A stretch of 41,798 bases of DNA from Candidatus Omnitrophota bacterium. Lineage in GTDB: Bacteria > Omnitrophota > Gorgyraeia > Zapsychrales > Zapsychraceae. Made by a program: the position numbers and the translations under genes. Below the pieces are notes generated by a model. The model ran no database searches. It was given only the letters and a program-made list of their open reading frames with translations, and was not told where the DNA came from. This document shows, one piece after another, positions 1 through 41,798 of this stretch (position 1 is its first letter; the number at the start of each line of letters is the position of its first letter). Location: assembly GCA_029568545.1 (NCBI GenBank), contig JAKQAH010000035.1, forward strand, positions 1 through 41,798, in the 5' to 3' direction.

Positions 1-36
1 AATCGTCTCCATTGTTTTCACCTCCCCGAAACCAAT

Positions 37-354
37 TCATCTGGCCCAGCTGATCCAGCCCCACAAGGCCAAGAAAAAGTACACAACGAACAAAAACGAC
101 TGGGCGTATAAACGCTTCCGGAAATCGATCACTGCCCAGCATGCGTTCGTAAACATCCACACCAGAAACCCGGCCGGGTCTTTATTCACATTCAAGACAA
201 CGCCGAAGATAGACAGGCCCGCGAGCATCCACATCACCAGTTCCTTAAACTCTTTCGGGTCCTTGCCGAACGGCCGGTTGGCTTCAACAAGCTTGCGCCG
301 GTTGTACCAGCTCAAGTTTTTATAGATTTCTTTCCATCCCTTATTGACTCTCAT
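37..354 (-). CDS. Small membrane protein, PnuC-like/nicotinamide-mononucleotide-transporter-like fragment
   Basis: Three hydrophobic segments ending LALWGWISW. ATG at 354 (MRVNKG) preferred over 465 because the longer start overlaps ORF 341-634 heavily. Confidence 0.5.
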   Translation of the reverse strand: MRVNKGWKEIYKNLSWYNRRKLVEANRPFGKDPKEFKELVMWMLAGLSIFGVVLNVNKDPAGFLVWMFTNACWAVIDFRKRLYAQSFLFVVYFFLALWGWISWAR

Positions 355-634
355 CCGGTCTCCTTTCCTTGCTCTTCGGAACACGCTCAACAATGAAAAA
401 TTCCTCCCCGATCTTTTCGGTAGCGCATTCGGTAAAGACGCTGGCCAGAAGCGCGCCGACATCATCGGTCACATGAATGATCACGCGATGGCCGGACAAA
501 AGAAACGACCCGTCCATCTTGACCCGGGCCTTGCCGAACACTCCGCGCGCCGCGCGCATCGCCGATTCCATCTGATCCTGAATCAGTTGTTTATCGATCC
601 TTTCATCGAACTCGAACTTATAAACGAACTCCAT
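341..634 (-). CDS. Hypothetical protein (97 aa)
   Basis: ATG preceded by GAGGAGG; sits in an operon between the sigma factor and the membrane ORF. Confidence 0.75.
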   Translation of the reverse strand: MEFVYKFEFDERIDKQLIQDQMESAMRAARGVFGKARVKMDGSFLLSGHRVIIHVTDDVGALLASVFTECATEKIGEEFFIVERVPKSKERRPDESQ

Positions 635-652
635 GCAAATCCTCCTCTCTGA

Positions 653-1225
653 TTACCTCAGATATTCCTCAAGCCCCTCTTTACGAAATGCCTCGCGGAT
701 ACGCTTAACTTCATCCTGAAGTGTTGCTCGCGGCATTTTCATGATCTCGCCAACCTTCACTTGGCTCATGCCCTCCGACAAATACCGGCATATTTGTTTC
801 TGTCTAAATGAAAGCCCTGCTGTCGCTTTTGCAATTGCATCTGGAAGATCAGCGACGGTAACCTTCTCCACGATTTTTTCTTCAACCATCAATGCCTTCT
901 CCTTTAATCCGATTAATTCTTCATCGTCATTCATGGCATCAAGCGATTCGCTCATATAAAATGTTTTCCGTTTGTACGCGCCTTTGATCCGGGCGATATC
1001 TGCCAACCTGTTCTGAATAACCCGATTCAAGAAAGTTCTTTCCTCCGCGCCTTCTCCATCGCGATACTTGCTCTTCATAAAAAACCAATGAACCAGACAT
1101 TCCTGCAAAAGATCTTCGAATCCCTCATTCCTTAAGCAATGATTTGCGCGCTGAGCGTCCCTGATAAGACAGCGAACCTCGCGCAATTCCCAGTCTTCAA
1201 ATAAGCCGCGATAATTCTGACTAAT
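653..1225 (-). CDS. Sigma-70 family, ECF-like sigma factor; start either ATT at 1225 or TTG at 1186
   Basis: Region-2-like EDLLQE..TFLNRVIQNRLAD and region-4 HTH LSFRQKQICRYLSEGMSQVKVGEIMKMPRATL. AAGGAG lies 7 nt before an in-frame ATT. Confidence 0.75.
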   Translation of the reverse strand: MSQNYRGLFEDWELREVRCLIRDAQRANHCLRNEGFEDLLQECLVHWFFMKSKYRDGEGAEERTFLNRVIQNRLADIARIKGAYKRKTFYMSESLDAMNDDEELIGLKEKALMVEEKIVEKVTVADLPDAIAKATAGLSFRQKQICRYLSEGMSQVKVGEIMKMPRATLQDEVKRIREAFRKEGLEEYLR

Positions 1226-1285
1226 AGGGACACTCCTTTGTTAGGCAGTGTCCGGAAATTAGCCTCGTTAATCCCGTTGACCACT

Positions 1286-1501
1286 TTATGGTCTCTTCGA
1301 TCGTGTAATTGGTTTGCATCCCGATAGTTCATCAGGCGTCGGCTCTCTTTTTAATATTCCGGTTAGAACGGCTTTGACGGCTTCAAGGATCTTCTTGTTC
1401 TGCATTGTCCGGGCAACACCTTCCAATGGCTTGTCCGGATAAATGACATTGAATCCCCGTTTAAACCGTTTTTCGAAATTTGAAACTTGCCTGTCGCCCA
1501 T
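1286..1501 (-). CDS. Hypothetical protein (71 aa), first gene of the leftward operon
   Basis: ATG preceded by GAGGGGAG; directly downstream of a putative promoter motif. Confidence 0.6.
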   Translation of the reverse strand: MGDRQVSNFEKRFKRGFNVIYPDKPLEGVARTMQNKKILEAVKAVLTGILKREPTPDELSGCKPITRSKRP

Positions 1502-1516
1502 ATCTCCCCTCTACTT

Positions 1517-1607
1517 GCTACATACGAAGAAATCCGGAAACCTGCCGGAAAAAAGTTGAAAAACATAAAAAATTTCCGTCACCCTGCCGGAAATCTTCGT
1601 ATATAGC
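1517..1607. promoter_or_regulatory. Back-to-back pair of 35-bp motifs (putative ECF promoters or operators)
   Basis: TTTCCG(G/T)CA-N5-CCGGA-N2-TCTTCGTAT(G/A)TAGC on minus strand 1551-1517 and plus strand 1573-1607. Confidence 0.55.
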
Positions 1608-1665
1608 TAATAGGAGCAAGCGTCTGCGATCTCCGCGCAGAAAGGCTCTAAGATGTTGTTATAGC

Positions 1666-1694
1666 TTGACTTGTGACAGCTTCCATTATAGGGT
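1666..1694 (+). promoter_or_regulatory. Putative sigma-70 promoter of the recombinase
   Basis: TTGACT-N17-TAGGGT, ending 28 nt before the ATG at 1723. Confidence 0.45.
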
Positions 1695-1722
1695 TGGGTC
1701 GCAATGCAAAAAACGAGTTTGA

Positions 1723-3444
1723 ATGACCGGCATGACAAAAATAATTAGATCAAAAGAAAAGAAACGATTCGTGATCTACACCCGGTGCTCGACCGACGAT
1801 CAGGCGCAGGGCGATTTCACGACACTGGACGCGCAAGCGCATCACTGCAAAAACATGCTCGATGCGTTCGGCTATGAACTTGGAGAAATAGGAAAGAACG
1901 GAATAGTCAACGATGACGGCTATTCCGGAAAAGATTTGAACCGGCCGGGAATACAGCTGATCCTTGAGAACGTAAGGCAAAAGAAGAAAATTGACGGCAT
2001 AATTTTCTTCCGGCTCGACCGGCTCACGCGCAATACGCGCGACCTCTATGCCCTCATCGATTTATTCCGCGAAAAAGAAGTAGATTTTATTTCGGTAAGA
2101 GAAAACCTCGACAGCTCCACCGCGATCGGCCGCGTGGTTATAGGAATACTCGGCATCCTCTCCGCGTTCGAACGCGAGCTGACCGGCGAACGCGTGAAAG
2201 CCTCCGCGATCGCCCGCGTACGCCAAGGCAAATGGGTCGGCGGTTTCTTGGCGCACGGTTATAAACTGGAAAAAGACGGCGAACGCCTGCCAAACGGCAG
2301 ACAACCTCACAAAGTTGTTCTGGATCCGGAACTCGCGCCCAAACTCAGGATTATCTGGGAAATGGCGGCCAACAACAAATCGCTCATGGAGATCGGCCAA
2401 GAGCTGGAGCGGCAAGGCGTAAAAACCTGCCGCGGCAAAGTCTGGCGCAAACAGACATTGTCATCCGTCATCAAAAACCCTTTTTATAAAGGGTACATCC
2501 TCTACGCCAATGAACTTCACAAAGGAAATCACGAAGCGATGATCGAACCCGCGATCTGGGAGAAGGCCAATAGAATCGTCAAAGCCAAACTACCCGGCCA
2601 TGGATTCAGCAGAAGACCAAAAACATATAATTATTTATTGAGCGGACTGCTCAAGTGCGGGAAATGCGGAAGCCACCTGATATCGGCCTCCAACAAGGGG
2701 CGGGATGGAAAGAAGTTTCATTACTATATCTGCGGCAGGTCGAAACAAAAACTCGGATGCAATGAACTGGGCATCCCGGCCCCGGTCTTTGACCGGGCCC
2801 TGATCGGATACTTCCGGAAAGCCTCCCAGAACCGGGATATCATCATCAAAGGCATCGGCGATGCCATGCGCGAAGCCCAGCTCATGGCCGGGCGCATCGA
2901 CACCATGATCGCAGAAACCGAAGCCAAACTCAACGATTGCCAGCACGAAGCCAAGACCCTGCTGGATCTGGCCATGACCGGCACCGTAACGCAAGGCCCA
3001 GCTTATAAAAACAAGATGTCGGAAATAGATAACCAAATAATAATGCTCGAGGACAAGCTGACCAAACTTCGGTCACAAAAGTCGGCCAACGACATGACGG
3101 CCAACTCGGCCAATTACCTCCACGAAACCCTGCAGTTCGCCTTGGAATACCTCGACAAAGCCCCTGCGGATGCCCAGAAAAGCCTCATATTCGCCCTTAT
3201 AAAAGAGATTACGATCCATAGCGACGTAATTGACCTGCGGATGTACTTGGGCGATCCTGAACAAACCCTGCAGGCCGATATCCACGACTGCGAACACAGC
3301 CAAACCGCCGTAAAAAACAAAAACCCCGTTCCGGAATTACTCCGAAACGGGGCTGATGTTAACGATCAAGCGCTTGTTGCGCATGGTCGTCCAAAATGGC
3401 TCCCCCGCGAGGACTCGAACCTCGGACCCAGTGGTTACACTTGA
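1723..3444 (+). CDS. Large serine recombinase (integrase)
   Basis: Catalytic YTRCST, DDGYSG, RLDRLTR, SAFERELTGER; recombinase domain; Zn ribbon CGKCG..YYIC; coiled coil. Confidence 0.95.
   Translation: MTGMTKIIRSKEKKRFVIYTRCSTDDQAQGDFTTLDAQAHHCKNMLDAFGYELGEIGKNGIVNDDGYSGKDLNRPGIQLILENVRQKKKIDGIIFFRLDRLTRNTRDLYALIDLFREKEVDFISVRENLDSSTAIGRVVIGILGILSAFERELTGERVKASAIARVRQGKWVGGFLAHGYKLEKDGERLPNGRQPHKVVLDPELAPKLRIIWEMAANNKSLMEIGQELERQGVKTCRGKVWRKQTLSSVIKNPFYKGYILYANELHKGNHEAMIEPAIWEKANRIVKAKLPGHGFSRRPKTYNYLLSGLLKCGKCGSHLISASNKGRDGKKFHYYICGRSKQKLGCNELGIPAPVFDRALIGYFRKASQNRDIIIKGIGDAMREAQLMAGRIDTMIAETEAKLNDCQHEAKTLLDLAMTGTVTQGPAYKNKMSEIDNQIIMLEDKLTKLRSQKSANDMTANSANYLHETLQFALEYLDKAPADAQKSLIFALIKEITIHSDVIDLRMYLGDPEQTLQADIHDCEHSQTAVKNKNPVPELLRNGADVNDQALVAHGRPKWLPREDSNLGPSGYT
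3312..3352 (-). terminator. Intrinsic terminator for the tRNA-Asn transcript, inside the integrase ORF
   Basis: Minus strand CCCCGTTTCGGA-GTAAT-TCCGGAACGGGG followed by TTTTTGTTTTTT, about 45 nt past the tRNA CCA. Confidence 0.75.
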
Positions 3445-3972
3445 CCCGCTATTCCTAACGGAAGTGGACTTTCTCTTCACCGTCGGCTTAACGTTACGGT
3501 GGCAGGTGTAAAGTCTCTGCACGTTCCCTGAACACTTAGGATCAGGGCTTCGCTCAGGATTACCCGCCGGTTTCCCGGTTTGGGCTTCCCTGAATTAGCC
3601 TGCTGTTTCAACCGGCGTTTCCGCCGGAAGCTGCGTCTGAGCATGAATTTCACGATGACAATTGGCACAAACAAGAAGACATTTATCGATCTCTTCTCGT
3701 ACCTTAGTCCAACTTCGAGTATAACCTTTACTCGAAACACTGAAATCCTTTTGATCAGGATCTCGGTGATGGAACTCTAAGGCTTCGATACAGCGGTCAT
3801 AACCACAAATCTGGCATCGACCACCCTTATATTCAACTGCTTTCTGTCTCATTTTCTTACGTCTTTTATGGACAGCAGCAATTAAATATTGCCGGCGATC
3901 TTTGTATGTCCGCGTATCTTTTCTTGCCATTGCCCTCATCCATTTGCTCGTTCCGCCTTCGGCGGAACTCTC
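3438..3972 (-). ncRNA. Group I intron (IC3-like), 535 nt, between tRNA positions 35 and 36
   Basis: 5' exon ends in U and intron ends in G. P AATTCAGGGAA (3596-3586), Q AATCCTGAGC (3561-3552), R GCAGAGACT (3520-3512), S AAGAGAAAGTCC (3477-3466). IGS GCAGCT (3634-3629) pairs with exon GGCTGT including a U.G pair. P2 CCGGCG-GAAA-CGCCGG; P9 CCGTTA-GGAA-TAGCGG. Confidence 0.93.
3595..3939 (-). CDS. Intron-encoded HNH endonuclease (putative homing endonuclease)
   Basis: CQICG..LEFHH..CANCHREIH (two CxxC plus HNH), basic N-terminus; wholly inside the intron. Start at 3939 or 3930. Confidence 0.88.
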   Translation of the reverse strand: MRAMARKDTRTYKDRRQYLIAAVHKRRKKMRQKAVEYKGGRCQICGYDRCIEALEFHHRDPDQKDFSVSSKGYTRSWTKVREEIDKCLLVCANCHREIHAQTQLPAETPVETAG

Positions 3973-4030
3973 ACAGCCACTTGCTCTACCAGCTGAGCTA
4001 CAGGGGATTAAAATTTCGGAGAAATTTTAA

Positions 4031-4070
4031 TCCCCAGCACCCCTTCAAATAACTTGCTGGGTGCAGGGGA
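4031..4070 (-). repeat. tRNA-leader hairpin element (copy at tRNA-Asn)
   Basis: TCCCCTGCACCC-N15-GGGGTGCTGGGGA; same core as the units upstream of tRNA-Arg. Confidence 0.75.
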
Positions 4071-4135
4071 ATATTCTTTTAAAATTCTCTCCAAAACAAG
4101 GGACACTATAAAGAACAGGGGAAAACGTTATATGG

Positions 4136-4163
4136 ATTATAATTAAAAATCTTCAAAAGTCAA
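4136..4163 (-). promoter_or_regulatory. Putative sigma-70 promoter of tRNA-Asn
   Basis: TTGACT-N16-TATAAT. Confidence 0.6.
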
Positions 4164-4184
4164 TGAATCAAATCGCCTAAATTC

Positions 4185-4787
4185 CTACTCCTTCACTTCC
4201 CTCCTCGTCATCATCGACATCCCCAGCGTCGACATGTCAGCGTACTCCAAGGACCCTCCCATCGGGATCCCCACGCTGATGCGGCTGATCTTCACCCCCA
4301 AGGGTTTTAATTCCTTGATCAGGTAAAGAGCCGTCATTTCGCCTTCATTGTCAGGATCGGTCGCGATCACGACTTCCTGGACATCCTGCTCGCGCACGCG
4401 GCGGATAAGCTGCGGGATCTTAATGTCATCGGGGCCGCACCCATCGGCGGGAGAAATGACCCCCAGCAAAACATGATAATGCCCCTTGAACGCTCCGGAG
4501 CGCTCGATGGCCAGAACATCCTTTGGATTTTCAACCACACAAACCGTCTTTTCATCCCGGCCCGTGTCGCTGCAGATCATGCAGACTTCGGTATCGCTCA
4601 AATTATTGCATATGCGGCAGAACATCAGGCCGTCCTTAAGCTCAACGATGCTTTTGGCGATCGCATTTGCCTCTTCTCTGGGATGATTGAGAAGCCAAAA
4701 GGCAATGCGTTCGGCGCTGCGCGGGCCGATGCCGGGAAGCTTGGTGAGCTTTTCGATCAAATTTTGGATTAATCTGGGATAAGCCAT
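4185..4787 (-). CDS. recR: Recombination mediator RecR
   Basis: LPGIGPRSAER HhH, C4 Zn finger, TOPRIM (VIATDPDNEGE), SLEYAD. Confidence 0.97.
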   Translation of the reverse strand: MAYPRLIQNLIEKLTKLPGIGPRSAERIAFWLLNHPREEANAIAKSIVELKDGLMFCRICNNLSDTEVCMICSDTGRDEKTVCVVENPKDVLAIERSGAFKGHYHVLLGVISPADGCGPDDIKIPQLIRRVREQDVQEVVIATDPDNEGEMTALYLIKELKPLGVKISRISVGIPMGGSLEYADMSTLGMSMMTRREVKE

Positions 4788-4910
4788 AACTCACTAGAGA
4801 ATCGGGGTGAGATTGAGTTGTGCGTTATGAGTCGGGAATGAGGCCGGATCCCAATCTCATCCTCACCCTCGCCCCATAACCCACAACACGCCCTCCCCCT
4901 AATGATTAAA

Positions 4911-6638
4911 TTACCCTTCGTGCCACCGGTTGACCACTTTCCCGTGGAAAGAATCAATGACCTCCTTGACGTTCTCCGCCTCTTCCTGGGGATTGCCGTC
5001 GGTCACGATCAAATATTTGACGATGATCGGCATTTTCAACTTCTCGGAAAACACCCGCTCAACAAATTCGATATTGCGTTTATCTTCTAACGTATCCTTT
5101 TGAAAATGGCATTCCGGAGGGAAACCGATCGTCAGGGTCTTATCGGTAAAAGTATACGGAACCCCGCTTTGCAAATACGTAGCGATCGACATGCGCTCGC
5201 GGCTGACCCCATGGGTCAGGGCATCCCACGCCTTTCTGATCTTCGGCAGGTCCAAATCCGTTTCTTCCGGCTCATCCACATGCCCAAATTCTTGAGCGGC
5301 CAATACGTCCAAATCTTCGGCATTCTTATCGGCCAGCCCCAAAGGCTCATCCTCTTCCTCATTGGGAAGATCTTTTCCGCTTTCATCCGCCTGGGGGGAA
5401 GATCCTGTAATATCCACTTGGCCCTTCTTGTCACGCAAGACACTTGCCGGGGAGAGGCCTCGCGATTTTTCATCGAAAACCCTCACCGGCTGTTCCCCGC
5501 GAGACGCCGATGGGGATTTCGCCGTTTCCCCTTGATAGGTCAATTTCGCCAAAGCGACTTCCAAGGGCATGCGTACGGATTCAATAATGCGCGCCGTTTC
5601 CTGGGCCTCGATAAAAACATCGATCGCCATCAGGATCTCTTTAAGCGTGAATTTCTTACACTGGCCAAGAAGCGTATCCTTAAGGGCATTCGGATAGTCG
5701 ATCAGCTTGCCGATCGACCTCAGCTGCTCCTCCGTCGATTGCGAGCCTATCTTCATGATCATCAAATGCCGGAAATGCTCCGTGATATCCCGGCATAACT
5801 GCCGGACGTCCTTGCCCTTATCAAGGATCTTGTCCATCACTTGAAGGCACAGCGAGCAATCTTTTTGGCCCAGCGCATCCGCGAGCTCAAACAAGAACTG
5901 CGTTTCGACAAGGCCCAGCATCGAGAAGACGTCTTGCGCGCCAATGCCCTTGTCGCTCAGGGCGCTCAACTGGTCCAGGATGCTAATGGCATCCCGGAGG
6001 CCTCCTTGGGCCGCTTTCGCGATCGCATAAAGCGCCTCCTGATCGATCTTAAGCTTCTCCTCCTTGCTGATCTGTTCCAGCGATCCGACCAGTACCTTCA
6101 TCGGAATACGCCTGAAATCATACCGCTGGCACCGGGAAATGATCGTTGCCGGGATTTTATTCGGCGCCGTTGTCGCAAAGATGAATTTCACGTGTTCCGG
6201 CGGCTCTTCCAGCGTCTTGAGAAGCGCGTTGAACGCTTCGGCCGTCAGCATATGGACTTCATCGACAATATAGATCTTATAGCGCCCGCAGGAAGGCGCG
6301 AATTTCACGTTTTCCCGTAAGGCGCGGATCTCATCGATCCCGCGATTGGACGCCCCGTCGATTTCCAGAACGTCAAAGCTCGTGCCTTTGGCGATCTCCG
6401 TGCAGGCCGGACATTTGCCGCAAGGTTTGAGCGTCGGCCCTTTTTCGCAATTTAAGGATTTGGCGAGAATGCGCGCGCAGGAGGTCTTGCCGATCCCGCG
6501 CGGGCCGCAAAACAGATAGGCTTGCGTCAGACGGTTCGATTGGATGGTTTTCTTCAGAAGATCAGTGATGTGCTCCTGCCCGACGACTTCATCGAACGTT
6601 TGCGGGCGGTATTTCCGGGCTAAGACAAGATAGGCCAT
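4911..6638 (-). CDS. dnaX: DNA polymerase III subunit gamma/tau
   Basis: ARKYRP, GPRGIGKT, EIDGASNRG, DEVHML, SRC motifs. Confidence 0.97.
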   Translation of the reverse strand: MAYLVLARKYRPQTFDEVVGQEHITDLLKKTIQSNRLTQAYLFCGPRGIGKTSCARILAKSLNCEKGPTLKPCGKCPACTEIAKGTSFDVLEIDGASNRGIDEIRALRENVKFAPSCGRYKIYIVDEVHMLTAEAFNALLKTLEEPPEHVKFIFATTAPNKIPATIISRCQRYDFRRIPMKVLVGSLEQISKEEKLKIDQEALYAIAKAAQGGLRDAISILDQLSALSDKGIGAQDVFSMLGLVETQFLFELADALGQKDCSLCLQVMDKILDKGKDVRQLCRDITEHFRHLMIMKIGSQSTEEQLRSIGKLIDYPNALKDTLLGQCKKFTLKEILMAIDVFIEAQETARIIESVRMPLEVALAKLTYQGETAKSPSASRGEQPVRVFDEKSRGLSPASVLRDKKGQVDITGSSPQADESGKDLPNEEEDEPLGLADKNAEDLDVLAAQEFGHVDEPEETDLDLPKIRKAWDALTHGVSRERMSIATYLQSGVPYTFTDKTLTIGFPPECHFQKDTLEDKRNIEFVERVFSEKLKMPIIVKYLIVTDGNPQEEAENVKEVIDSFHGKVVNRWHEG

Positions 6639-6697
6639 GACGCGAATTTAAGAATTAATGGTCGGAGTAAATTTGACGCCGCTATTCTAACATAAAC

Positions 6698-6997
6698 TTA
6701 ATAAAACTCAACACTGTGATCGCAAATAAAGAAATCGCCCGCGCGCTCCAGAAACGAAAGAATGTTCTGAAAACAACTGTCCACATGGCGCTGGTCCGCA
6801 TTGATCATGGCGAACCCAAGGGTTGCCGTCTGCCACTTTTCCTGCCCGTCCAGCTCGGCGACCGAAACATTGAACTCCCGACGGATTCTGTCTTTCAGGC
6901 TTTTTAGAACAAAGCGCTTTTCTTTGAGCGACTGCGCCTGCGGGATGTGGATCGCAACGGAAAGAACGCCCAGATGTTGCGTGTATTCTTGGATCAT
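6698..6997 (-). CDS. DUF503 (YlxP-like) protein
   Basis: SLKEKR..FNVSVAE..WQ pattern, 99 aa. Confidence 0.85.
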   Translation of the reverse strand: MIQEYTQHLGVLSVAIHIPQAQSLKEKRFVLKSLKDRIRREFNVSVAELDGQEKWQTATLGFAMINADQRHVDSCFQNILSFLERAGDFFICDHSVEFY

Positions 6998-7130
6998 GGA
7001 AAAAGATTTGTTAAATGAATCCCCATCCGCCTCTTATAGACAGCAAGGGCATGGCTCGCGGGGCTCTTCGATCCCGTAGGTATGTATTTTATCAACATAT
7101 GCCCCAAAGAGGAAGGAATTAAAAAATATT

Positions 7131-9266
7131 TTAATCTTTTTTGCGCATCGTTAACGCGATCCGCCGGCGCTTGGGGTCGATCTCCAAGACCCTGACATTG
7201 ACTTTTTGATGCACTTTGACGACCTCATGCGGATCCTTGATGTACCGGTCGGAAAGCTGGCTGATATGTACAAGCCCGTCTTGATGAACGCCGACGTCCA
7301 CAAAAGCCCCGAACGCCGTCACATTGGTGACCACGCCAGGCAGCGCCATGCCGACGCTGAGATCCTCCATCGTCATGACCCCTTCTTTAAAGCTAAAGAT
7401 CTGAAACGGCGGGCGCGGGTCCCGTCCCGGCTTGGCAAGTTCGTCTTGGATATCGATCAACGTCGGCAGGCCGACGTGTTCCGTCACATATTTTTTCAGG
7501 TCGATCTGCTTGCGCAATTGCTCCTTGGCCATCAGCTCTTCGACCGAACATCCGAGATCTTTGAGCATGCGATGAATAATCGGATACGATTCCGGATGCA
7601 CGGCGCTCGCATCCAAGGGGTTCTTCCCGTCGCGAATCCTAAGGAATCCGGCCGCTTGTTCAAAGGCTTTCGGGCCGAGCCCCGGAACCTCGCGGATCTG
7701 TTCGCGCGAAACAAACGGCCCCTTGCCATTGCGGAAATCAATGATGGCCTGGGCCCGCGCGGGCCCCAGCCCGGACACATAGGTCAGCAATTGCTTGCTC
7801 GCCGTGTTCACCTCGACGCCGACCTGATTGACGCAGCTGATGACAACATCATCCAGGCTCCGCTTCAAAAGATTCTGGTCAACATCATGCTGGTATTGGC
7901 CGACGCCGATCGATTTGGGATCGATCTTAACGAGTTCCGCTAGGGGATCCATGAGCCGCCGGCCGATCGAAACAGACCCGCGGACCGTCACATCGTGATC
8001 AGGGAACTCTTCCCGGGCAACATCAGAAGCCGAATAAATGGACGCCCCGCTCTCATTGACAACCACGGCCTGAATCTCTTTCGGCAGGCCGATGCTGCGG
8101 ATAAATTGGTCCGTTTCCCGGCTGGCCGTACCGTTGCCGATCGCAATGACCTTGATCGAGAATTTCTTGCAAAGACTTTTAATCGTCTGCGCCGCATCTT
8201 CCCTCGCTCCCTCCGACTGGGCAAGATAGATCGTGTCGTTGGCAACAAGCTTTCCCTGGCTGTCCAGGCAAACCACCTTGCATCCCGTCCGCAGACCCGG
8301 ATCGATCGCTAAGACATTCGTCTGCCCCAGCGGCGGCGCCATGAGCAGCTCGCGCAAATTACTGTTAAAAACTCTAATCGCTTCCTGGTCCGCCCTTTTC
8401 TTGAGTTCCAGACGGATCTCGGTTTCCAGCGACAAAGATAAAAGCCTTTTGTAGCTGTCATGAACGGCCACCCCAACTTGCTGAGAGTCCGCATTCTTTG
8501 ATTTGACAAACGCCGATTCCAAGATCGCGATCGCGTCGTCTTCCGGCGGCAAAATCCGCACAATGAGGAACTCTTCTTTCTCGCCACGGCGCACCGCCAG
8601 GATCCGATGCGACGGCGCGCTGCGCGCCAGCTCCTCCCATTGGAAATAATCCTTGAATTTGATGCCTTCCTCTTCCTTGCCGCGGATAACGCGGGATGTG
8701 ATCACCGCTTTGTCATAGAACAATTTGCGCAACTGGGCCCGGGCATTCGCGTCCTCATTGATCCATTCGGCGATAATGTCGCGCGCGCCGGCCAATGCCT
8801 CGTCGGTCGATTCGACCTTTTTCTCGGCATTGACGAACTGGACCGCTTCCCTCTCGGGATCGATGCCGGTCTGGTCAAAGATCATTTTGGCCAGCGGCTC
8901 CAGCCCTTTTTCTTTGGCGACCGTCGCTTTAGTGCGTCGCTTAGGTTTAAAGGGAAGATAGATATCCTCGAGGACCGCCATGGTCTGGGCGGCCAGGATC
9001 TTTTCTTTCAATTCATCGGTGAGCTTGCCTTGTTCCTGAATGGAGCTAAGGACCGTCGCGCGGCGCTTGTCTAATTCCCGCAGCTGCCCCACGCGGTCGC
9101 GGATGTTGGTGATGGCGACTTCGTCGAGATTGCCCGTGACCTCCTTGCGGTAGCGGGCGATGAACGGAACGGTCGAGCCGTCGTCGAGCAAACGGATCGT
9201 GTCCGCAACCTGTTCGGCATGCAGCTTTAATTCTTGGGCAATCTTGGCATCGTAATTCCTATCCAT
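7131..9266 (-). CDS. tex: Tex-family RNA-binding transcriptional accessory protein
   Basis: TVPFIARYRKE, DPGLRTGCK, GVGQYQHDV, C-terminal S1 domain. Confidence 0.96.
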   Translation of the reverse strand: MDRNYDAKIAQELKLHAEQVADTIRLLDDGSTVPFIARYRKEVTGNLDEVAITNIRDRVGQLRELDKRRATVLSSIQEQGKLTDELKEKILAAQTMAVLEDIYLPFKPKRRTKATVAKEKGLEPLAKMIFDQTGIDPEREAVQFVNAEKKVESTDEALAGARDIIAEWINEDANARAQLRKLFYDKAVITSRVIRGKEEEGIKFKDYFQWEELARSAPSHRILAVRRGEKEEFLIVRILPPEDDAIAILESAFVKSKNADSQQVGVAVHDSYKRLLSLSLETEIRLELKKRADQEAIRVFNSNLRELLMAPPLGQTNVLAIDPGLRTGCKVVCLDSQGKLVANDTIYLAQSEGAREDAAQTIKSLCKKFSIKVIAIGNGTASRETDQFIRSIGLPKEIQAVVVNESGASIYSASDVAREEFPDHDVTVRGSVSIGRRLMDPLAELVKIDPKSIGVGQYQHDVDQNLLKRSLDDVVISCVNQVGVEVNTASKQLLTYVSGLGPARAQAIIDFRNGKGPFVSREQIREVPGLGPKAFEQAAGFLRIRDGKNPLDASAVHPESYPIIHRMLKDLGCSVEELMAKEQLRKQIDLKKYVTEHVGLPTLIDIQDELAKPGRDPRPPFQIFSFKEGVMTMEDLSVGMALPGVVTNVTAFGAFVDVGVHQDGLVHISQLSDRYIKDPHEVVKVHQKVNVRVLEIDPKRRRIALTMRKKD

Positions 9267-9314
9267 AGATTGCTATTATAACGAGAAACCCATTTTCCGC
9301 ACCTGTTTTTAGAC

Positions 9315-9348
9315 AAAAAAAGGAACCGTCCTCAGGGACTGTTCCTTT
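9315..9348 (-). terminator. Intrinsic terminator after the pilin operon
   Basis: AGGAACAGTCC-CTGA-GGACGGTTCCT followed by a T run. Confidence 0.7.
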
Positions 9349-9375
9349 CACGCATTACCCATTCAAAAAAAGTTC

Positions 9376-10923
9376 TTACGGATTATCGATTTTTTGCCAG
9401 GAAACAACTTTGATCAAGTTCACGGGATCGCCGCCGATCATCCCGGGAGGAAGATTTTTAGCAGCCTTCGGGACCTGATAAATACTCGGAACTTGGTCCG
9501 TAATATTGAAATGATTGGCAACAATGGTTCCCATCAGGTCAGTTTGTTTGGCCGTACGCACTTCTCCTTCGGCATAAAACAGGCCCATCACATCCCGTTG
9601 AGCGCTGTTTCCCACATTGATATTCTTCGGGGTCATAATTCCCAGTATATTGGTCGGAAAGGAGTTATTGCCGGCCGTATATAAATTAACATCTATGGTC
9701 GCATTCCCGGTCACCAGGATCGACCCTGTGCCTGTGTAATTAATAGTTCCTCCAGTCAGAGACAAATTGTTATTGCTCTGAACATAAATCATCCCCTTGA
9801 CGGTCATATTTCCCGCGCCGTCCATCGTGACACAATTCGTGGCACAATCCCCTAAGGTAAAACTTGATGCGGGAGTTACAGCCGCCAGCTCATTCGTTAA
9901 GACAAGCCCGTTGTCCGCGAAATATTCATAATAATCCTTACTGGGATCATCCGGATAGGGATCGCTCAAACTTGGGAATGTGACAGCATCGCCGAGATCA
10001 TAGGCATTGGAAAAACCGTTATCGGAATAAACGTTACCGGACCCTTGATTTCCGTTATATCCATCCGTGACAAAAACCCCATCGACCTTTTCTTTCGTGG
10101 TGTTGCCAACGACATTGGGTTCCCCCACTGATGAAGAACCGCTTAATCCCACAAGGCCTCTTTTAACGCGAAGTTCCGCATTTAAAGTCTCCACCCCCAG
10201 ATCAACACCAACATCTGTCGTCGGAAGCGCCGGCACCTTTGCTCTAAGCAGAGGGTCTAAACCAGTATAATTGTTGCGAACAAGCTCTGCCGTCCCTCCC
10301 AGATCGATGGCATTATCCCCCGGATCAAGGCCATCCCCCAGGATATGGACCGATCCGCTCACATTGACATTCCCGTTCACCCAGCCGCCGGAAGAGCCGG
10401 AACCTCCGAAAATCGCGTTATCCCACGGAGAGAGGCTGACAATACGGACATAAACACGAACAGTCTGTCTGATGCTGCCCACCATTCCTGTCGACCGGAT
10501 CCAGATATCGTCCGATCCCGAACTTTTCAGACTAATTGAATAAGAACCATCCCCAAGAACTGTCGATGGATAAGCATTATTAGCGGCATCTGACGCATCA
10601 GGGAAAGGAAAATACCCGTTCGCATCGGTATCGGTCGAATCATATGTCCATCCGTTAATCTCGTCGTCAGACCAGTCTTCATCGGCCGAAAAGTCCTTTT
10701 TAAGATTATAGATCATCCGTTCAACGCCGGCTTCGGCCAAATAAAATGCTTGCGTGATTTTCCGTTGGGACTCCGCCGCCCTCCCCTCATTGGAACTTGC
10801 AATCAAAAAGGCCGTTCCCAGAAGCAACAATACCGTGATCAATAAGTAGGTGGTCAACAGAACGCTGCCTTTTTCATTCGCTATTCTCAAAAGAAATGTT
10901 ATCTTGCGACCCATCGTCATCAT
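9376..10923 (-). CDS. PilX-like type IV pilus assembly/tip protein
   Basis: NEKG^SVLL hydrophobic helix, QAFYLAEAGVE, Gly/Asn-rich beta-type C-terminus. Confidence 0.8.
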   Translation of the reverse strand: MMTMGRKITFLLRIANEKGSVLLTTYLLITVLLLLGTAFLIASSNEGRAAESQRKITQAFYLAEAGVERMIYNLKKDFSADEDWSDDEINGWTYDSTDTDANGYFPFPDASDAANNAYPSTVLGDGSYSISLKSSGSDDIWIRSTGMVGSIRQTVRVYVRIVSLSPWDNAIFGGSGSSGGWVNGNVNVSGSVHILGDGLDPGDNAIDLGGTAELVRNNYTGLDPLLRAKVPALPTTDVGVDLGVETLNAELRVKRGLVGLSGSSSVGEPNVVGNTTKEKVDGVFVTDGYNGNQGSGNVYSDNGFSNAYDLGDAVTFPSLSDPYPDDPSKDYYEYFADNGLVLTNELAAVTPASSFTLGDCATNCVTMDGAGNMTVKGMIYVQSNNNLSLTGGTINYTGTGSILVTGNATIDVNLYTAGNNSFPTNILGIMTPKNINVGNSAQRDVMGLFYAEGEVRTAKQTDLMGTIVANHFNITDQVPSIYQVPKAAKNLPPGMIGGDPVNLIKVVSWQKIDNP

Positions 10924-10924
10924 T

Positions 10925-11485
10925 TTAGTTCCTCATCTGGATCTCAAAGGTGAGATCTGCGGTGATCGAAGTCCCTTTTATCGTGTTTTTTTGAGCCTGA
11001 AGAGCGACTTCGATTATGTCAGGAGATCCCGGTTGTCGCGTAAAACCTAATGTCGTGATATTCTGGGCAATCACTTTTGTTGTCCCGCCTTCGATCCTTT
11101 GAAGCTGATCGCCATCCGTTCCGCCGAGCACAAACCGTGTCGTATTTGCGCTCCAGGTAATGACGTTCCCGGAAACGCCGCTGGGCAAATAAAAAGTGAT
11201 GGACGTATATGCCGTTCCATTCGCGCTTGTGGGCCCAACCGTTATGGCGCTCGGAGATGTCTCCCGCAGATCATCTTTCATCCAATCCATCGCCTTGCGC
11301 AGCTCCTGCTGCAATTCCACTTGAACGCTGTTGACCTGCCAGGAGGATTCTCCCACCAGCAGCACCGTGTTGATCGCCCCGGCAAGAACGGCAAAGATCA
11401 ATACGGTGACCAAAACTTCAATGAGCGTATAACCCCGATTATTTTTTCCGCTCACCCGTCGCTGATCGATCATTGTCATATGCAT
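10925..11485 (-). CDS. Prepilin-type N-terminal methylation protein (PilW-like)
   Basis: RG^YTLIEVLV class III signal. Confidence 0.88.
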   Translation of the reverse strand: MHMTMIDQRRVSGKNNRGYTLIEVLVTVLIFAVLAGAINTVLLVGESSWQVNSVQVELQQELRKAMDWMKDDLRETSPSAITVGPTSANGTAYTSITFYLPSGVSGNVITWSANTTRFVLGGTDGDQLQRIEGGTTKVIAQNITTLGFTRQPGSPDIIEVALQAQKNTIKGTSITADLTFEIQMRN

Positions 11486-11515
11486 AAAACCTTTGCGAAG
11501 TAATACTCCTGAATC

Positions 11516-11992
11516 TTATCGTTTTGCGATCAGACTGATAACGGTGGCGATCGAGAAAAGATCGCCCTCCGCATCTACCGTCTCCCCGGAACCGACTGCG
11601 CCGTCCAGATCAAAGTCCCCGCCTATGATCCGGCCGTATTTATCTTCCCAGCTGGCGACGATCTTGATCCGCAACAGATCAGCATCGCCTGCCGTAAACT
11701 CGTCAATATAAATAACGCCCATGCCGTTCGTCTGGCTCAACGCGAAGGTATGGCCCGGCGTGCCGCCTGAAGCATAATCCGTCGCGATGGAATCGTAATC
11801 GTAATTGCGGATCTCTTCCATTTTTCCCTGAAGCTCGCTCATAACCAGCGTTTTATTCTGAGACAGTTCGGAAAGCGCGGAACAGCGGATGAAGACCTGG
11901 ATCAACCCGACCAGCGTAAACCCCAATATCAGGACCGCCAACAGAAGTTCAACCAGCGTAAACCCCGCAAAATTCCAAGAATTTTTTTTCAT
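11516..11992 (-). CDS. Prepilin-type N-terminal methylation protein (PilV-like)
   Basis: AG^FTLVELLLAV; start at 11992 (MKKNS) or 12019. Confidence 0.88.
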   Translation of the reverse strand: MKKNSWNFAGFTLVELLLAVLILGFTLVGLIQVFIRCSALSELSQNKTLVMSELQGKMEEIRNYDYDSIATDYASGGTPGHTFALSQTNGMGVIYIDEFTAGDADLLRIKIVASWEDKYGRIIGGDFDLDGAVGSGETVDAEGDLFSIATVISLIAKR

Positions 11993-12105
11993 ACGATTTG
12001 CCTTGTGAAGATACAGCACTGATTGAATAGTATTATACTCTATTCCAAACTCGCCATAAAAGAGAATATCAATTATTTTGCGCCCCTTCTTGCCAAAACG
12101 ATCAC

Positions 12106-12138
12106 AAAAAAACCCATCTCAACGAAAAAGATGGGTTC
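12106..12138 (-). terminator. Riboswitch expression-platform terminator
   Basis: AACCCATCT-TTTTCGTTG-AGATGGGTT followed by TTTTT. Confidence 0.8.
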
Positions 12139-12153
12139 TGATCGGTCCCTGGC

Positions 12154-12324
12154 TTGATCCGGCAACTGGCTGCCCTGGCTTTCAGGGCCCTATAGCTTTG
12201 CCACGGCGCCGCTACATACTAATAGCGTTTGACTCCGCCGAGCCCGACGCAGTTCCCAAACGAAAGTTTTGGAACGAAGTCGGGGTCCTCACCTTGCGAT
12301 GAGTTTGCCTTTTTCGTTGATCAA
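12154..12324 (-). promoter_or_regulatory. c-di-GMP-I (GEMM) riboswitch aptamer with an 83-nt internal insertion
   Basis: GGCAAAC-TCATC-GCAA-GGTGAG-GAC [insert 12284-12202] GCAAAGCTATAGG-GCCCTG-AAAGC-CAGGGC-AGCCAGTTGCCG; P1 TTGATC/GATCAA; terminator follows; upstream of pilin genes. Confidence 0.82.
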
Positions 12325-12338
12325 TCTTGTCTATTAAA

Positions 12339-12367
12339 AGTGTAAAACACAAAAAGATAAATAGCAA
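12339..12367 (-). promoter_or_regulatory. Putative sigma-70 promoter for the riboswitch/pilin leader
   Basis: TTGCTA-N17-TACACT immediately upstream of P1. Confidence 0.6.
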
Positions 12368-12368
12368 A

Positions 12369-13217
12369 TCAGTTGGCGGGAACCAAAATTTGCTTGGGGA
12401 AACTTTCTGTTACGGCTCCGCTTCCGACGCTGGTTGGCCCCTGATCGTTCGGCGTTCCCCCGAGAGCTGACGGCACATTGCTGGCGGTAACCGCCCCATC
12501 CTTTCCGACAGGTTGGCCGTATTCATCATAATAAAATTCAGCGACCAGTTTCCCGTTTTGATCGTAGGATTTTCTAAACCCAACAGGGTCTTTGACCGTG
12601 AAATACCATTCATATTTCAGTTTTCCGTCACGGAAATAAACCTTGCCGATCCCCGCCTCCTTGGTCTCTGATCCCTGCCGGGCATCGGTATAATCCTCGG
12701 CCATCCGCACCGTTCCGTCATAATAATATTCCGTACTGGTCAAGATCTTGCCGGATTGATACTGCGCTTCCTGCTTTAAAACGCCATCGCTGTAAAATAC
12801 CTTGGCGGGACCTTCCCGCTTCTGGTTCCGGTAATATTCCACGCCGTACGTCTCGTTAGATTCGTTGATAAACTTCACTTTTCCATCGGGGATTTGCCCT
12901 TCCTGATCATACGTCACCCCTTGGGAAAACTTATTCTGAGCGATCTCCACCCCATCCTGATAAAACATGTTGATTTCATATTTTCGGTCGGGAGACAAGC
13001 GGGTCTTCCGGATGACTTCCTTGCCGGCAACGACTTTGGGCCGTTCTTTTTGCGGAGAAACCTGCGCAACTTTTTCGGCAACAGGAACCGGCGCCGATGT
13101 GATCTGTCTGGTCTGTTCCTGGAGCCAGCGGTTCGCCATAACGATGCCGATGACCATCACCGCGACGATCACAATCGCCAGAAGCCCGACATGATTTCTA
13201 GAAGTTGCATTGGCCAT
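12369..13217 (-). CDS. Membrane-anchored MORN-variant repeat (YwqK-like) protein
   Basis: N-terminal TM helix; repeats such as GPAKVFYSDGVLKQE, EYYYDGTVRM, KVYFRDGKLKYE. Confidence 0.75.
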   Translation of the reverse strand: MANATSRNHVGLLAIVIVAVMVIGIVMANRWLQEQTRQITSAPVPVAEKVAQVSPQKERPKVVAGKEVIRKTRLSPDRKYEINMFYQDGVEIAQNKFSQGVTYDQEGQIPDGKVKFINESNETYGVEYYRNQKREGPAKVFYSDGVLKQEAQYQSGKILTSTEYYYDGTVRMAEDYTDARQGSETKEAGIGKVYFRDGKLKYEWYFTVKDPVGFRKSYDQNGKLVAEFYYDEYGQPVGKDGAVTASNVPSALGGTPNDQGPTSVGSGAVTESFPKQILVPAN

Positions 13218-13296
13218 GGGTTTTTTATGAAATGCTTCAAACAGCCTTTCATAGAAAGTCTACCACCGAATCCTTTTTTTCAAAAGCAAATATGCA

Positions 13297-13347
13297 TAAA
13301 AAAGGCGCCCCGCTCACAAGAACATTCTTGCGCCGAGTCGCCTTTTT
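13297..13347 (-). terminator. Long-stem terminator downstream of tRNA-Ser
   Basis: AAAAAGGCG..GCAAGAA-TG-TTCTTGT..CGCCTTTTTTT; two further hairpins at 13361-13393 and 13407-13429. Confidence 0.6.
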
Positions 13348-13440
13348 AAATGAGTACGGCATTTGGTTTTCTCTAAATCAAGGAAAACCAAATACCATTT
13401 AAACTCAGGCGCGTTCTATGAACGCGCCTTCGTATCTAAA

Positions 13441-13527
13441 CGGAGAGGCCGGGATTCGAACCCGAGGTCCCGTTACCAGGACAACTGCTTAGCAGGCAGT
13501 TGCGTTCAGCCACTCCGCCACCTCTCC
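13441..13527 (-). tRNA. tRNA-Ser(GCT), CCA not encoded
   Basis: GGAGAGGTGGCGGAGTGG..ACTGC-CTGCTAA-GCAGT, long variable arm, GGTTCGAATCC, G73. Confidence 0.96.
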
Positions 13528-13812
13528 ACAATATAAAAAACTATCTATCAAGGATCAAGAAAAGAGAGGTGGCTGTTAGGCTTACCATAATTTTTATTCA
13601 GAAAAAGCCGTCGCCATCTCTACACCGCAAAGCAAATTAACCCAAGGATCCGAGAGAAAGAGAGGCGACTTTTAAGGTTACTATAAACGCCCTTCGAAAA
13701 ACCGGCGCCACCTCTTCCCTGTTTGCGGAGCAAAATACAATGAGAACGCTCCTTTATACCAGACTTTTCAGGACGTGTAAAGACAGAAGTACATTTACAT
13801 CTGTGAAGGATG

Positions 13813-14331
13813 TTACGAGGGTTTGAAGTGCCCGTGGAAGCGGGCCGAGGATCTCTCCGCATCTCTGATATGCAATTGATGCTTATCGAGAAATTCTATG
13901 TCGATAGCTTTCATGTTCTGCAGCTGATGCGCGCTGCCGTCGGGTAGCTTAAAATACTCTTCCAGCCTTTTCTCAGAAACTCCCCGGACAAACTTTCTCC
14001 GGGTCTTTTTGCCAAAACGCACCTTGTTATAAAAACTCCATCCCCGGATCATGAACACAATAAAAATAATGACCGAGATATAAACGAATTTCAACTCCTG
14101 GAGGCCGATGAGACCGCCCAGGTCGACCATGTGGCGGAAAAACACGCGGAAGCTGACCAACCACAACAGGATGATCAAGAGCGGCCGGCAAAGAAAAATC
14201 CAGATCGCCCAGCCGAGGGTCGTTAAACTGAACTCGATACGCCGGCGGGTTACTTTCAAGGCTTCCGGCCTATTGATGATCAGGTCATCAAATTTCCGTC
14301 TTTTTCGTAACTCTTTTTCCCATTTTTCCAT
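13813..14331 (-). CDS. pgaD: PNAG biosynthesis protein PgaD
   Basis: LIIN..TTLGWAIW, two TM helices, WSFYNKVRF; follows pgaC. Start set at MEKWEK. Confidence 0.88.
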   Translation of the reverse strand: MEKWEKELRKRRKFDDLIINRPEALKVTRRRIEFSLTTLGWAIWIFLCRPLLIILLWLVSFRVFFRHMVDLGGLIGLQELKFVYISVIIFIVFMIRGWSFYNKVRFGKKTRRKFVRGVSEKRLEEYFKLPDGSAHQLQNMKAIDIEFLDKHQLHIRDAERSSARFHGHFKPS

Positions 14332-14342
14332 TTTACATTCCT

Positions 14343-15566
14343 CTAAAATCCCCGGTCCGGGCTCTCCCAAACGGCAGGAGTCCCTTTCTTTTTCAAGAGC
14401 GCCTTCGGCAGCCCGATGATCGTAACGGCAGCGTTCAAGATCCAATAAACACCGGGATACCAGATCAACCAGAAGAACATCTTGGTGATCCCTTTCTCGA
14501 ATCGGCTGTCAATGAGAAGCCCAATCAAGACCTGGCAAAGGCAAACGATCGCCAGAATAACACCCGTCCATCCGGGAAAAATGCTCCGGACTTCAATCCC
14601 GGGCGGCAAATCGATGATTTTATCAAGAAAAAACATCACGATGGTCAGCGTAAAAAGATACGCCCATAAGACGCTCAAAACATATTCGAAATAGATCGGC
14701 CAAATCCGCCGTTGCGCCCAATCCAGCATGGACCGGCCGTATTTTCGCAGAACTTCGCTTCCTCCCTGCGCCCAGCGCAATCGCTGGCGCCAGAGCCCTC
14801 GGACCGTCTCCGGCATCAGGATCCAGCATAAAGCGCGCGGCTCATAGCGGATATCCCAAAACTTCAGCTGCAGTTTCCAGCTGATATCGATATCCTCGGT
14901 CACCATATCGTTGCTCCAAAATCCGACGGACATCAGGGCCGACTTGCGGAACGCCGCGATAACGCCCGAGACCGTGTAAATCTTCCCGATAATGCGCTGC
15001 GTGCGCTTGATCATCCCGACGATCGATGAAAATTCTCCCACCTGGATCTTCCCGACTATGCTGGTGCGGTTGCGCACGCGCGGATTCCCGGTGATCGCGC
15101 CGACCCTCGGGAAGTTCAGGAAATGCCACATGAAAAACTTGATCGCTTTCGCATCCAATAGCGCATCGGCGTCGATGCAGACCAAATATTCCCCTTTGGC
15201 CGCCATCGAGGCCATCGTTAGCCCCATGCCTTTGCCCTGATTGGTCGTCATATTGATGACGCGCATGTGCGGGCGCGTTCTCTGCAGGCCTTTCAAAAGA
15301 TGCAAGGTCTTATCGGTCGACGCATCATTGATCGCAATGATCTCGAGATTCCTGTATTCCTGCTTGTCCAGATACTCGATGGTCTGAATGATGCACTCTT
15401 CCTCGTTGTGGCAGGGAATGAGAATGGACACCAGCGGCTCTTCCGGCAAGACTTCAGGATAATTTTGCCGCTCGCGGAAAAAATGATAGCAGAACCCGCC
15501 GGTCATCAGGACAAACGCCATGAAGAGCGGATAATAGAACACAAAGCTGTAAATAAACTGCATCAT
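14343..15566 (-). CDS. pgaC: Poly-beta-1,6-GlcNAc synthase PgaC (GT2)
   Basis: PCHNEE, DAD, TEDIDISW, QRLRWAQGG. Confidence 0.96.
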   Translation of the reverse strand: MMQFIYSFVFYYPLFMAFVLMTGGFCYHFFRERQNYPEVLPEEPLVSILIPCHNEEECIIQTIEYLDKQEYRNLEIIAINDASTDKTLHLLKGLQRTRPHMRVINMTTNQGKGMGLTMASMAAKGEYLVCIDADALLDAKAIKFFMWHFLNFPRVGAITGNPRVRNRTSIVGKIQVGEFSSIVGMIKRTQRIIGKIYTVSGVIAAFRKSALMSVGFWSNDMVTEDIDISWKLQLKFWDIRYEPRALCWILMPETVRGLWRQRLRWAQGGSEVLRKYGRSMLDWAQRRIWPIYFEYVLSVLWAYLFTLTIVMFFLDKIIDLPPGIEVRSIFPGWTGVILAIVCLCQVLIGLLIDSRFEKGITKMFFWLIWYPGVYWILNAAVTIIGLPKALLKKKGTPAVWESPDRGF

Positions 15567-17506
15567 TTCCAGTCCCTTTTATAAGGAAAATTTTCTACAG
15601 ACATCATGCTACGAATAATATTTTTTTGGGGATGATCCTTCACATAATCGTCCGGATAATACGCAATATGCCGGGCCCCCGAAGCTACAAGCGCCTCCAA
15701 CCACTGGTTGACAATCTTGCTGTTAATCCATCTTTGTTTTTTCCAATCGAACGTTTGAACTTTAAAAACTGTTTTCTCAATCCCTTCGGGATGCGTCTTG
15801 ACGGCTGCCACAAGTTCTTTGAGCCATTTCTTGGGATTCTTGACCTCTTCCAGATACGGATAGGCCATAATGACCACATAATCGTAACGCTCAAGGCTCC
15901 GGCCGTAATCTTGAGAAAAACGCGCAATAGCCGATTCATCCAGGACAACAGGAGCATACAATGTTCTGGCCGATTCAATTTCGGGCCAGTATTTAGCAAC
16001 CGTCATGAGAAGATGCTCACTCAACGCATTGATCACCGTAACCTTCTCATCGATCCATTCGGATGTTTGGCCAGCATCGATCATCTTCGGATCCGTCAAC
16101 TCATCCTGGCCGGTAATTTCCTGATATTTTTTTATGGCATCGGGATGAAAATCTTCCCGGCTGTTCAAATAACCGTCATCCTGAAAAACAATGCCATCGA
16201 TACCGGCGTAGACCGCCAAATCTTCATAAAGTTTGGTCAATATCTCCCTGACTTCGGCGCTGAACGGGCTCAGGCGTTTGTACCACGCCGATGTGACCTG
16301 CGTTTCTCCCGAAACATATTCGCGGACATAAAGGTCGTCGCGCGCCATATCTTCCGGAAGTTCCAAACTTAGCATCGGCATCCAGGCATAAACCTTGACT
16401 CCGGCACGGGTTTTCAACTGATGGGCCACGCGGCTGAAAAGATCCTGTTTGACCGGCAATATCCTGTTCGGAAAATAAACCTCACGGATATTCCCCGTCG
16501 CATGATCATCACAAAAAGCCTGCAAATAAACCGTTGTCGGCCGGAGGTCTTTGATCCGGTCGAGAAAAACCCCCAGGTTCCTTTCCGTTTGCTCCGGGTC
16601 GGGATCATAGATCATATCCAAGTCGGCTTGAACAATGCGGTTTTGCGGATACAGATTAGGGGCTAATTTCAAGTCTTTAAGTAAATCAACGATCCGGGGG
16701 TTTTCGTAAACCAGGAACCGATTGATTTGATCAAAGGGGCTCTTCGTAACCACCTTATCATTCAGAGTAAACCCGATCTGAAACCCGACCTTTTTTGCCT
16801 CTTCGACAGCTATTTCGTTATAAAGACCATACGGCCACACAAGAGCCCTAATGGCCTGCCCCGTCTTCTTTTCTAATATCTCCTTGGACATCTTTAGATC
16901 GGCATAAACACGTTCCTGATAGGCCTCCCGGCTTTCGTATGTTCCCGTTTGCGTATCGAACGCACGGCTAACGGCCGCCGCCGCTTTGTTCCCCTGAGGA
17001 TTGTACGTGATGCCGGTATGCAAATTCTGGGAATGCGAAACAACCTCGACATAGGGGCTCTCGGCAACTTCCCGGATCTGGTCCCAATTCATCAGCGGAT
17101 GCATGACGTATTCGGGCCTCTCTCCGTCGATCCAATTGGTGACCACCGCCAACATGCTGGGGATCTCATATTCTTCCAGAAGCGGATAGACAAAGTCATA
17201 AAAACTGTCGTAGGCATCATCGAACGTCAGCAAAATGGTTTTTTCCGGAAGTTCCTTATCCCCGTTCTTGGATTGGATCAAATCGTCGAGGCTGATAAAT
17301 GTATACCCGTGCATCTTAAAATATTCAATCGTATCGATCAGGCTTTTTTGATCAACCCCCGTATTGTCCAAATCGACCTCTTTAGGCACATCGTGATAGC
17401 AGAGAATGATCGTGCCTTCATAGGCCCGCAAAACAGGCGGTGATACGAAGAAAAAGGCGGCCGCCAAGAGCGCCACTATCCCGATTTTTTGTTTTCTGTT
17501 CATCAT
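15563..17506 (-). CDS. pgaB: PNAG N-deacetylase/hydrolase PgaB
   Basis: LCYHDV, TFDDAY, HSQNLH, WPYG; C-terminal DLDMIYDPD, VYLQAF, YAWMP, YYPDD. Confidence 0.95.
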   Translation of the reverse strand: MMNRKQKIGIVALLAAAFFFVSPPVLRAYEGTIILCYHDVPKEVDLDNTGVDQKSLIDTIEYFKMHGYTFISLDDLIQSKNGDKELPEKTILLTFDDAYDSFYDFVYPLLEEYEIPSMLAVVTNWIDGERPEYVMHPLMNWDQIREVAESPYVEVVSHSQNLHTGITYNPQGNKAAAAVSRAFDTQTGTYESREAYQERVYADLKMSKEILEKKTGQAIRALVWPYGLYNEIAVEEAKKVGFQIGFTLNDKVVTKSPFDQINRFLVYENPRIVDLLKDLKLAPNLYPQNRIVQADLDMIYDPDPEQTERNLGVFLDRIKDLRPTTVYLQAFCDDHATGNIREVYFPNRILPVKQDLFSRVAHQLKTRAGVKVYAWMPMLSLELPEDMARDDLYVREYVSGETQVTSAWYKRLSPFSAEVREILTKLYEDLAVYAGIDGIVFQDDGYLNSREDFHPDAIKKYQEITGQDELTDPKMIDAGQTSEWIDEKVTVINALSEHLLMTVAKYWPEIESARTLYAPVVLDESAIARFSQDYGRSLERYDYVVIMAYPYLEEVKNPKKWLKELVAAVKTHPEGIEKTVFKVQTFDWKKQRWINSKIVNQWLEALVASGARHIAYYPDDYVKDHPQKNIIRSMMSVENFPYKRDWK

Positions 17507-17523
17507 TTTACCTTTTCACCACT

Positions 17524-17602
17524 GTCATTCTGAGCGAAGCGAAGAATCTAGACCGACAAGATTCTTCTACCCCATACTTAAACGATGGGGTATCAGAATG
17601 AC
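17524..17602. repeat. REP/MITE-like palindromic element between pgaA and pgaB
   Basis: Terminal IR GTCATTCTGA/TCAGAATGAC enclosing GCGAAGC and two inner stems (GAAGAATCT/AGATTCTTC, TACCCCAT/ATGGGGTA). Confidence 0.75.
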
Positions 17603-17608
17603 GAAATG

Positions 17609-20600
17609 TTAAAACTTAAACCTTAGCGTCGTGTAAACATTCAGCGCATCCGTGCCTTCCCCGTCATATTCGTTCATGCTGTAGGTCGCCCCGATCAGCC
17701 AGCTCTTGGTGTCGGAGAACTGATGGTCCTGCTCATAACGGATATATCCCACGTCGCTGCTTCCGAAATTATCCTGCCATTTTTTTCCCACCCCGACATA
17801 CATGCGGTCGACCCAGGCTTTGTCATAGCGCCGGAACCATGTATGTTCGACCATCGGGACGAGATAGAACGAATAAACTTCCTCAGGGCTGAAATAGCCG
17901 ACGTCCTGGTCGGCAAAAGTTTCATAGCTGAATTCCGTTCCAAGGCGCGTTTTCCAATAAGCAGACGTGGTCAAAGCTGTATCCGTCCTCCAAAAATAAT
18001 TAAAATATTCGTTATCATCCGTAAAATCTTTATAAGAAACCCCGAGCGTCGTATCAAACACTTCGCTGGCCCGATAAGTGGCCGACAATGTGTAGCGGTC
18101 CGCCTCGACGCCATCCGCTCTTGACCGCGAAGGAATATCCAACGTATTGGATTCATACCCAAAATCAAAGGTCCAATGATCATCCGGCTGGTAGCGGACT
18201 TCCCCCAAAAATCCCAGTTCATCAGTTTCCTCATAATCGCCGGTCAAAGCGCCTACCAGGCGCCAAGCGTTGTTGACCTGCCATTCATCCCCAATTCTGA
18301 ATTTGCGCGCAATCTCGTTGCCGTCTACCTGATTCGTTTCGCGGCGGATGATCTCGGCGAACAAATTATGATGAAACCCGACCGGTTGATCTCCGCGCAG
18401 CGAAAGCGTGAATTCTTCATCCCCTGGCCATTCAGTCGTATAGCTGCCGCTAAACGTCACCGTGGACATTTCCTCCACTTCAAAAGCGCGTTGGAGGCGC
18501 TGCGCGTGTTTATTAGTCGGCTTCTTCTCTAATATGGCCTTGAGCTCTTCCCGCGCCTCTTCTTTCTGCATGTTCTCATTGAGCGCCCGGGCGTACCCGA
18601 TACGGGCGGATATCAGCGTATCATCGATCGTGCGGACCGCTTTAAAATCTTCCAACGCCCGGCGTTTCCAGCCGCGATATAAATGATTATGGGCCTCCGC
18701 CGTTCTTAAATCCGTATTAAACGGCGATACTTTTTTCACATCTTTAATATATTTTTCCGCTTCTCTTAAGCGGTCCTGGTACATCAACAACCACGCCTTG
18801 TTGAAGGCAATGTCCGCCTTCTGCCAGTTATCTTGCAAAATCCCGCGCTCGATGATCTTCTCCGGCGTTACTTGGTCGATCCGGTCCAATTTCTCTTGCG
18901 CTTCTTTAAACCTTCCCAGATCGACGAGCGTATAGTACACCGACATTTGCACATCAAACGATGGATCCGTTTGGGCCAATCTGTTAAAAATTTCCAATGC
19001 TTCTTCGGGCTTCTCGAGATAGAGGTAAGCATCTGCCGCCGACCGTTCAACCCATGGCGGGACCTCTGTTCCTTCCCGGACAAGAGCCTCATAGGCGTCG
19101 ACAATCTCCTGCATCTTCTCTTCCTGCCGCAGCGCCAGGAACCGATCCCATTGAACCCGTTGATAATTCTCCGACACTTTTTCATCTTCCGGATTTTCCG
19201 AGGATGCGCGTTCATATTCCTCTTGGAATTGGTCGATCTTCTGCAAAGCCAACTTCGATTCCTCCCAACGGATCTCATGCATCGGAACGTTCGTCCGCGC
19301 GCGCTCGACTACGACAGCATCAACAATATCGGGATGCTGTTCCGCTTCCCTAAGAACAATGCTTGTCGCGCCGAGATCCATCAAGCTCCTGAGTTTGAGG
19401 TTGAATGCCGCACGATTATCGGGAAAGATCTTTAGGATTTGGTCATAGACTTTCACGGCCTTCCAATATTCGCCGGTCGCATCATAAATTTCGGCCTTGA
19501 GGAACATCGCTTCCTGTTGCTGCGGATCCGCCTTTAAAACCTCGTCGATCAAACTCAAAGCTTTTTCTGTATCCCCTTCTTCCATATTCGACCGGATAAA
19601 AGCCAACTGGACCCGATTCGCATACTCTTGTTCCTCGATGGCTTCAACATAGGGAGCAATATATTGCCAATGCTTTTCCGGCAATGCGATCTCCTTATCG
19701 CATCTTTTATAGGCGCGGGCGACTTCTTTAAGAAAATACGGGGCCGGATCCTGATCGATATTCATCTGCTGATAATCCGAAACGGCTTGCTCAAAATTTT
19801 CCTGCCAGATGTAGATGACAATGCGGTCCATTGCGATCTGCTGCGATTTATTCTCAAAAACCTCCAGCCGATCAAGAAGGCCTAACGCCTCATTAAATTG
19901 ATCCTGGCGGGCAAAGGCAATAGCCTCATCATAAACCAGATAAAACCCTTCGTTCATATCGCTTAATATATCGGCTGGCAGAGAATCCCCGGCCTCTTTT
20001 TTGATCTGTTCGATCGCATCAAAGAATCCCTTCCACTGTTTCTGGGAAGCGTAAAGCAGCGCTTGTAAACTTTGCAAGCGCAATGCGTCGGAATGGTCCT
20101 CTACGGCCTTGCTCAATAGGTTCTGGGCAGATGCAAGATCCCCGGTCTGGACCAAGGCATAGATCAGGTTGATCTTTACATCTATATCGGTGGGATCTTT
20201 TTGAAGAACATCTTTCGAGAGGTCAATAGCATCCGCATAACGCCCGACTTCTTTGAGAGCTTTGATGATTTCTTTCAATACCGAATCCGGCAAATCAGCC
20301 CCGGAATTCTGATCATAAACAGCCAGCGACTCTTCATATTTCTCCGCCCAAGCCGAAATAGCGATATAGTCGGCAAGGATCCCGGGATCTTCCGGGTATT
20401 CATGATAGGCCTTTTGGATATAGCTATAAGCGGAGATCAAATCACCATTGCGGGCATATTGAACAGCCTTGTCGTGATCGCTGAGAACGATCGGCCCGAC
20501 AGTTTGCTCAATGTCCGTGATAATGGGAATCGTTTTCTCTACGCTCAGGTCTTCCCCATAACTATTAGCCGGACATAAGCAAAAAAGAGCGATCGAAATA

Positions 20601-20626
20601 TATATGACTTTTCTTTTAAATGCCAT
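17609..20626 (-). CDS. pgaA: PNAG export porin PgaA (TPR plus beta-barrel)
   Basis: Signal peptide, TPR region (ADYIAISAWAE, DRFLAL, AADAYL), barrel with YFSP, C-terminal Phe; first gene of the pga operon. Confidence 0.92.
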   Translation of the reverse strand: MAFKRKVIYISIALFCLCPANSYGEDLSVEKTIPIITDIEQTVGPIVLSDHDKAVQYARNGDLISAYSYIQKAYHEYPEDPGILADYIAISAWAEKYEESLAVYDQNSGADLPDSVLKEIIKALKEVGRYADAIDLSKDVLQKDPTDIDVKINLIYALVQTGDLASAQNLLSKAVEDHSDALRLQSLQALLYASQKQWKGFFDAIEQIKKEAGDSLPADILSDMNEGFYLVYDEAIAFARQDQFNEALGLLDRLEVFENKSQQIAMDRIVIYIWQENFEQAVSDYQQMNIDQDPAPYFLKEVARAYKRCDKEIALPEKHWQYIAPYVEAIEEQEYANRVQLAFIRSNMEEGDTEKALSLIDEVLKADPQQQEAMFLKAEIYDATGEYWKAVKVYDQILKIFPDNRAAFNLKLRSLMDLGATSIVLREAEQHPDIVDAVVVERARTNVPMHEIRWEESKLALQKIDQFQEEYERASSENPEDEKVSENYQRVQWDRFLALRQEEKMQEIVDAYEALVREGTEVPPWVERSAADAYLYLEKPEEALEIFNRLAQTDPSFDVQMSVYYTLVDLGRFKEAQEKLDRIDQVTPEKIIERGILQDNWQKADIAFNKAWLLMYQDRLREAEKYIKDVKKVSPFNTDLRTAEAHNHLYRGWKRRALEDFKAVRTIDDTLISARIGYARALNENMQKEEAREELKAILEKKPTNKHAQRLQRAFEVEEMSTVTFSGSYTTEWPGDEEFTLSLRGDQPVGFHHNLFAEIIRRETNQVDGNEIARKFRIGDEWQVNNAWRLVGALTGDYEETDELGFLGEVRYQPDDHWTFDFGYESNTLDIPSRSRADGVEADRYTLSATYRASEVFDTTLGVSYKDFTDDNEYFNYFWRTDTALTTSAYWKTRLGTEFSYETFADQDVGYFSPEEVYSFYLVPMVEHTWFRRYDKAWVDRMYVGVGKKWQDNFGSSDVGYIRYEQDHQFSDTKSWLIGATYSMNEYDGEGTDALNVYTTLRFKF

Positions 20627-20760
20627 CTTTTATATCCTAAATCCTATATTTTCATTTCTTTCGATGAGCAGGACTTTCCTACTTTGTCCTAATAAAGCCC
20701 ACCCATAATAGGAAGTATATACTATATAAGAGCGAAAAAACAAGATGCGCGCGAAGTATC

Positions 20761-20792
20761 AAAAAAAAATCCCCATTTCTCAGTTGGGGATT
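20761..20792 (-). terminator. Intrinsic terminator after tadA
   Basis: AATCCCCA-ACTGAGAAA-TGGGGATT followed by a T run. Confidence 0.7.
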
Positions 20793-20859
20793 AAGTTATT
20801 TGTTTCCAGCATCTTATGATCATTTTCTTCCTTTCTTTATTTTAAATATAAAATTATAT

Positions 20860-21345
20860 TTATCCCTCCTTCCTTAATTCTGCCCTTTTTTTATGAAAAA
20901 ACTGACTTATCAAGCCCCCGCATTCTTCCTCTAAAACCCCTCGAAAAACATCCATGCTGTGATTGAGCTGATTGTTTTGAGCAATATTGAGGACGGATCC
21001 GCAGGCTCCCGTCTTAGGGTCGGCAGCGCCAAAATAAATTGTTTTGATGCGCGCCAGGACAAGAGCGCCAACACACATACTGCAAGGCTCAAGAGTCACG
21101 TAGATCGCGCAATCATAAAGCCATTTGCATGACAAGGCGCTGGCGGCTTGGGTAATCGCGATCATCTCCGCATGAGCCGTAGGATCTTTGAGCATCTCCA
21201 CCTGGTTATGCGCCCTGGCGATGATTTTATTCTCACGAACGATCACGGCGCCGACAGGGACTTCATCTTTGGCGAAAGCGTCCTTCGCCTGCCTTAGCGC
21301 TTCCTTCATGAAAGCATGTTCGGGGTGAAGAATGGATTTCTCCAT
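20860..21345 (-). CDS. tadA: tRNA adenosine(34) deaminase
   Basis: EVPVGA, PTAHAE, TLEPCSMC, DPKTGACGS, QLNH, FF. Start probably 21345. Confidence 0.95.
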   Translation of the reverse strand: MEKSILHPEHAFMKEALRQAKDAFAKDEVPVGAVIVRENKIIARAHNQVEMLKDPTAHAEMIAITQAASALSCKWLYDCAIYVTLEPCSMCVGALVLARIKTIYFGAADPKTGACGSVLNIAQNNQLNHSMDVFRGVLEEECGGLISQFFHKKRAELRKEG

Positions 21346-21349
21346 CAGG

Positions 21350-22978
21350 CTATTTTCGTTTTGATTGTTTAAAAGAGCCATAAACCGGAAGCAAGATCGT
21401 CACAAGAGTTCCCTTATGGACATCGCTTTTGATCATGACTTCGCCCTGATGGCTTGTGATAATGGAATAAACAACGGAAAGCCCGAGCCCTGAGCTTTTT
21501 GCCAGCCCATGGGATTTGGTGGTAAAAAACGGCTCGAAAACACGGCCCAAAACCTCGGGAGGGATCCCGATGCCGTCGTCCTGGCAATCAATGCGCACGG
21601 AACGGGCCTTTTGGCAGGTCGCTTTGATCCGGATCTTCCCTCCGCCGCTGGGTAACGATTGAATCGCATTGCTTAATACATTGTTCAAGGCCTGGCCTAA
21701 ATCAAACGCCCCGATCGCCACCCGAGGCAAATGTGAACTGATCTTTAAGGCAACATCAATATCCGAAGATTCCAACGAATGTTTTAAAAGATTGACGGTT
21801 TCCCGGATCACCGCGTCAACATCGCAGTGCCGCCCTTCCACTTTTGCCTTCCTTCGGCTGAGGCTAACAATTTTCTCCGTCGTCTCATAGCAGTATTTCA
21901 CCTGATCGTTGATCGTGCGCAGCGTTTTCATGATGTCGCTGAATTCCTTGTAGCCGATATATTCAAAATAACAATTCTGGTATTTGTTGATTAATCCCTG
22001 GGAACGAACCGCGAGGCCTTTGAGCGGGTGCTGGATCTCGCGGGCCATCCCGGCGACAAAATGCTGCAAGGCCTTCATCTTTTCCGATTCCCGGACAAGC
22101 TTCTCCATTTCTTTCCTCTGGCTCATGTTGCGGAACAGCACATGGGCCTGGGTCACTTTCTTGCCGATAAAAATCGGCGAAGCAATAAATTCCGACGGGA
22201 TGATCTTACCATCCTTGCTCCTTATATCGAGATCGTTGCAAACCGAAGGGGCCCCGCCTTTGACCAAGCTGAAACACGCTTGCGCTTTCGGCAAGGACGA
22301 CCGTTCCATATAGGCGCTAAAATGCGTGCCGATGACTTTTGAGACCGGCATCTTGAACATTTGCGCTGCCGCTTTGTTGGCGTACATGATCATGCCGTTC
22401 ATATTGACCATCAAAATGCCTTCGGCCGCCTGTTCGCTCAAGACCCGATAGCGGTCCTCGGACGCTTTCAGCCTGGTTTGAAAAGCCAGCTGCTGGGTGA
22501 TATCCCGCCCGACCGTCAGGATGTAATCTTCGGACCTGTAGACCATATGCGCGGCGGTGATTTCAATCGTCCGGACCTTGCCCCCCTTGACGAGCCGGTT
22601 GATGATATAGACGGCCGGTTTTTTCTTTTTTCTGATCTCGTCAAAATATGTTTTCTTCCATTTGGAAAAACCTATTTTCTCCTGGAAGAAATCTGTTACC
22701 GGACGGTATAAAATGTCTTTAAGAGGGTACCCGAGACCCCGGACCGTCGCTTTATTGACAAAAATAATGCGCGCCCGGCTGTCCGATATCATGACCTCGT
22801 CGCCTATTTGGTCCACAACGTGCCGGAAAAAATCCGGACCGTCTTTGGAAAAAGGCGGATTCTTTGAGGCGTTTTCAAAAGATATTCGATGGGAAGAATA
22901 TTTTGATCGGGAAGATCGACCCAAGGATGCGGGAGAGCGCGATTCGGAAGGCTGGGAACGCTTTTTTTGCATCGTCAT
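21350..22978 (-). CDS. Cytoplasmic two-PAS sensor histidine-kinase-like protein with a degenerate H-box
   Basis: Two PAS domains; N box NVLSNAIQS, DDGIGI, FEPFFTTK, GLGL; H-box reads AREIQHPL. Start uncertain. Confidence 0.88.
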   Translation of the reverse strand: MTMQKKRSQPSESRSPASLGRSSRSKYSSHRISFENASKNPPFSKDGPDFFRHVVDQIGDEVMISDSRARIIFVNKATVRGLGYPLKDILYRPVTDFFQEKIGFSKWKKTYFDEIRKKKKPAVYIINRLVKGGKVRTIEITAAHMVYRSEDYILTVGRDITQQLAFQTRLKASEDRYRVLSEQAAEGILMVNMNGMIMYANKAAAQMFKMPVSKVIGTHFSAYMERSSLPKAQACFSLVKGGAPSVCNDLDIRSKDGKIIPSEFIASPIFIGKKVTQAHVLFRNMSQRKEMEKLVRESEKMKALQHFVAGMAREIQHPLKGLAVRSQGLINKYQNCYFEYIGYKEFSDIMKTLRTINDQVKYCYETTEKIVSLSRRKAKVEGRHCDVDAVIRETVNLLKHSLESSDIDVALKISSHLPRVAIGAFDLGQALNNVLSNAIQSLPSGGGKIRIKATCQKARSVRIDCQDDGIGIPPEVLGRVFEPFFTTKSHGLAKSSGLGLSVVYSIITSHQGEVMIKSDVHKGTLVTILLPVYGSFKQSKRK

Positions 22979-23047
22979 TTGTGCTCTTTTAGAATTTGGC
23001 GCGCCGGGACCCCTAGCTAAGAAAAGCGAGGTAAGCACCACGGCTTT

Positions 23048-23124
23048 TGGTGCGCCTGAGAGGATTCGAACCTCTAACCCTCTGCTCCGTAGGCAGATGC
23101 TCTATCCAATTGAGCTACAGGCGC
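23048..23124 (-). tRNA. tRNA-Arg(ACG)
   Basis: GCGCCTGTAGCTCAATTGGATAGAGCA-TCTGC-CTACGGA-GCAGA..GGTTCGAATCC..CAGGCGC-A-CCA, 77 nt. Confidence 0.97.
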
Positions 23125-23155
23125 AAATTACAATAATTTTTATTTAGAACAATTT

Positions 23156-23325
23156 GCGCCAGTACCCCTTCGTTCAAGTCCTGGGTGCAGGCGCAAACGA
23201 CAATAATATTTTATTTAGAGACATTTGCGCCAGTACCCCGTCTACCAACTCAGGGTGCAGGCGCATGCAAAACAAAAACAAATAATCCCCGCTAGTACCC
23301 CATCCAATAACTCCGGGTAAGGCGC
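23156..23325 (-). repeat. Tandem array of three tRNA-leader hairpin units (23156-23194, 23227-23264, degenerate about 23289-23325)
   Basis: GCGCCTGCACCC-N13/14-GGGGTACTGGCGC with similar AT-rich linkers, period about 70 nt. Confidence 0.85.
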
Positions 23326-23359
23326 GCATGAAAAATATTATCAGTAACTTTTGTGCAGT

Positions 23360-23387
23360 ATTATATCAGCGATTTTGATATTGGCAA
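23360..23387 (-). promoter_or_regulatory. Putative sigma-70 promoter of tRNA-Arg
   Basis: TTGCCA-N16-TATAAT upstream of the repeat array. Confidence 0.55.
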
Positions 23388-23453
23388 GAAGGTTGTGCGG
23401 CTTTACTCTGGAAAGATGATCCTGGGAGCATCCCCATCATACCGGGATAGAAA

Positions 23454-23831
23454 TCATCTGTTGGCGCCCAGGCAAGTTTCTATTTTATGAATGAGTTCAG
23501 GGGGCGCGATCGGCTTGATCAAATATTCCTTGACCCCCTCGCATTTGAACACTTCTTCCATTTCTTCTTTAGCCGTTATAACAATGACGGGCAGCATGGG
23601 CTGGCGCTCAACCACCCTCAGGGCCCGCAGCGTGCGGATGAACACATACCCGTCCATGGACGGCATCATCACATCCAGGACAATCAGATCGGGCTGGCAG
23701 TTCCGGACCTGTTCCAGGCCTTCGTTGCCGTCATTCGCCGTGTACACCTCATATTGTTTTTTCAGCAAAGCAGCTTTGACCATCTCAACGACCGTTCGGT
23801 CATCGTCGATAACAAGGATTTTATGCGCCAT
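23454..23831 (-). CDS. Single-domain response regulator (receiver)
   Basis: ILVIDDD, LDVMMP, ITA, IKP; AGGAG before the ATG. Confidence 0.93.
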   Translation of the reverse strand: MAHKILVIDDDRTVVEMVKAALLKKQYEVYTANDGNEGLEQVRNCQPDLIVLDVMMPSMDGYVFIRTLRALRVVERQPMLPVIVITAKEEMEEVFKCEGVKEYLIKPIAPPELIHKIETCLGANR

Positions 23832-24041
23832 ATCTCCTGCCTTTAAACAAAGGTTGGCATCCTTCGGATGCTTTTGGAACTATGCTCATATTATAAATTT
23901 CCGTATCGGATAAACAATAAAAAAATATTTTTTGCTGCCCCTTAAAAAAGCCCCCAAAACGCTAATGGCACGGATGAAAAACTGCTAATAATCATTGCTT
24001 TCATCCAAGAGTTCGATAGAATGCCCTTAAGGAGCGTTGTT

Positions 24042-24389
24042 ATGGGCTTGAACGACCTGATGAACAAGATCCGGTACTGGGATAACCTGACAGCGAAATG
24101 GCTGATGCGCCATTTTTATTTCATGTTCTTCCAGATCGTCCTGTTCGTGATCTTCCTGTTCTGGTTCGTCAATATGTTCAACGTCATCGACACGAACTAC
24201 CAGATCTCGGAAGCATCGGCTCTGGAACGCGCCGTCATGACGCAATCGATCAATACCACCATTATCGTCCTGCTTTTGCTTCTTAATTCCTTCTGGATGC
24301 TTTACATTTTTAACGGCATCCAGCGGCTCACGAGCATCCTCAAAGACGTCAGCTACAACATCACCCGCCTGCGCAACCAAAATAAATAA
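24042..24389 (+). CDS. Hypothetical two-TM membrane protein
   Basis: AAGGAG 7 nt before ATG 24042; two hydrophobic helices; fills the gap convergent with ftsA. Confidence 0.75.
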   Translation: MGLNDLMNKIRYWDNLTAKWLMRHFYFMFFQIVLFVIFLFWFVNMFNVIDTNYQISEASALERAVMTQSINTTIIVLLLLLNSFWMLYIFNGIQRLTSILKDVSYNITRLRNQNK

Positions 24390-24410
24390 CCGTTTCAACC
24401 GATCGCGGAC

Positions 24411-25652
24411 CTAAAAATATTCTTGGTACAGGTCTTTCACCCTGCTGACAATACGCTTGTTCCAGGGCAAATGATTATTGGCTAACAGCACATGCTGGAA
24501 TGTCTTTTTAAACCCGCCCTGAGCCAGCCCGATGACCGGCGAAAAAAGCGCCGTATGGCTCAAATTCTTGCGCAACGGCAGGTTTAATTGCCCCAGCTTG
24601 ACATTCATCTGCAGGCTCTCAGAAATGCGCTCAATAAAACCGGGCAATAAAGCTCCTCCTCCGACCACTGTCATCCCCTTGCCGATCTTGTCCTTCAAAC
24701 CGGAACGCGTAACCGCCATACGGATGCGCTCAATCATCTCTCCAACGATCGGCTCGATCGCCTGGCAAACCATTCCCCGTTTGACGGGAATGTAGGCATC
24801 GTCCCGCTTGACTAGAATCTCCTCGTCCCGATATTTGTCGGAGCCCGAAGTCACGGCATAGGAGATTTTGATTTCTTCCGCCAGCTCGAACGGCACGCCG
24901 ATGCTCTCGGAAATGCTCCGGGTCAAATGATCGCCCCCGACGCTGATTTTCTCCATGGATTGCAATACCCCATCGTGAAACACCAGAACCGTTGTGCACT
25001 GCGCCCCGAGATCGACCAGAACGCACCCCTGTTTCTTGTCGCTGTCGCTTAAGACCACTTCGGAAGTCGCATAACTGCTCGAGAAAACATTGACGACTTC
25101 ATAGCCGGCCTCGTGGAACGCTTTGGTGATATTGCGGATCAAATTGGCATTGATGACGATCATCAAAGAATGGACGCCGAGTTTCCGGCCATAGAGGCCC
25201 AGGGGGTTCAACGTGACGCTGATATCATCGACTTTATAATATTGCGGAAGATCGTGCAGGATCTCCTCATCCATCTTGATACCCAGCAAACGGGCATTAT
25301 GATTCGCTTTTTTGATGTCGGCGCTGGAAATGATCTTGTTGCCGCGGTCGACCAGGGGGATGACCGTCTTTGTCGGGCGCGCCTCCATCATCGCGCTGCC
25401 TAATCCCAACTGCACCTCTTTGAACTTCATGCCCGTTTTTTTCGTCAGCTCAAGGATGGTGTCATGGATGCATTCGGAGAACTCCGCCAGATCCCTGACC
25501 GCGTTGTCCTTGAACCCGAAGATTTTGTGATCGTAGGCGCCGATCAGCTCCATGTCCGAAGGGCTCTTGATCCGCAGAATGCCCGCTTTGATCTTTTGCG
25601 TTCCGATATCGATCCCGAAATAATATTTCTCAGTTATTATTTTATTGAGCAT
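24411..25652 (-). CDS. ftsA: Cell division protein FtsA
   Basis: GIDIGTQKI, NPLGLYG, VDLGAQCT, VGGDHLT, GGGALL. Confidence 0.93.
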   Translation of the reverse strand: MLNKIITEKYYFGIDIGTQKIKAGILRIKSPSDMELIGAYDHKIFGFKDNAVRDLAEFSECIHDTILELTKKTGMKFKEVQLGLGSAMMEARPTKTVIPLVDRGNKIISSADIKKANHNARLLGIKMDEEILHDLPQYYKVDDISVTLNPLGLYGRKLGVHSLMIVINANLIRNITKAFHEAGYEVVNVFSSSYATSEVVLSDSDKKQGCVLVDLGAQCTTVLVFHDGVLQSMEKISVGGDHLTRSISESIGVPFELAEEIKISYAVTSGSDKYRDEEILVKRDDAYIPVKRGMVCQAIEPIVGEMIERIRMAVTRSGLKDKIGKGMTVVGGGALLPGFIERISESLQMNVKLGQLNLPLRKNLSHTALFSPVIGLAQGGFKKTFQHVLLANNHLPWNKRIVSRVKDLYQEYF

Positions 25653-25667
25653 GCCTTCCCCGCCCCG

Positions 25668-26423
25668 TTACTTCTTGCCGATAATCGGCTCGTTGAACCT
25701 CAAATCAATGTATTTGACTTGGCTGATATCCAGCTGGCCTTGCGACAAAACCACGCTGAGGACCTTCATGCCATGCGCGATCTTATCCTGATCCAGAATA
25801 ACATCCGGATTGTCCTGCAAGGTGAAATAGACTTTGGACATGTTCTCCACATGGACGCTCTCGATGCGGTAAGAAGACAGGCTCTTCTCGGCTTGGAAGC
25901 CTTTGAGGATGGCCAACGCCGTCTTCATCTCCGGGCCGTCAAAGGGCAATCCCCGGACGGGTTCCCGGCTATGCCGTTGTAAACCGATGATCTGCGGAAA
26001 CTTTCTCTCTTCTTTGTCATCAACGGAAAGCACAACCCCCTGATCGTCGAGAACAACCGTCTTCCCGTCGATTGGCACCTGTACAAACGGGAACCGCTGC
26101 TTGGCAATGACAGCGACCTGGTTCGGGAACCGCCGGACAACCTTCAGATCCGAAGCTTGGGGATATTTTTTGCTCAAATCGCGCTGGACCGTCCGCAGAT
26201 AAACGGCAAAAATATTCTGGCCCAACAGATGCTTTAAATCGTCTTGATCGACAAACTCCAGGGAAGAATCAATGGTCACGGAATGGATCCGGAAATACTC
26301 GTTATTGCGCAAAACATATTTTGCGCCCCGGCCCACGGCCCATCCGACCAGCACCGCCAGAACAGCCGCCACCCAGAACTTAACGGCGAAAAGTAATATT
26401 TTGGATTTTGCTTTTTTTGCCAT
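25668..26423 (-). CDS. ftsQ: Cell division protein FtsQ/DivIB
   Basis: N-terminal TM, POTRA (RRFPN), C-terminal YIDLRF. Confidence 0.9.
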   Translation of the reverse strand: MAKKAKSKILLFAVKFWVAAVLAVLVGWAVGRGAKYVLRNNEYFRIHSVTIDSSLEFVDQDDLKHLLGQNIFAVYLRTVQRDLSKKYPQASDLKVVRRFPNQVAVIAKQRFPFVQVPIDGKTVVLDDQGVVLSVDDKEERKFPQIIGLQRHSREPVRGLPFDGPEMKTALAILKGFQAEKSLSSYRIESVHVENMSKVYFTLQDNPDVILDQDKIAHGMKVLSVVLSQGQLDISQVKYIDLRFNEPIIGKK

Positions 26424-27357
26424 ATGCCAACACGATCAGTTGATAGCACAGTTGGTCAAACCCAATGCCCCTGTGCTGGGCCGCCTTGGGCAATAAACTC
26501 GTTGCTGTAAAGCCGGGAATTGTATTGATCTCGAGCACATAATGCGATTGATCGTCGGCGAGGATGAAATCGACCCGCGAGATATCTTCACAGCCCAAAA
26601 CCCTATGCGCCGCAAGAGCCGCCTTCTGGATCCCGTCCGAAATGTCCTGAGGAATACGGGCCGGAACAATATAATCGGTCATGCCTTTCGTATATTTAGC
26701 CTCAAAATCGAAGAAAGGACGCTTCGGACAGATCTCGACAACGGGAAGAGCCTCTCTTCCAAGAATGCCGACCGTCAATTCCTTGCCCTTGATGTAGCGC
26801 TCGATCAACGCCGTATCGCCATATTGCCAGGCATCTTCGATCGCTCGCGCAAGCTCCGAAGAAGTCCTGACAAAACTGACGCCAATGCTGGATCCTTCAC
26901 AGGCAGGCTTCACGACAACGGGAAAGCCTCCCAAGGCCTCAATAGCGCCGGGAATATCGATGGGATCTTTTCTGGACAACGCGACAAAAGAAGGGATCTT
27001 GATCCCGTTCTTTTTGAACATCTCTTGCGCCAAAGCCTTGTTGATGGCCAAACGGCTTGCTTCAACCCCTGATCCCGCGTAGGGGATCCCGGCATCCTCC
27101 AAAATAGATTGGATCGTTCCATCTTCGCCCAACCGCCCGTGCAAGGCGATAAAAGCCAGATCAATCCCGGATTTCTCCAATAGAGAACGAATCGCCTCCG
27201 GTTCGCCGTCCGTAATATCCAGCCCAACGACCTCGCAACCCCGGCGGCCAAGCGCCTCAACAATAGCCTGGCCGGATTTCAGCGATATCTCCCGCTCGGA
27301 AGAGACCCCGCCCATCAGCACGCCGATACGACCTAATTTTTCAACCGGAAGATCCAT
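26380..27357 (-). CDS. ddl: D-alanine--D-alanine ligase
   Basis: GGVSSEREISL, LHGRLGEDG, GSSIG, EINTIPGFT. Confidence 0.97.
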   Translation of the reverse strand: MDLPVEKLGRIGVLMGGVSSEREISLKSGQAIVEALGRRGCEVVGLDITDGEPEAIRSLLEKSGIDLAFIALHGRLGEDGTIQSILEDAGIPYAGSGVEASRLAINKALAQEMFKKNGIKIPSFVALSRKDPIDIPGAIEALGGFPVVVKPACEGSSIGVSFVRTSSELARAIEDAWQYGDTALIERYIKGKELTVGILGREALPVVEICPKRPFFDFEAKYTKGMTDYIVPARIPQDISDGIQKAALAAHRVLGCEDISRVDFILADDQSHYVLEINTIPGFTATSLLPKAAQHRGIGFDQLCYQLIVLAYGKKSKIQNITFRR

Positions 27358-28778
27358 TATAAGATTTTATCCGCAACGGCCGGGGAACTTTTTAACGCTT
27401 CGAGCAGATCATCGCTGATGCGCGTAATGTCGCCGGCCCCCAAAGTTATTACTATATCCCGCGGCTTAACAATGTCCAAGACATAATCAACAATTCTGTC
27501 CTTGGGAAGATAACACGACGGCTTGTCGGTGAGCAGACGGATGCGCTCATGGATCCTTTCCGACGTGACCCCTTCGATCGGTTTTTCGCTGGCCGCATAG
27601 ATGTCCGTAATGATCACATGATCGCTGCTGCCGGCCAAACTCGCGGCAAATTCTTCCAGCAGTCCCTGGACACGCGAATACCGGTGCGGCTGAAAAATGG
27701 CGATCAGCTTTCGCGCCTTCTCTTTTCCGTTGGCAGCTTCAAGCGACCGCTTGAACGATTGCGCCGCTTCCAGCGTCGCACGTATTTCCGTCGGATGATG
27801 CGCATAATCATCGATGACCCAGACATCGTTGGCCTGGCCTTTTAACTGAAACCGCCGCTGAACCCCCCAGAAGCCTTTGAAACTTTCTTTTATGACATTA
27901 AAATCGACGGAAAGCTCGAGGCCGACGCTGATACAAGCCAAGGCATTGGCCACATTATGCCGTCCGGGAACTTTCAGAATAACCCGACCGGAATTCTCGC
28001 CGTTTATGAAAACATCAAACTGGGACTCGAAATGGTCGAAGGAAATGTTCGAAGCATAAACATCATGCTGATCGGAAAACCCGTATGTCTTGTAGGGCCG
28101 CCCGCTCTTTTGCAGCAGATCCATTAATCGCTCGTCCTCCCCATAGGCAAAAATCACCCCGTCTTCTTCAGTTCTTCTAATAAATCGACGGTACGTATCA
28201 AGAATCGTCTGCCAGTCATGGTAGAAATCAACATGCTCAAAATCAATATTTGTGATCACGGAATATCGCGGCTTAAAATACAGGAATGACCCGTCGCTCT
28301 CATCGACTTCCGTCACAAAATACTTGCCGGTTCCAAGCTCGGCATGGGCTTGCGTTCCCGTAACGATCCCTCCGATCGCCGTCGTCGGCTGCAGGCCGGC
28401 CCTGACCAGCAAATTGGCGATCATGGAGGTTGTCGTGGTTTTTCCATGCGCCCCGGCGACGGTGATGCCGATATACCCCTCCATCAATTCCGCCAAAAGC
28501 TTGGCGCGCTGCATGACGGGTATTTTGCGCTGATGAGCTTCGGCCAACTCGGGATTATCGCTGCGGATGGCCGATGAAAAAACCACGCAGTCCGCTCCCT
28601 GGACATTCTCAGCCCTGTGACCCGTATAAATGACAGCGCCGCGCTCTTTTAAGCGCTCCGTCACCTGATTGCTGCGAAGGTCCGACCCGCTCACGGAACA
28701 TCCCTTATCCAGCGACAATGCCGCCAAAGCGCCCATCCCGATGCCGCCAATACCGATAAAATGGTAATGTTTATTCAT
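27357..28778 (-). CDS. murC: UDP-N-acetylmuramate--L-alanine ligase
   Basis: GIGGIGM, GAHGKTTTT, DESDGSF, DDYAHHPTE, FQPHRYSR. Confidence 0.97.
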   Translation of the reverse strand: MNKHYHFIGIGGIGMGALAALSLDKGCSVSGSDLRSNQVTERLKERGAVIYTGHRAENVQGADCVVFSSAIRSDNPELAEAHQRKIPVMQRAKLLAELMEGYIGITVAGAHGKTTTTSMIANLLVRAGLQPTTAIGGIVTGTQAHAELGTGKYFVTEVDESDGSFLYFKPRYSVITNIDFEHVDFYHDWQTILDTYRRFIRRTEEDGVIFAYGEDERLMDLLQKSGRPYKTYGFSDQHDVYASNISFDHFESQFDVFINGENSGRVILKVPGRHNVANALACISVGLELSVDFNVIKESFKGFWGVQRRFQLKGQANDVWVIDDYAHHPTEIRATLEAAQSFKRSLEAANGKEKARKLIAIFQPHRYSRVQGLLEEFAASLAGSSDHVIITDIYAASEKPIEGVTSERIHERIRLLTDKPSCYLPKDRIVDYVLDIVKPRDIVITLGAGDITRISDDLLEALKSSPAVADKIL

Positions 28779-29550
28779 TTTTCAGATATTTCACCCACGC
28801 CTCATTTAAGTCATCCACAGTCTTGAATCTGACATACACCGAATCCAAGGCCGAAGCAAAAGATTCCCCGTCCTTTAATTTCTTGCATAACCGGATAAAC
28901 TGCTGATCTCCCAGTTCATGAATCATAAAATTGACAACGCTGGCCGCTTCGGCGTAAAAAAGATTGATCAGGTCCCGTCCGGTGCCATATCTCAAACGCG
29001 TCATGGTTAATTGGCTGAGCGGGCGAAATGTCCCGTCCTTCATCGCTTTACGGACGGTATCATGCGCCCCCCACCGCTTCGCTTTTTCCTGATGCATGGC
29101 GACCCCCTCTTCGAACCATGAGGGAATGTCAGCCTGAAATCCTACAAACTCGCGAAAAATGATATGCGCTAATTCATGCGGCAGCGTCGAATCAAAAAAA
29201 CCGTGAGCCGAAGGGAACGTTCGGATTGTTTTTTCCTTAGTCGAAGCTGCGCCGCTTGACCATTTTGACTGCCGGGCAGAGGCCACATAGTCATCCGCAT
29301 TATTATAGATATAAATCTTGGCCCGGTTCTCCCAGGACCATCCTTTGTCCCGGGTAACCCCGAGGTTTTCGGAGATCTCGACGTAATAATCTTCCGCCGC
29401 TTTATCAACCGTTTTAACAAAATCGAGCGGAGCTTCTTTGTAATAAACAATGAAATGCTGGCGGCTATATTCTTTCCACTCCTGCGCACACACGGGAACC
29501 GCGCTTGCCATCAAGAGGATCAAAGCCAGAAGGGTCGCTTTCTGTTTCAT
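28771..29550 (-). CDS. Secreted peptidase MA-like zinc metallopeptidase
   Basis: Signal peptide (MKQKATLL..VCA), HELAH followed by WFEEGVA. Confidence 0.8.
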   Translation of the reverse strand: MKQKATLLALILLMASAVPVCAQEWKEYSRQHFIVYYKEAPLDFVKTVDKAAEDYYVEISENLGVTRDKGWSWENRAKIYIYNNADDYVASARQSKWSSGAASTKEKTIRTFPSAHGFFDSTLPHELAHIIFREFVGFQADIPSWFEEGVAMHQEKAKRWGAHDTVRKAMKDGTFRPLSQLTMTRLRYGTGRDLINLFYAEAASVVNFMIHELGDQQFIRLCKKLKDGESFASALDSVYVRFKTVDDLNEAWVKYLKNE

Positions 29551-30614
29551 TGCGCTAAGCCCGTAACCTCCCGTGCCAATCTTTGCGCCGCATCCGGAAA
29601 ACAAATCTGGTCAAATTTTCTGTTGATATTTTTCCCATCTTTCAAGATTCTTAAAATAGCTTCGCTCATTTTAGAAACGGTCACATCCCGCTCTTCGATC
29701 ATTTGCGCGAGGCCCGCCTGACACAAAACAGACGCATTCTCCCGTTGATGCCCCTGCGCATGCGGATACGGGATTAAAATCGACGGTAATCGAAAATGAG
29801 CTAATTCGCTGACGGTCGCAGCGCCTGATCGGGAAATCACCACGTCAGCAATATGATAGGCTTCTTCCATCTTATCCAAAAAATCGAATAACGCAAAGGG
29901 TATTCCGAATTCATTATACCTGTCTTTCAGGCTCAAATAGTCGTCTTTCCCGGAAACATGGATCGCTTGAAAATCCAGGATCTCCCTTAAGGATGGCACG
30001 CACGCCGCGAACGCTTCGTTAATGCTGTGGCTGCCCTGACTGCCGCCAAAAACAAAAATGGTTGTTTTATTGTCCTTCAAGCCGAACGCGCGGACAATAG
30101 CGGCCCGATCCATCGGCCGCTGGGAAAGACGGCAGGGGCAACCCGTCAAAACGGTTTTGTGCTCATTGAAATAACGCGCGGCCGCAGGAAAGCTGATCGC
30201 GATCTTTTTCACGAACTTGGCGAGGATCTTATTGGCCCGGCCCGGAACAGCGTTCTGCTCATGGATCATCGCCGGATATCTCAGGAGAATGGCCGACGCG
30301 ACGGCCGGAAAAGCCCCATAGCCCCCGAAACCAAGCACGGCATCCGGCTTAAAACGCCGCAAACAGCCGCAAGCCTTGAAGATCCCTTGAACCATCGCAA
30401 TCATGGACCCAAAAGCTTTTGACAGCGACGATGTTACAAAACCCTTTGTTCCGAGCTCTTCAAACGCAAACCCGCTTGCGCGCATTTGTTCCTGCGCCCG
30501 ACGAAAGGCACCCAAAAACAAGATCGCGTGCCCGCTGCGCTTGAGCTCTTCGGCGACTTGGAACGCCGGAAAAAGATGGCCTCCCGTACCTCCCGTTGCG
30601 ATCACGATCCTCAT
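29547..30614 (-). CDS. murG: MurG glycosyltransferase
   Basis: GGTGGHLFP, GFGGY, HEQN, GGSQGS, SRSGA. Confidence 0.97.
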   Translation of the reverse strand: MRIVIATGGTGGHLFPAFQVAEELKRSGHAILFLGAFRRAQEQMRASGFAFEELGTKGFVTSSLSKAFGSMIAMVQGIFKACGCLRRFKPDAVLGFGGYGAFPAVASAILLRYPAMIHEQNAVPGRANKILAKFVKKIAISFPAAARYFNEHKTVLTGCPCRLSQRPMDRAAIVRAFGLKDNKTTIFVFGGSQGSHSINEAFAACVPSLREILDFQAIHVSGKDDYLSLKDRYNEFGIPFALFDFLDKMEEAYHIADVVISRSGAATVSELAHFRLPSILIPYPHAQGHQRENASVLCQAGLAQMIEERDVTVSKMSEAILRILKDGKNINRKFDQICFPDAAQRLAREVTGLAQ

Positions 30615-31699
30615 AGGTCCTCGATCCGCGAAATATTCATCAGCAAGGCCACCGCGATCATGTTAAAAATCAATGCCGACCCGCCGTAGCTGACGAACGG
30701 CAGAGGCAATCCTTTCGTCGGAAACGCCCCGATGCTCACCCCGATATTGATCACCGCCTGAAGCCCGATCAGCATCACGATGCCAAAGGCAAGGAAATAA
30801 CCGAACGGTTCGGTTGTGCGTTTAACGATACGGGCCCCTTGCCAGATCAATGCGGAAAATAAAATAACAACCGCGAGCGTTCCCAGCAGCCCCAATTCTT
30901 CACCAACAATCGATAAAATGAAGTCCGTATGGGCCGCCGGAAGATAAAAAAGCTTCTGAACGCTCTGGCCCAAGCCGACCCCGAAAATCCCGCCTGATCC
31001 CAAAGCGATCTGGGATTGAGACAGCTGAAACCCTACGCCCTGCGCGTCTTTCCAGGGATCGATGAACGCGATAATCCTGCGTAGCCGGTAAGACTCGCTG
31101 ACAACAAGAAAGACCAAAAGCGGCACGCCGGATAAGGCCAAGCAACTCAAGTGAAGGATCCGCGCTCCGGCGACAAACATCATGATCAAAATCATTATGG
31201 CAATCAAAAAGGAATTTCCCAGATCGGGTTGCTTGACAATCAAGGCACATAGCACGCACAGGACCATAATCAAGGGGAAAAATCCCTCCCAGAAATTTCT
31301 TATCTTATTCTGTTTTCGCGACAGGAAATCCGCCAAATAGACCAAGATCACCAACTTGGCGAATTCGGAAGGCTGAAAATTGAAAAACCCGATTTTAAAC
31401 CAGCGCCGAGCGCCGAAACTGGCCCTGCCGATACCGGGAACAAGAACAAGCACCAAAAGAACGATCGCAACGATCAACAGCGGTTTGGCCGCTTGTTTTA
31501 AAATCCGGTAATCGATCGCCATAGTGCCCAGCGCTGCCAGAAGCGCGATGCAAAGAAACAGGATATGCCGGCCAAGATAATACGTTTTATCTCCAAGCTC
31601 CTGCAAGGCATAAATACCGCTCGCGCTGTAGATCATAATGATCCCGAGGCTGATCAGAAGCGTTACGATAACAGCGATGGATATACGGATATCACGCAT
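30611..31699 (-). CDS. ftsW: SEDS protein FtsW
   Basis: GARRW, QPSEFAK, QPDLG, HTDFI, LPFVSYGGS. Confidence 0.96.
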   Translation of the reverse strand: MRDIRISIAVIVTLLISLGIIMIYSASGIYALQELGDKTYYLGRHILFLCIALLAALGTMAIDYRILKQAAKPLLIVAIVLLVLVLVPGIGRASFGARRWFKIGFFNFQPSEFAKLVILVYLADFLSRKQNKIRNFWEGFFPLIMVLCVLCALIVKQPDLGNSFLIAIMILIMMFVAGARILHLSCLALSGVPLLVFLVVSESYRLRRIIAFIDPWKDAQGVGFQLSQSQIALGSGGIFGVGLGQSVQKLFYLPAAHTDFILSIVGEELGLLGTLAVVILFSALIWQGARIVKRTTEPFGYFLAFGIVMLIGLQAVINIGVSIGAFPTKGLPLPFVSYGGSALIFNMIAVALLMNISRIEDL

Positions 31700-31700
31700 G

Positions 31701-33011
31701 TCATGTTAACCGACGGACAATGTCTTTGAAAACACGCCCGCGGTCCTCATAGTCCTTGAACATGTCAAAGCTCGCGCACATCGGGCTCAAAAGAACGCAA
31801 TCGCCCTTGGCGGCGCTTTGCCGAGCCTGGAGAACGGCCTCCTCCAGCGTCGAGCATTCCTGAAGATCAACAAGCTTTTCGAATGTCTGACGGATTTTCT
31901 TTCTCGCTTCGCCGATCGCGTACATCCGCTTGACCTTCTGCTGAACGATCTTTGACAGAACCGAAAAATCAATGTTCTTATCGCGGCCGCCGCAAATCAT
32001 CAGAATCGGCTGGTTCAGGCTTTGCAGCGCCCACATCCCCGCTTCGGCCGTTGTCGCCTTGGAATCATTAATGAAATCAATGCCATCGAGGCAGCGCACG
32101 CTCTCCAACCGGTGTTCCACCCCCTTGAATTCCCGGAAAACTTTTTCGCAACAATCATCATCGATCCCAAGGATCCTCCCCACTTCCAAAACGGCTAAAT
32201 GGTTTGGATTCCGCGCCTTCTCCCCCGGCGCACCCGTGTTGAAATAAACAACCCAGGATTTAATGTCTTTTGCCGCCTCCGCCATTTTGGGATCTTGAGC
32301 ATTGAGAACGGCAAAATCTTTTTGATCCTGATTCAAAAAGAGACGCATCTTGGCCTGGAAATATTCCTCCAGATCCTTGTGACGGTCGAGATGGTTCTGG
32401 TTAAAATTTAAGAGTACCGCAATATGCGGCTGAAAACCTTTGACTCTTAGATCTTGGGCGGAAGCCCGGCGAAACGGCGAAACAGGATCAAGGACGGATT
32501 CCAGCTGAAAAGAACTGATCTCGAGAACAACATAATCGGTCTGAGCTAAGTCAAGAACAAACCCGGCCAACGGAGAACCAATGTTGCCGCACAAACACGC
32601 CTTATGGCCGGCCGCCACGATCATATCCCTGATCAAGGTGGATACGGTCGTCTTGCCGTTGCTTCCAGTGATAGCAATGATCGGCTTATCGCAAAACTGC
32701 GAAGCGAATTCGACCTCGCCAAGAACAAGAGTGCCGTTCTCATTGGCCCATTGGACCGGCGGGGCATCAAAACGCACGCCCGGGCTCACAACGACGATAT
32801 CGCTGTCCTCAACGAACGCCCGGCTATGGCCCTGGCATTCCAAAACAACATTTTGTTGCTTGGCCCAATCCCTGAACTCGTGGGGAAAGCTCTCCTCTGG
32901 GCCCAACTCCGAGATCTTGGCTTTTCCGCCGAGAGCAGTCACCAGGCGCGCCAAAGCCATCCCGCTCCGCTTTCCTCCGACGATCGTGACTCGTTTTCCT
33001 TTGATATTCAT
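31701..33011 (-). CDS. murD: MurD ligase
   Basis: VSPG, GSNGKTT, EISSFQLE, NDSKAT, SPMCASFDMF. Confidence 0.97.
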   Translation of the reverse strand: MNIKGKRVTIVGGKRSGMALARLVTALGGKAKISELGPEESFPHEFRDWAKQQNVVLECQGHSRAFVEDSDIVVVSPGVRFDAPPVQWANENGTLVLGEVEFASQFCDKPIIAITGSNGKTTVSTLIRDMIVAAGHKACLCGNIGSPLAGFVLDLAQTDYVVLEISSFQLESVLDPVSPFRRASAQDLRVKGFQPHIAVLLNFNQNHLDRHKDLEEYFQAKMRLFLNQDQKDFAVLNAQDPKMAEAAKDIKSWVVYFNTGAPGEKARNPNHLAVLEVGRILGIDDDCCEKVFREFKGVEHRLESVRCLDGIDFINDSKATTAEAGMWALQSLNQPILMICGGRDKNIDFSVLSKIVQQKVKRMYAIGEARKKIRQTFEKLVDLQECSTLEEAVLQARQSAAKGDCVLLSPMCASFDMFKDYEDRGRVFKDIVRRLT

Positions 33012-33032
33012 GAGGCAGGCTATTTCAGCTTC

Positions 33033-34121
33033 CTATCTGATTTTCAGCGTCATCAGGGTTATCAGCGCCAGAACGATCGCGATGATCCAGAACCGGATGA
33101 TGATCTTGGATTCATTCCAGCCCGACAATTGCAGGTGATGATGCAGAGGAGACATTTTGAACAGCTTCTTGCCGCGCACCCTGACCGACCAGATCTGTAA
33201 AATGACCGACGTGGCTTCCAGGACGAAAATACCGCCCATAATGACCAGCAAGAACTCTTTCTTGATCAAGACAGCGATCACGCCCAGCGTGCCGCCGAGA
33301 GACAGCGACCCGACATCTCCCATGAAAACGGTTGCCGGATAACAGTTGAACCATAAAAACCCTAAGCTCGCTCCCATGATGGCGGAACAAAAGACGGCTA
33401 ATTCGCCGGTTCCCGGAATATAGGGAATGAACAAATACGCGCTGAAAGCTAAATGACCGGTGATGTAGCTGAGCACGGCGAGGGTCAACCCGACCATCAA
33501 CACGCAGCCGATCGCCAATCCATCAAGCCCGTCGGTAAGATTAACGGCATTGGATGTTCCGATCACGACCAAAGCGCCAAAGGGAATATAAAAAATCCCC
33601 AGATCGATGATAATGTCCTTGAAGAACGGGAGGTCCATTTGCGTGGGAGTGTCGGGATTAAAATAAACATAGCTGCCGATAAAACATCCTAAGAGGATCT
33701 CCCAGATCAATTTCGTGCGTTTGGTCAATCCTCTCTTCTTGCCTGATCGGGTCAGTTTAACATAATCATCGACCCATCCCAAGATCGCAAGATAGGCGCA
33801 GGTAAATGCCGTCAGAAGAATGTAGCGGTTCCCCAGATCCGCCCACAAAAAAACAGAGAGCAGAATGCTGATAATGATAAAAACACCACCCATCGTGGGT
33901 GTTCCTTCTTTAGTGTGATGAAAGGGATCGAGGGCCGGGCAATCATCCCTTTTCGCGATCTCCCGGATCTTCATCTTCTTCAGCTTCTCGATAAAAAAGG
34001 GGCCGAGAGCGATGCAAAGAAGAAAGGTCGTCAATCCTGCCATCGCGGTGCGGAACGTGATGTACCGGAAGATATTGAGGCCGGAAAAAATAAAACGGAA
34101 TTCAGACAAGTAATAAAGCAT
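33033..34121 (-). CDS. mraY: Phospho-MurNAc-pentapeptide transferase
   Basis: TPTMGG, NAVNLTDGLDGL, FMGDVG, PLHHH. Confidence 0.97.
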   Translation of the reverse strand: MLYYLSEFRFIFSGLNIFRYITFRTAMAGLTTFLLCIALGPFFIEKLKKMKIREIAKRDDCPALDPFHHTKEGTPTMGGVFIIISILLSVFLWADLGNRYILLTAFTCAYLAILGWVDDYVKLTRSGKKRGLTKRTKLIWEILLGCFIGSYVYFNPDTPTQMDLPFFKDIIIDLGIFYIPFGALVVIGTSNAVNLTDGLDGLAIGCVLMVGLTLAVLSYITGHLAFSAYLFIPYIPGTGELAVFCSAIMGASLGFLWFNCYPATVFMGDVGSLSLGGTLGVIAVLIKKEFLLVIMGGIFVLEATSVILQIWSVRVRGKKLFKMSPLHHHLQLSGWNESKIIIRFWIIAIVLALITLMTLKIR

Positions 34122-34135
34122 GCGGGTGCGGGATC

Positions 34136-35500
34136 TTATTTAAAATGTTTTTCCAGATAGGCGACAACTCTTTCCATATGCATTCCCCGCGATCCTTTGA
34201 CGAGGATCGCATCCCCGGGACGGCAAATCCTGTTAAGCTGCCGTTCCACATCCTTCAAATCGCTGCTATGCCGCGCGATAACATGGCTCGATAAACGACG
34301 GAGCGCTTGCGCGATATACCGGGCCTGCCTGCCCATCGTCACGACTACATTCGCCGTTGACTGCGCGATCTCCCTGCCGATCGACTCATGTAGTTTCCTT
34401 GACTGCGGGCCCAATTCAAGCATGTCCGCACAAACAATGATTTTCCGGCCGCGGACATGCAACGCATCGAGAGTTTTAATCGCGCTTTTAAAGGAAACAG
34501 GATTGGCATTGTACGTGTCATTGATCAGCCACATCTGCCCCATTTTCCTGATTTCCTGGCGGCCGCCCCGGAATTTAAAGCGGCTTAAGCCGACAACGAT
34601 ATCATTATAACGAATTTTAAAGGCCCGACCACAAGAAATTGAACTTAATGCATTGTAAACATTGTGGATGGCCGGGGTCTGAAGCGAGAACCGATAACCG
34701 TTGACCTGAAACTGAACGCCGCAGTTATTCTTGGCACAAACATTGACGGCTTGATACGCAACCTTGCTGCTGCACCCGACACGGATGATCTTTCTTCGGC
34801 CTCTTTTTTTTGCCAAACCCCGCAGATAAGGATCATCGGCGTTAAAAATGACGAGTCCGCGCGAATCCATGTAATTGATCATCTGGGATTTTTCGCGAAA
34901 AACGCCCGCGCGCGACCTTAACCTTTCCAAATGGGATTCCCCGATATTCGTGAAGATCGTTACCGTCGGGCGAGTAATCCGGGCCAGCCATCGGATATCT
35001 CCGGGCTGATTGGTGCCGAGCTCAAGGACAGCGATCTCATGCGAAGAATTAAGCTTGAGAAGGGTCAACGGGACCCCGTATTGATTATTTTCCGTCCCGA
35101 CATTCTTTAAAACCTTATATTTCCTGACGAGAACAGATGCTACCATCTCTTTGGTCGTCGTCTTGCCCGTGCTCCCTGTGATCGCGATCACCGGAATATC
35201 AAATCGTTGGCGGTGCCAACCCGCAATCTGCCCCAAAGCTTGGGTCGTATCGCGCACGCGAATGACAGGAACGCCCGCAAAACCGGCGGTCTTTTGAGAA
35301 ACAATGACCGCAACAGCCCCTTTGTCGACGGCCTCCTTGATGAAATCATGCCCGTCAAATTTCGGCCCTTTGATCGCAATAAAAGCCTCCCCCCGATTGA
35401 TCGTGCGCGTATTGATGGAGAAGCCTTTGACAATGGTCGACGCATCCGCCGATGCGGACAATGCGTTCGTGATTTCCTTGATTTTCTGGACTGTCAGCAT
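34136..35500 (-). CDS. murF: MurF ligase
   Basis: GSTGKTTTKE, NDTYNANP, DMLELG, VKGSRG. Confidence 0.96.
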   Translation of the reverse strand: MLTVQKIKEITNALSASADASTIVKGFSINTRTINRGEAFIAIKGPKFDGHDFIKEAVDKGAVAVIVSQKTAGFAGVPVIRVRDTTQALGQIAGWHRQRFDIPVIAITGSTGKTTTKEMVASVLVRKYKVLKNVGTENNQYGVPLTLLKLNSSHEIAVLELGTNQPGDIRWLARITRPTVTIFTNIGESHLERLRSRAGVFREKSQMINYMDSRGLVIFNADDPYLRGLAKKRGRRKIIRVGCSSKVAYQAVNVCAKNNCGVQFQVNGYRFSLQTPAIHNVYNALSSISCGRAFKIRYNDIVVGLSRFKFRGGRQEIRKMGQMWLINDTYNANPVSFKSAIKTLDALHVRGRKIIVCADMLELGPQSRKLHESIGREIAQSTANVVVTMGRQARYIAQALRRLSSHVIARHSSDLKDVERQLNRICRPGDAILVKGSRGMHMERVVAYLEKHFK

Positions 35501-36954
35501 GTCAGAAATTTCTTGACGATTTCCCGCTCATTGAAATAGACGGGACCGTTCGCAAAGATTTGATACATCTCATGGCCCTTGCCGGCGATCAAGACCGCAT
35601 CGCCGCTCTTGGCCATCTTCAGGGCCTGCCCGATCGCTTCTTCCCGGTTGACAATCACTTTATAATTATCCCGTTGAAATCCGGGAAGGATCTGATCGAT
35701 GATCGATTGGGGATCTTCATTTCGGGGATTGTCACTTGTGACAAATGCGAAATCCGCCAGCCGGCCGGCCACCTCGCCCATCAGCGGGCGTTTTGTTTTA
35801 TCGCGGTTGCCGCCGCAGCCGAAGACGAGAATGATCTTTGCTTTGCTGATCTTGCGGACCGTTTCCAGGACATTTTTCAGCGCATCCTGCGTGTGCGCGT
35901 AATCGATAAAAACAGAAAACTTCTGCCCACAGTCAACACGCTCCAGGCGCCCGGGAACGGCCCCCAAGCGATCGATCCCTTTCCGAATGTCTTTCAAACT
36001 CACTCCTTCGGCGAGACACATCGAAATCGCCGCCAGAATATTGTAAATGTTATACATTCCGACGAGCCTCGTTTTAATCTCGACCTTGCCCTCCAATGCG
36101 ATCAGCGCAAATCGGCTCCCTGACATGTCCATCCGGATTTTTTTCGCCATGACGTCCGCCGTCCGCTCAATCCCGTACGTCACGACCTTCGCCTGCGTCA
36201 TCGATAGCAGCCTTTGGCCATAAGGATCGTCTATGTTGATAACAGCCGTGCTTCCCGGCCCCAAATTCCTGAACAAAAGCGATTTGGCCTGAAAATAATT
36301 CTCCCTCGTTTCATGATAATCCAGATGATCGCTGGTCAAATTCGTGAAGATCGCCCCTTTGAAATCGATGCCGTGAACGCGGTCCTGGGTCAAAGCGTGC
36401 GAAGAAACCTCCATGACGCAATAAGGCACATGTTGCCAAGCCAAACTCGTCAGAAAATGTTGGTTATCAAGAAAACCCGGCGTCGTCTGCCCCGCCGGCA
36501 CAACGGTATCTGCCAACCGATAGTTGACCGTGCCGATGACCCCGCACTCTTTTTTCGCTTGCCCTAAGATAGCCTCGAACAAATACGTGATCGTTGTCTT
36601 TCCGTTGGTTCCTGTGATCCCGATCGTCCGCACCGTCTGGGACGGGTTACCATAAAGCCGGGAAACAACTTGATGCAAAAAGTCCTGCGCATCATCAACC
36701 TTCAAGAAGCAGATTCTTGGATGCTGCTCCTGCAGTTGCGTAACATCGGCCATCGTCGCCACGGCAAAGACCCGTCGGGAACATGCCTCCTTGATATAGT
36801 CTGCCCCATCGTGAACTTTCCCGTGAAGCGCTACAAAAAGGCCCCCCATCATGGCTTTGCGCGAATCGCAGCTGATGGAAAGAATATCCACGGATTCAAA
36901 GCGCGGATCGATCTTTCCCCGGTAGATATCATGCAATAATTCATTTAATTTCAT
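35494..36954 (-). CDS. murE: MurE ligase (meso-DAP type)
   Basis: GTNGKTT, MEVSSH, DYAHT, DNPR, AGKGHE. Confidence 0.97.
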   Translation of the reverse strand: MKLNELLHDIYRGKIDPRFESVDILSISCDSRKAMMGGLFVALHGKVHDGADYIKEACSRRVFAVATMADVTQLQEQHPRICFLKVDDAQDFLHQVVSRLYGNPSQTVRTIGITGTNGKTTITYLFEAILGQAKKECGVIGTVNYRLADTVVPAGQTTPGFLDNQHFLTSLAWQHVPYCVMEVSSHALTQDRVHGIDFKGAIFTNLTSDHLDYHETRENYFQAKSLLFRNLGPGSTAVINIDDPYGQRLLSMTQAKVVTYGIERTADVMAKKIRMDMSGSRFALIALEGKVEIKTRLVGMYNIYNILAAISMCLAEGVSLKDIRKGIDRLGAVPGRLERVDCGQKFSVFIDYAHTQDALKNVLETVRKISKAKIILVFGCGGNRDKTKRPLMGEVAGRLADFAFVTSDNPRNEDPQSIIDQILPGFQRDNYKVIVNREEAIGQALKMAKSGDAVLIAGKGHEMYQIFANGPVYFNEREIVKKFLTC

Positions 36955-36969
36955 TACTATGGCCTTTTT

Positions 36970-38646
36970 TTAATCGGAGATCCTAAGATACTTCAGCGCA
37001 TCCGACATAACCTCCTGAAAGACCGGGGCGCACACTGTTCCGCCGAAATAACTTGGATGAGGCTGATCAAGAATAACAATCGCCGCTAACCGGGGATTGT
37101 CCGCGGGCGCAAATCCCATAAAGCTGGCGTAATATTTCCCCATCACATACCTTCCATCGATCACCTTGCGGGCCGTTCCGGTCTTGCCGGCCACCTTGAC
37201 TCCTTTGATCTGGGCTTTTTTAGCCGTCCCGTTCTCGACGACTCCTTTGAGGATTTCCGTAACACGCCTGGCGGTTGTCGCATCGATCACCCGATCGACT
37301 TCTTGCGGCTCAAAGGCTTTAATAATCTGGTTGTTGTTATCCTCGACGTATTTTACCACAAACGGCTTCATGAAAACCCCTTCATTAGCGATGGCTGCAA
37401 GAGCACAAACCAGCTGAAGCGAAGTCACCGTCACTTCATAGCCGATAGGGATCGCGCCGATGGTTGTCTTGGACCATTGCGATGGGTCCTTAAGCCAGCC
37501 GTTCACTTCCCCGAGCAGATCGATCCCGGTCGGAAGGCCAAATCGGAACCTTTGGGCATATTTATAGATATTGGCCGGCCCAACTTTCTGCGCGATCTTA
37601 ACAACCCCGATATTGCTCGAAACACCGATGACATCCCTGAATGTCAGCGTGCCGTGGGGCGTGTGATCCGTCAGAATATGGTTGGCAATGCGGAATTTCC
37701 CGTTTTCGCAAAAGATCTTATCTTCTTCCGTAAAAATATTTTCTGCCAGAGCGGCGGCTGTGGTAATAACTTTAAACACCGAACCCGGTTCGTACACATA
37801 GCTGATAGCCCTGTTGGTACGGCTTTCGACAGTGCTTTTCGCCACATCATCCAGATTATAAGTCGGGCGATTGGCCAAAGCCAGGATCTCCCCCGTCTTG
37901 ACGTCCATAACAATGATGATGGCCGCTTTTGCGTCATACTTTTGATAAGCTTTCTCCAGCGCCCGTTCGGCGATATATTGAATCGTCTCATCAATGGTCA
38001 GCACAAGATGAAAGCCGTCTTGGGGAGGAACATAGCTTTCCCCGATCTGCAGCTGGGTCTGGTGCGCATCGCGCAGAACCTGCATTTGCCCCGGCCGACC
38101 TCTAAGATACCGGTTGTAAAACAGCTCCAGGCCTTCCAGGCCGTCATTATCTGTATCGGCAAAGCCGATCACATGAGCCGCCAGGTTGCCGTTAGGATAA
38201 TAACGTTTGCTCTCCCGGCGGAAGCCCAGGCCTTTGATCTTTAGCTTCTTGATCGCTTCTGTTGTTTCGGCGGATAATTTCCGTTGAAGCCAAACAAAGT
38301 ATTTCTCGCGGCTTAACCGCTGCGCGATCGTGTCAGGAGCCATCCCCAACAACGGCGCCAACTTCTGGATAGCCTCTTTTTTCTCCTCGGCGGACATAAC
38401 GCGCGGATTGGCGTAAAGCGAATAAACCGGCACGTTAAATGCCAGCGGCCTGAGATTGCGGTCATAGATCGTGCCGCGAACAGGCTCCAATTCGAAAGAA
38501 TAGTTGTGCTGCTTCTGGGCTTTATCGGCTAGAAACGTCGAGGAATAAACCTGAATGAGGATCAATTTGACGGCAAAAACGAACAGGCAGCCTAAGAGGA
38601 CTAGGGTGACCAGGCTGAAACGAAAGGCATGTTTTTGATTAGGCAT
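36970..38646 (-). CDS. ftsI: Class B PBP FtsI/PBP3
   Basis: RGTIYDRN, EPGSVFK, SSN, KTGT. Confidence 0.93.
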   Translation of the reverse strand: MPNQKHAFRFSLVTLVLLGCLFVFAVKLILIQVYSSTFLADKAQKQHNYSFELEPVRGTIYDRNLRPLAFNVPVYSLYANPRVMSAEEKKEAIQKLAPLLGMAPDTIAQRLSREKYFVWLQRKLSAETTEAIKKLKIKGLGFRRESKRYYPNGNLAAHVIGFADTDNDGLEGLELFYNRYLRGRPGQMQVLRDAHQTQLQIGESYVPPQDGFHLVLTIDETIQYIAERALEKAYQKYDAKAAIIIVMDVKTGEILALANRPTYNLDDVAKSTVESRTNRAISYVYEPGSVFKVITTAAALAENIFTEEDKIFCENGKFRIANHILTDHTPHGTLTFRDVIGVSSNIGVVKIAQKVGPANIYKYAQRFRFGLPTGIDLLGEVNGWLKDPSQWSKTTIGAIPIGYEVTVTSLQLVCALAAIANEGVFMKPFVVKYVEDNNNQIIKAFEPQEVDRVIDATTARRVTEILKGVVENGTAKKAQIKGVKVAGKTGTARKVIDGRYVMGKYYASFMGFAPADNPRLAAIVILDQPHPSYFGGTVCAPVFQEVMSDALKYLRISD

Positions 38647-38740
38647 ATCGGGCTATCGGTACCGTCGGATCATATGCGCACAACGCAGGCACACGCTTCC
38701 GGAATCGGACAAAGGCGATACAATAAAAGATTTCTGGAAT

Positions 38741-39127
38741 CTATTCGGCTGTTTTGGCTTGAGCCTCGATGCCAAGGGACAGCAAACTGAACAAAGGATT
38801 AACCTGCTTCGCAAGCCTGGGGCCTTGATCTAATGATTTGTCTTGCGCCAGCATCTCCTCCGAGGCGACAATTTGCACAACATCATCAGCGTCGGCAAAC
38901 TGCATATCGGAGTTTTCTTTCAGCATGGTCACGCCAATATGATTGACGGACTTCAGCATGAGAATCTTATAGGTCGCATCCCCGTTCTTTTCTACAAGAC
39001 TTCGGATCTCCTGTTCCTTTGCATTGCCCCTGTAGGCCAGGTCAACAATTTGCATCCGCATATGAATGTACGCCAACGCCAGGATAACGACAATACCCAT
39101 AAATTTGAAGAATTTACACAGTTGCAT
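38741..39127 (-). CDS. ftsL: FtsL-like cell division protein
   Basis: TM helix plus short coiled coil between rsmH and ftsI; the call is mainly positional. Confidence 0.6.
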   Translation of the reverse strand: MQLCKFFKFMGIVVILALAYIHMRMQIVDLAYRGNAKEQEIRSLVEKNGDATYKILMLKSVNHIGVTMLKENSDMQFADADDVVQIVASEEMLAQDKSLDQGPRLAKQVNPLFSLLSLGIEAQAKTAE

Positions 39128-40075
39128 TTAAATCCTTTCTGCGATCCGCAACCGGGCACTGCGCGCCCGGGGATTGGATTTAGCCTCGCATTCGCTCGGC
39201 CGCAAAGGTTTTTTGGTAATCAAACGGAACTTCCCGGCTCTTGCCCAATCACGGAACTTCTGCTTAACAATCCTGTCTTCTAGCGAATGAAATGAGATGA
39301 CGCCGATACGCCCTCCGGCAGCTAAGACCGCGCCGCACTTTCCCAGGGCTTCCTCAAGCGCCTCCAACTCCCGATTGACCGCAATCCGCAACGCCTGAAA
39401 CGTCCTGGTCGCCGGATGAATCTTTTCCCTTCCCGCATGATGCGGCATGGCCCGAAGAACAATGTCGCTTAGCTCCTTGGTCGTCTCAATGGGCTTGTGC
39501 GACCGGCGTTCGACAATGGAGCGCGCTATGCGGCGGTGCCAGCGCTCTTCCCCAAAATCCTTGAGGATCAAGGAAATCTCCTCTTGCGATAACGAATTCA
39601 CCAGATCAAACGCCGAAATATAACTCTCCTGATCCATCCGCATATCCAGGGGACCTTCTGCCCGAAAACTGAACCCTCTTGAAGGATCGTTGAGCTGAAA
39701 ACTGGACAGCCCGAGATCCAATAAAATGCGGTCAGCGGCGCGAATCCCGTGCCGAGCCAGGATCTCGTCGATATGGCAATAGTTGTCATAAACGAAATCA
39801 CACCGCGTCACATAGGCTGCTAAATTCATTTTAGCTACGGCTAAGGCACGGGCGTCGCGGTCGATCCCGACCAATCGTCCCTTTTCTCCAATGAGACCCA
39901 ATACGGCCTTCGCGTGGCCGCCCAGCCCTAACGTTCCGTCGACAAAAATATTGCCCGGCGCCGGTTTCAGATGCTCGATCACTTCATTGAGCATGACAGG
40001 AATATGCGACCGCTCCTCGCCGCCTCCGCTTTCTTGTGCGCGATCCATATTTTCCGTTCTGCCTGCATGACGCAT
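39128..40075 (-). CDS. rsmH: 16S rRNA m4C1402 methyltransferase
   Basis: HIPVM, DGTLGLGGH, DLGLSSFQL, PLDMRMD, SFHSLEDR. Start could be 40048. Confidence 0.97.
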   Translation of the reverse strand: MRHAGRTENMDRAQESGGGEERSHIPVMLNEVIEHLKPAPGNIFVDGTLGLGGHAKAVLGLIGEKGRLVGIDRDARALAVAKMNLAAYVTRCDFVYDNYCHIDEILARHGIRAADRILLDLGLSSFQLNDPSRGFSFRAEGPLDMRMDQESYISAFDLVNSLSQEEISLILKDFGEERWHRRIARSIVERRSHKPIETTKELSDIVLRAMPHHAGREKIHPATRTFQALRIAVNRELEALEEALGKCGAVLAAGGRIGVISFHSLEDRIVKQKFRDWARAGKFRLITKKPLRPSECEAKSNPRARSARLRIAERI

Positions 40076-40080
40076 GATAG

Positions 40081-40518
40081 TTAAAGATTGAGTATATTCT
40101 CGGCGATCTGCTCAAAGGATCCGCTGGAATTGTCATAGAACTCTTGCCAATTCTTCTTATCCCAAATCTCAATGCGGTTCGAGACGCCGATGAGAATGGC
40201 GTCTTTTTTGATGTCCGCATAATCTTTCAAATACTGGGGAATAATAAACCGTCCTTGCTTATCGGGAACGGCATCAATAGCGCCGGAAAAGAACATGCGG
40301 TTGAAGCTTCTCGTTTCCTTCTTGGTAAATGACATGGTCTTGAATTTTTGTTCCTGGACGCGCCACTCGTCCTCCGTGAACATGAAAATGCATTTGTCCA
40401 GACCGCGGGTCAGGAAGAACCGATCGATCCGGTATTCCTTGCAGACTTCGCGGAATTTCGCCGGCAGGATGAGCCTGCCTTTTTTATCAATGCCATGCTT
40501 GTATTCACCGTAAAACAT
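40081..40518 (-). CDS. mraZ: Transcriptional regulator MraZ
   Basis: DKKGRLILP and DKQGRFIIP repeats, IEIW. Confidence 0.97.
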   Translation of the reverse strand: MFYGEYKHGIDKKGRLILPAKFREVCKEYRIDRFFLTRGLDKCIFMFTEDEWRVQEQKFKTMSFTKKETRSFNRMFFSGAIDAVPDKQGRFIIPQYLKDYADIKKDAILIGVSNRIEIWDKKNWQEFYDNSSGSFEQIAENILNL

Positions 40519-40550
40519 AGGGCCTCAATAGGACTAGTTATTAATAAAAT

Positions 40551-40575
40551 CCACTTTACTCCACTTCTCGCCACT
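40551..40575 (-). promoter_or_regulatory. MraZ operator (three AGTGG boxes, 10-bp period)
   Basis: CCACT at 40551, 40561 and 40571 between the promoter and mraZ; resembles known GTGG-type MraZ repeats. Confidence 0.8.
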
Positions 40576-40584
40576 ACAGTTTAC

Positions 40585-40613
40585 AGTATACGTATGGGCA
40601 TGGGCATTGTCAA
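40585..40613 (-). promoter_or_regulatory. Sigma-70 promoter of the dcw cluster
   Basis: TTGACA-N17-TATACT. Confidence 0.8.
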
Positions 40614-40774
40614 CACAATTATTCAGCAAAATACGTGTATGTTATTAATGTGCAATGATTTGTATGCTATCAGGAAAGGAGTTTTGTTTTGGGCGGATTC
40701 AAAGAAAAAGCGAAAAATCTGGAGAAAGAAAAACCCCGCACTCATCCACAGAGTTTTTCATAGGTTGATCTTGA

Positions 40775-41707
40775 TTAGAGCGATTTTAGAATCGCGCGGG
40801 ATCGAGCCTCATCACGCTTCAACTGCGCGATCATTCGGGCGGCGGACTGGAACATCTTTTCGTTGCGGATCTTTTTGATAAACTCGACCGTAATTTCTTT
40901 TCCGTAGATATTCTTTGAGAAATCAAAGATATGCGTTTCAATATTAATGTCAGAATTATTTTTCTTGAACGACGGACGATGCCCGATGTTCGCCATTCCT
41001 TTCGAATGTTTGCCGCCGATTAAAACATGCACAGCGTAAACTCCCGTCGGCAAAATAATTTCATTTTCCGGGCTAATGTTCGCCGTCGGAAATCCGAGCG
41101 TCCTGCCCCTGCCGTCACCTTTCATGACTTTTCCCGCAATCGACAGATCCCGCCCGAGATGCCGTTTAATAACAGAAAGGCGCCCCTTAGTAATCAGCCG
41201 GCGGATCCGGGAACTGCCGATCTTCCTCTTCCCCACTTTGACCGATGATACCGTATGGACTTCCATGCCATAGCGCGCTCCTTCTTTCTTAAAATAGTCG
41301 AGCGTTCCCTGTCGATCTTTGCCAAATTGGAAATCCTCACCGACAAAAACAGCCTTCGGCCGAAGATAATCCGCCAAATATTTTTTGACGAATTGCGATG
41401 CTGTTAACCGGGAAAATCTTTTTGTGAACCGGATCACGATGCAGGCGTGAACACCCAGCCGCTCAAACAGTTCGACCCGTTGGGCCAAGGAAACAATAAA
41501 TGGCAAATACTTGTTCGGATGCAATACCTGGACAGGATGCGGCGCGAAGGTCATCACAATGGCCGTGCCGTTGATCCTCTTCGCTTTTCGAACGGCTGCA
41601 CGGATCAGTTTTTGATGGCCCATATGAAGGCCGTCAAAAACCCCAATTGTCACGACCGGGTTCTTAAAATATTTCCTAGTCTTCCCAGTTCCGTATATGA
41701 CCTTCAT
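40775..41707 (-). CDS. ribF: Bifunctional riboflavin kinase/FAD synthetase
   Basis: GVFDGLHMGH, GRTLGFPTAN, GVYAV, ETHIFDF. Confidence 0.97.
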   Translation of the reverse strand: MKVIYGTGKTRKYFKNPVVTIGVFDGLHMGHQKLIRAAVRKAKRINGTAIVMTFAPHPVQVLHPNKYLPFIVSLAQRVELFERLGVHACIVIRFTKRFSRLTASQFVKKYLADYLRPKAVFVGEDFQFGKDRQGTLDYFKKEGARYGMEVHTVSSVKVGKRKIGSSRIRRLITKGRLSVIKRHLGRDLSIAGKVMKGDGRGRTLGFPTANISPENEIILPTGVYAVHVLIGGKHSKGMANIGHRPSFKKNNSDINIETHIFDFSKNIYGKEITVEFIKKIRNEKMFQSAARMIAQLKRDEARSRAILKSL

Positions 41708-41798
41708 TCAAATCCTCGATATTTACGGCATCTTCAATCGCAAATTTCCCAACTTTTGTCCTTTGGATTTGCGAAATACACGCTCCGCATCCCAGCGC

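Follow-up and report, generated by a model that had tools for sequence, protein, structure and literature searches.

A tRNA-Asn(GUU) gene of an Omnitrophota bacterium split within its anticodon by a group I intron with a predicted HNH homing-endonuclease gene

Introduction

The classical group I introns of bacterial tRNA genes reside in tRNA-Leu(UAA) of cyanobacteria and plastids, in tRNA-Ile(CAU) of Azoarcus, in tRNA-Arg(CCU) and in tRNA-fMet. According to Williams 2020 (bioRxiv 10.1101/2020.01.27.920355), a database marks such introns as subgroup IC3. That study expanded the four classical settings to 21, mapping introns by the Rfam model, followed by a split call with ARAGORN and a test of eight loop positions. 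Its text names Leu.3Ug, Arg.5Ug, fMet.2Ug, Ile2.5Ug and Leu.3Cg; the 17 new settings are given in its Table 1 and Fig. 3, legible only as images. In their accessible parts, a 2014 review (PMC3984707) and the tRNAscan-SE 2.0 paper (PMC8450103) cover the classical tRNAs only, and what PMC5733544 terms 'group I introns' are inserts of 22-49 nt called by ARAGORN in tRNAs for Arg, Gly and Lys; 'Asn' does not occur in PMC11915505. A bacterial tRNA-Asn group I intron is named in none of the literature text that we found. An earlier note on the locus described below had mentioned introns at position 35/36 of tRNA-Asn and tRNA-Asp as reported for Patescibacteria; the literature searched contains no such report as text.

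Here we describe a tRNA-Asn gene with such an intron from an uncultured member of the Omnitrophota. The window, that is, the whole stretch of DNA that was analysed, comprises 41,798 nucleotides.

Results

Anatomy of the split gene

On the minus strand of the window, 4007..3397 form a tRNA-Asn(GUU) gene in which a 535-nt group I intron separates U35 from U36. The outer coordinates given in the earlier note are exact, and the intron boundaries were set by comparison with intronless alleles and with 78 other complete copies. The locus is made up as follows.

4136..4163, minus strand: promoter-like site, TTGACT and TATAAT with a 16-nt spacer, lying ~130 nt ahead of the tRNA gene
3973..4007, minus strand: tRNA-Asn 5' exon, 35 nt (positions 1-35), with the acceptor 5' strand, D arm, anticodon-stem 5' strand and then C32 U33 G34 U35, ending in GGCTGT
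3438..3972, minus strand: 535-nt group I intron (Rfam RF00028), beginning with G+1 and closing with omega-G3438
3950..3968, minus strand: 8-bp hairpin GUUCCGCC GAA GGCGGAAC, read from the sequence; it opens loop L1 immediately past the splice site
3595..3939, minus strand: predicted HNH homing-endonuclease ORF within loop L1, comprising 114 codons and a stop
3397..3437, minus strand: tRNA-Asn 3' exon, 41 nt, starting with TAACC, with U36 A37 A38, the anticodon-stem 3' strand, variable loop, T arm, acceptor 3' strand and G73, ending in CCA
3312..3354, minus strand: intrinsic terminator located 43 nt past CCA, with a T run behind its 15-bp stem

Intronless tRNA-Asn genes whose 5' half is 100% identical to the 5' exon occur in three relatives (G007, G013 and G034) and are called Asn(gtt) by ARAGORN; four relatives (G019, G022, G034 and G036) have such genes with a 3' half 100% identical to the 3' exon. 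Hairpins like that at 3950..3968 occur, one each, at the corresponding place in the relative G002 and in locus L116. The transcription unit would run from the promoter-like site through exon 1, the intron and exon 2 to the terminator. The promoter-like site agrees with the consensus at 11 of 12 positions; as the region contains one such site and shuffled sequences 1.4 on average, it is a consensus match only. We also asked whether the adjacent serine-recombinase element attaches at the tRNA 3' end: the last 24 nt of the tRNA have no second copy anywhere in the assembly, with up to three mismatches allowed, and the downstream flank is not shared with G002 or G033.

The ribozyme and its splice junctions

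The Rfam model Intron_gpI (RF00028) matches the minus strand at 3688..3445 with 71.8 bits, above its gathering score of 50 (E 1.9e-16), and has no other match in the 1.41-Mb assembly. Together with the intronless Asn(gtt) homologues and the family-wide junction, this match bears out the earlier reading of a group I intron at 35/36 of tRNA-Asn(GUU). For P1/P2, the first ~50 positions of the model, the match is mis-assigned to part of the ORF (3688..3600), the true P1 using exon nucleotides 3978..3973. The note had rightly placed the ribozyme core at 3438-3640: the internal guide starts at 3634. The following elements could be assigned, those of the core by RNAalifold.

3629..3634, minus strand: internal guide GCAGCU, which forms P1 with exon G30-U35 (GGCUGU), the 5' splice site being marked by a U35.G wobble
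3612..3627, minus strand: P2 hairpin, CCGGCG-GAAA-CGCCGG
3445..3603, minus strand: catalytic core, from RNAalifold on 57 cores
3603..3599 with 3506..3502, minus strand: P3
3591..3588 with 3559..3556, minus strand: P4, with P5 and P6 in between
3517 and 3515..3512 with 3470..3466, minus strand: P7
3501..3497 with 3482..3478, minus strand: P8
3465..3463 with 3441..3439, minus strand: P9.0, preceding omega-G3438
3462..3445, minus strand: P9

Family members were gathered by BLAST and RF00028 searches, and pairs were counted in an alignment of 57 cores (484 columns, 46 pairs), the P7 pseudoknot being added to the RNAalifold structure. The core helices are strongly supported by covariation: 33 of the 46 pairs have changed on both sides, and 96.6% of cells are paired, as compared to 31.7-47.1% when partners were slid and with none of 500 shuffles scoring as high. 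In P2, all six pairs show compensatory changes and 99.4% of cells are paired; P9.0 covaries as well, while P7 is invariant and thus uninformative in this respect. P1 has no covariation support, because its guide and exon sides are both fixed. GCAGC is identical in 57 of 57 aligned cores, always immediately 5' of P2, and P1 has six base pairs in 77 of 79 copies, the remaining two having exon GACUGU with a mismatch at -5. All 79 complete copies follow ...CTGT, end in G and precede TAA(C/T)C.

In the splicing reaction that we infer, the guide would pair with exon G30-U35 to form P1 with its terminal wobble, and free guanosine held in P7 would attack after U35. The omega-G (3438), placed by P9.0, would next occupy the guanosine site, and the 3'-OH of the released U35 would attack before U36, restoring the anticodon loop CUGUUAA. 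A P10 helix was sought in the window copy and not found, the two bases 5' of the guide being AC; exon alignment would therefore rely on the tRNA body. In two relatives (G014 and G038), P10 pairings of the form GGUUA/UAACC or GUUA/UAAC are present.

The intron-encoded protein and intron mobility

The ORF in the intron had escaped the earlier note. The region of its last 14 codons is shared with the internal guide, P2 and the 5' strand of P3, and its TAA stop (3597..3595) falls in J3/4. In PHROG, the protein matches phrog_2255, 'HNH endonuclease' (E 5.5e-31), and eight more of the 12 families matched bear that name. The Pfam HNH model scores 16.7 bits, under its cut-off of 21.4, a search of NCBIfam with the protein gave no match, and the PDB match, to the HNH domain of McrA (6ghc), is weak (E 0.0021). 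The protein is 62-76% identical to those encoded at the same place in G002, G039 and G024, with C42, C45, H57, H58, C91, N93, C94 and H99 invariant in the alignment (HH, N and H plus two CxxC pairs). By profile match and by its conserved His/Asn/His and zinc-binding cysteines, it is predicted to be a homing endonuclease of the HNH (His-Me finger) type. The first ATG is not preceded by a clear ribosome-binding site.

Among 40 relatives, the 35/36 site of tRNA-Asn is occupied in 14, by introns of 193-704 nt with or without an ORF, and the gene is intronless in 21, its halves matching the window exons by up to 100%. The ORF is intact at four occupied sites (G000, G002, G039 and G024), open but devoid of an ATG, GTG or TTG start in G033, frameshifted in G016 and absent at six. 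This mixture of intact, decayed, ORF-less and empty sites is the pattern expected of a homing cycle. A relative of the HNH protein is encoded in at least 560 genome records, and in the best 80 of these loci the intron lies in tRNA-Asn at 35/36 without exception (80/80), as judged by the anchors ...CTGT before and G-TAAC after it; in one of them (L077) the contig ends just past the 3' splice site. These 80 loci are named from about a dozen phyla, among them Omnitrophota, Planctomycetia, Nitrospira, Elusimicrobia, Acidobacteriota, Clostridia, Bacteroidota, Melainabacteria, Binatia and Aerophobetes, with 61-80% identity of the HNH protein across the records. Within the host phylum, tRNA-Asn 35/36 is the commonest group I intron site, with 34 of 80 classified matches in 150 genomes. 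The suggestion that the diderm host may extend the range of such introns finds no support in these distributions. With the same element at the same site in hundreds of public genomes, the intron is ordinary rather than rare.

As to the activity and target that we infer for the HNH product, it would cut intronless tRNA-Asn genes, into which the intron would then be copied by repair. Homing of this kind would explain why the intron is present in some close relatives and missing from others, and how it came to be found in so many phyla. Alternatively, the intron might splice but no longer be mobile in this host, the HNH protein being inactive or a maturase-like helper instead of a homing enzyme. 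Decay of the ORF is indeed common in the family, as in G033 and G016, and the start-codon context in the window is weak. However, the catalytic-type residues and zinc-binding cysteines do not vary between four copies that are 62-76% identical, and the 61-80% identity across records named from many phyla suggests recent transfer by an active enzyme, so that we regard a loss of mobility as unlikely, if worth keeping in mind.

The only tRNA-Asn gene detected

The 32 tRNAs of the assembly, which is 78% complete and consists of 196 contigs, include no other tRNA-Asn, as the earlier note had proposed to check; a second gene could still lie outside the assembled part. In two closed Omnitrophota chromosomes that have the split gene, BLAST with an intronless Asn gene found no other copy, and the split gene must therefore give a working tRNA there. 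Standard finders do overlook the gene, as had been anticipated: neither ARAGORN at default settings nor the Rfam tRNA model gives a call at the locus. Public RNA data yielded 24 sequencing runs, available as contigs, in which the share of the sampled words did not exceed 0.10; intronless relatives with identical exons would mimic the spliced junction in RNA reads.

These observations bear on the notion that the intron is a dead insertion, which does not splice and has turned the locus into a pseudogene, with a working tRNA-Asn encoded in the unassembled 22% of the genome. The fragmented, incomplete assembly and the missing P10 leave some room for it. Yet all conserved core positions are intact in the window copy (48 invariant columns across the 57 aligned cores), the exons are identical to functional-looking intronless genes, the HNH frame is open throughout and the two closed chromosomes manage with the split gene, making a dead insertion very improbable. 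In our assessment, it is highly likely that the locus is a stand-alone unit for a pre-tRNA-Asn(GUU) in which a group I ribozyme with a predicted HNH homing gene parts U35 from U36 of the anticodon.

Position of the junction

Because GT/TG is repeated at both intron ends, the window sequence permits a second junction, at 33/34, which would yield the anticodon UGU and likewise has U at -1 and G at omega. The gene would then be a tRNA-Thr(UGU) with an intron at 3974..3440, as called by ARAGORN in intron mode (-i; tRNA-Thr(tgt), 535-nt intron at 33/34), and the assembly has no tRNA-Thr(UGU) gene. This assignment has a negligible probability and is ruled out by four lines of evidence: all 21 intronless homologues with matching halves, from 21 of the 40 relatives, are Asn(gtt) with a contiguous CTGT-TAACC; relatives' introns ending in ...GATCG cannot yield UGU; in P1, U33 would face A, whereas the guide (3634..3629) places the U.G wobble at U35; and the gene carries U1-A72 and G73, which, judging by E. 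coli tRNA-Asn, we take to be the tRNA-Asn pattern. Other family members are labelled Tyr or Pro by ARAGORN, indicating that the program slides the junction.

Discussion

The assignment to tRNA-Asn has consequences for annotation. Default tRNA finders give no tRNA-Asn for this genome, and ARAGORN with introns allowed turns the gene into a tRNA-Thr, and other family members into Thr, Tyr or Pro. Omnitrophota and several other phyla therefore seem to miss an essential tRNA or to bear spurious ones.

Group I introns are also found in the host phylum at 35/36 of tRNA-Tyr(GUA), sharing the loop position and the exon end CUGU with the tRNA-Asn intron. BLAST with the window core finds six of them (L127-L131 and L138), and the nine classified in our census are short (195-247 nt) and ORF-less. 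In a quick tree, they group with the Asn introns with an SH-aLRT support of 90. It is quite conceivable, although we do not yet lean towards it, that the Asn(GUU) and Tyr(GUA) introns of the phylum represent one lineage that has moved between tRNA species. On this view, P1 would need only C32-U33-G34-U35, which is common to all tRNAs with GUN anticodons (the queuosine family). If there was a single hopping lineage, the family would be expected in tRNA-Asp and tRNA-His too, and a tRNA-specific HNH enzyme would limit it to Asn in most genomes. The introns at this loop position in tRNA-Tyr merit a proper survey.

How does the intron compare with described systems? The tRNA-fMet intron of Synechocystis PCC 6803 reportedly encodes the endonuclease I-Ssp6803I (Bonocora and Shub, 2001, listed in PMC3984707). 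As predicted for the window intron, it encodes an enzyme for homing into the anticodon region of the tRNA gene that lacks the intron, but tRNA and position differ, and I-Ssp6803I is presumably of the PD-(D/E)XK type, unlike the HNH protein described here. The classical tRNA introns in general likewise consist of a small ribozyme (~190-250 nt) that sits in the anticodon loop and comprises P1-P9, its P1 depending on the exon and its P2 capped by a GNRA loop, and they share with the window intron the conserved J3/4, J6/7-P7 and J8/7 strings matched by the Rfam model; the resemblance to subgroup IC3 is judged from general features and the shared Rfam alignment only. They differ in their location, at 34/35, 36/37 and 33/34 of other tRNAs by Williams' position numbers, as opposed to 35/36 in tRNA-Asn. 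With the settings of Williams 2020 (10.1101/2020.01.27.920355), the window intron has in common that it is a group I intron of the anticodon loop with U at -1 and G at omega, overlooked by standard tRNA finders, and the mapping procedure of that study resembles the one used here. In the naming used there it would be Asn.4Ug, as it lies in tRNA-Asn after the fourth anticodon-loop base. The data set of that study is older and probably already includes records with this intron, for example MGTS01 and MHGR01. The window intron belongs with the bacterial group I introns of tRNA anticodon loops, and biologically it adds to the many cases of a selfish element that has been very successful.

The split gene and its junction

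The tRNA-Asn gene is interrupted by a 535-nt intervening sequence. The following features were placed in the window:

4163..4136, minus strand: promoter-like site on one side of the gene
4007..3973, minus strand: tRNA-Asn 5′ half (acceptor strand TCCCCTG, D arm, anticodon-stem strand AGTGG, C32 U33 G34 U35)
3968..3950, minus strand: 8-bp hairpin in loop L1
3939..3595, minus strand: intron ORF (114 residues, CxxC...HH...CxNCH...H)
3634..3629, minus strand: guide GCAGCU, the same as in the shortest copies
3437..3397, minus strand: tRNA-Asn 3′ half (U36 A37 A38, CCACT, variable loop, T arm, CGGGGGA, G73, CCA)
3354..3322, minus strand: strong terminator on the other side of the gene

As anticipated in the earlier note, standard finders miss the gene: neither ARAGORN with default settings nor the Rfam tRNA model called a tRNA at this locus. 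From the window sequence alone, two junctions are possible, because the GT/TG at the ends of the 5′ exon (...GGCT-GT) and the intron (...CAAG-TG) allows both 33/34 and 35/36 to fit the U(-1)/G(omega) rule; the former yields anticodon UGU (Thr), the latter GUU (Asn). ARAGORN with introns allowed reported the Thr reading, and tRNA-Asn(GUU) and tRNA-Thr(UGU) are both absent among the 32 tRNAs of the source assembly. It is the intronless and occupied alleles of relatives that resolve this ambiguity. When 40 related genomes were searched at the DNA level, the exon halves were contiguous in 21, with up to 100% identity, and ARAGORN identified all 21 intronless homologues as tRNA-Asn(gtt). Fourteen relatives carry an insert at the same tRNA site, and in every occupied copy GGCTGT closes the exon, G closes the intron and TAACCA opens the next exon. 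The tRNA-Thr(UGU) 33/34 reading is ruled out by introns ending in ...GATCG (relatives G024, G016, G014 and G038), so that the original assignment, a tRNA-Asn(GUU) split at 35/36, holds. A tRNA-Asn-like match was absent in the remaining five relatives: G001 and G031 gave zero matches, and G006, G023 and G028 only one 28-nt match, taken to be another tRNA.

The gene has two neighbours. A 14-bp hairpin (4003..4035, minus strand; arms GGGGAUUAAAAUUU and AAAUUUUAAUCCCC, loop CUCCG) takes in tRNA-Asn bases 1-5 with its 3′ arm. In the primary transcript, hairpin and acceptor stem would compete, and the hairpin could be the recR terminator or a processing signal. Convergent with the split gene is a large serine recombinase ORF (1723..3444, plus strand, 573 codons; Resolvase, Recombinase and Zn_ribbon_recom domains), whose frame crosses the tRNA terminator and 3′ exon and ends in the last bases of the intron. 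This ORF may mark an element integrated beside tRNA-Asn; no serine recombinase gene was found downstream of the tRNA in G002, the closest intron-bearing relative, and a search across the source assembly found no second copy of the tRNA-Asn 3′ end.

Intron anatomy and covariation

The group I assignment was confirmed by the Rfam model RF00028, which aligns to 3688..3445 with a score of 71.8 bits (E = 1.9e-16; gathering score 50), the sole group I match in the source assembly (1.41 Mb, 196 contigs, 78% complete). The first ~50 positions of this alignment (3688..3600) lie inside the ORF and represent mis-assigned P1/P2. Among occupied relatives, the intron measures between 193 nt (G011) and 704 nt (G016), and the shortest copies carry GCAGCU (GCAGCC in G014 and G038) a few bases past the 5′ splice site. 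This guide pairs with exon GGCUGU, the U35.G wobble falling at the splice site, and is directly followed by a GNRA-capped P2. The window intron has the same guide at 3634..3629; the stretch between splice site and guide is therefore loop L1, which includes the 8-bp hairpin and the ORF.

For covariation, we aligned 57 non-redundant cores (guide through first 8 exon bases), drawn with a 92% identity filter from the 61 of 79 complete copies with a script-placed guide. RNAalifold recovered P2, P3, P4, P5, P6, P8 and P9, with compensatory changes in 32 of 41 pairs. After the P7 pseudoknot and a 3-bp P9.0 had been added, giving 46 pairs, 96.6% of 2614 cells held standard pairs and 33 pairs had changes on both sides; none of 500 shuffles attained any of five measures, and sliding partners by 1-3 columns lowered pairing to 31.7-47.1%. 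P1 and P7 do not vary across the cores, which is consistent with the structure and uninformative for covariation. P10 (GGUUA/UAACC) is present in G014 and G038 and was not found in the window copy. In carrier loci L038, L040, L212 and L213, the tRNA-Asn anticodon stem is GGACU/AAUCC and the exon ends in GACUGU; in the two inspected, L038 and L040, the guide remains GCAGCU, leaving an A-C mismatch in P1.

The HNH ORF

PHROGs places the ORF in HNH endonuclease families (best phrog_2255, E = 5.5e-31); Pfam HNH scored under its cut-off, NCBIfam gave no match, and the closest solved relative is the McrA HNH domain (E = 0.0021). Its final 14 codons form the guide, P2 and the P3 5′ strand, with the stop in J3/4. 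An intact frame persists in G002, G039 and G024 (62-76% identity); the frame is open in G033 without an ATG, GTG or TTG start, broken by a frameshift in G016, and missing from the introns of G003, G011, G032, G008, G014 and G038; contig ends cut three relatives' copies. Among close relatives, some sites are empty, some elements are intact, and other introns carry a decaying ORF or none, the mix that a homing cycle would predict.

The split gene as probable sole tRNA-Asn source

A second tRNA-Asn gene, whose existence the earlier note had left to be checked, was not found among the 32 tRNAs of the 78%-complete source assembly. Because that assembly is incomplete, we searched four other carriers of the HNH-bearing split gene, namely two closed Omnitrophota chromosomes (CP070807.1, CP070684.1), a closed Pyrinomonadaceae chromosome and a Blastocatellia assembly, by BLAST (not a full tRNA scan) with an intronless Omnitrophota tRNA-Asn. 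Of the 11 places matched, nine were retrieved and none of them is a tRNA-Asn: they proved to be tRNAs for Lys, Met, Arg, Thr and Ala. The other two matches are confined to query positions 32-63. The result speaks for the split gene being the only tRNA-Asn source in those four genomes, and we infer that its intron is spliced.

Distribution

BLAST with the window core found relatives in at least 56 of 400 other genomes of the phylum, a lower bound, as known carrier G016 was missed. Of 150 other phylum genomes, 80 gave an RF00028 match, 61 of them over cut-off, and we classified all 80 over-cut-off places outside the source genome.

Host genes of over-cut-off RF00028 places (phylum membership from record titles, not marker-gene analysis)
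Host gene and junction: places of 80
tRNA-Asn 35/36: 34
tRNA-fMet 33/34: 27 (among L162-L218)
tRNA-Tyr(GUA) 35/36: 9
tRNA-Arg(UCU) 34/35: 2 (L208, L209)
tRNA-Lys(UUU) 33/34: 1 (L151)
No host gene assigned: 7

Some initiator tRNA-fMet introns reach ~620-660 nt and may contain ORFs. In G113 (1.4 Mb, same class), several of seven RF00028 matches cluster on one contig (C14:26215-29652), a pattern suggestive of several introns in an rRNA operon or a tRNA array.

An alignment of the HNH protein, used to scan 185,579 species genomes, confirmed at least 560 loci. The best 80 of these are 61-80% identical, and record titles assign them to Omnitrophota, Planctomycetia, Nitrospira, Elusimicrobia, Blastocatellia, Pyrinomonadaceae, Clostridia, Bacteroidota, Melainabacteria, Binatia, Aerophobetes, Edwardsbacteria and others. 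tRNA-Asn is the host gene in every one of these 80, and the introns are flanked by ...CTGT upstream and G-TAA(C/T)C downstream (one locus is cut by a contig end just past the 3′ splice site). The Asn 35/36 element is thus widespread over phyla and commonplace in Omnitrophota, and the idea that a diderm host extends its range was not borne out. ARAGORN slides the junction in many of these 80 loci, labelling them Thr, Tyr or Pro, and the practical value of the finding is mainly a warning for tRNA annotation.

BLAST with the window core also matched six tRNA-Tyr introns, which share the exon end CUGU with Asn introns. ORF-less introns split tRNA-Tyr(GUA) at 35/36 (AGACTGT before the intron, G at its end, AAATCTG after) at loci L127-L131, L138, L147-L150, L153, L155, L156 and L159. 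In a quick maximum-likelihood tree (66 short introns, 209 columns, unrooted, SH-aLRT only), Tyr introns form one clade (95) and Asn introns two (99, 95), the window copy belonging to the first, where G003 and G011 are its nearest neighbours; Tyr and both Asn clades unite (90), separate from fMet (96), and Lys and Arg rows sit on long branches with unsure placement. This fits a single 35/36 lineage that would have switched tRNA at least once, which is as much as a quick, unrooted tree shows.

Relation to known tRNA intron settings

Our literature search yielded no text naming a bacterial tRNA-Asn group I intron, nor any supporting the Patescibacteria Asn/Asp 35/36 introns mentioned in the earlier note. 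In a survey of 80,413 bacterial genomes, Williams (bioRxiv 2020, 10.1101/2020.01.27.920355) expanded the four settings known until then to 21. By name, the running text mentions just the four classical ones plus Leu.3Cg; 'Asn' does not appear in it, and the 17 new settings are listed in table and figure images. Since records with the Asn 35/36 intron were public before that survey's January 2017 cut-off, this setting is very likely among the 17.

Follow-up and report, generated by a model that had tools for sequence, protein, structure and literature searches.

The 5′ maturation of tRNAs by RNase P is usually treated as an unregulated process, and to our knowledge the leader switches acting on this step are all man-made. 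Attenuators of the trp type are built from mutually exclusive helices (1:2, 2:3 and 3:4), in a layout of three or four consecutive segments, the middle of which has a possible partner on each side. In designed riboswitches, a hidden tRNA leader blocks RNase P, as reported in PMC7897497; there, and in PMC8925977, a leader helix hides or exposes the cleavage region, which sets the processing of the tRNA precursor, and the switches described are synthetic and ligand-responsive. The t-elements, cutting signals for RNase P and RNase Z, resemble a tRNA in fold without being part of one and could recruit processing enzymes, and as reported in PMC1920247 they mimic whole tRNAs or large parts of them and flank mRNAs or rRNAs. 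Finally, REP, REPIN or MITE-like repeats and the tRNA copies of integrating elements are hairpin-forming, genome-specific and copy-variable sequences, which occur at the edges of tRNA genes with a duplicated gene end.

Here we describe a leader that resembles each of these systems in part: a stretch of about 120 nt on the minus strand, ahead of a tRNA-Asn(GUU) gene, in which the 5′ acceptor strand of the tRNA is found again as a copy and an anti-copy. Its layout is that of a trp-type attenuator; unlike in the latter, there is no terminator, leader peptide or coding gene, the fourth segment is the 3′ acceptor strand of the tRNA, and the output would be RNA processing instead of termination. As in the designed RNase P riboswitches, a leader helix would hide or expose the cleavage region, but the candidate device is natural, has no known ligand and, unlike those switches, builds on the tRNA's own strand, copied and anti-copied. 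Compared with t-elements, only the acceptor stem of the next tRNA is copied. REP/REPIN/MITE-like repeats differ in that the units of this genome stand only in tRNA leaders, with no fixed terminal sequence and no integrase inside, and the many dispersed intergenic copies of a REP/REPIN family are not seen in it. With regard to att-type integrase fragments, it is here the 5′ and not the 3′ end of the gene that is copied, in units of 63-70 nt and not in kb-sized elements, and the serine recombinase gene found near tRNA-Asn lies on its other side, not between the repeats. Full-text literature searches, judged from titles and abstracts, returned no description of such tRNA leaders. The acceptor-copying layout is real, tRNA-specific and apparently undescribed, and a leader found in nature with both a copy and an anti-copy of its own tRNA's acceptor strand would be new.

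The sequence belongs to a draft assembly (G000; 1.4 Mb in 196 contigs, 78% complete) that encodes an RNase P RNA of type A. By the window we mean the whole stretch of DNA analysed, of 41,798 nt. Its tRNA-Asn transcription unit is composed of the following elements, given from upstream to downstream:

4136 to 4163, minus strand: putative sigma-70-like promoter before the whole leader (TTGACT, 16 nt, TATAAT; 11 of 12 consensus matches)
4106 to 4118, minus strand: boxA-like run CTGTTCTTTATAG, close to the predicted RNA start, from sequence reading
4064 to 4070, minus strand: decoy A, TCCCCTG, an exact copy of tRNA-Asn nucleotides 1-7 and the 5′ arm of helix S1
4038 to 4063, minus strand: core hairpin, CACCC, a 15-16-nt loop and GGGTG, of the type common to the Arg, Ala and C108 units
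4031 to 4037, minus strand: anti-strand B, CTGGGGA, the 3′ arm of helix S1
4008 to 4030, minus strand: spacer TTAAAATTTC-TCC-GAAATTTTAA, whose halves pair with each other (inverted-repeat search)
3973 to 4007, minus strand: 5′ exon of tRNA-Asn(GUU), 35 nt, last base U35
3438 to 3972, minus strand: group I intron, 535 nt (Rfam RF00028 at 3688-3445, 71.8 bits, E 1.9e-16)
3397 to 3437, minus strand: 3′ exon of tRNA-Asn, with the CCA encoded (ARAGORN on script-joined exons)
About 3312 to 3354, minus strand: terminator-like hairpin with a T run, 3′ of tRNA-Asn

ARAGORN makes no call of this gene in the window because the 535-nt intron splits it, and it returns a 76-nt tRNA-Asn(gtt) cloverleaf once the exons (4007-3973 and 3437-3397) are joined in a script. 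Promoters similar to that at 4136-4163 also precede the leaders of relatives, and given these promoter-like sites upstream of them, the modules are probably transcribed. A 1000-nt contig of DNA run X1, which may itself be the sample from which the window came, is identical to the window over 3900-4840. A search of sequencing runs for this bacterium gave three from DNA and none from RNA.

An initial annotation of this DNA had singled out a 40-nt hairpin at 4070-4031, minus strand, with arms TCCCCTG and CTGGGGA around a CACCC...GGGGTG core. Its coordinates are correct, and the arms pair at six of seven positions, with a T opposite a T at position 6 as claimed. The pattern CTGCACCC-N(8-25)-GGGGTGC matches the window once and none of 100 dinucleotide-preserving shuffles. 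An inverted-repeat search recovered the perfect 15-nt repeat that had also been reported (4003-4017/4021-4035, 100% complementary), as well as a second one of 15 nt and 87% complementarity (4028-4042/4059-4073). Strand B can pair either with decoy A, forming the helix that we call S1, or with nucleotides 1-7 of the tRNA, forming a second helix, S2, with a U opposite a U at position 6 both times; the two helices have B in common and are mutually exclusive, as in an attenuator. The pairing halves of the spacer lengthen the S2 of tRNA-Asn to the perfect 15-bp inverted repeat at 4035-4003.

The extra TCCCCTG that the same annotation placed at 4122-4116 is there on reading the sequence, mostly inside the boxA-like run (4118-4106), which has an apparent resemblance to the rrn and lambda boxA. 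Such a run could belong to a nut-like antitermination site, where it would load Nus factors together with the hairpins for read-through of a structured, intron-bearing tRNA unit. The conservation of the run in tRNA-Asn leaders across the order would fit this role, and so would the A/U-rich motif of the spacer, which resembles a diverged copy of the run. However, (C)TGTTCTTTAAA-like runs occur in the tRNA-Asn leaders of most inspected relatives whether the hairpin is present or absent, and an antitermination site explains neither the tRNA-copying arms nor S2. We regard it as very improbable.

The build of the Asn leader is repeated in the window ahead of a tRNA-Arg(ACG), with two good units and a degenerate one:

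23360 to 23387, minus strand: sigma-70-like promoter upstream of the Arg array (TTGCCA, 16 nt, TATAAT; 11 of 12 matches)
23287 to 23328, minus strand: Arg unit A, degenerate (16.8 bits)
23227 to 23264, minus strand: Arg unit B, built as Arg unit C (53.1 bits)
23156 to 23194, minus strand: Arg unit C, GCGCCTG, a CACCC core and CTGGCGC (60.6 bits)
23048 to 23124, minus strand: tRNA-Arg(ACG)

The spacer that follows Arg unit C has AAATT and AATTT as its end pieces, which extend the pairing to the tRNA 5′ strand. The heptamer AATAACT occurs both in the loop of the Asn hairpin and in the third, degenerate Arg unit, as had been pointed out. In one contig of run X1, 64 nt are skipped between 23255 and 23320, with three other letters in between, which amounts to one Arg unit fewer.

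The idea that arms follow the adjacent tRNA held up when all tRNA loci of the assembly were considered, and the further tRNA-linked copies it called for were found. The set comprises 34 loci (32 ARAGORN calls, the intron-split tRNA-Asn, plus one tRNA truncated at the end of contig C108), and the 260 nt upstream of each were read for the hairpin build. Two units precede tRNA-Ala(GGC) (GGGGCTA...TGGCCCC), one precedes tRNA-Arg(UCG) (GCGCCCG...CAGGGCGC) and one the C108 tRNA (GTCCCTG...CTAGGAC), while tRNA-Gln(CUG) shows the same build with another core. A fixed rule required that the first 7 nt of the tRNA recur exactly, that the 3′ arm pair at no fewer than 5 of 7 positions and that an inner stem be present. 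By this rule, cognate arms occur at 5/34 loci and at 5/1054 non-cognate pairings (Fisher p=5e-6), at least two of these five non-cognate matches being neighbouring tRNA genes themselves; the Arg(UCG) unit escapes the rule because of a bulge. Genome G044 gives 4/33 cognate and 7/990 non-cognate matches, and G205, from another class, 1/36 and 5/1224 (p=0.16), a result that does not support a cognate excess in that genome. A covariance model, R1, built from seven G000 hairpins finds seven full copies in G000, every one before a tRNA, and none away from tRNAs at E<=0.01; the remaining matches in this genome fall on reverse strands or score at most 20 bits, weak partial hits of which two precede tRNA-Val. 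Two cruder approaches were less informative. A duplex-energy test of each leader against tRNA nucleotides 1-9 was weak, with 6/33 tRNAs within the best 5% of non-cognate controls, since G/C-rich strands cross-react, and the pattern KCSCCTG..CTGGSGM, searched over 401 genomes of the phylum, is too degenerate and gave counts like those of reversed-pattern controls. The module is specific to its tRNA where it occurs and patchy in its occurrence: around 6 of the 34 tRNA loci of G000, 13 of 52 tRNA-Asn loci of the order, and R1 matches in 7/61 genomes.

Arm-less leaders of two hairpins were also seen in G000 before Val(UAC), Pro(UGG), Pro(CGG) and Lys(UUU) (C78:19521-19618, C115:1073-1166, C165 upstream of 733 and C132 upstream of 1669). 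In three of these leaders the first hairpin resembles GCACCC..GGGTGC, and before Lys it has a different sequence; the second is long (..CACTTATG, a TTCGCT-rich loop, CATAAGTG..) and ends exactly at tRNA position -1. The same two-hairpin build is found in G002 and G004.

Seen on its own, S1 has the appearance of a tRNA minihelix, and it could be a product cut by RNase P, acting as a processing signal in the manner of t-elements or as a decoy for some acceptor-stem-specific factor. Its stem in G000, of 7+5=12 bp, has the length of an acceptor and T-stem stack, a T mostly stands ahead of the 5′ arm, just as it does ahead of the tRNAs, and RNase P cuts in tandem units would free pieces of about 70 nt. 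The Ala decoy carries G3:C70 and not G3:U70, and by textbook identity rules it should for this reason escape charging. However, the S1 stems of relatives reach 14-16 bp with unrelated loops, and there is neither a T-loop nor a 3′ RCCA, the loops spanning 4-26 nt and the 3′ flanks reading AAAT, ACAT, TTAA and similar. Neither Rfam (RF00005) nor ARAGORN calls a tRNA at 4070-4031 or 23328-23156, where the fold is one stem and one loop. A released minihelix also leaves the extension of S2 unexplained, and we consider it unlikely.

This extension sets S2 apart from S1. B and the bases following it (ext) pair with those preceding the tRNA (ext′) and with tRNA nucleotides 1-7, usually also with 8-9, and examples of ext/ext′ are AAATT/AATTT (Arg), ACAT/ATGT (Ala), ACAAT/ATTGT (C108) and, at Asn, the two spacer halves of 10 nt. 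For a wider comparison we used 22 curated loci, chosen by eye in place of an automatic relaxed caller with many false picks. S2 is extended by at least four consecutive pairs in 17/22 of them (extensions of 4-10 bases), and when the ext and ext′ of different loci are set against each other, four pairs are reached in 8.1% of 456 (binomial p=5e-15, with relatedness ignored and thus overstated, because the loci are interrelated and hand-picked). An extension of S1 reaches four pairs in only 1/22, so that plain duplication does not account for S2. In the tRNA-Asn leaders of four congeners, RNAalifold predicts S2 with four pairs changed on both sides, and the pairing of the Asn spacer is kept with compensatory changes in G002, G004 and G011. 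The predicted helix measures 13-19 bp and has the RNase P cleavage site in its middle.

The loop of S2 is an A/U-rich motif, TCTAAATAAAA..., which occurs 15 times in G000. Six of these occurrences continue in an ATTATTG/ATTATGG-like manner; all six stand before tRNAs, and five lie within an inverted repeat of 12-15 nt. A role of the motif as a promoter was considered and rejected: sigma-70-like sites are found upstream of the modules, and transcription initiated from the motif would begin within the tRNA. An RNase III processing stem was also discarded, as a cut in S2 would harm the 5′ strand of the tRNA, and a terminator scan gave only a partial match, with no U-run after S2. Minimum free energy folds of whole precursors are more stable than those of shuffles (z -3.6 and -3.75); since they do not return the cloverleaf, they were set aside for the choice between S1 and S2.

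A second trait common to the curated loci is a flaw in pairing at or next to position 6:67, present by our reading in 20/22 of them (U.U in 16, U.G or U.C in two, a one-base bulge in two). Owing to this flaw, B pairs less firmly with A and with the tRNA strand alike, and the native acceptor stem is spared. The U.U could be thought of as a 3-bp target duplication (CTG..CTG) around an inserted core, a possibility that suits the xxxxCTG tRNAs and suits neither the bulged forms (CAGGGCGC, CTAGGGGA) nor Ala (TGGCCCC), in which the flaw takes another form at the same place. With the pieces folded separately, the predicted stability of S2 exceeds the arms' contribution to S1 in 16/20 loci, with means of -17.6 and -11.7 kcal/mol. 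From these energies, S2 should win as long as the 3′ strand of the tRNA does not exist; thereafter the advantage should pass to S1 together with a perfect acceptor stem of 7 bp. Such an order of stabilities fits a parking of the 5′ strand, followed by its release after some 7 perfect acceptor pairs are added.

We favour the view, with a probability of about 0.45, that the leader is a cis-acting RNA device that would park and then release the 5′ strand of the tRNA, gating RNase P, and that it probably began as a duplication. Its parts would act in the order of their synthesis: decoy A, core hairpin, flawed anti-strand B, ext, the A/U-rich loop motif, ext′ and the tRNA. S1 (A:B), a tRNA-like minihelix, would be the first to form. 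The newly made ext′ would then pair with the free ext as a toehold, from which the tRNA 5′ strand, identical to A, would capture B and stay parked in S2 during the synthesis of the tRNA body (and of the 535-nt intron in tRNA-Asn). Once the true 3′ acceptor strand is made, its flawless pairing would win the 5′ strand, B would return to decoy A, paying for the release, and RNase P would be free to cut. The unit itself would probably derive from a duplication of the leader motif together with the tRNA 5′ strand, and concerted evolution could hold the 5′ arm identical to the tRNA. A weak point of this scheme is that S1 forms first co-transcriptionally, so S2 may never form.

What lasts and what changes in the module can be gauged from relatives. 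R1 matches 7/61 genomes counting G000, that is 6/60 relatives: three of four congeners and one genome in each of three other families. Among the 14 R1 loci of relatives that were inspected, seven are armed hairpins that precede tRNA-Arg(CCU, ACG, UCG) or tRNA-Asn and match it in their arms, four are arm-less cores before tRNA-Pro or tRNA-Lys, and three lie away from tRNAs. For tRNA-Asn, the survey took in each 5′ end detected among the 61 genomes (52 loci from 51 of them). A hairpin whose arms are of the Asn type stands at 13/52 of these loci, three of them (G034, G037, G008) recognised by eye. B reads exactly CTGGGGA in seven genomes of three families, with cores and the remaining leader varying around it, and this sequence has a T where pairing wants A or G, the tRNA's own strand being CGGGGGA. 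At the Asn locus of the four congeners, the arms and the U.U are constant and the cores are of three different kinds. The initial annotation had spoken of a constant core, a description that is right within G000 and does not extend to the congeners. As far as these sequences tell, the lasting part of the module is the arms with their U.U flaw, and the core is exchangeable yet common to the loci of one genome. Sharing within a genome together with divergence between close relatives is the behaviour of a repeat family.

The most substantial alternative starts from this behaviour. The insertion of small palindromic elements at the 5′ edges of tRNA genes, or partial tandem duplication there accompanied by template switching, could have left functionless by-products; only those events that leave an intact tRNA would survive, and the gene end would remain behind in two copies, one direct and one inverted. 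The genome-specific cores shared by unrelated tRNA loci, with three cores at the Asn locus of four congeners, would be expected, and so would the patchy distribution of the module and the varying number of Arg units, one of which is missing from one X1 contig. In sister genomes, tRNA genes are also flanked by longer fragments of tRNAs, 5′ ones on the upstream side and 3′ ones on the downstream side. In G044, G064 and G012, 5′ fragments of 12-33 nt, followed by hairpin elements that are genome-specific and shared, precede an intact tRNA, and across four genomes the copies are polar: an exact 5′-strand copy is found upstream of 22/120 tRNAs and downstream of 2/120, and a 3′-strand copy downstream of 17/120 and upstream of 1/120, the 3′ ones being repeats of 7-38 nt around inserts of some 30-260 nt. 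The patchy occurrence, the turnover of cores and the polarity of the gene fragments speak for insertion or duplication. Moreover, template-switch mutation can keep inverted repeats perfect without selection, and Y1 transposase-like genes (PF01797) occur in 51/61 genomes, with a single weak match in G000 (37.7 bits).

Against functionless scars, there is no mobile element of constant sequence, each of A, B, ext and ext′ differing from locus to locus, and G000 has no R1 copy away from tRNAs at E<=0.01 and all six full spacer motifs before tRNAs. Fresh inverted copying would yield a perfect complement instead of the same T67 in three families, nor would it yield a flaw at the same place in 20/22 loci, and the presence of Y1 transposases fails to separate the genomes with and without the module. 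A scar does not predict the T67 shared by three families, the flaw confined to one place or the extension of S2, and it is on account of these three facts that we give the strand-parking device the weight stated above; an origin as scars without function seems to us somewhat less probable.

The initial annotation had argued for a selected system rather than independent duplications, a choice that proves to be a false one. The sequence before the decoy often resembles that before the tRNA (G040, G008 and the Arg array), so the unit seems to be a duplicate of the leader motif plus the tRNA 5′ strand. Selection on the module is nevertheless suggested by the comparison of relatives, where B is kept with its odd T in three families and S2 covaries. 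In the scar case, an undescribed mode of remodelling of tRNA gene edges in reduced genomes would be at hand, which would account for the odd hairpins and gene fragments met by tRNA finders and annotators. In the case of the device, cells could time or gate the maturation of a tRNA in cis, with a simple programmable design of decoy, anti-strand and toehold. A still wider view, in which ultra-small bacteria possess a natural strand-exchange relay, driven by toehold branch migration, as a general, sequence-programmed gate on the folding and 5′ maturation of tRNAs, appears rather doubtful to us.

Fragments of tRNA genes were noted at other loci of these genomes. Downstream of tRNA genes in G000 (C25:20666-21000) and G064 (L197, L202, L209, L212), inserts of 150-270 nt are bordered by direct repeats of the tRNA 3′ end, 16-38 nt long. 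In G044, 5′ fragments lie upstream of Arg(UCG), Thr(CGU), Pro(UGG) and Gly(UCC) (L046, L048, L050 and L043), with the D-loop or the anticodon loop broken by one or two hairpins of the TCCGAC..GTCGGA type.

The module is not tied to the intron of tRNA-Asn, since it is also carried by intron-less tRNAs (Arg, Ala, Gln, and the tRNA-Asn of G039 and G042). For Asn genes, the module is more frequent where an intron is present (9/20, and 4/31 without; p=0.013, for classes assigned by eye and with relatedness ignored), and the longest S2 helices, with 8-10 extra pairs, are those of intron-bearing Asn genes (G000, G002, G003, G004, G011). Both observations fit, as weak evidence, a 5′ strand that has to wait longer for its partner.

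The group I intron of the window is inserted between U35 and U36 of tRNA-Asn(GUU), and some 20 of the 52 tRNA-Asn loci of the order look intron-bearing, at several different junctions. A frame inside the intron (3939-3595, 114 aa) has an HNH-like Cys/His pattern by eye and matches no Pfam family at E<=0.001. In DNA runs X1 and X2, a contig diverges from the window at 3973 and continues with 12 letters that read as the beginning of the 3′ exon, an intron-less junction that may come from a strain without the intron or from another organism sharing the tRNA. A large serine recombinase of 573 aa (Resolvase, Recombinase and Zn_ribbon_recom domains; 1723-3444, plus strand) runs towards tRNA-Asn, with the last ~120 nt of its gene overlapping the terminator and the 3′ exon on the opposite strand, and its presence may mark the edge of an integrated element.

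Other hairpins of the window deserve a mention. At 17518-17600, minus strand, downstream of a 1005-aa frame, a TACCCC..GGGGTA hairpin with a TTCGCTTCGCTC loop is nested in two inverted repeats (TCATTCTGA/TCAGAATGA and GAAGAATCT/AGATTCTTC), and both DNA runs contain a rearranged joint from 17549 to 17518. At 23040-23060, minus strand, the encoded GCACCA end of tRNA-Arg pairs with a TGGTGC located 7 nt downstream, forming a trailer hairpin that includes the CCA, and a longer trailer hairpin of this CCA-including kind follows tRNA-Leu(GAG) on contig C178.

Follow-up and report, generated by a model that had tools for sequence, protein, structure and literature searches.

Tandem leader hairpins matched to the 5' ends of adjacent tRNAs in Omnitrophota

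In the uncultivated phylum Omnitrophota, many tRNA genes are preceded by long leaders with repeated hairpins, which correspond base by base to the respective tRNA and are able to pair with its 5' end. In the window, i.e., the complete stretch of 41,798 nucleotides analyzed here (contig JAKQAH010000035.1 of assembly GCA_029568545.1), such units precede tRNA-Arg(ACG) and tRNA-Thr(UGU). The explanation to which we give about an even chance of being correct is that the units are copies of a palindromic leader module that is templated locally, amplifies in tandem, is transcribed together with the tRNA, is removed in the course of tRNA processing and is tolerated by virtue of self-masking. The array would then be, for the most part, a selfish or neutral repeat that is tolerated, and not in the first place a regulator. 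The module is composed of a copy of the leader end and the first 7-9 nt of the tRNA (part A), a hairpin from a dispersed, lineage-specific hairpin family (X), an anti-segment that complements both A and the actual end of the leader together with tRNA nt 1-5 (A'+B) and, as its last part, an AT-rich linker.

The features of both loci are compiled in Table 1. As described in the sequence-only reading, an array of three units with a degenerate third one is situated between a promoter-like site and tRNA-Arg. Both well-preserved units comprise about 39 nt that read GCGCCTG-CACCC-loop-GGGGTA-CTGGCGC and are followed by an A and an AT-rich linker of about 31 nt; in unit 1 the order is GCGCCTG, CACCC, a 15-nt loop, GGGTA and CTGGCGC, with the A at position 23155. 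Tandem Repeats Finder reports 2.1 copies of a 71-nt period at 23118-23265 (85% matches, score 208), and a repeat search yields three copies with spacings of 71 and 62 nt. The loop of unit 2 includes AGTTGGTAGA, the D-loop of tRNA-Arg being AATTGGATAGA. When the unit hairpins are folded alone, the gain over shuffled sequences is modest (z = -1.93, -2.58 and +0.25 for units 1, 2 and 3, respectively), and the case for the Arg units rests on comparison and not on folding energy. No named family fits, as had been supposed earlier: at gathering threshold, Rfam yields only tRNA and Intron_gpI and no leader family in the whole window, and a search of 23040-23400 with E values up to 10 returned only microRNA/U1A_PIE matches of 13.8-18.4 bits compared with cut-offs of 50-87. 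An intrinsic terminator was considered and rejected, with 0 terminator-like sites in 22900-23600 and with units that are followed by A and mixed AT instead of a T run.

Table 1. Features of the tRNA-Arg and tRNA-Thr leaders and of a related tRNA-free module (positions refer to the window)
Feature	Position	Strand	Evidence
tRNA-Arg(ACG)	23048..23124	-	ARAGORN; Rfam tRNA, 71.2 bits
H2 at Arg: 3' arm + 5 nt (23160-23151) with last 5 leader nt + tRNA nt 1-5 (23129-23120)	23120..23160	-	fold, covariation
Linker 1, AT-rich, abuts tRNA 5' end; both ends mutually complementary	23125..23155	-	sequence, fold, repeat search
Unit 1: 5' arm = tRNA nt 1-7; 3' arm CTGGCGC	23156..23194	-	-14.9 kcal/mol, z = -1.93
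Linker 2, AT-rich; copy of tRNA-proximal leader	23195..23226	-	repeats: 81% identity over 43 nt, 88% over 24 nt
Unit 2: 5' arm = tRNA nt 1-7; 3' arm CTGGCGC, T facing nt 6; D-loop-like loop	23227..23264	-	-18.1 kcal/mol, z = -2.58
Unit 3, decayed: GCGCCTT, TACCC..GGGGTA, CTAGCGG	23288..23325	-	79% identity to unit 2; fold z = +0.25
Promoter-like site TTGCCA-16-TATAAT, 5' of the complete array	23360..23387	-	11/12 matches, TG before -10
tRNA-Thr(UGU), split by group I intron	3397..4007	-	ARAGORN i(34,535); Rfam Intron_gpI 3445-3688, 71.8 bits
H2 at Thr: perfect 15-bp helix, 3' arm + 10 next nt with last 10 leader nt + tRNA nt 1-5	4003..4035	-	-19.4 kcal/mol, z = -6.85, 0/200 shuffles
Thr unit: TCCCCTG (= tRNA-Thr nt 1-7), inner CACCC..GGGTG, 3' arm CTGGGGA	4031..4070	-	-21.4 kcal/mol, z = -3.37, 0/200 shuffles as good
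Promoter-like site TTGACT-16-TATAAT, 5' of tRNA-Thr leader and unit	4136..4163	-	11/12 matches
tRNA-free module of the same hairpin family between two protein genes: inner TACCCCAT..ATGGGGTA	17520..17605 (about)	-	two perfect complementary flank pairs, 9 and 8 bp

The same inner hairpin bears GCGCCTG/CTGGCGC at the Arg locus and TCCCCTG/CTGGGGA at the Thr locus, such that the arms correspond in each case to the neighbouring tRNA. The proposal that the units mimic the 5' acceptor strand of the tRNA itself thus holds for two tRNAs in the window and, as outlined below, for many elsewhere. The pattern CTGCACCC-N10-18-GGGGTRCTG has three matches in the window compared with 0.00 expected (100 shuffles), the third of which is the Thr unit and not part of the Arg leader. 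Across the 1.41-Mb assembly the same pattern was matched three times, each time beside a tRNA, and the reversed control gave 0 matches. The inner core YACCC..GGG(G)TR occurs at about 13 places in 1.41 Mb, three of which are without a tRNA, one of these being the module in the window for which a three-way junction of -37.5 kcal/mol is predicted. With respect to the association with tRNAs, the exact motif conforms to the earlier description, and the inner core alone departs from it at three places. While the inner core is dispersed in the genome, the outer arms are locus-specific and not REP-like. In the 114-aa ORF of the Thr intron, Pfam gave no match.

Besides its own 5' arm, the 3' arm of a unit has a second possible partner, namely the 5' end of the tRNA, and this alternative pairing, termed H2 here, shows compensatory changes across species. 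Both the two alternative partners and the 10-bp inverted repeat across the 5' end of tRNA-Arg had already been pointed out on the basis of the sequence; in the latter, GGCGCAAATT (23160-23151) is complementary to AATTTGCGCC (23129-23120). A repeat search gave 14-nt arms with 93% complementarity, and the inverted repeat as RNA has -13.7 kcal/mol (z = -4.36; 1/200 shuffles equal). H2 spans positions -5 to +5 at Arg and -10 to +5 at Thr and proceeds 4-5 bp past the tRNA-derived part into locus-variable sequence. Among 29 distinct linkers, two chance matches included, offsets 2-4 were paired in 26, 27 and 26 cases, respectively, compared with 49, 58 and 35% upon permutation, and at least four consecutive Watson-Crick pairs beyond the arm were present in 22 of the 29 as opposed to 13.7% with permuted partners. 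In an alignment of 27 sequences, 97.4% of the H2 cells pair vs. 89.3% after shuffling (0/500 as high), 17 cells are altered on both sides vs. 2.9 expected, and slid controls pair in 24-50%; related sequences inflate these covariation tests, yet three pairs have three pair types each. H2, which joins the 3' flank of the unit to tRNA nt 1-5 and the end of the leader, thus covaries across species. Its covarying pairs are Watson-Crick pairs and do not include G.U. When G.U is allowed, contiguous helices of length at least 8 show a modest enrichment (37% vs. 24%), which is clearer for a length of at least 11 (16/167 vs. 52/2933), and perfect H2 palindromes of 15 and 18 bp occur.

The covariation of H2 is in favor of an RNA switch that is maintained by selection in the leader of the pre-tRNA and would time or condition 5' maturation or folding of the tRNA, an explanation that we consider a serious rival if somewhat improbable. 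In such a switch, H2 would act as a sequestor that buries leader nt -1 to -5 together with tRNA nt 1-5 and blocks RNase P as well as the acceptor stem, and the mimic copy, nucleated by hairpin X, would be the anti-sequestor that reclaims the anti-segment, with the T at nt 6 serving as a toehold. H2 does cover the nucleotides just 5' of +1, as would befit such a device, while the lack of G.U among its covarying pairs speaks against it.

A T faces nt 6 of the tRNA copy in 18/27 cases irrespective of whether nt 6 is T, C or G (16 Y.T mismatches), a figure that is partly built in as 11 of the 27 cases stem from loci chosen by a pattern that fixes the T, the others having T in 8/16; the base facing nt 7 pairs in 25/27 cases. 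This non-complementary T next to a conserved pair adds to the arguments for a switch. It counts against the templated module, since simple templated copying does not predict a T, and the unpaired T opposite nt 6 looks selected.

The 3' arm of a unit complements its own 5' arm and the 3' strand of the tRNA is not copied. This became clear for tRNA-Ala with its G3:U70 pair, whose 3' strand is TAGCTCC, while the unit has TGGCCCC (G3-C), and the same applies to genome G004. The observation bears on the idea that the units are decayed tandem copies of tRNA genes in which everything between the acceptor strands has been lost, for which the resemblance of the unit 2 loop to a D-loop and the longer 5' tRNA fragments located 5' of intact tRNAs in relatives could be put forward. 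A decayed copy should exhibit the tRNA 3' strand and not the complement of its own 5' arm as seen for Ala in two genomes; furthermore, one inner hairpin is common to the units of different tRNAs and the T is found opposite nt 6 whatever nt 6 is, such that we regard this origin as hardly credible. Likewise, the units do not qualify as a tRNA pseudogene or tRNA-like gene, as they are called neither by ARAGORN nor by Rfam and as the 3' arm at Ala has a C where the tRNA has U70 (G000 and G004).

A total of 34 tRNAs is found in this genome by ARAGORN. The unit design is also present 5' of Ala-GGC (two units), Arg-TCG and Arg-TCT, the contig ending within the latter tRNA, and decayed forms precede Gln, Ser-GCT, Gly-GCC and Val-UAC. 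For 5/34 tRNAs, the own first 7-mer is repeated within 300 nt upstream, compared with 20/1118 for the 7-mer of another tRNA and 158/6800 for random windows. A second leader class resides 5' of Val-UAC, Pro-UGG, Pro-CGG and Lys-UUU; its first hairpin is a related one, its second hairpin shows compensatory changes from copy to copy, and nt -1 to -8 are covered by a helix. The conservation of this helix along with a compensated hairpin is consistent with a switch. The leader of tmRNA, which is also a substrate of RNase P, does not contain an anti-segment. A search for motifs at a fixed distance upstream of all tRNAs revealed nothing beyond AT-richness and a T at -1, and a loose genome-wide scan with the linker motif gave 250 mostly irrelevant matches.

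The sequence-only reading had implied that the design recurs in relatives, and it was indeed found in relatives of the order and of the phylum. Many of the tRNA-Arg loci, taken from 29/40 genomes of the same order, carry 1-3 units consisting of GCGCC(YG), a variable stem-loop, a near-complement, an A and an AT-rich linker, with inner stems that vary between genera. Behind a homologous promoter, congeners have zero (G001), two (G004) or about three (G000 and G003) Arg units; in the unit-free G001, the homologous promoter-like site lies about 20 nt 5' of tRNA-Arg (locus L021). The orthologous outer arms are degraded within the genus (G003, G004). The 5' arm tracks its own tRNA between congeners, e.g., Ala GGGGCTA in G000 vs. 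GGGGCCA in G004 and Arg GCGCCTA in G003. A switch is at odds with such decay of units and outer arms as well as with a congener lacking any unit, and in addition a conserved sensor was not found, hairpin X ranging from 4 bp to more than 15 bp, having a 3-4-nt loop in another class and differing between genera.

In three further genomes, up to 30 tRNA loci each were examined by eye and units matched to Tyr, His, Gln, Ser, Asp, Thr, Met, Ala and several Arg tRNAs became apparent. A strict automatic detector called units in 4/32 (G004), 2/35 (G036), 3/37 (G016) and 5/31 (G000) cases, its control with a foreign 5-mer giving 28-36 matches in 914-1294 tests. A relaxed version called 8/32, 6/35, 5/37 and 5/31 for the same genomes in the same order and 5/32 for other Arg loci; after removal of 1, 3, 2 and 0 false calls (an upstream tRNA gene, a terminator-like hairpin, an unconvincing fold), 7, 3, 3 and 5 remain. 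Both detectors are imperfect, and the relaxed one missed several units visible by eye.

Among 185,579 species, each represented by one genome, the Arg pattern matched 14 stretches. Twelve of these come under Omnitrophota or Omnitrophica titles, two of them from one isolate, and the other two, located in DNA with 65% and 73% G+C and displaying no evident hairpin by eye, look like chance matches. Apart from these two, the Arg version was found only in Omnitrophota. A shorter pattern comprising the anti-segment, the linker and the tRNA start was present in 14/401 sampled genomes of the phylum, including G000 (reversed control 0). The other 13 belong to other classes, nine to family f65 and four to family f70, in which the hairpin is minimal with a 4-bp inner stem and a 3-4-nt loop. 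The design is therefore present at Arg tRNAs in at least two classes of the phylum, a persistence that fits selection as well as a conserved generating mechanism, and a related linker is common across the phylum. Scans of metagenomes for near-identical variants of the locus, i.e., copy-number polymorphism, gave 0 matches.

In this order, tRNA genes are a hot spot. Dead 5' tRNA fragments of 16, 31 and 41 nt reside upstream of intact tRNAs, some of them with palindromic inserts, and small GIY-YIG ORFs are encoded in 39/41 genomes with up to 16 per genome. In 14/30 fetched GIY-YIG loci a tRNA is located at most 500 nt away, tRNAs with 500-nt margins making up an estimated 2-3% of such genomes. 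An ORF between tRNA 5' repeats, the hallmark of a homing-endonuclease cassette, occurs at locus L180, where tRNA-Asp nt 1-17 is present as a direct repeat on either side of a GIY-YIG ORF, and at locus L179 a GIY-YIG ORF is positioned just 5' of a unit and tRNA-Ser. In the window, the Arg and Thr leaders contain neither a GIY-YIG ORF nor any ORF between repeats. Nuclease cutting may be linked to the birth of the units. The turnover of units, the 5' fragments and the bracketed GIY-YIG cassettes of relatives lend support to the alternative put forward in the sequence-only reading, according to which the units are footprints of an element targeting tRNA 5' ends; nothing in favor of the decoys also proposed there was found.

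Another conceivable origin is a miniature element resembling REP/RAYT or IS200/IS605 that is moved as single-stranded DNA by a Y1 transposase, with the hairpin and its unpaired T as recognition structure and the 3' arm as a guide pairing with the tRNA 5' end. At the ends of IS608, the stem carries an unpaired T and a guide-like segment adjoins the foot of the hairpin, a description that the units fit. PF01797 (Y1_Tnp) is found in 34/41 genomes of the order, many of the frames having 200-250 aa, and copies of the inner hairpin core are scattered over the genome. On the other hand, units exist without a Y1 match in G020, G029 and G031, the last of which is 96% complete. Moreover, the arms differ at Arg, Thr, Ala, Ser, His, Gln and Asp, which a fixed guide cannot explain, and neither a fixed short target nor conserved or shared ends were seen, the flanking copy changing with the tRNA. 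We consider an element of this kind very unlikely. A generating enzyme was not identified, and the presence of Y1 does not strictly track that of units in 41 genomes.

Judging from the position of the promoter-like sites, the units would be transcribed from an upstream promoter. In the five unit-bearing loci that have a strong promoter-like site (11/12), it is situated upstream of all units, while 18/24 flagged loci do not have such a site within 300 nt. At a sixth promoter-bearing locus, tRNA-Met of G036, the site falls between the flagged hairpin and the tRNA, and this hairpin is terminator-like. The linker itself was rejected as a sigma-70 promoter: a good -35/-10 pair is not discernible by eye, strong promoter-like sites are located upstream of units, and in G001 the -10 of the promoter precedes the homologous 3' half of the linker. 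The genome encodes RNase P RNA (158 bits). In stepwise folding, H2 is predicted to displace the outer stem of the unit once tRNA nt 1-8 have been made, and the minimum-energy fold predicted at full length has the mimic copy paired with the tRNA 3' strand, nearest-neighbour folding of tRNAs being unreliable. Among 49 unit hairpins, internal G.U vs. A.C numbered 31 vs. 17 in the sense and 21 vs. 6 in the antisense orientation, and the sense strand was more stable in 22/49.

The promoter-like sites, the RNase P RNA, the stepwise fold and the existence of a designed sequestor point towards the RNA level. The last of these is a designed hairpin on leader nt -1 to -4 that blocks RNase P in Escherichia coli (PMC7897497). 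Together with the promoter-like sites upstream of units and the predicted takeover of the unit outer stem by H2 from tRNA nt 1-8 onward, it speaks for the switch. Against the switch, no sense-strand bias was evident and the predicted full-length minimum-energy fold is a misfold and not a neat switch. The absence of G.U from the covarying pairs, the seemingly equal folding of sense and antisense, the perfect palindromes and the decay and changes in copy number point towards DNA. A natural, phylum-wide gate on tRNA maturation that is kept in step with each tRNA, in which strand exchange between the copy and the 5' end sets the access of RNase P, is to be considered unlikely; it would be the equivalent in nature of the designed RNase P riboswitch. 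Taken together, the interpretation of the array given in the sequence-only reading is partly supported.

The templated module is the reading preferred here because of the tandem turnover, the locally matched arms, the 3' arm that is not a tRNA copy and the dispersed hairpin family, and also because of the DNA-style helices, the hot spot at tRNAs, the upstream promoter-like sites and the RNase P RNA. Arguments on the opposite side are the T facing nt 6, the persistence across classes, the units in genomes that have no Y1 match, the absence of a GIY-YIG gene from both loci of the window and the 18 flagged loci devoid of a strong promoter-like site. Accordingly conceived, modules would arise and multiply as DNA through duplication or slippage, with the A copy and the genuine start of the tRNA as the two partners, outward growth of the palindrome possibly contributing to their multiplication. 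They may have originated in a lineage where the 5' parts of tRNAs often break and re-duplicate, as the GIY-YIG cassettes and the 5' tRNA fragments suggest. The array would be transcribed from the upstream promoter within the pre-tRNA and discarded upon the cut of RNase P at +1. In the RNA, A' would be bound either to the A copy or to the genuine 5' end, and the upstream copy and the unpaired T would keep the latter releasable, such that the insert would be tolerated.

Leaders of bacterial tRNAs are commonly regarded as short, unstructured and disposable. Literature searches returned no description of tRNA-matched leader hairpins. If the units are selfish, they represent a new way for repeats to persist inside the transcript of an essential gene without killing it as well as a new local templating of arms. 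As switches, they would provide the first natural case in which tRNA supply is controlled at the RNase P step. With regard to the annotation of Omnitrophota, the units give partial tRNA matches, break assemblies at tRNA genes and mimic terminators.

When compared with known systems, the units are reminiscent of the REP, BIME and REPIN sequences of proteobacteria with their RAYT (Y1) proteins, i.e., short imperfect palindromes that are dispersed, often clustered, lineage-specific and co-transcribed with their neighbours. In both cases short, dispersed and lineage-specific palindromes are involved and Y1 genes are common in the order studied here, but the Omnitrophota arms are tailored to the adjacent tRNA and H2 enters that tRNA, whereas REP copies are uniform and not matched to their neighbours. 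At the tyrT locus of E. coli, downstream tandem repeats carry the tRNA 3' end; these repeats do not form hairpins that match the 5' end, nor is any pairing with the tRNA known. Tandem repeats beside a tRNA gene that contain a piece of this very tRNA are common to both, while the Omnitrophota units are located upstream and are hairpins matched to the tRNA 5' end. In transcription attenuators, segments pair in the manner 1:2, 2:3 and 3:4. The mimic copy, the anti-segment, the real 5' strand and the tRNA 3' strand likewise form four segments with mutually exclusive pairings, but the leader studied here is devoid of a terminator or leader peptide and the last helix is the acceptor stem of the tRNA.

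Free-standing genes for GIY-YIG homing endonucleases are reported in tRNA regions, e.g., SegB of phage T4 (PMC2330249, PMC13096335), and SegB is reported to drive segmental amplification (PMC13096335). The likeness consists in small GIY-YIG genes that adjoin tRNA genes in this order; the difference is that the two loci of the window are without a nuclease gene and that cellular genomes and not phages are concerned. In a synthetic RNase P riboswitch, a hairpin masks the leader just 5' of +1 and is freed by a competing upstream structure, (PMC7897497), and the Omnitrophota leader likewise combines a leader-masking helix with a competing upstream structure. The riboswitch is man-made, contains a ligand-binding aptamer and has a helix that stops at -1 (PMC7897497), whereas the Omnitrophota helix includes tRNA nt 1-5 and competes with a repeat of the 5' end of that very tRNA.

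The leader hairpins described here as units, in which the 5' arm copies the first 7 nt of the tRNA behind it, are accompanied in the genome that holds the window by a second conserved leader class, located upstream of the tRNA genes Val-UAC, Pro-UGG, Pro-CGG and Lys-UUU. Its first hairpin reads GCACCC..GGGTGC, its second is of the ACACTTATG..CATAAGTGT type, with copies differing by compensatory changes, and the final leader bases are covered by a helix of 8-9 bp. A module of the hairpin family also occurs without a tRNA; its inner hairpin, TACCCCAT..ATGGGGTA, belongs to the same family as the tRNA-leader units, and together with two flank pairs that match perfectly over 9 bp and 8 bp it is predicted to fold into a three-way junction (-37.5 kcal/mol). 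Contig C108 terminates 11 nt inside tRNA-Arg(UCU), behind a matched unit, and such repeats may be a cause of assembly breaks at tRNA genes. The tRNA-Glu(CUC) with a 362-nt intron reported by ARAGORN may be a false call.

The intron that splits the unit-bearing tRNA-Thr(UGU) gene in its anticodon loop is a group I intron of 535 nt, with an Intron_gpI match in Rfam (71.8 bits, 3445-3688). An ORF of 114 aa inside the intron (3595-3939) contains Cys and His pairs and gave no Pfam matches. On the opposite strand, the final codons of a serine recombinase gene overlap the 3' exon, and an integrated element may reside at the tRNA gene.

In relatives, dead tRNA 5' fragments (nt 1-16, 1-31, 1-41) lie directly upstream of the intact gene, some with palindromic inserts in the D-loop, while L096 has an additional 3' half copy downstream of tRNA-Thr. 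Small GIY-YIG ORFs (80-150 aa) are abundant in the order; a single genome can have as many as 16. They are often located some 100 nt away from a tRNA gene (14 of the 30 loci fetched from relatives, L162-L191).

Features in the window, on other contigs (C) of the same genome and at loci (L) of relatives
Feature	Location	Strand	Remarks
tRNA-Thr(UGU) with group I intron	3397-4007	-	ARAGORN i(34,535)
Large serine recombinase, 573 aa	1723-3444	+	Resolvase, Recombinase, Zn_ribbon_recom domains
Hairpin-family module without tRNA	17520-17605	-	Between pgaA-like gene and next gene
tadA, tRNA adenosine(34) deaminase	20860-21381	-	NCBIfam 165 bits
Unit matched to tRNA-Arg(UCU)	C108:1-82	-	GTCCCTG ...
tRNA-Glu(CUC) with intron, candidate	C6:6815-7276	+	ARAGORN
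Second leader class	C78 (~19520-19618), C115 (~1073-1166), C165, C132		
Dead tRNA fragments	L024, L030, L051, L036, L096, L121		Relatives
GIY-YIG ORF	Region L180:1400-1905		Direct repeat of tRNA-Asp nt 1-17 on both sides
GIY-YIG ORF	Region L179:1230-1935		Relative

Two genes downstream of the unit-bearing tRNA-Arg(ACG) lies tadA, the product of which usually has tRNA-Arg(ACG) as its substrate in bacteria.
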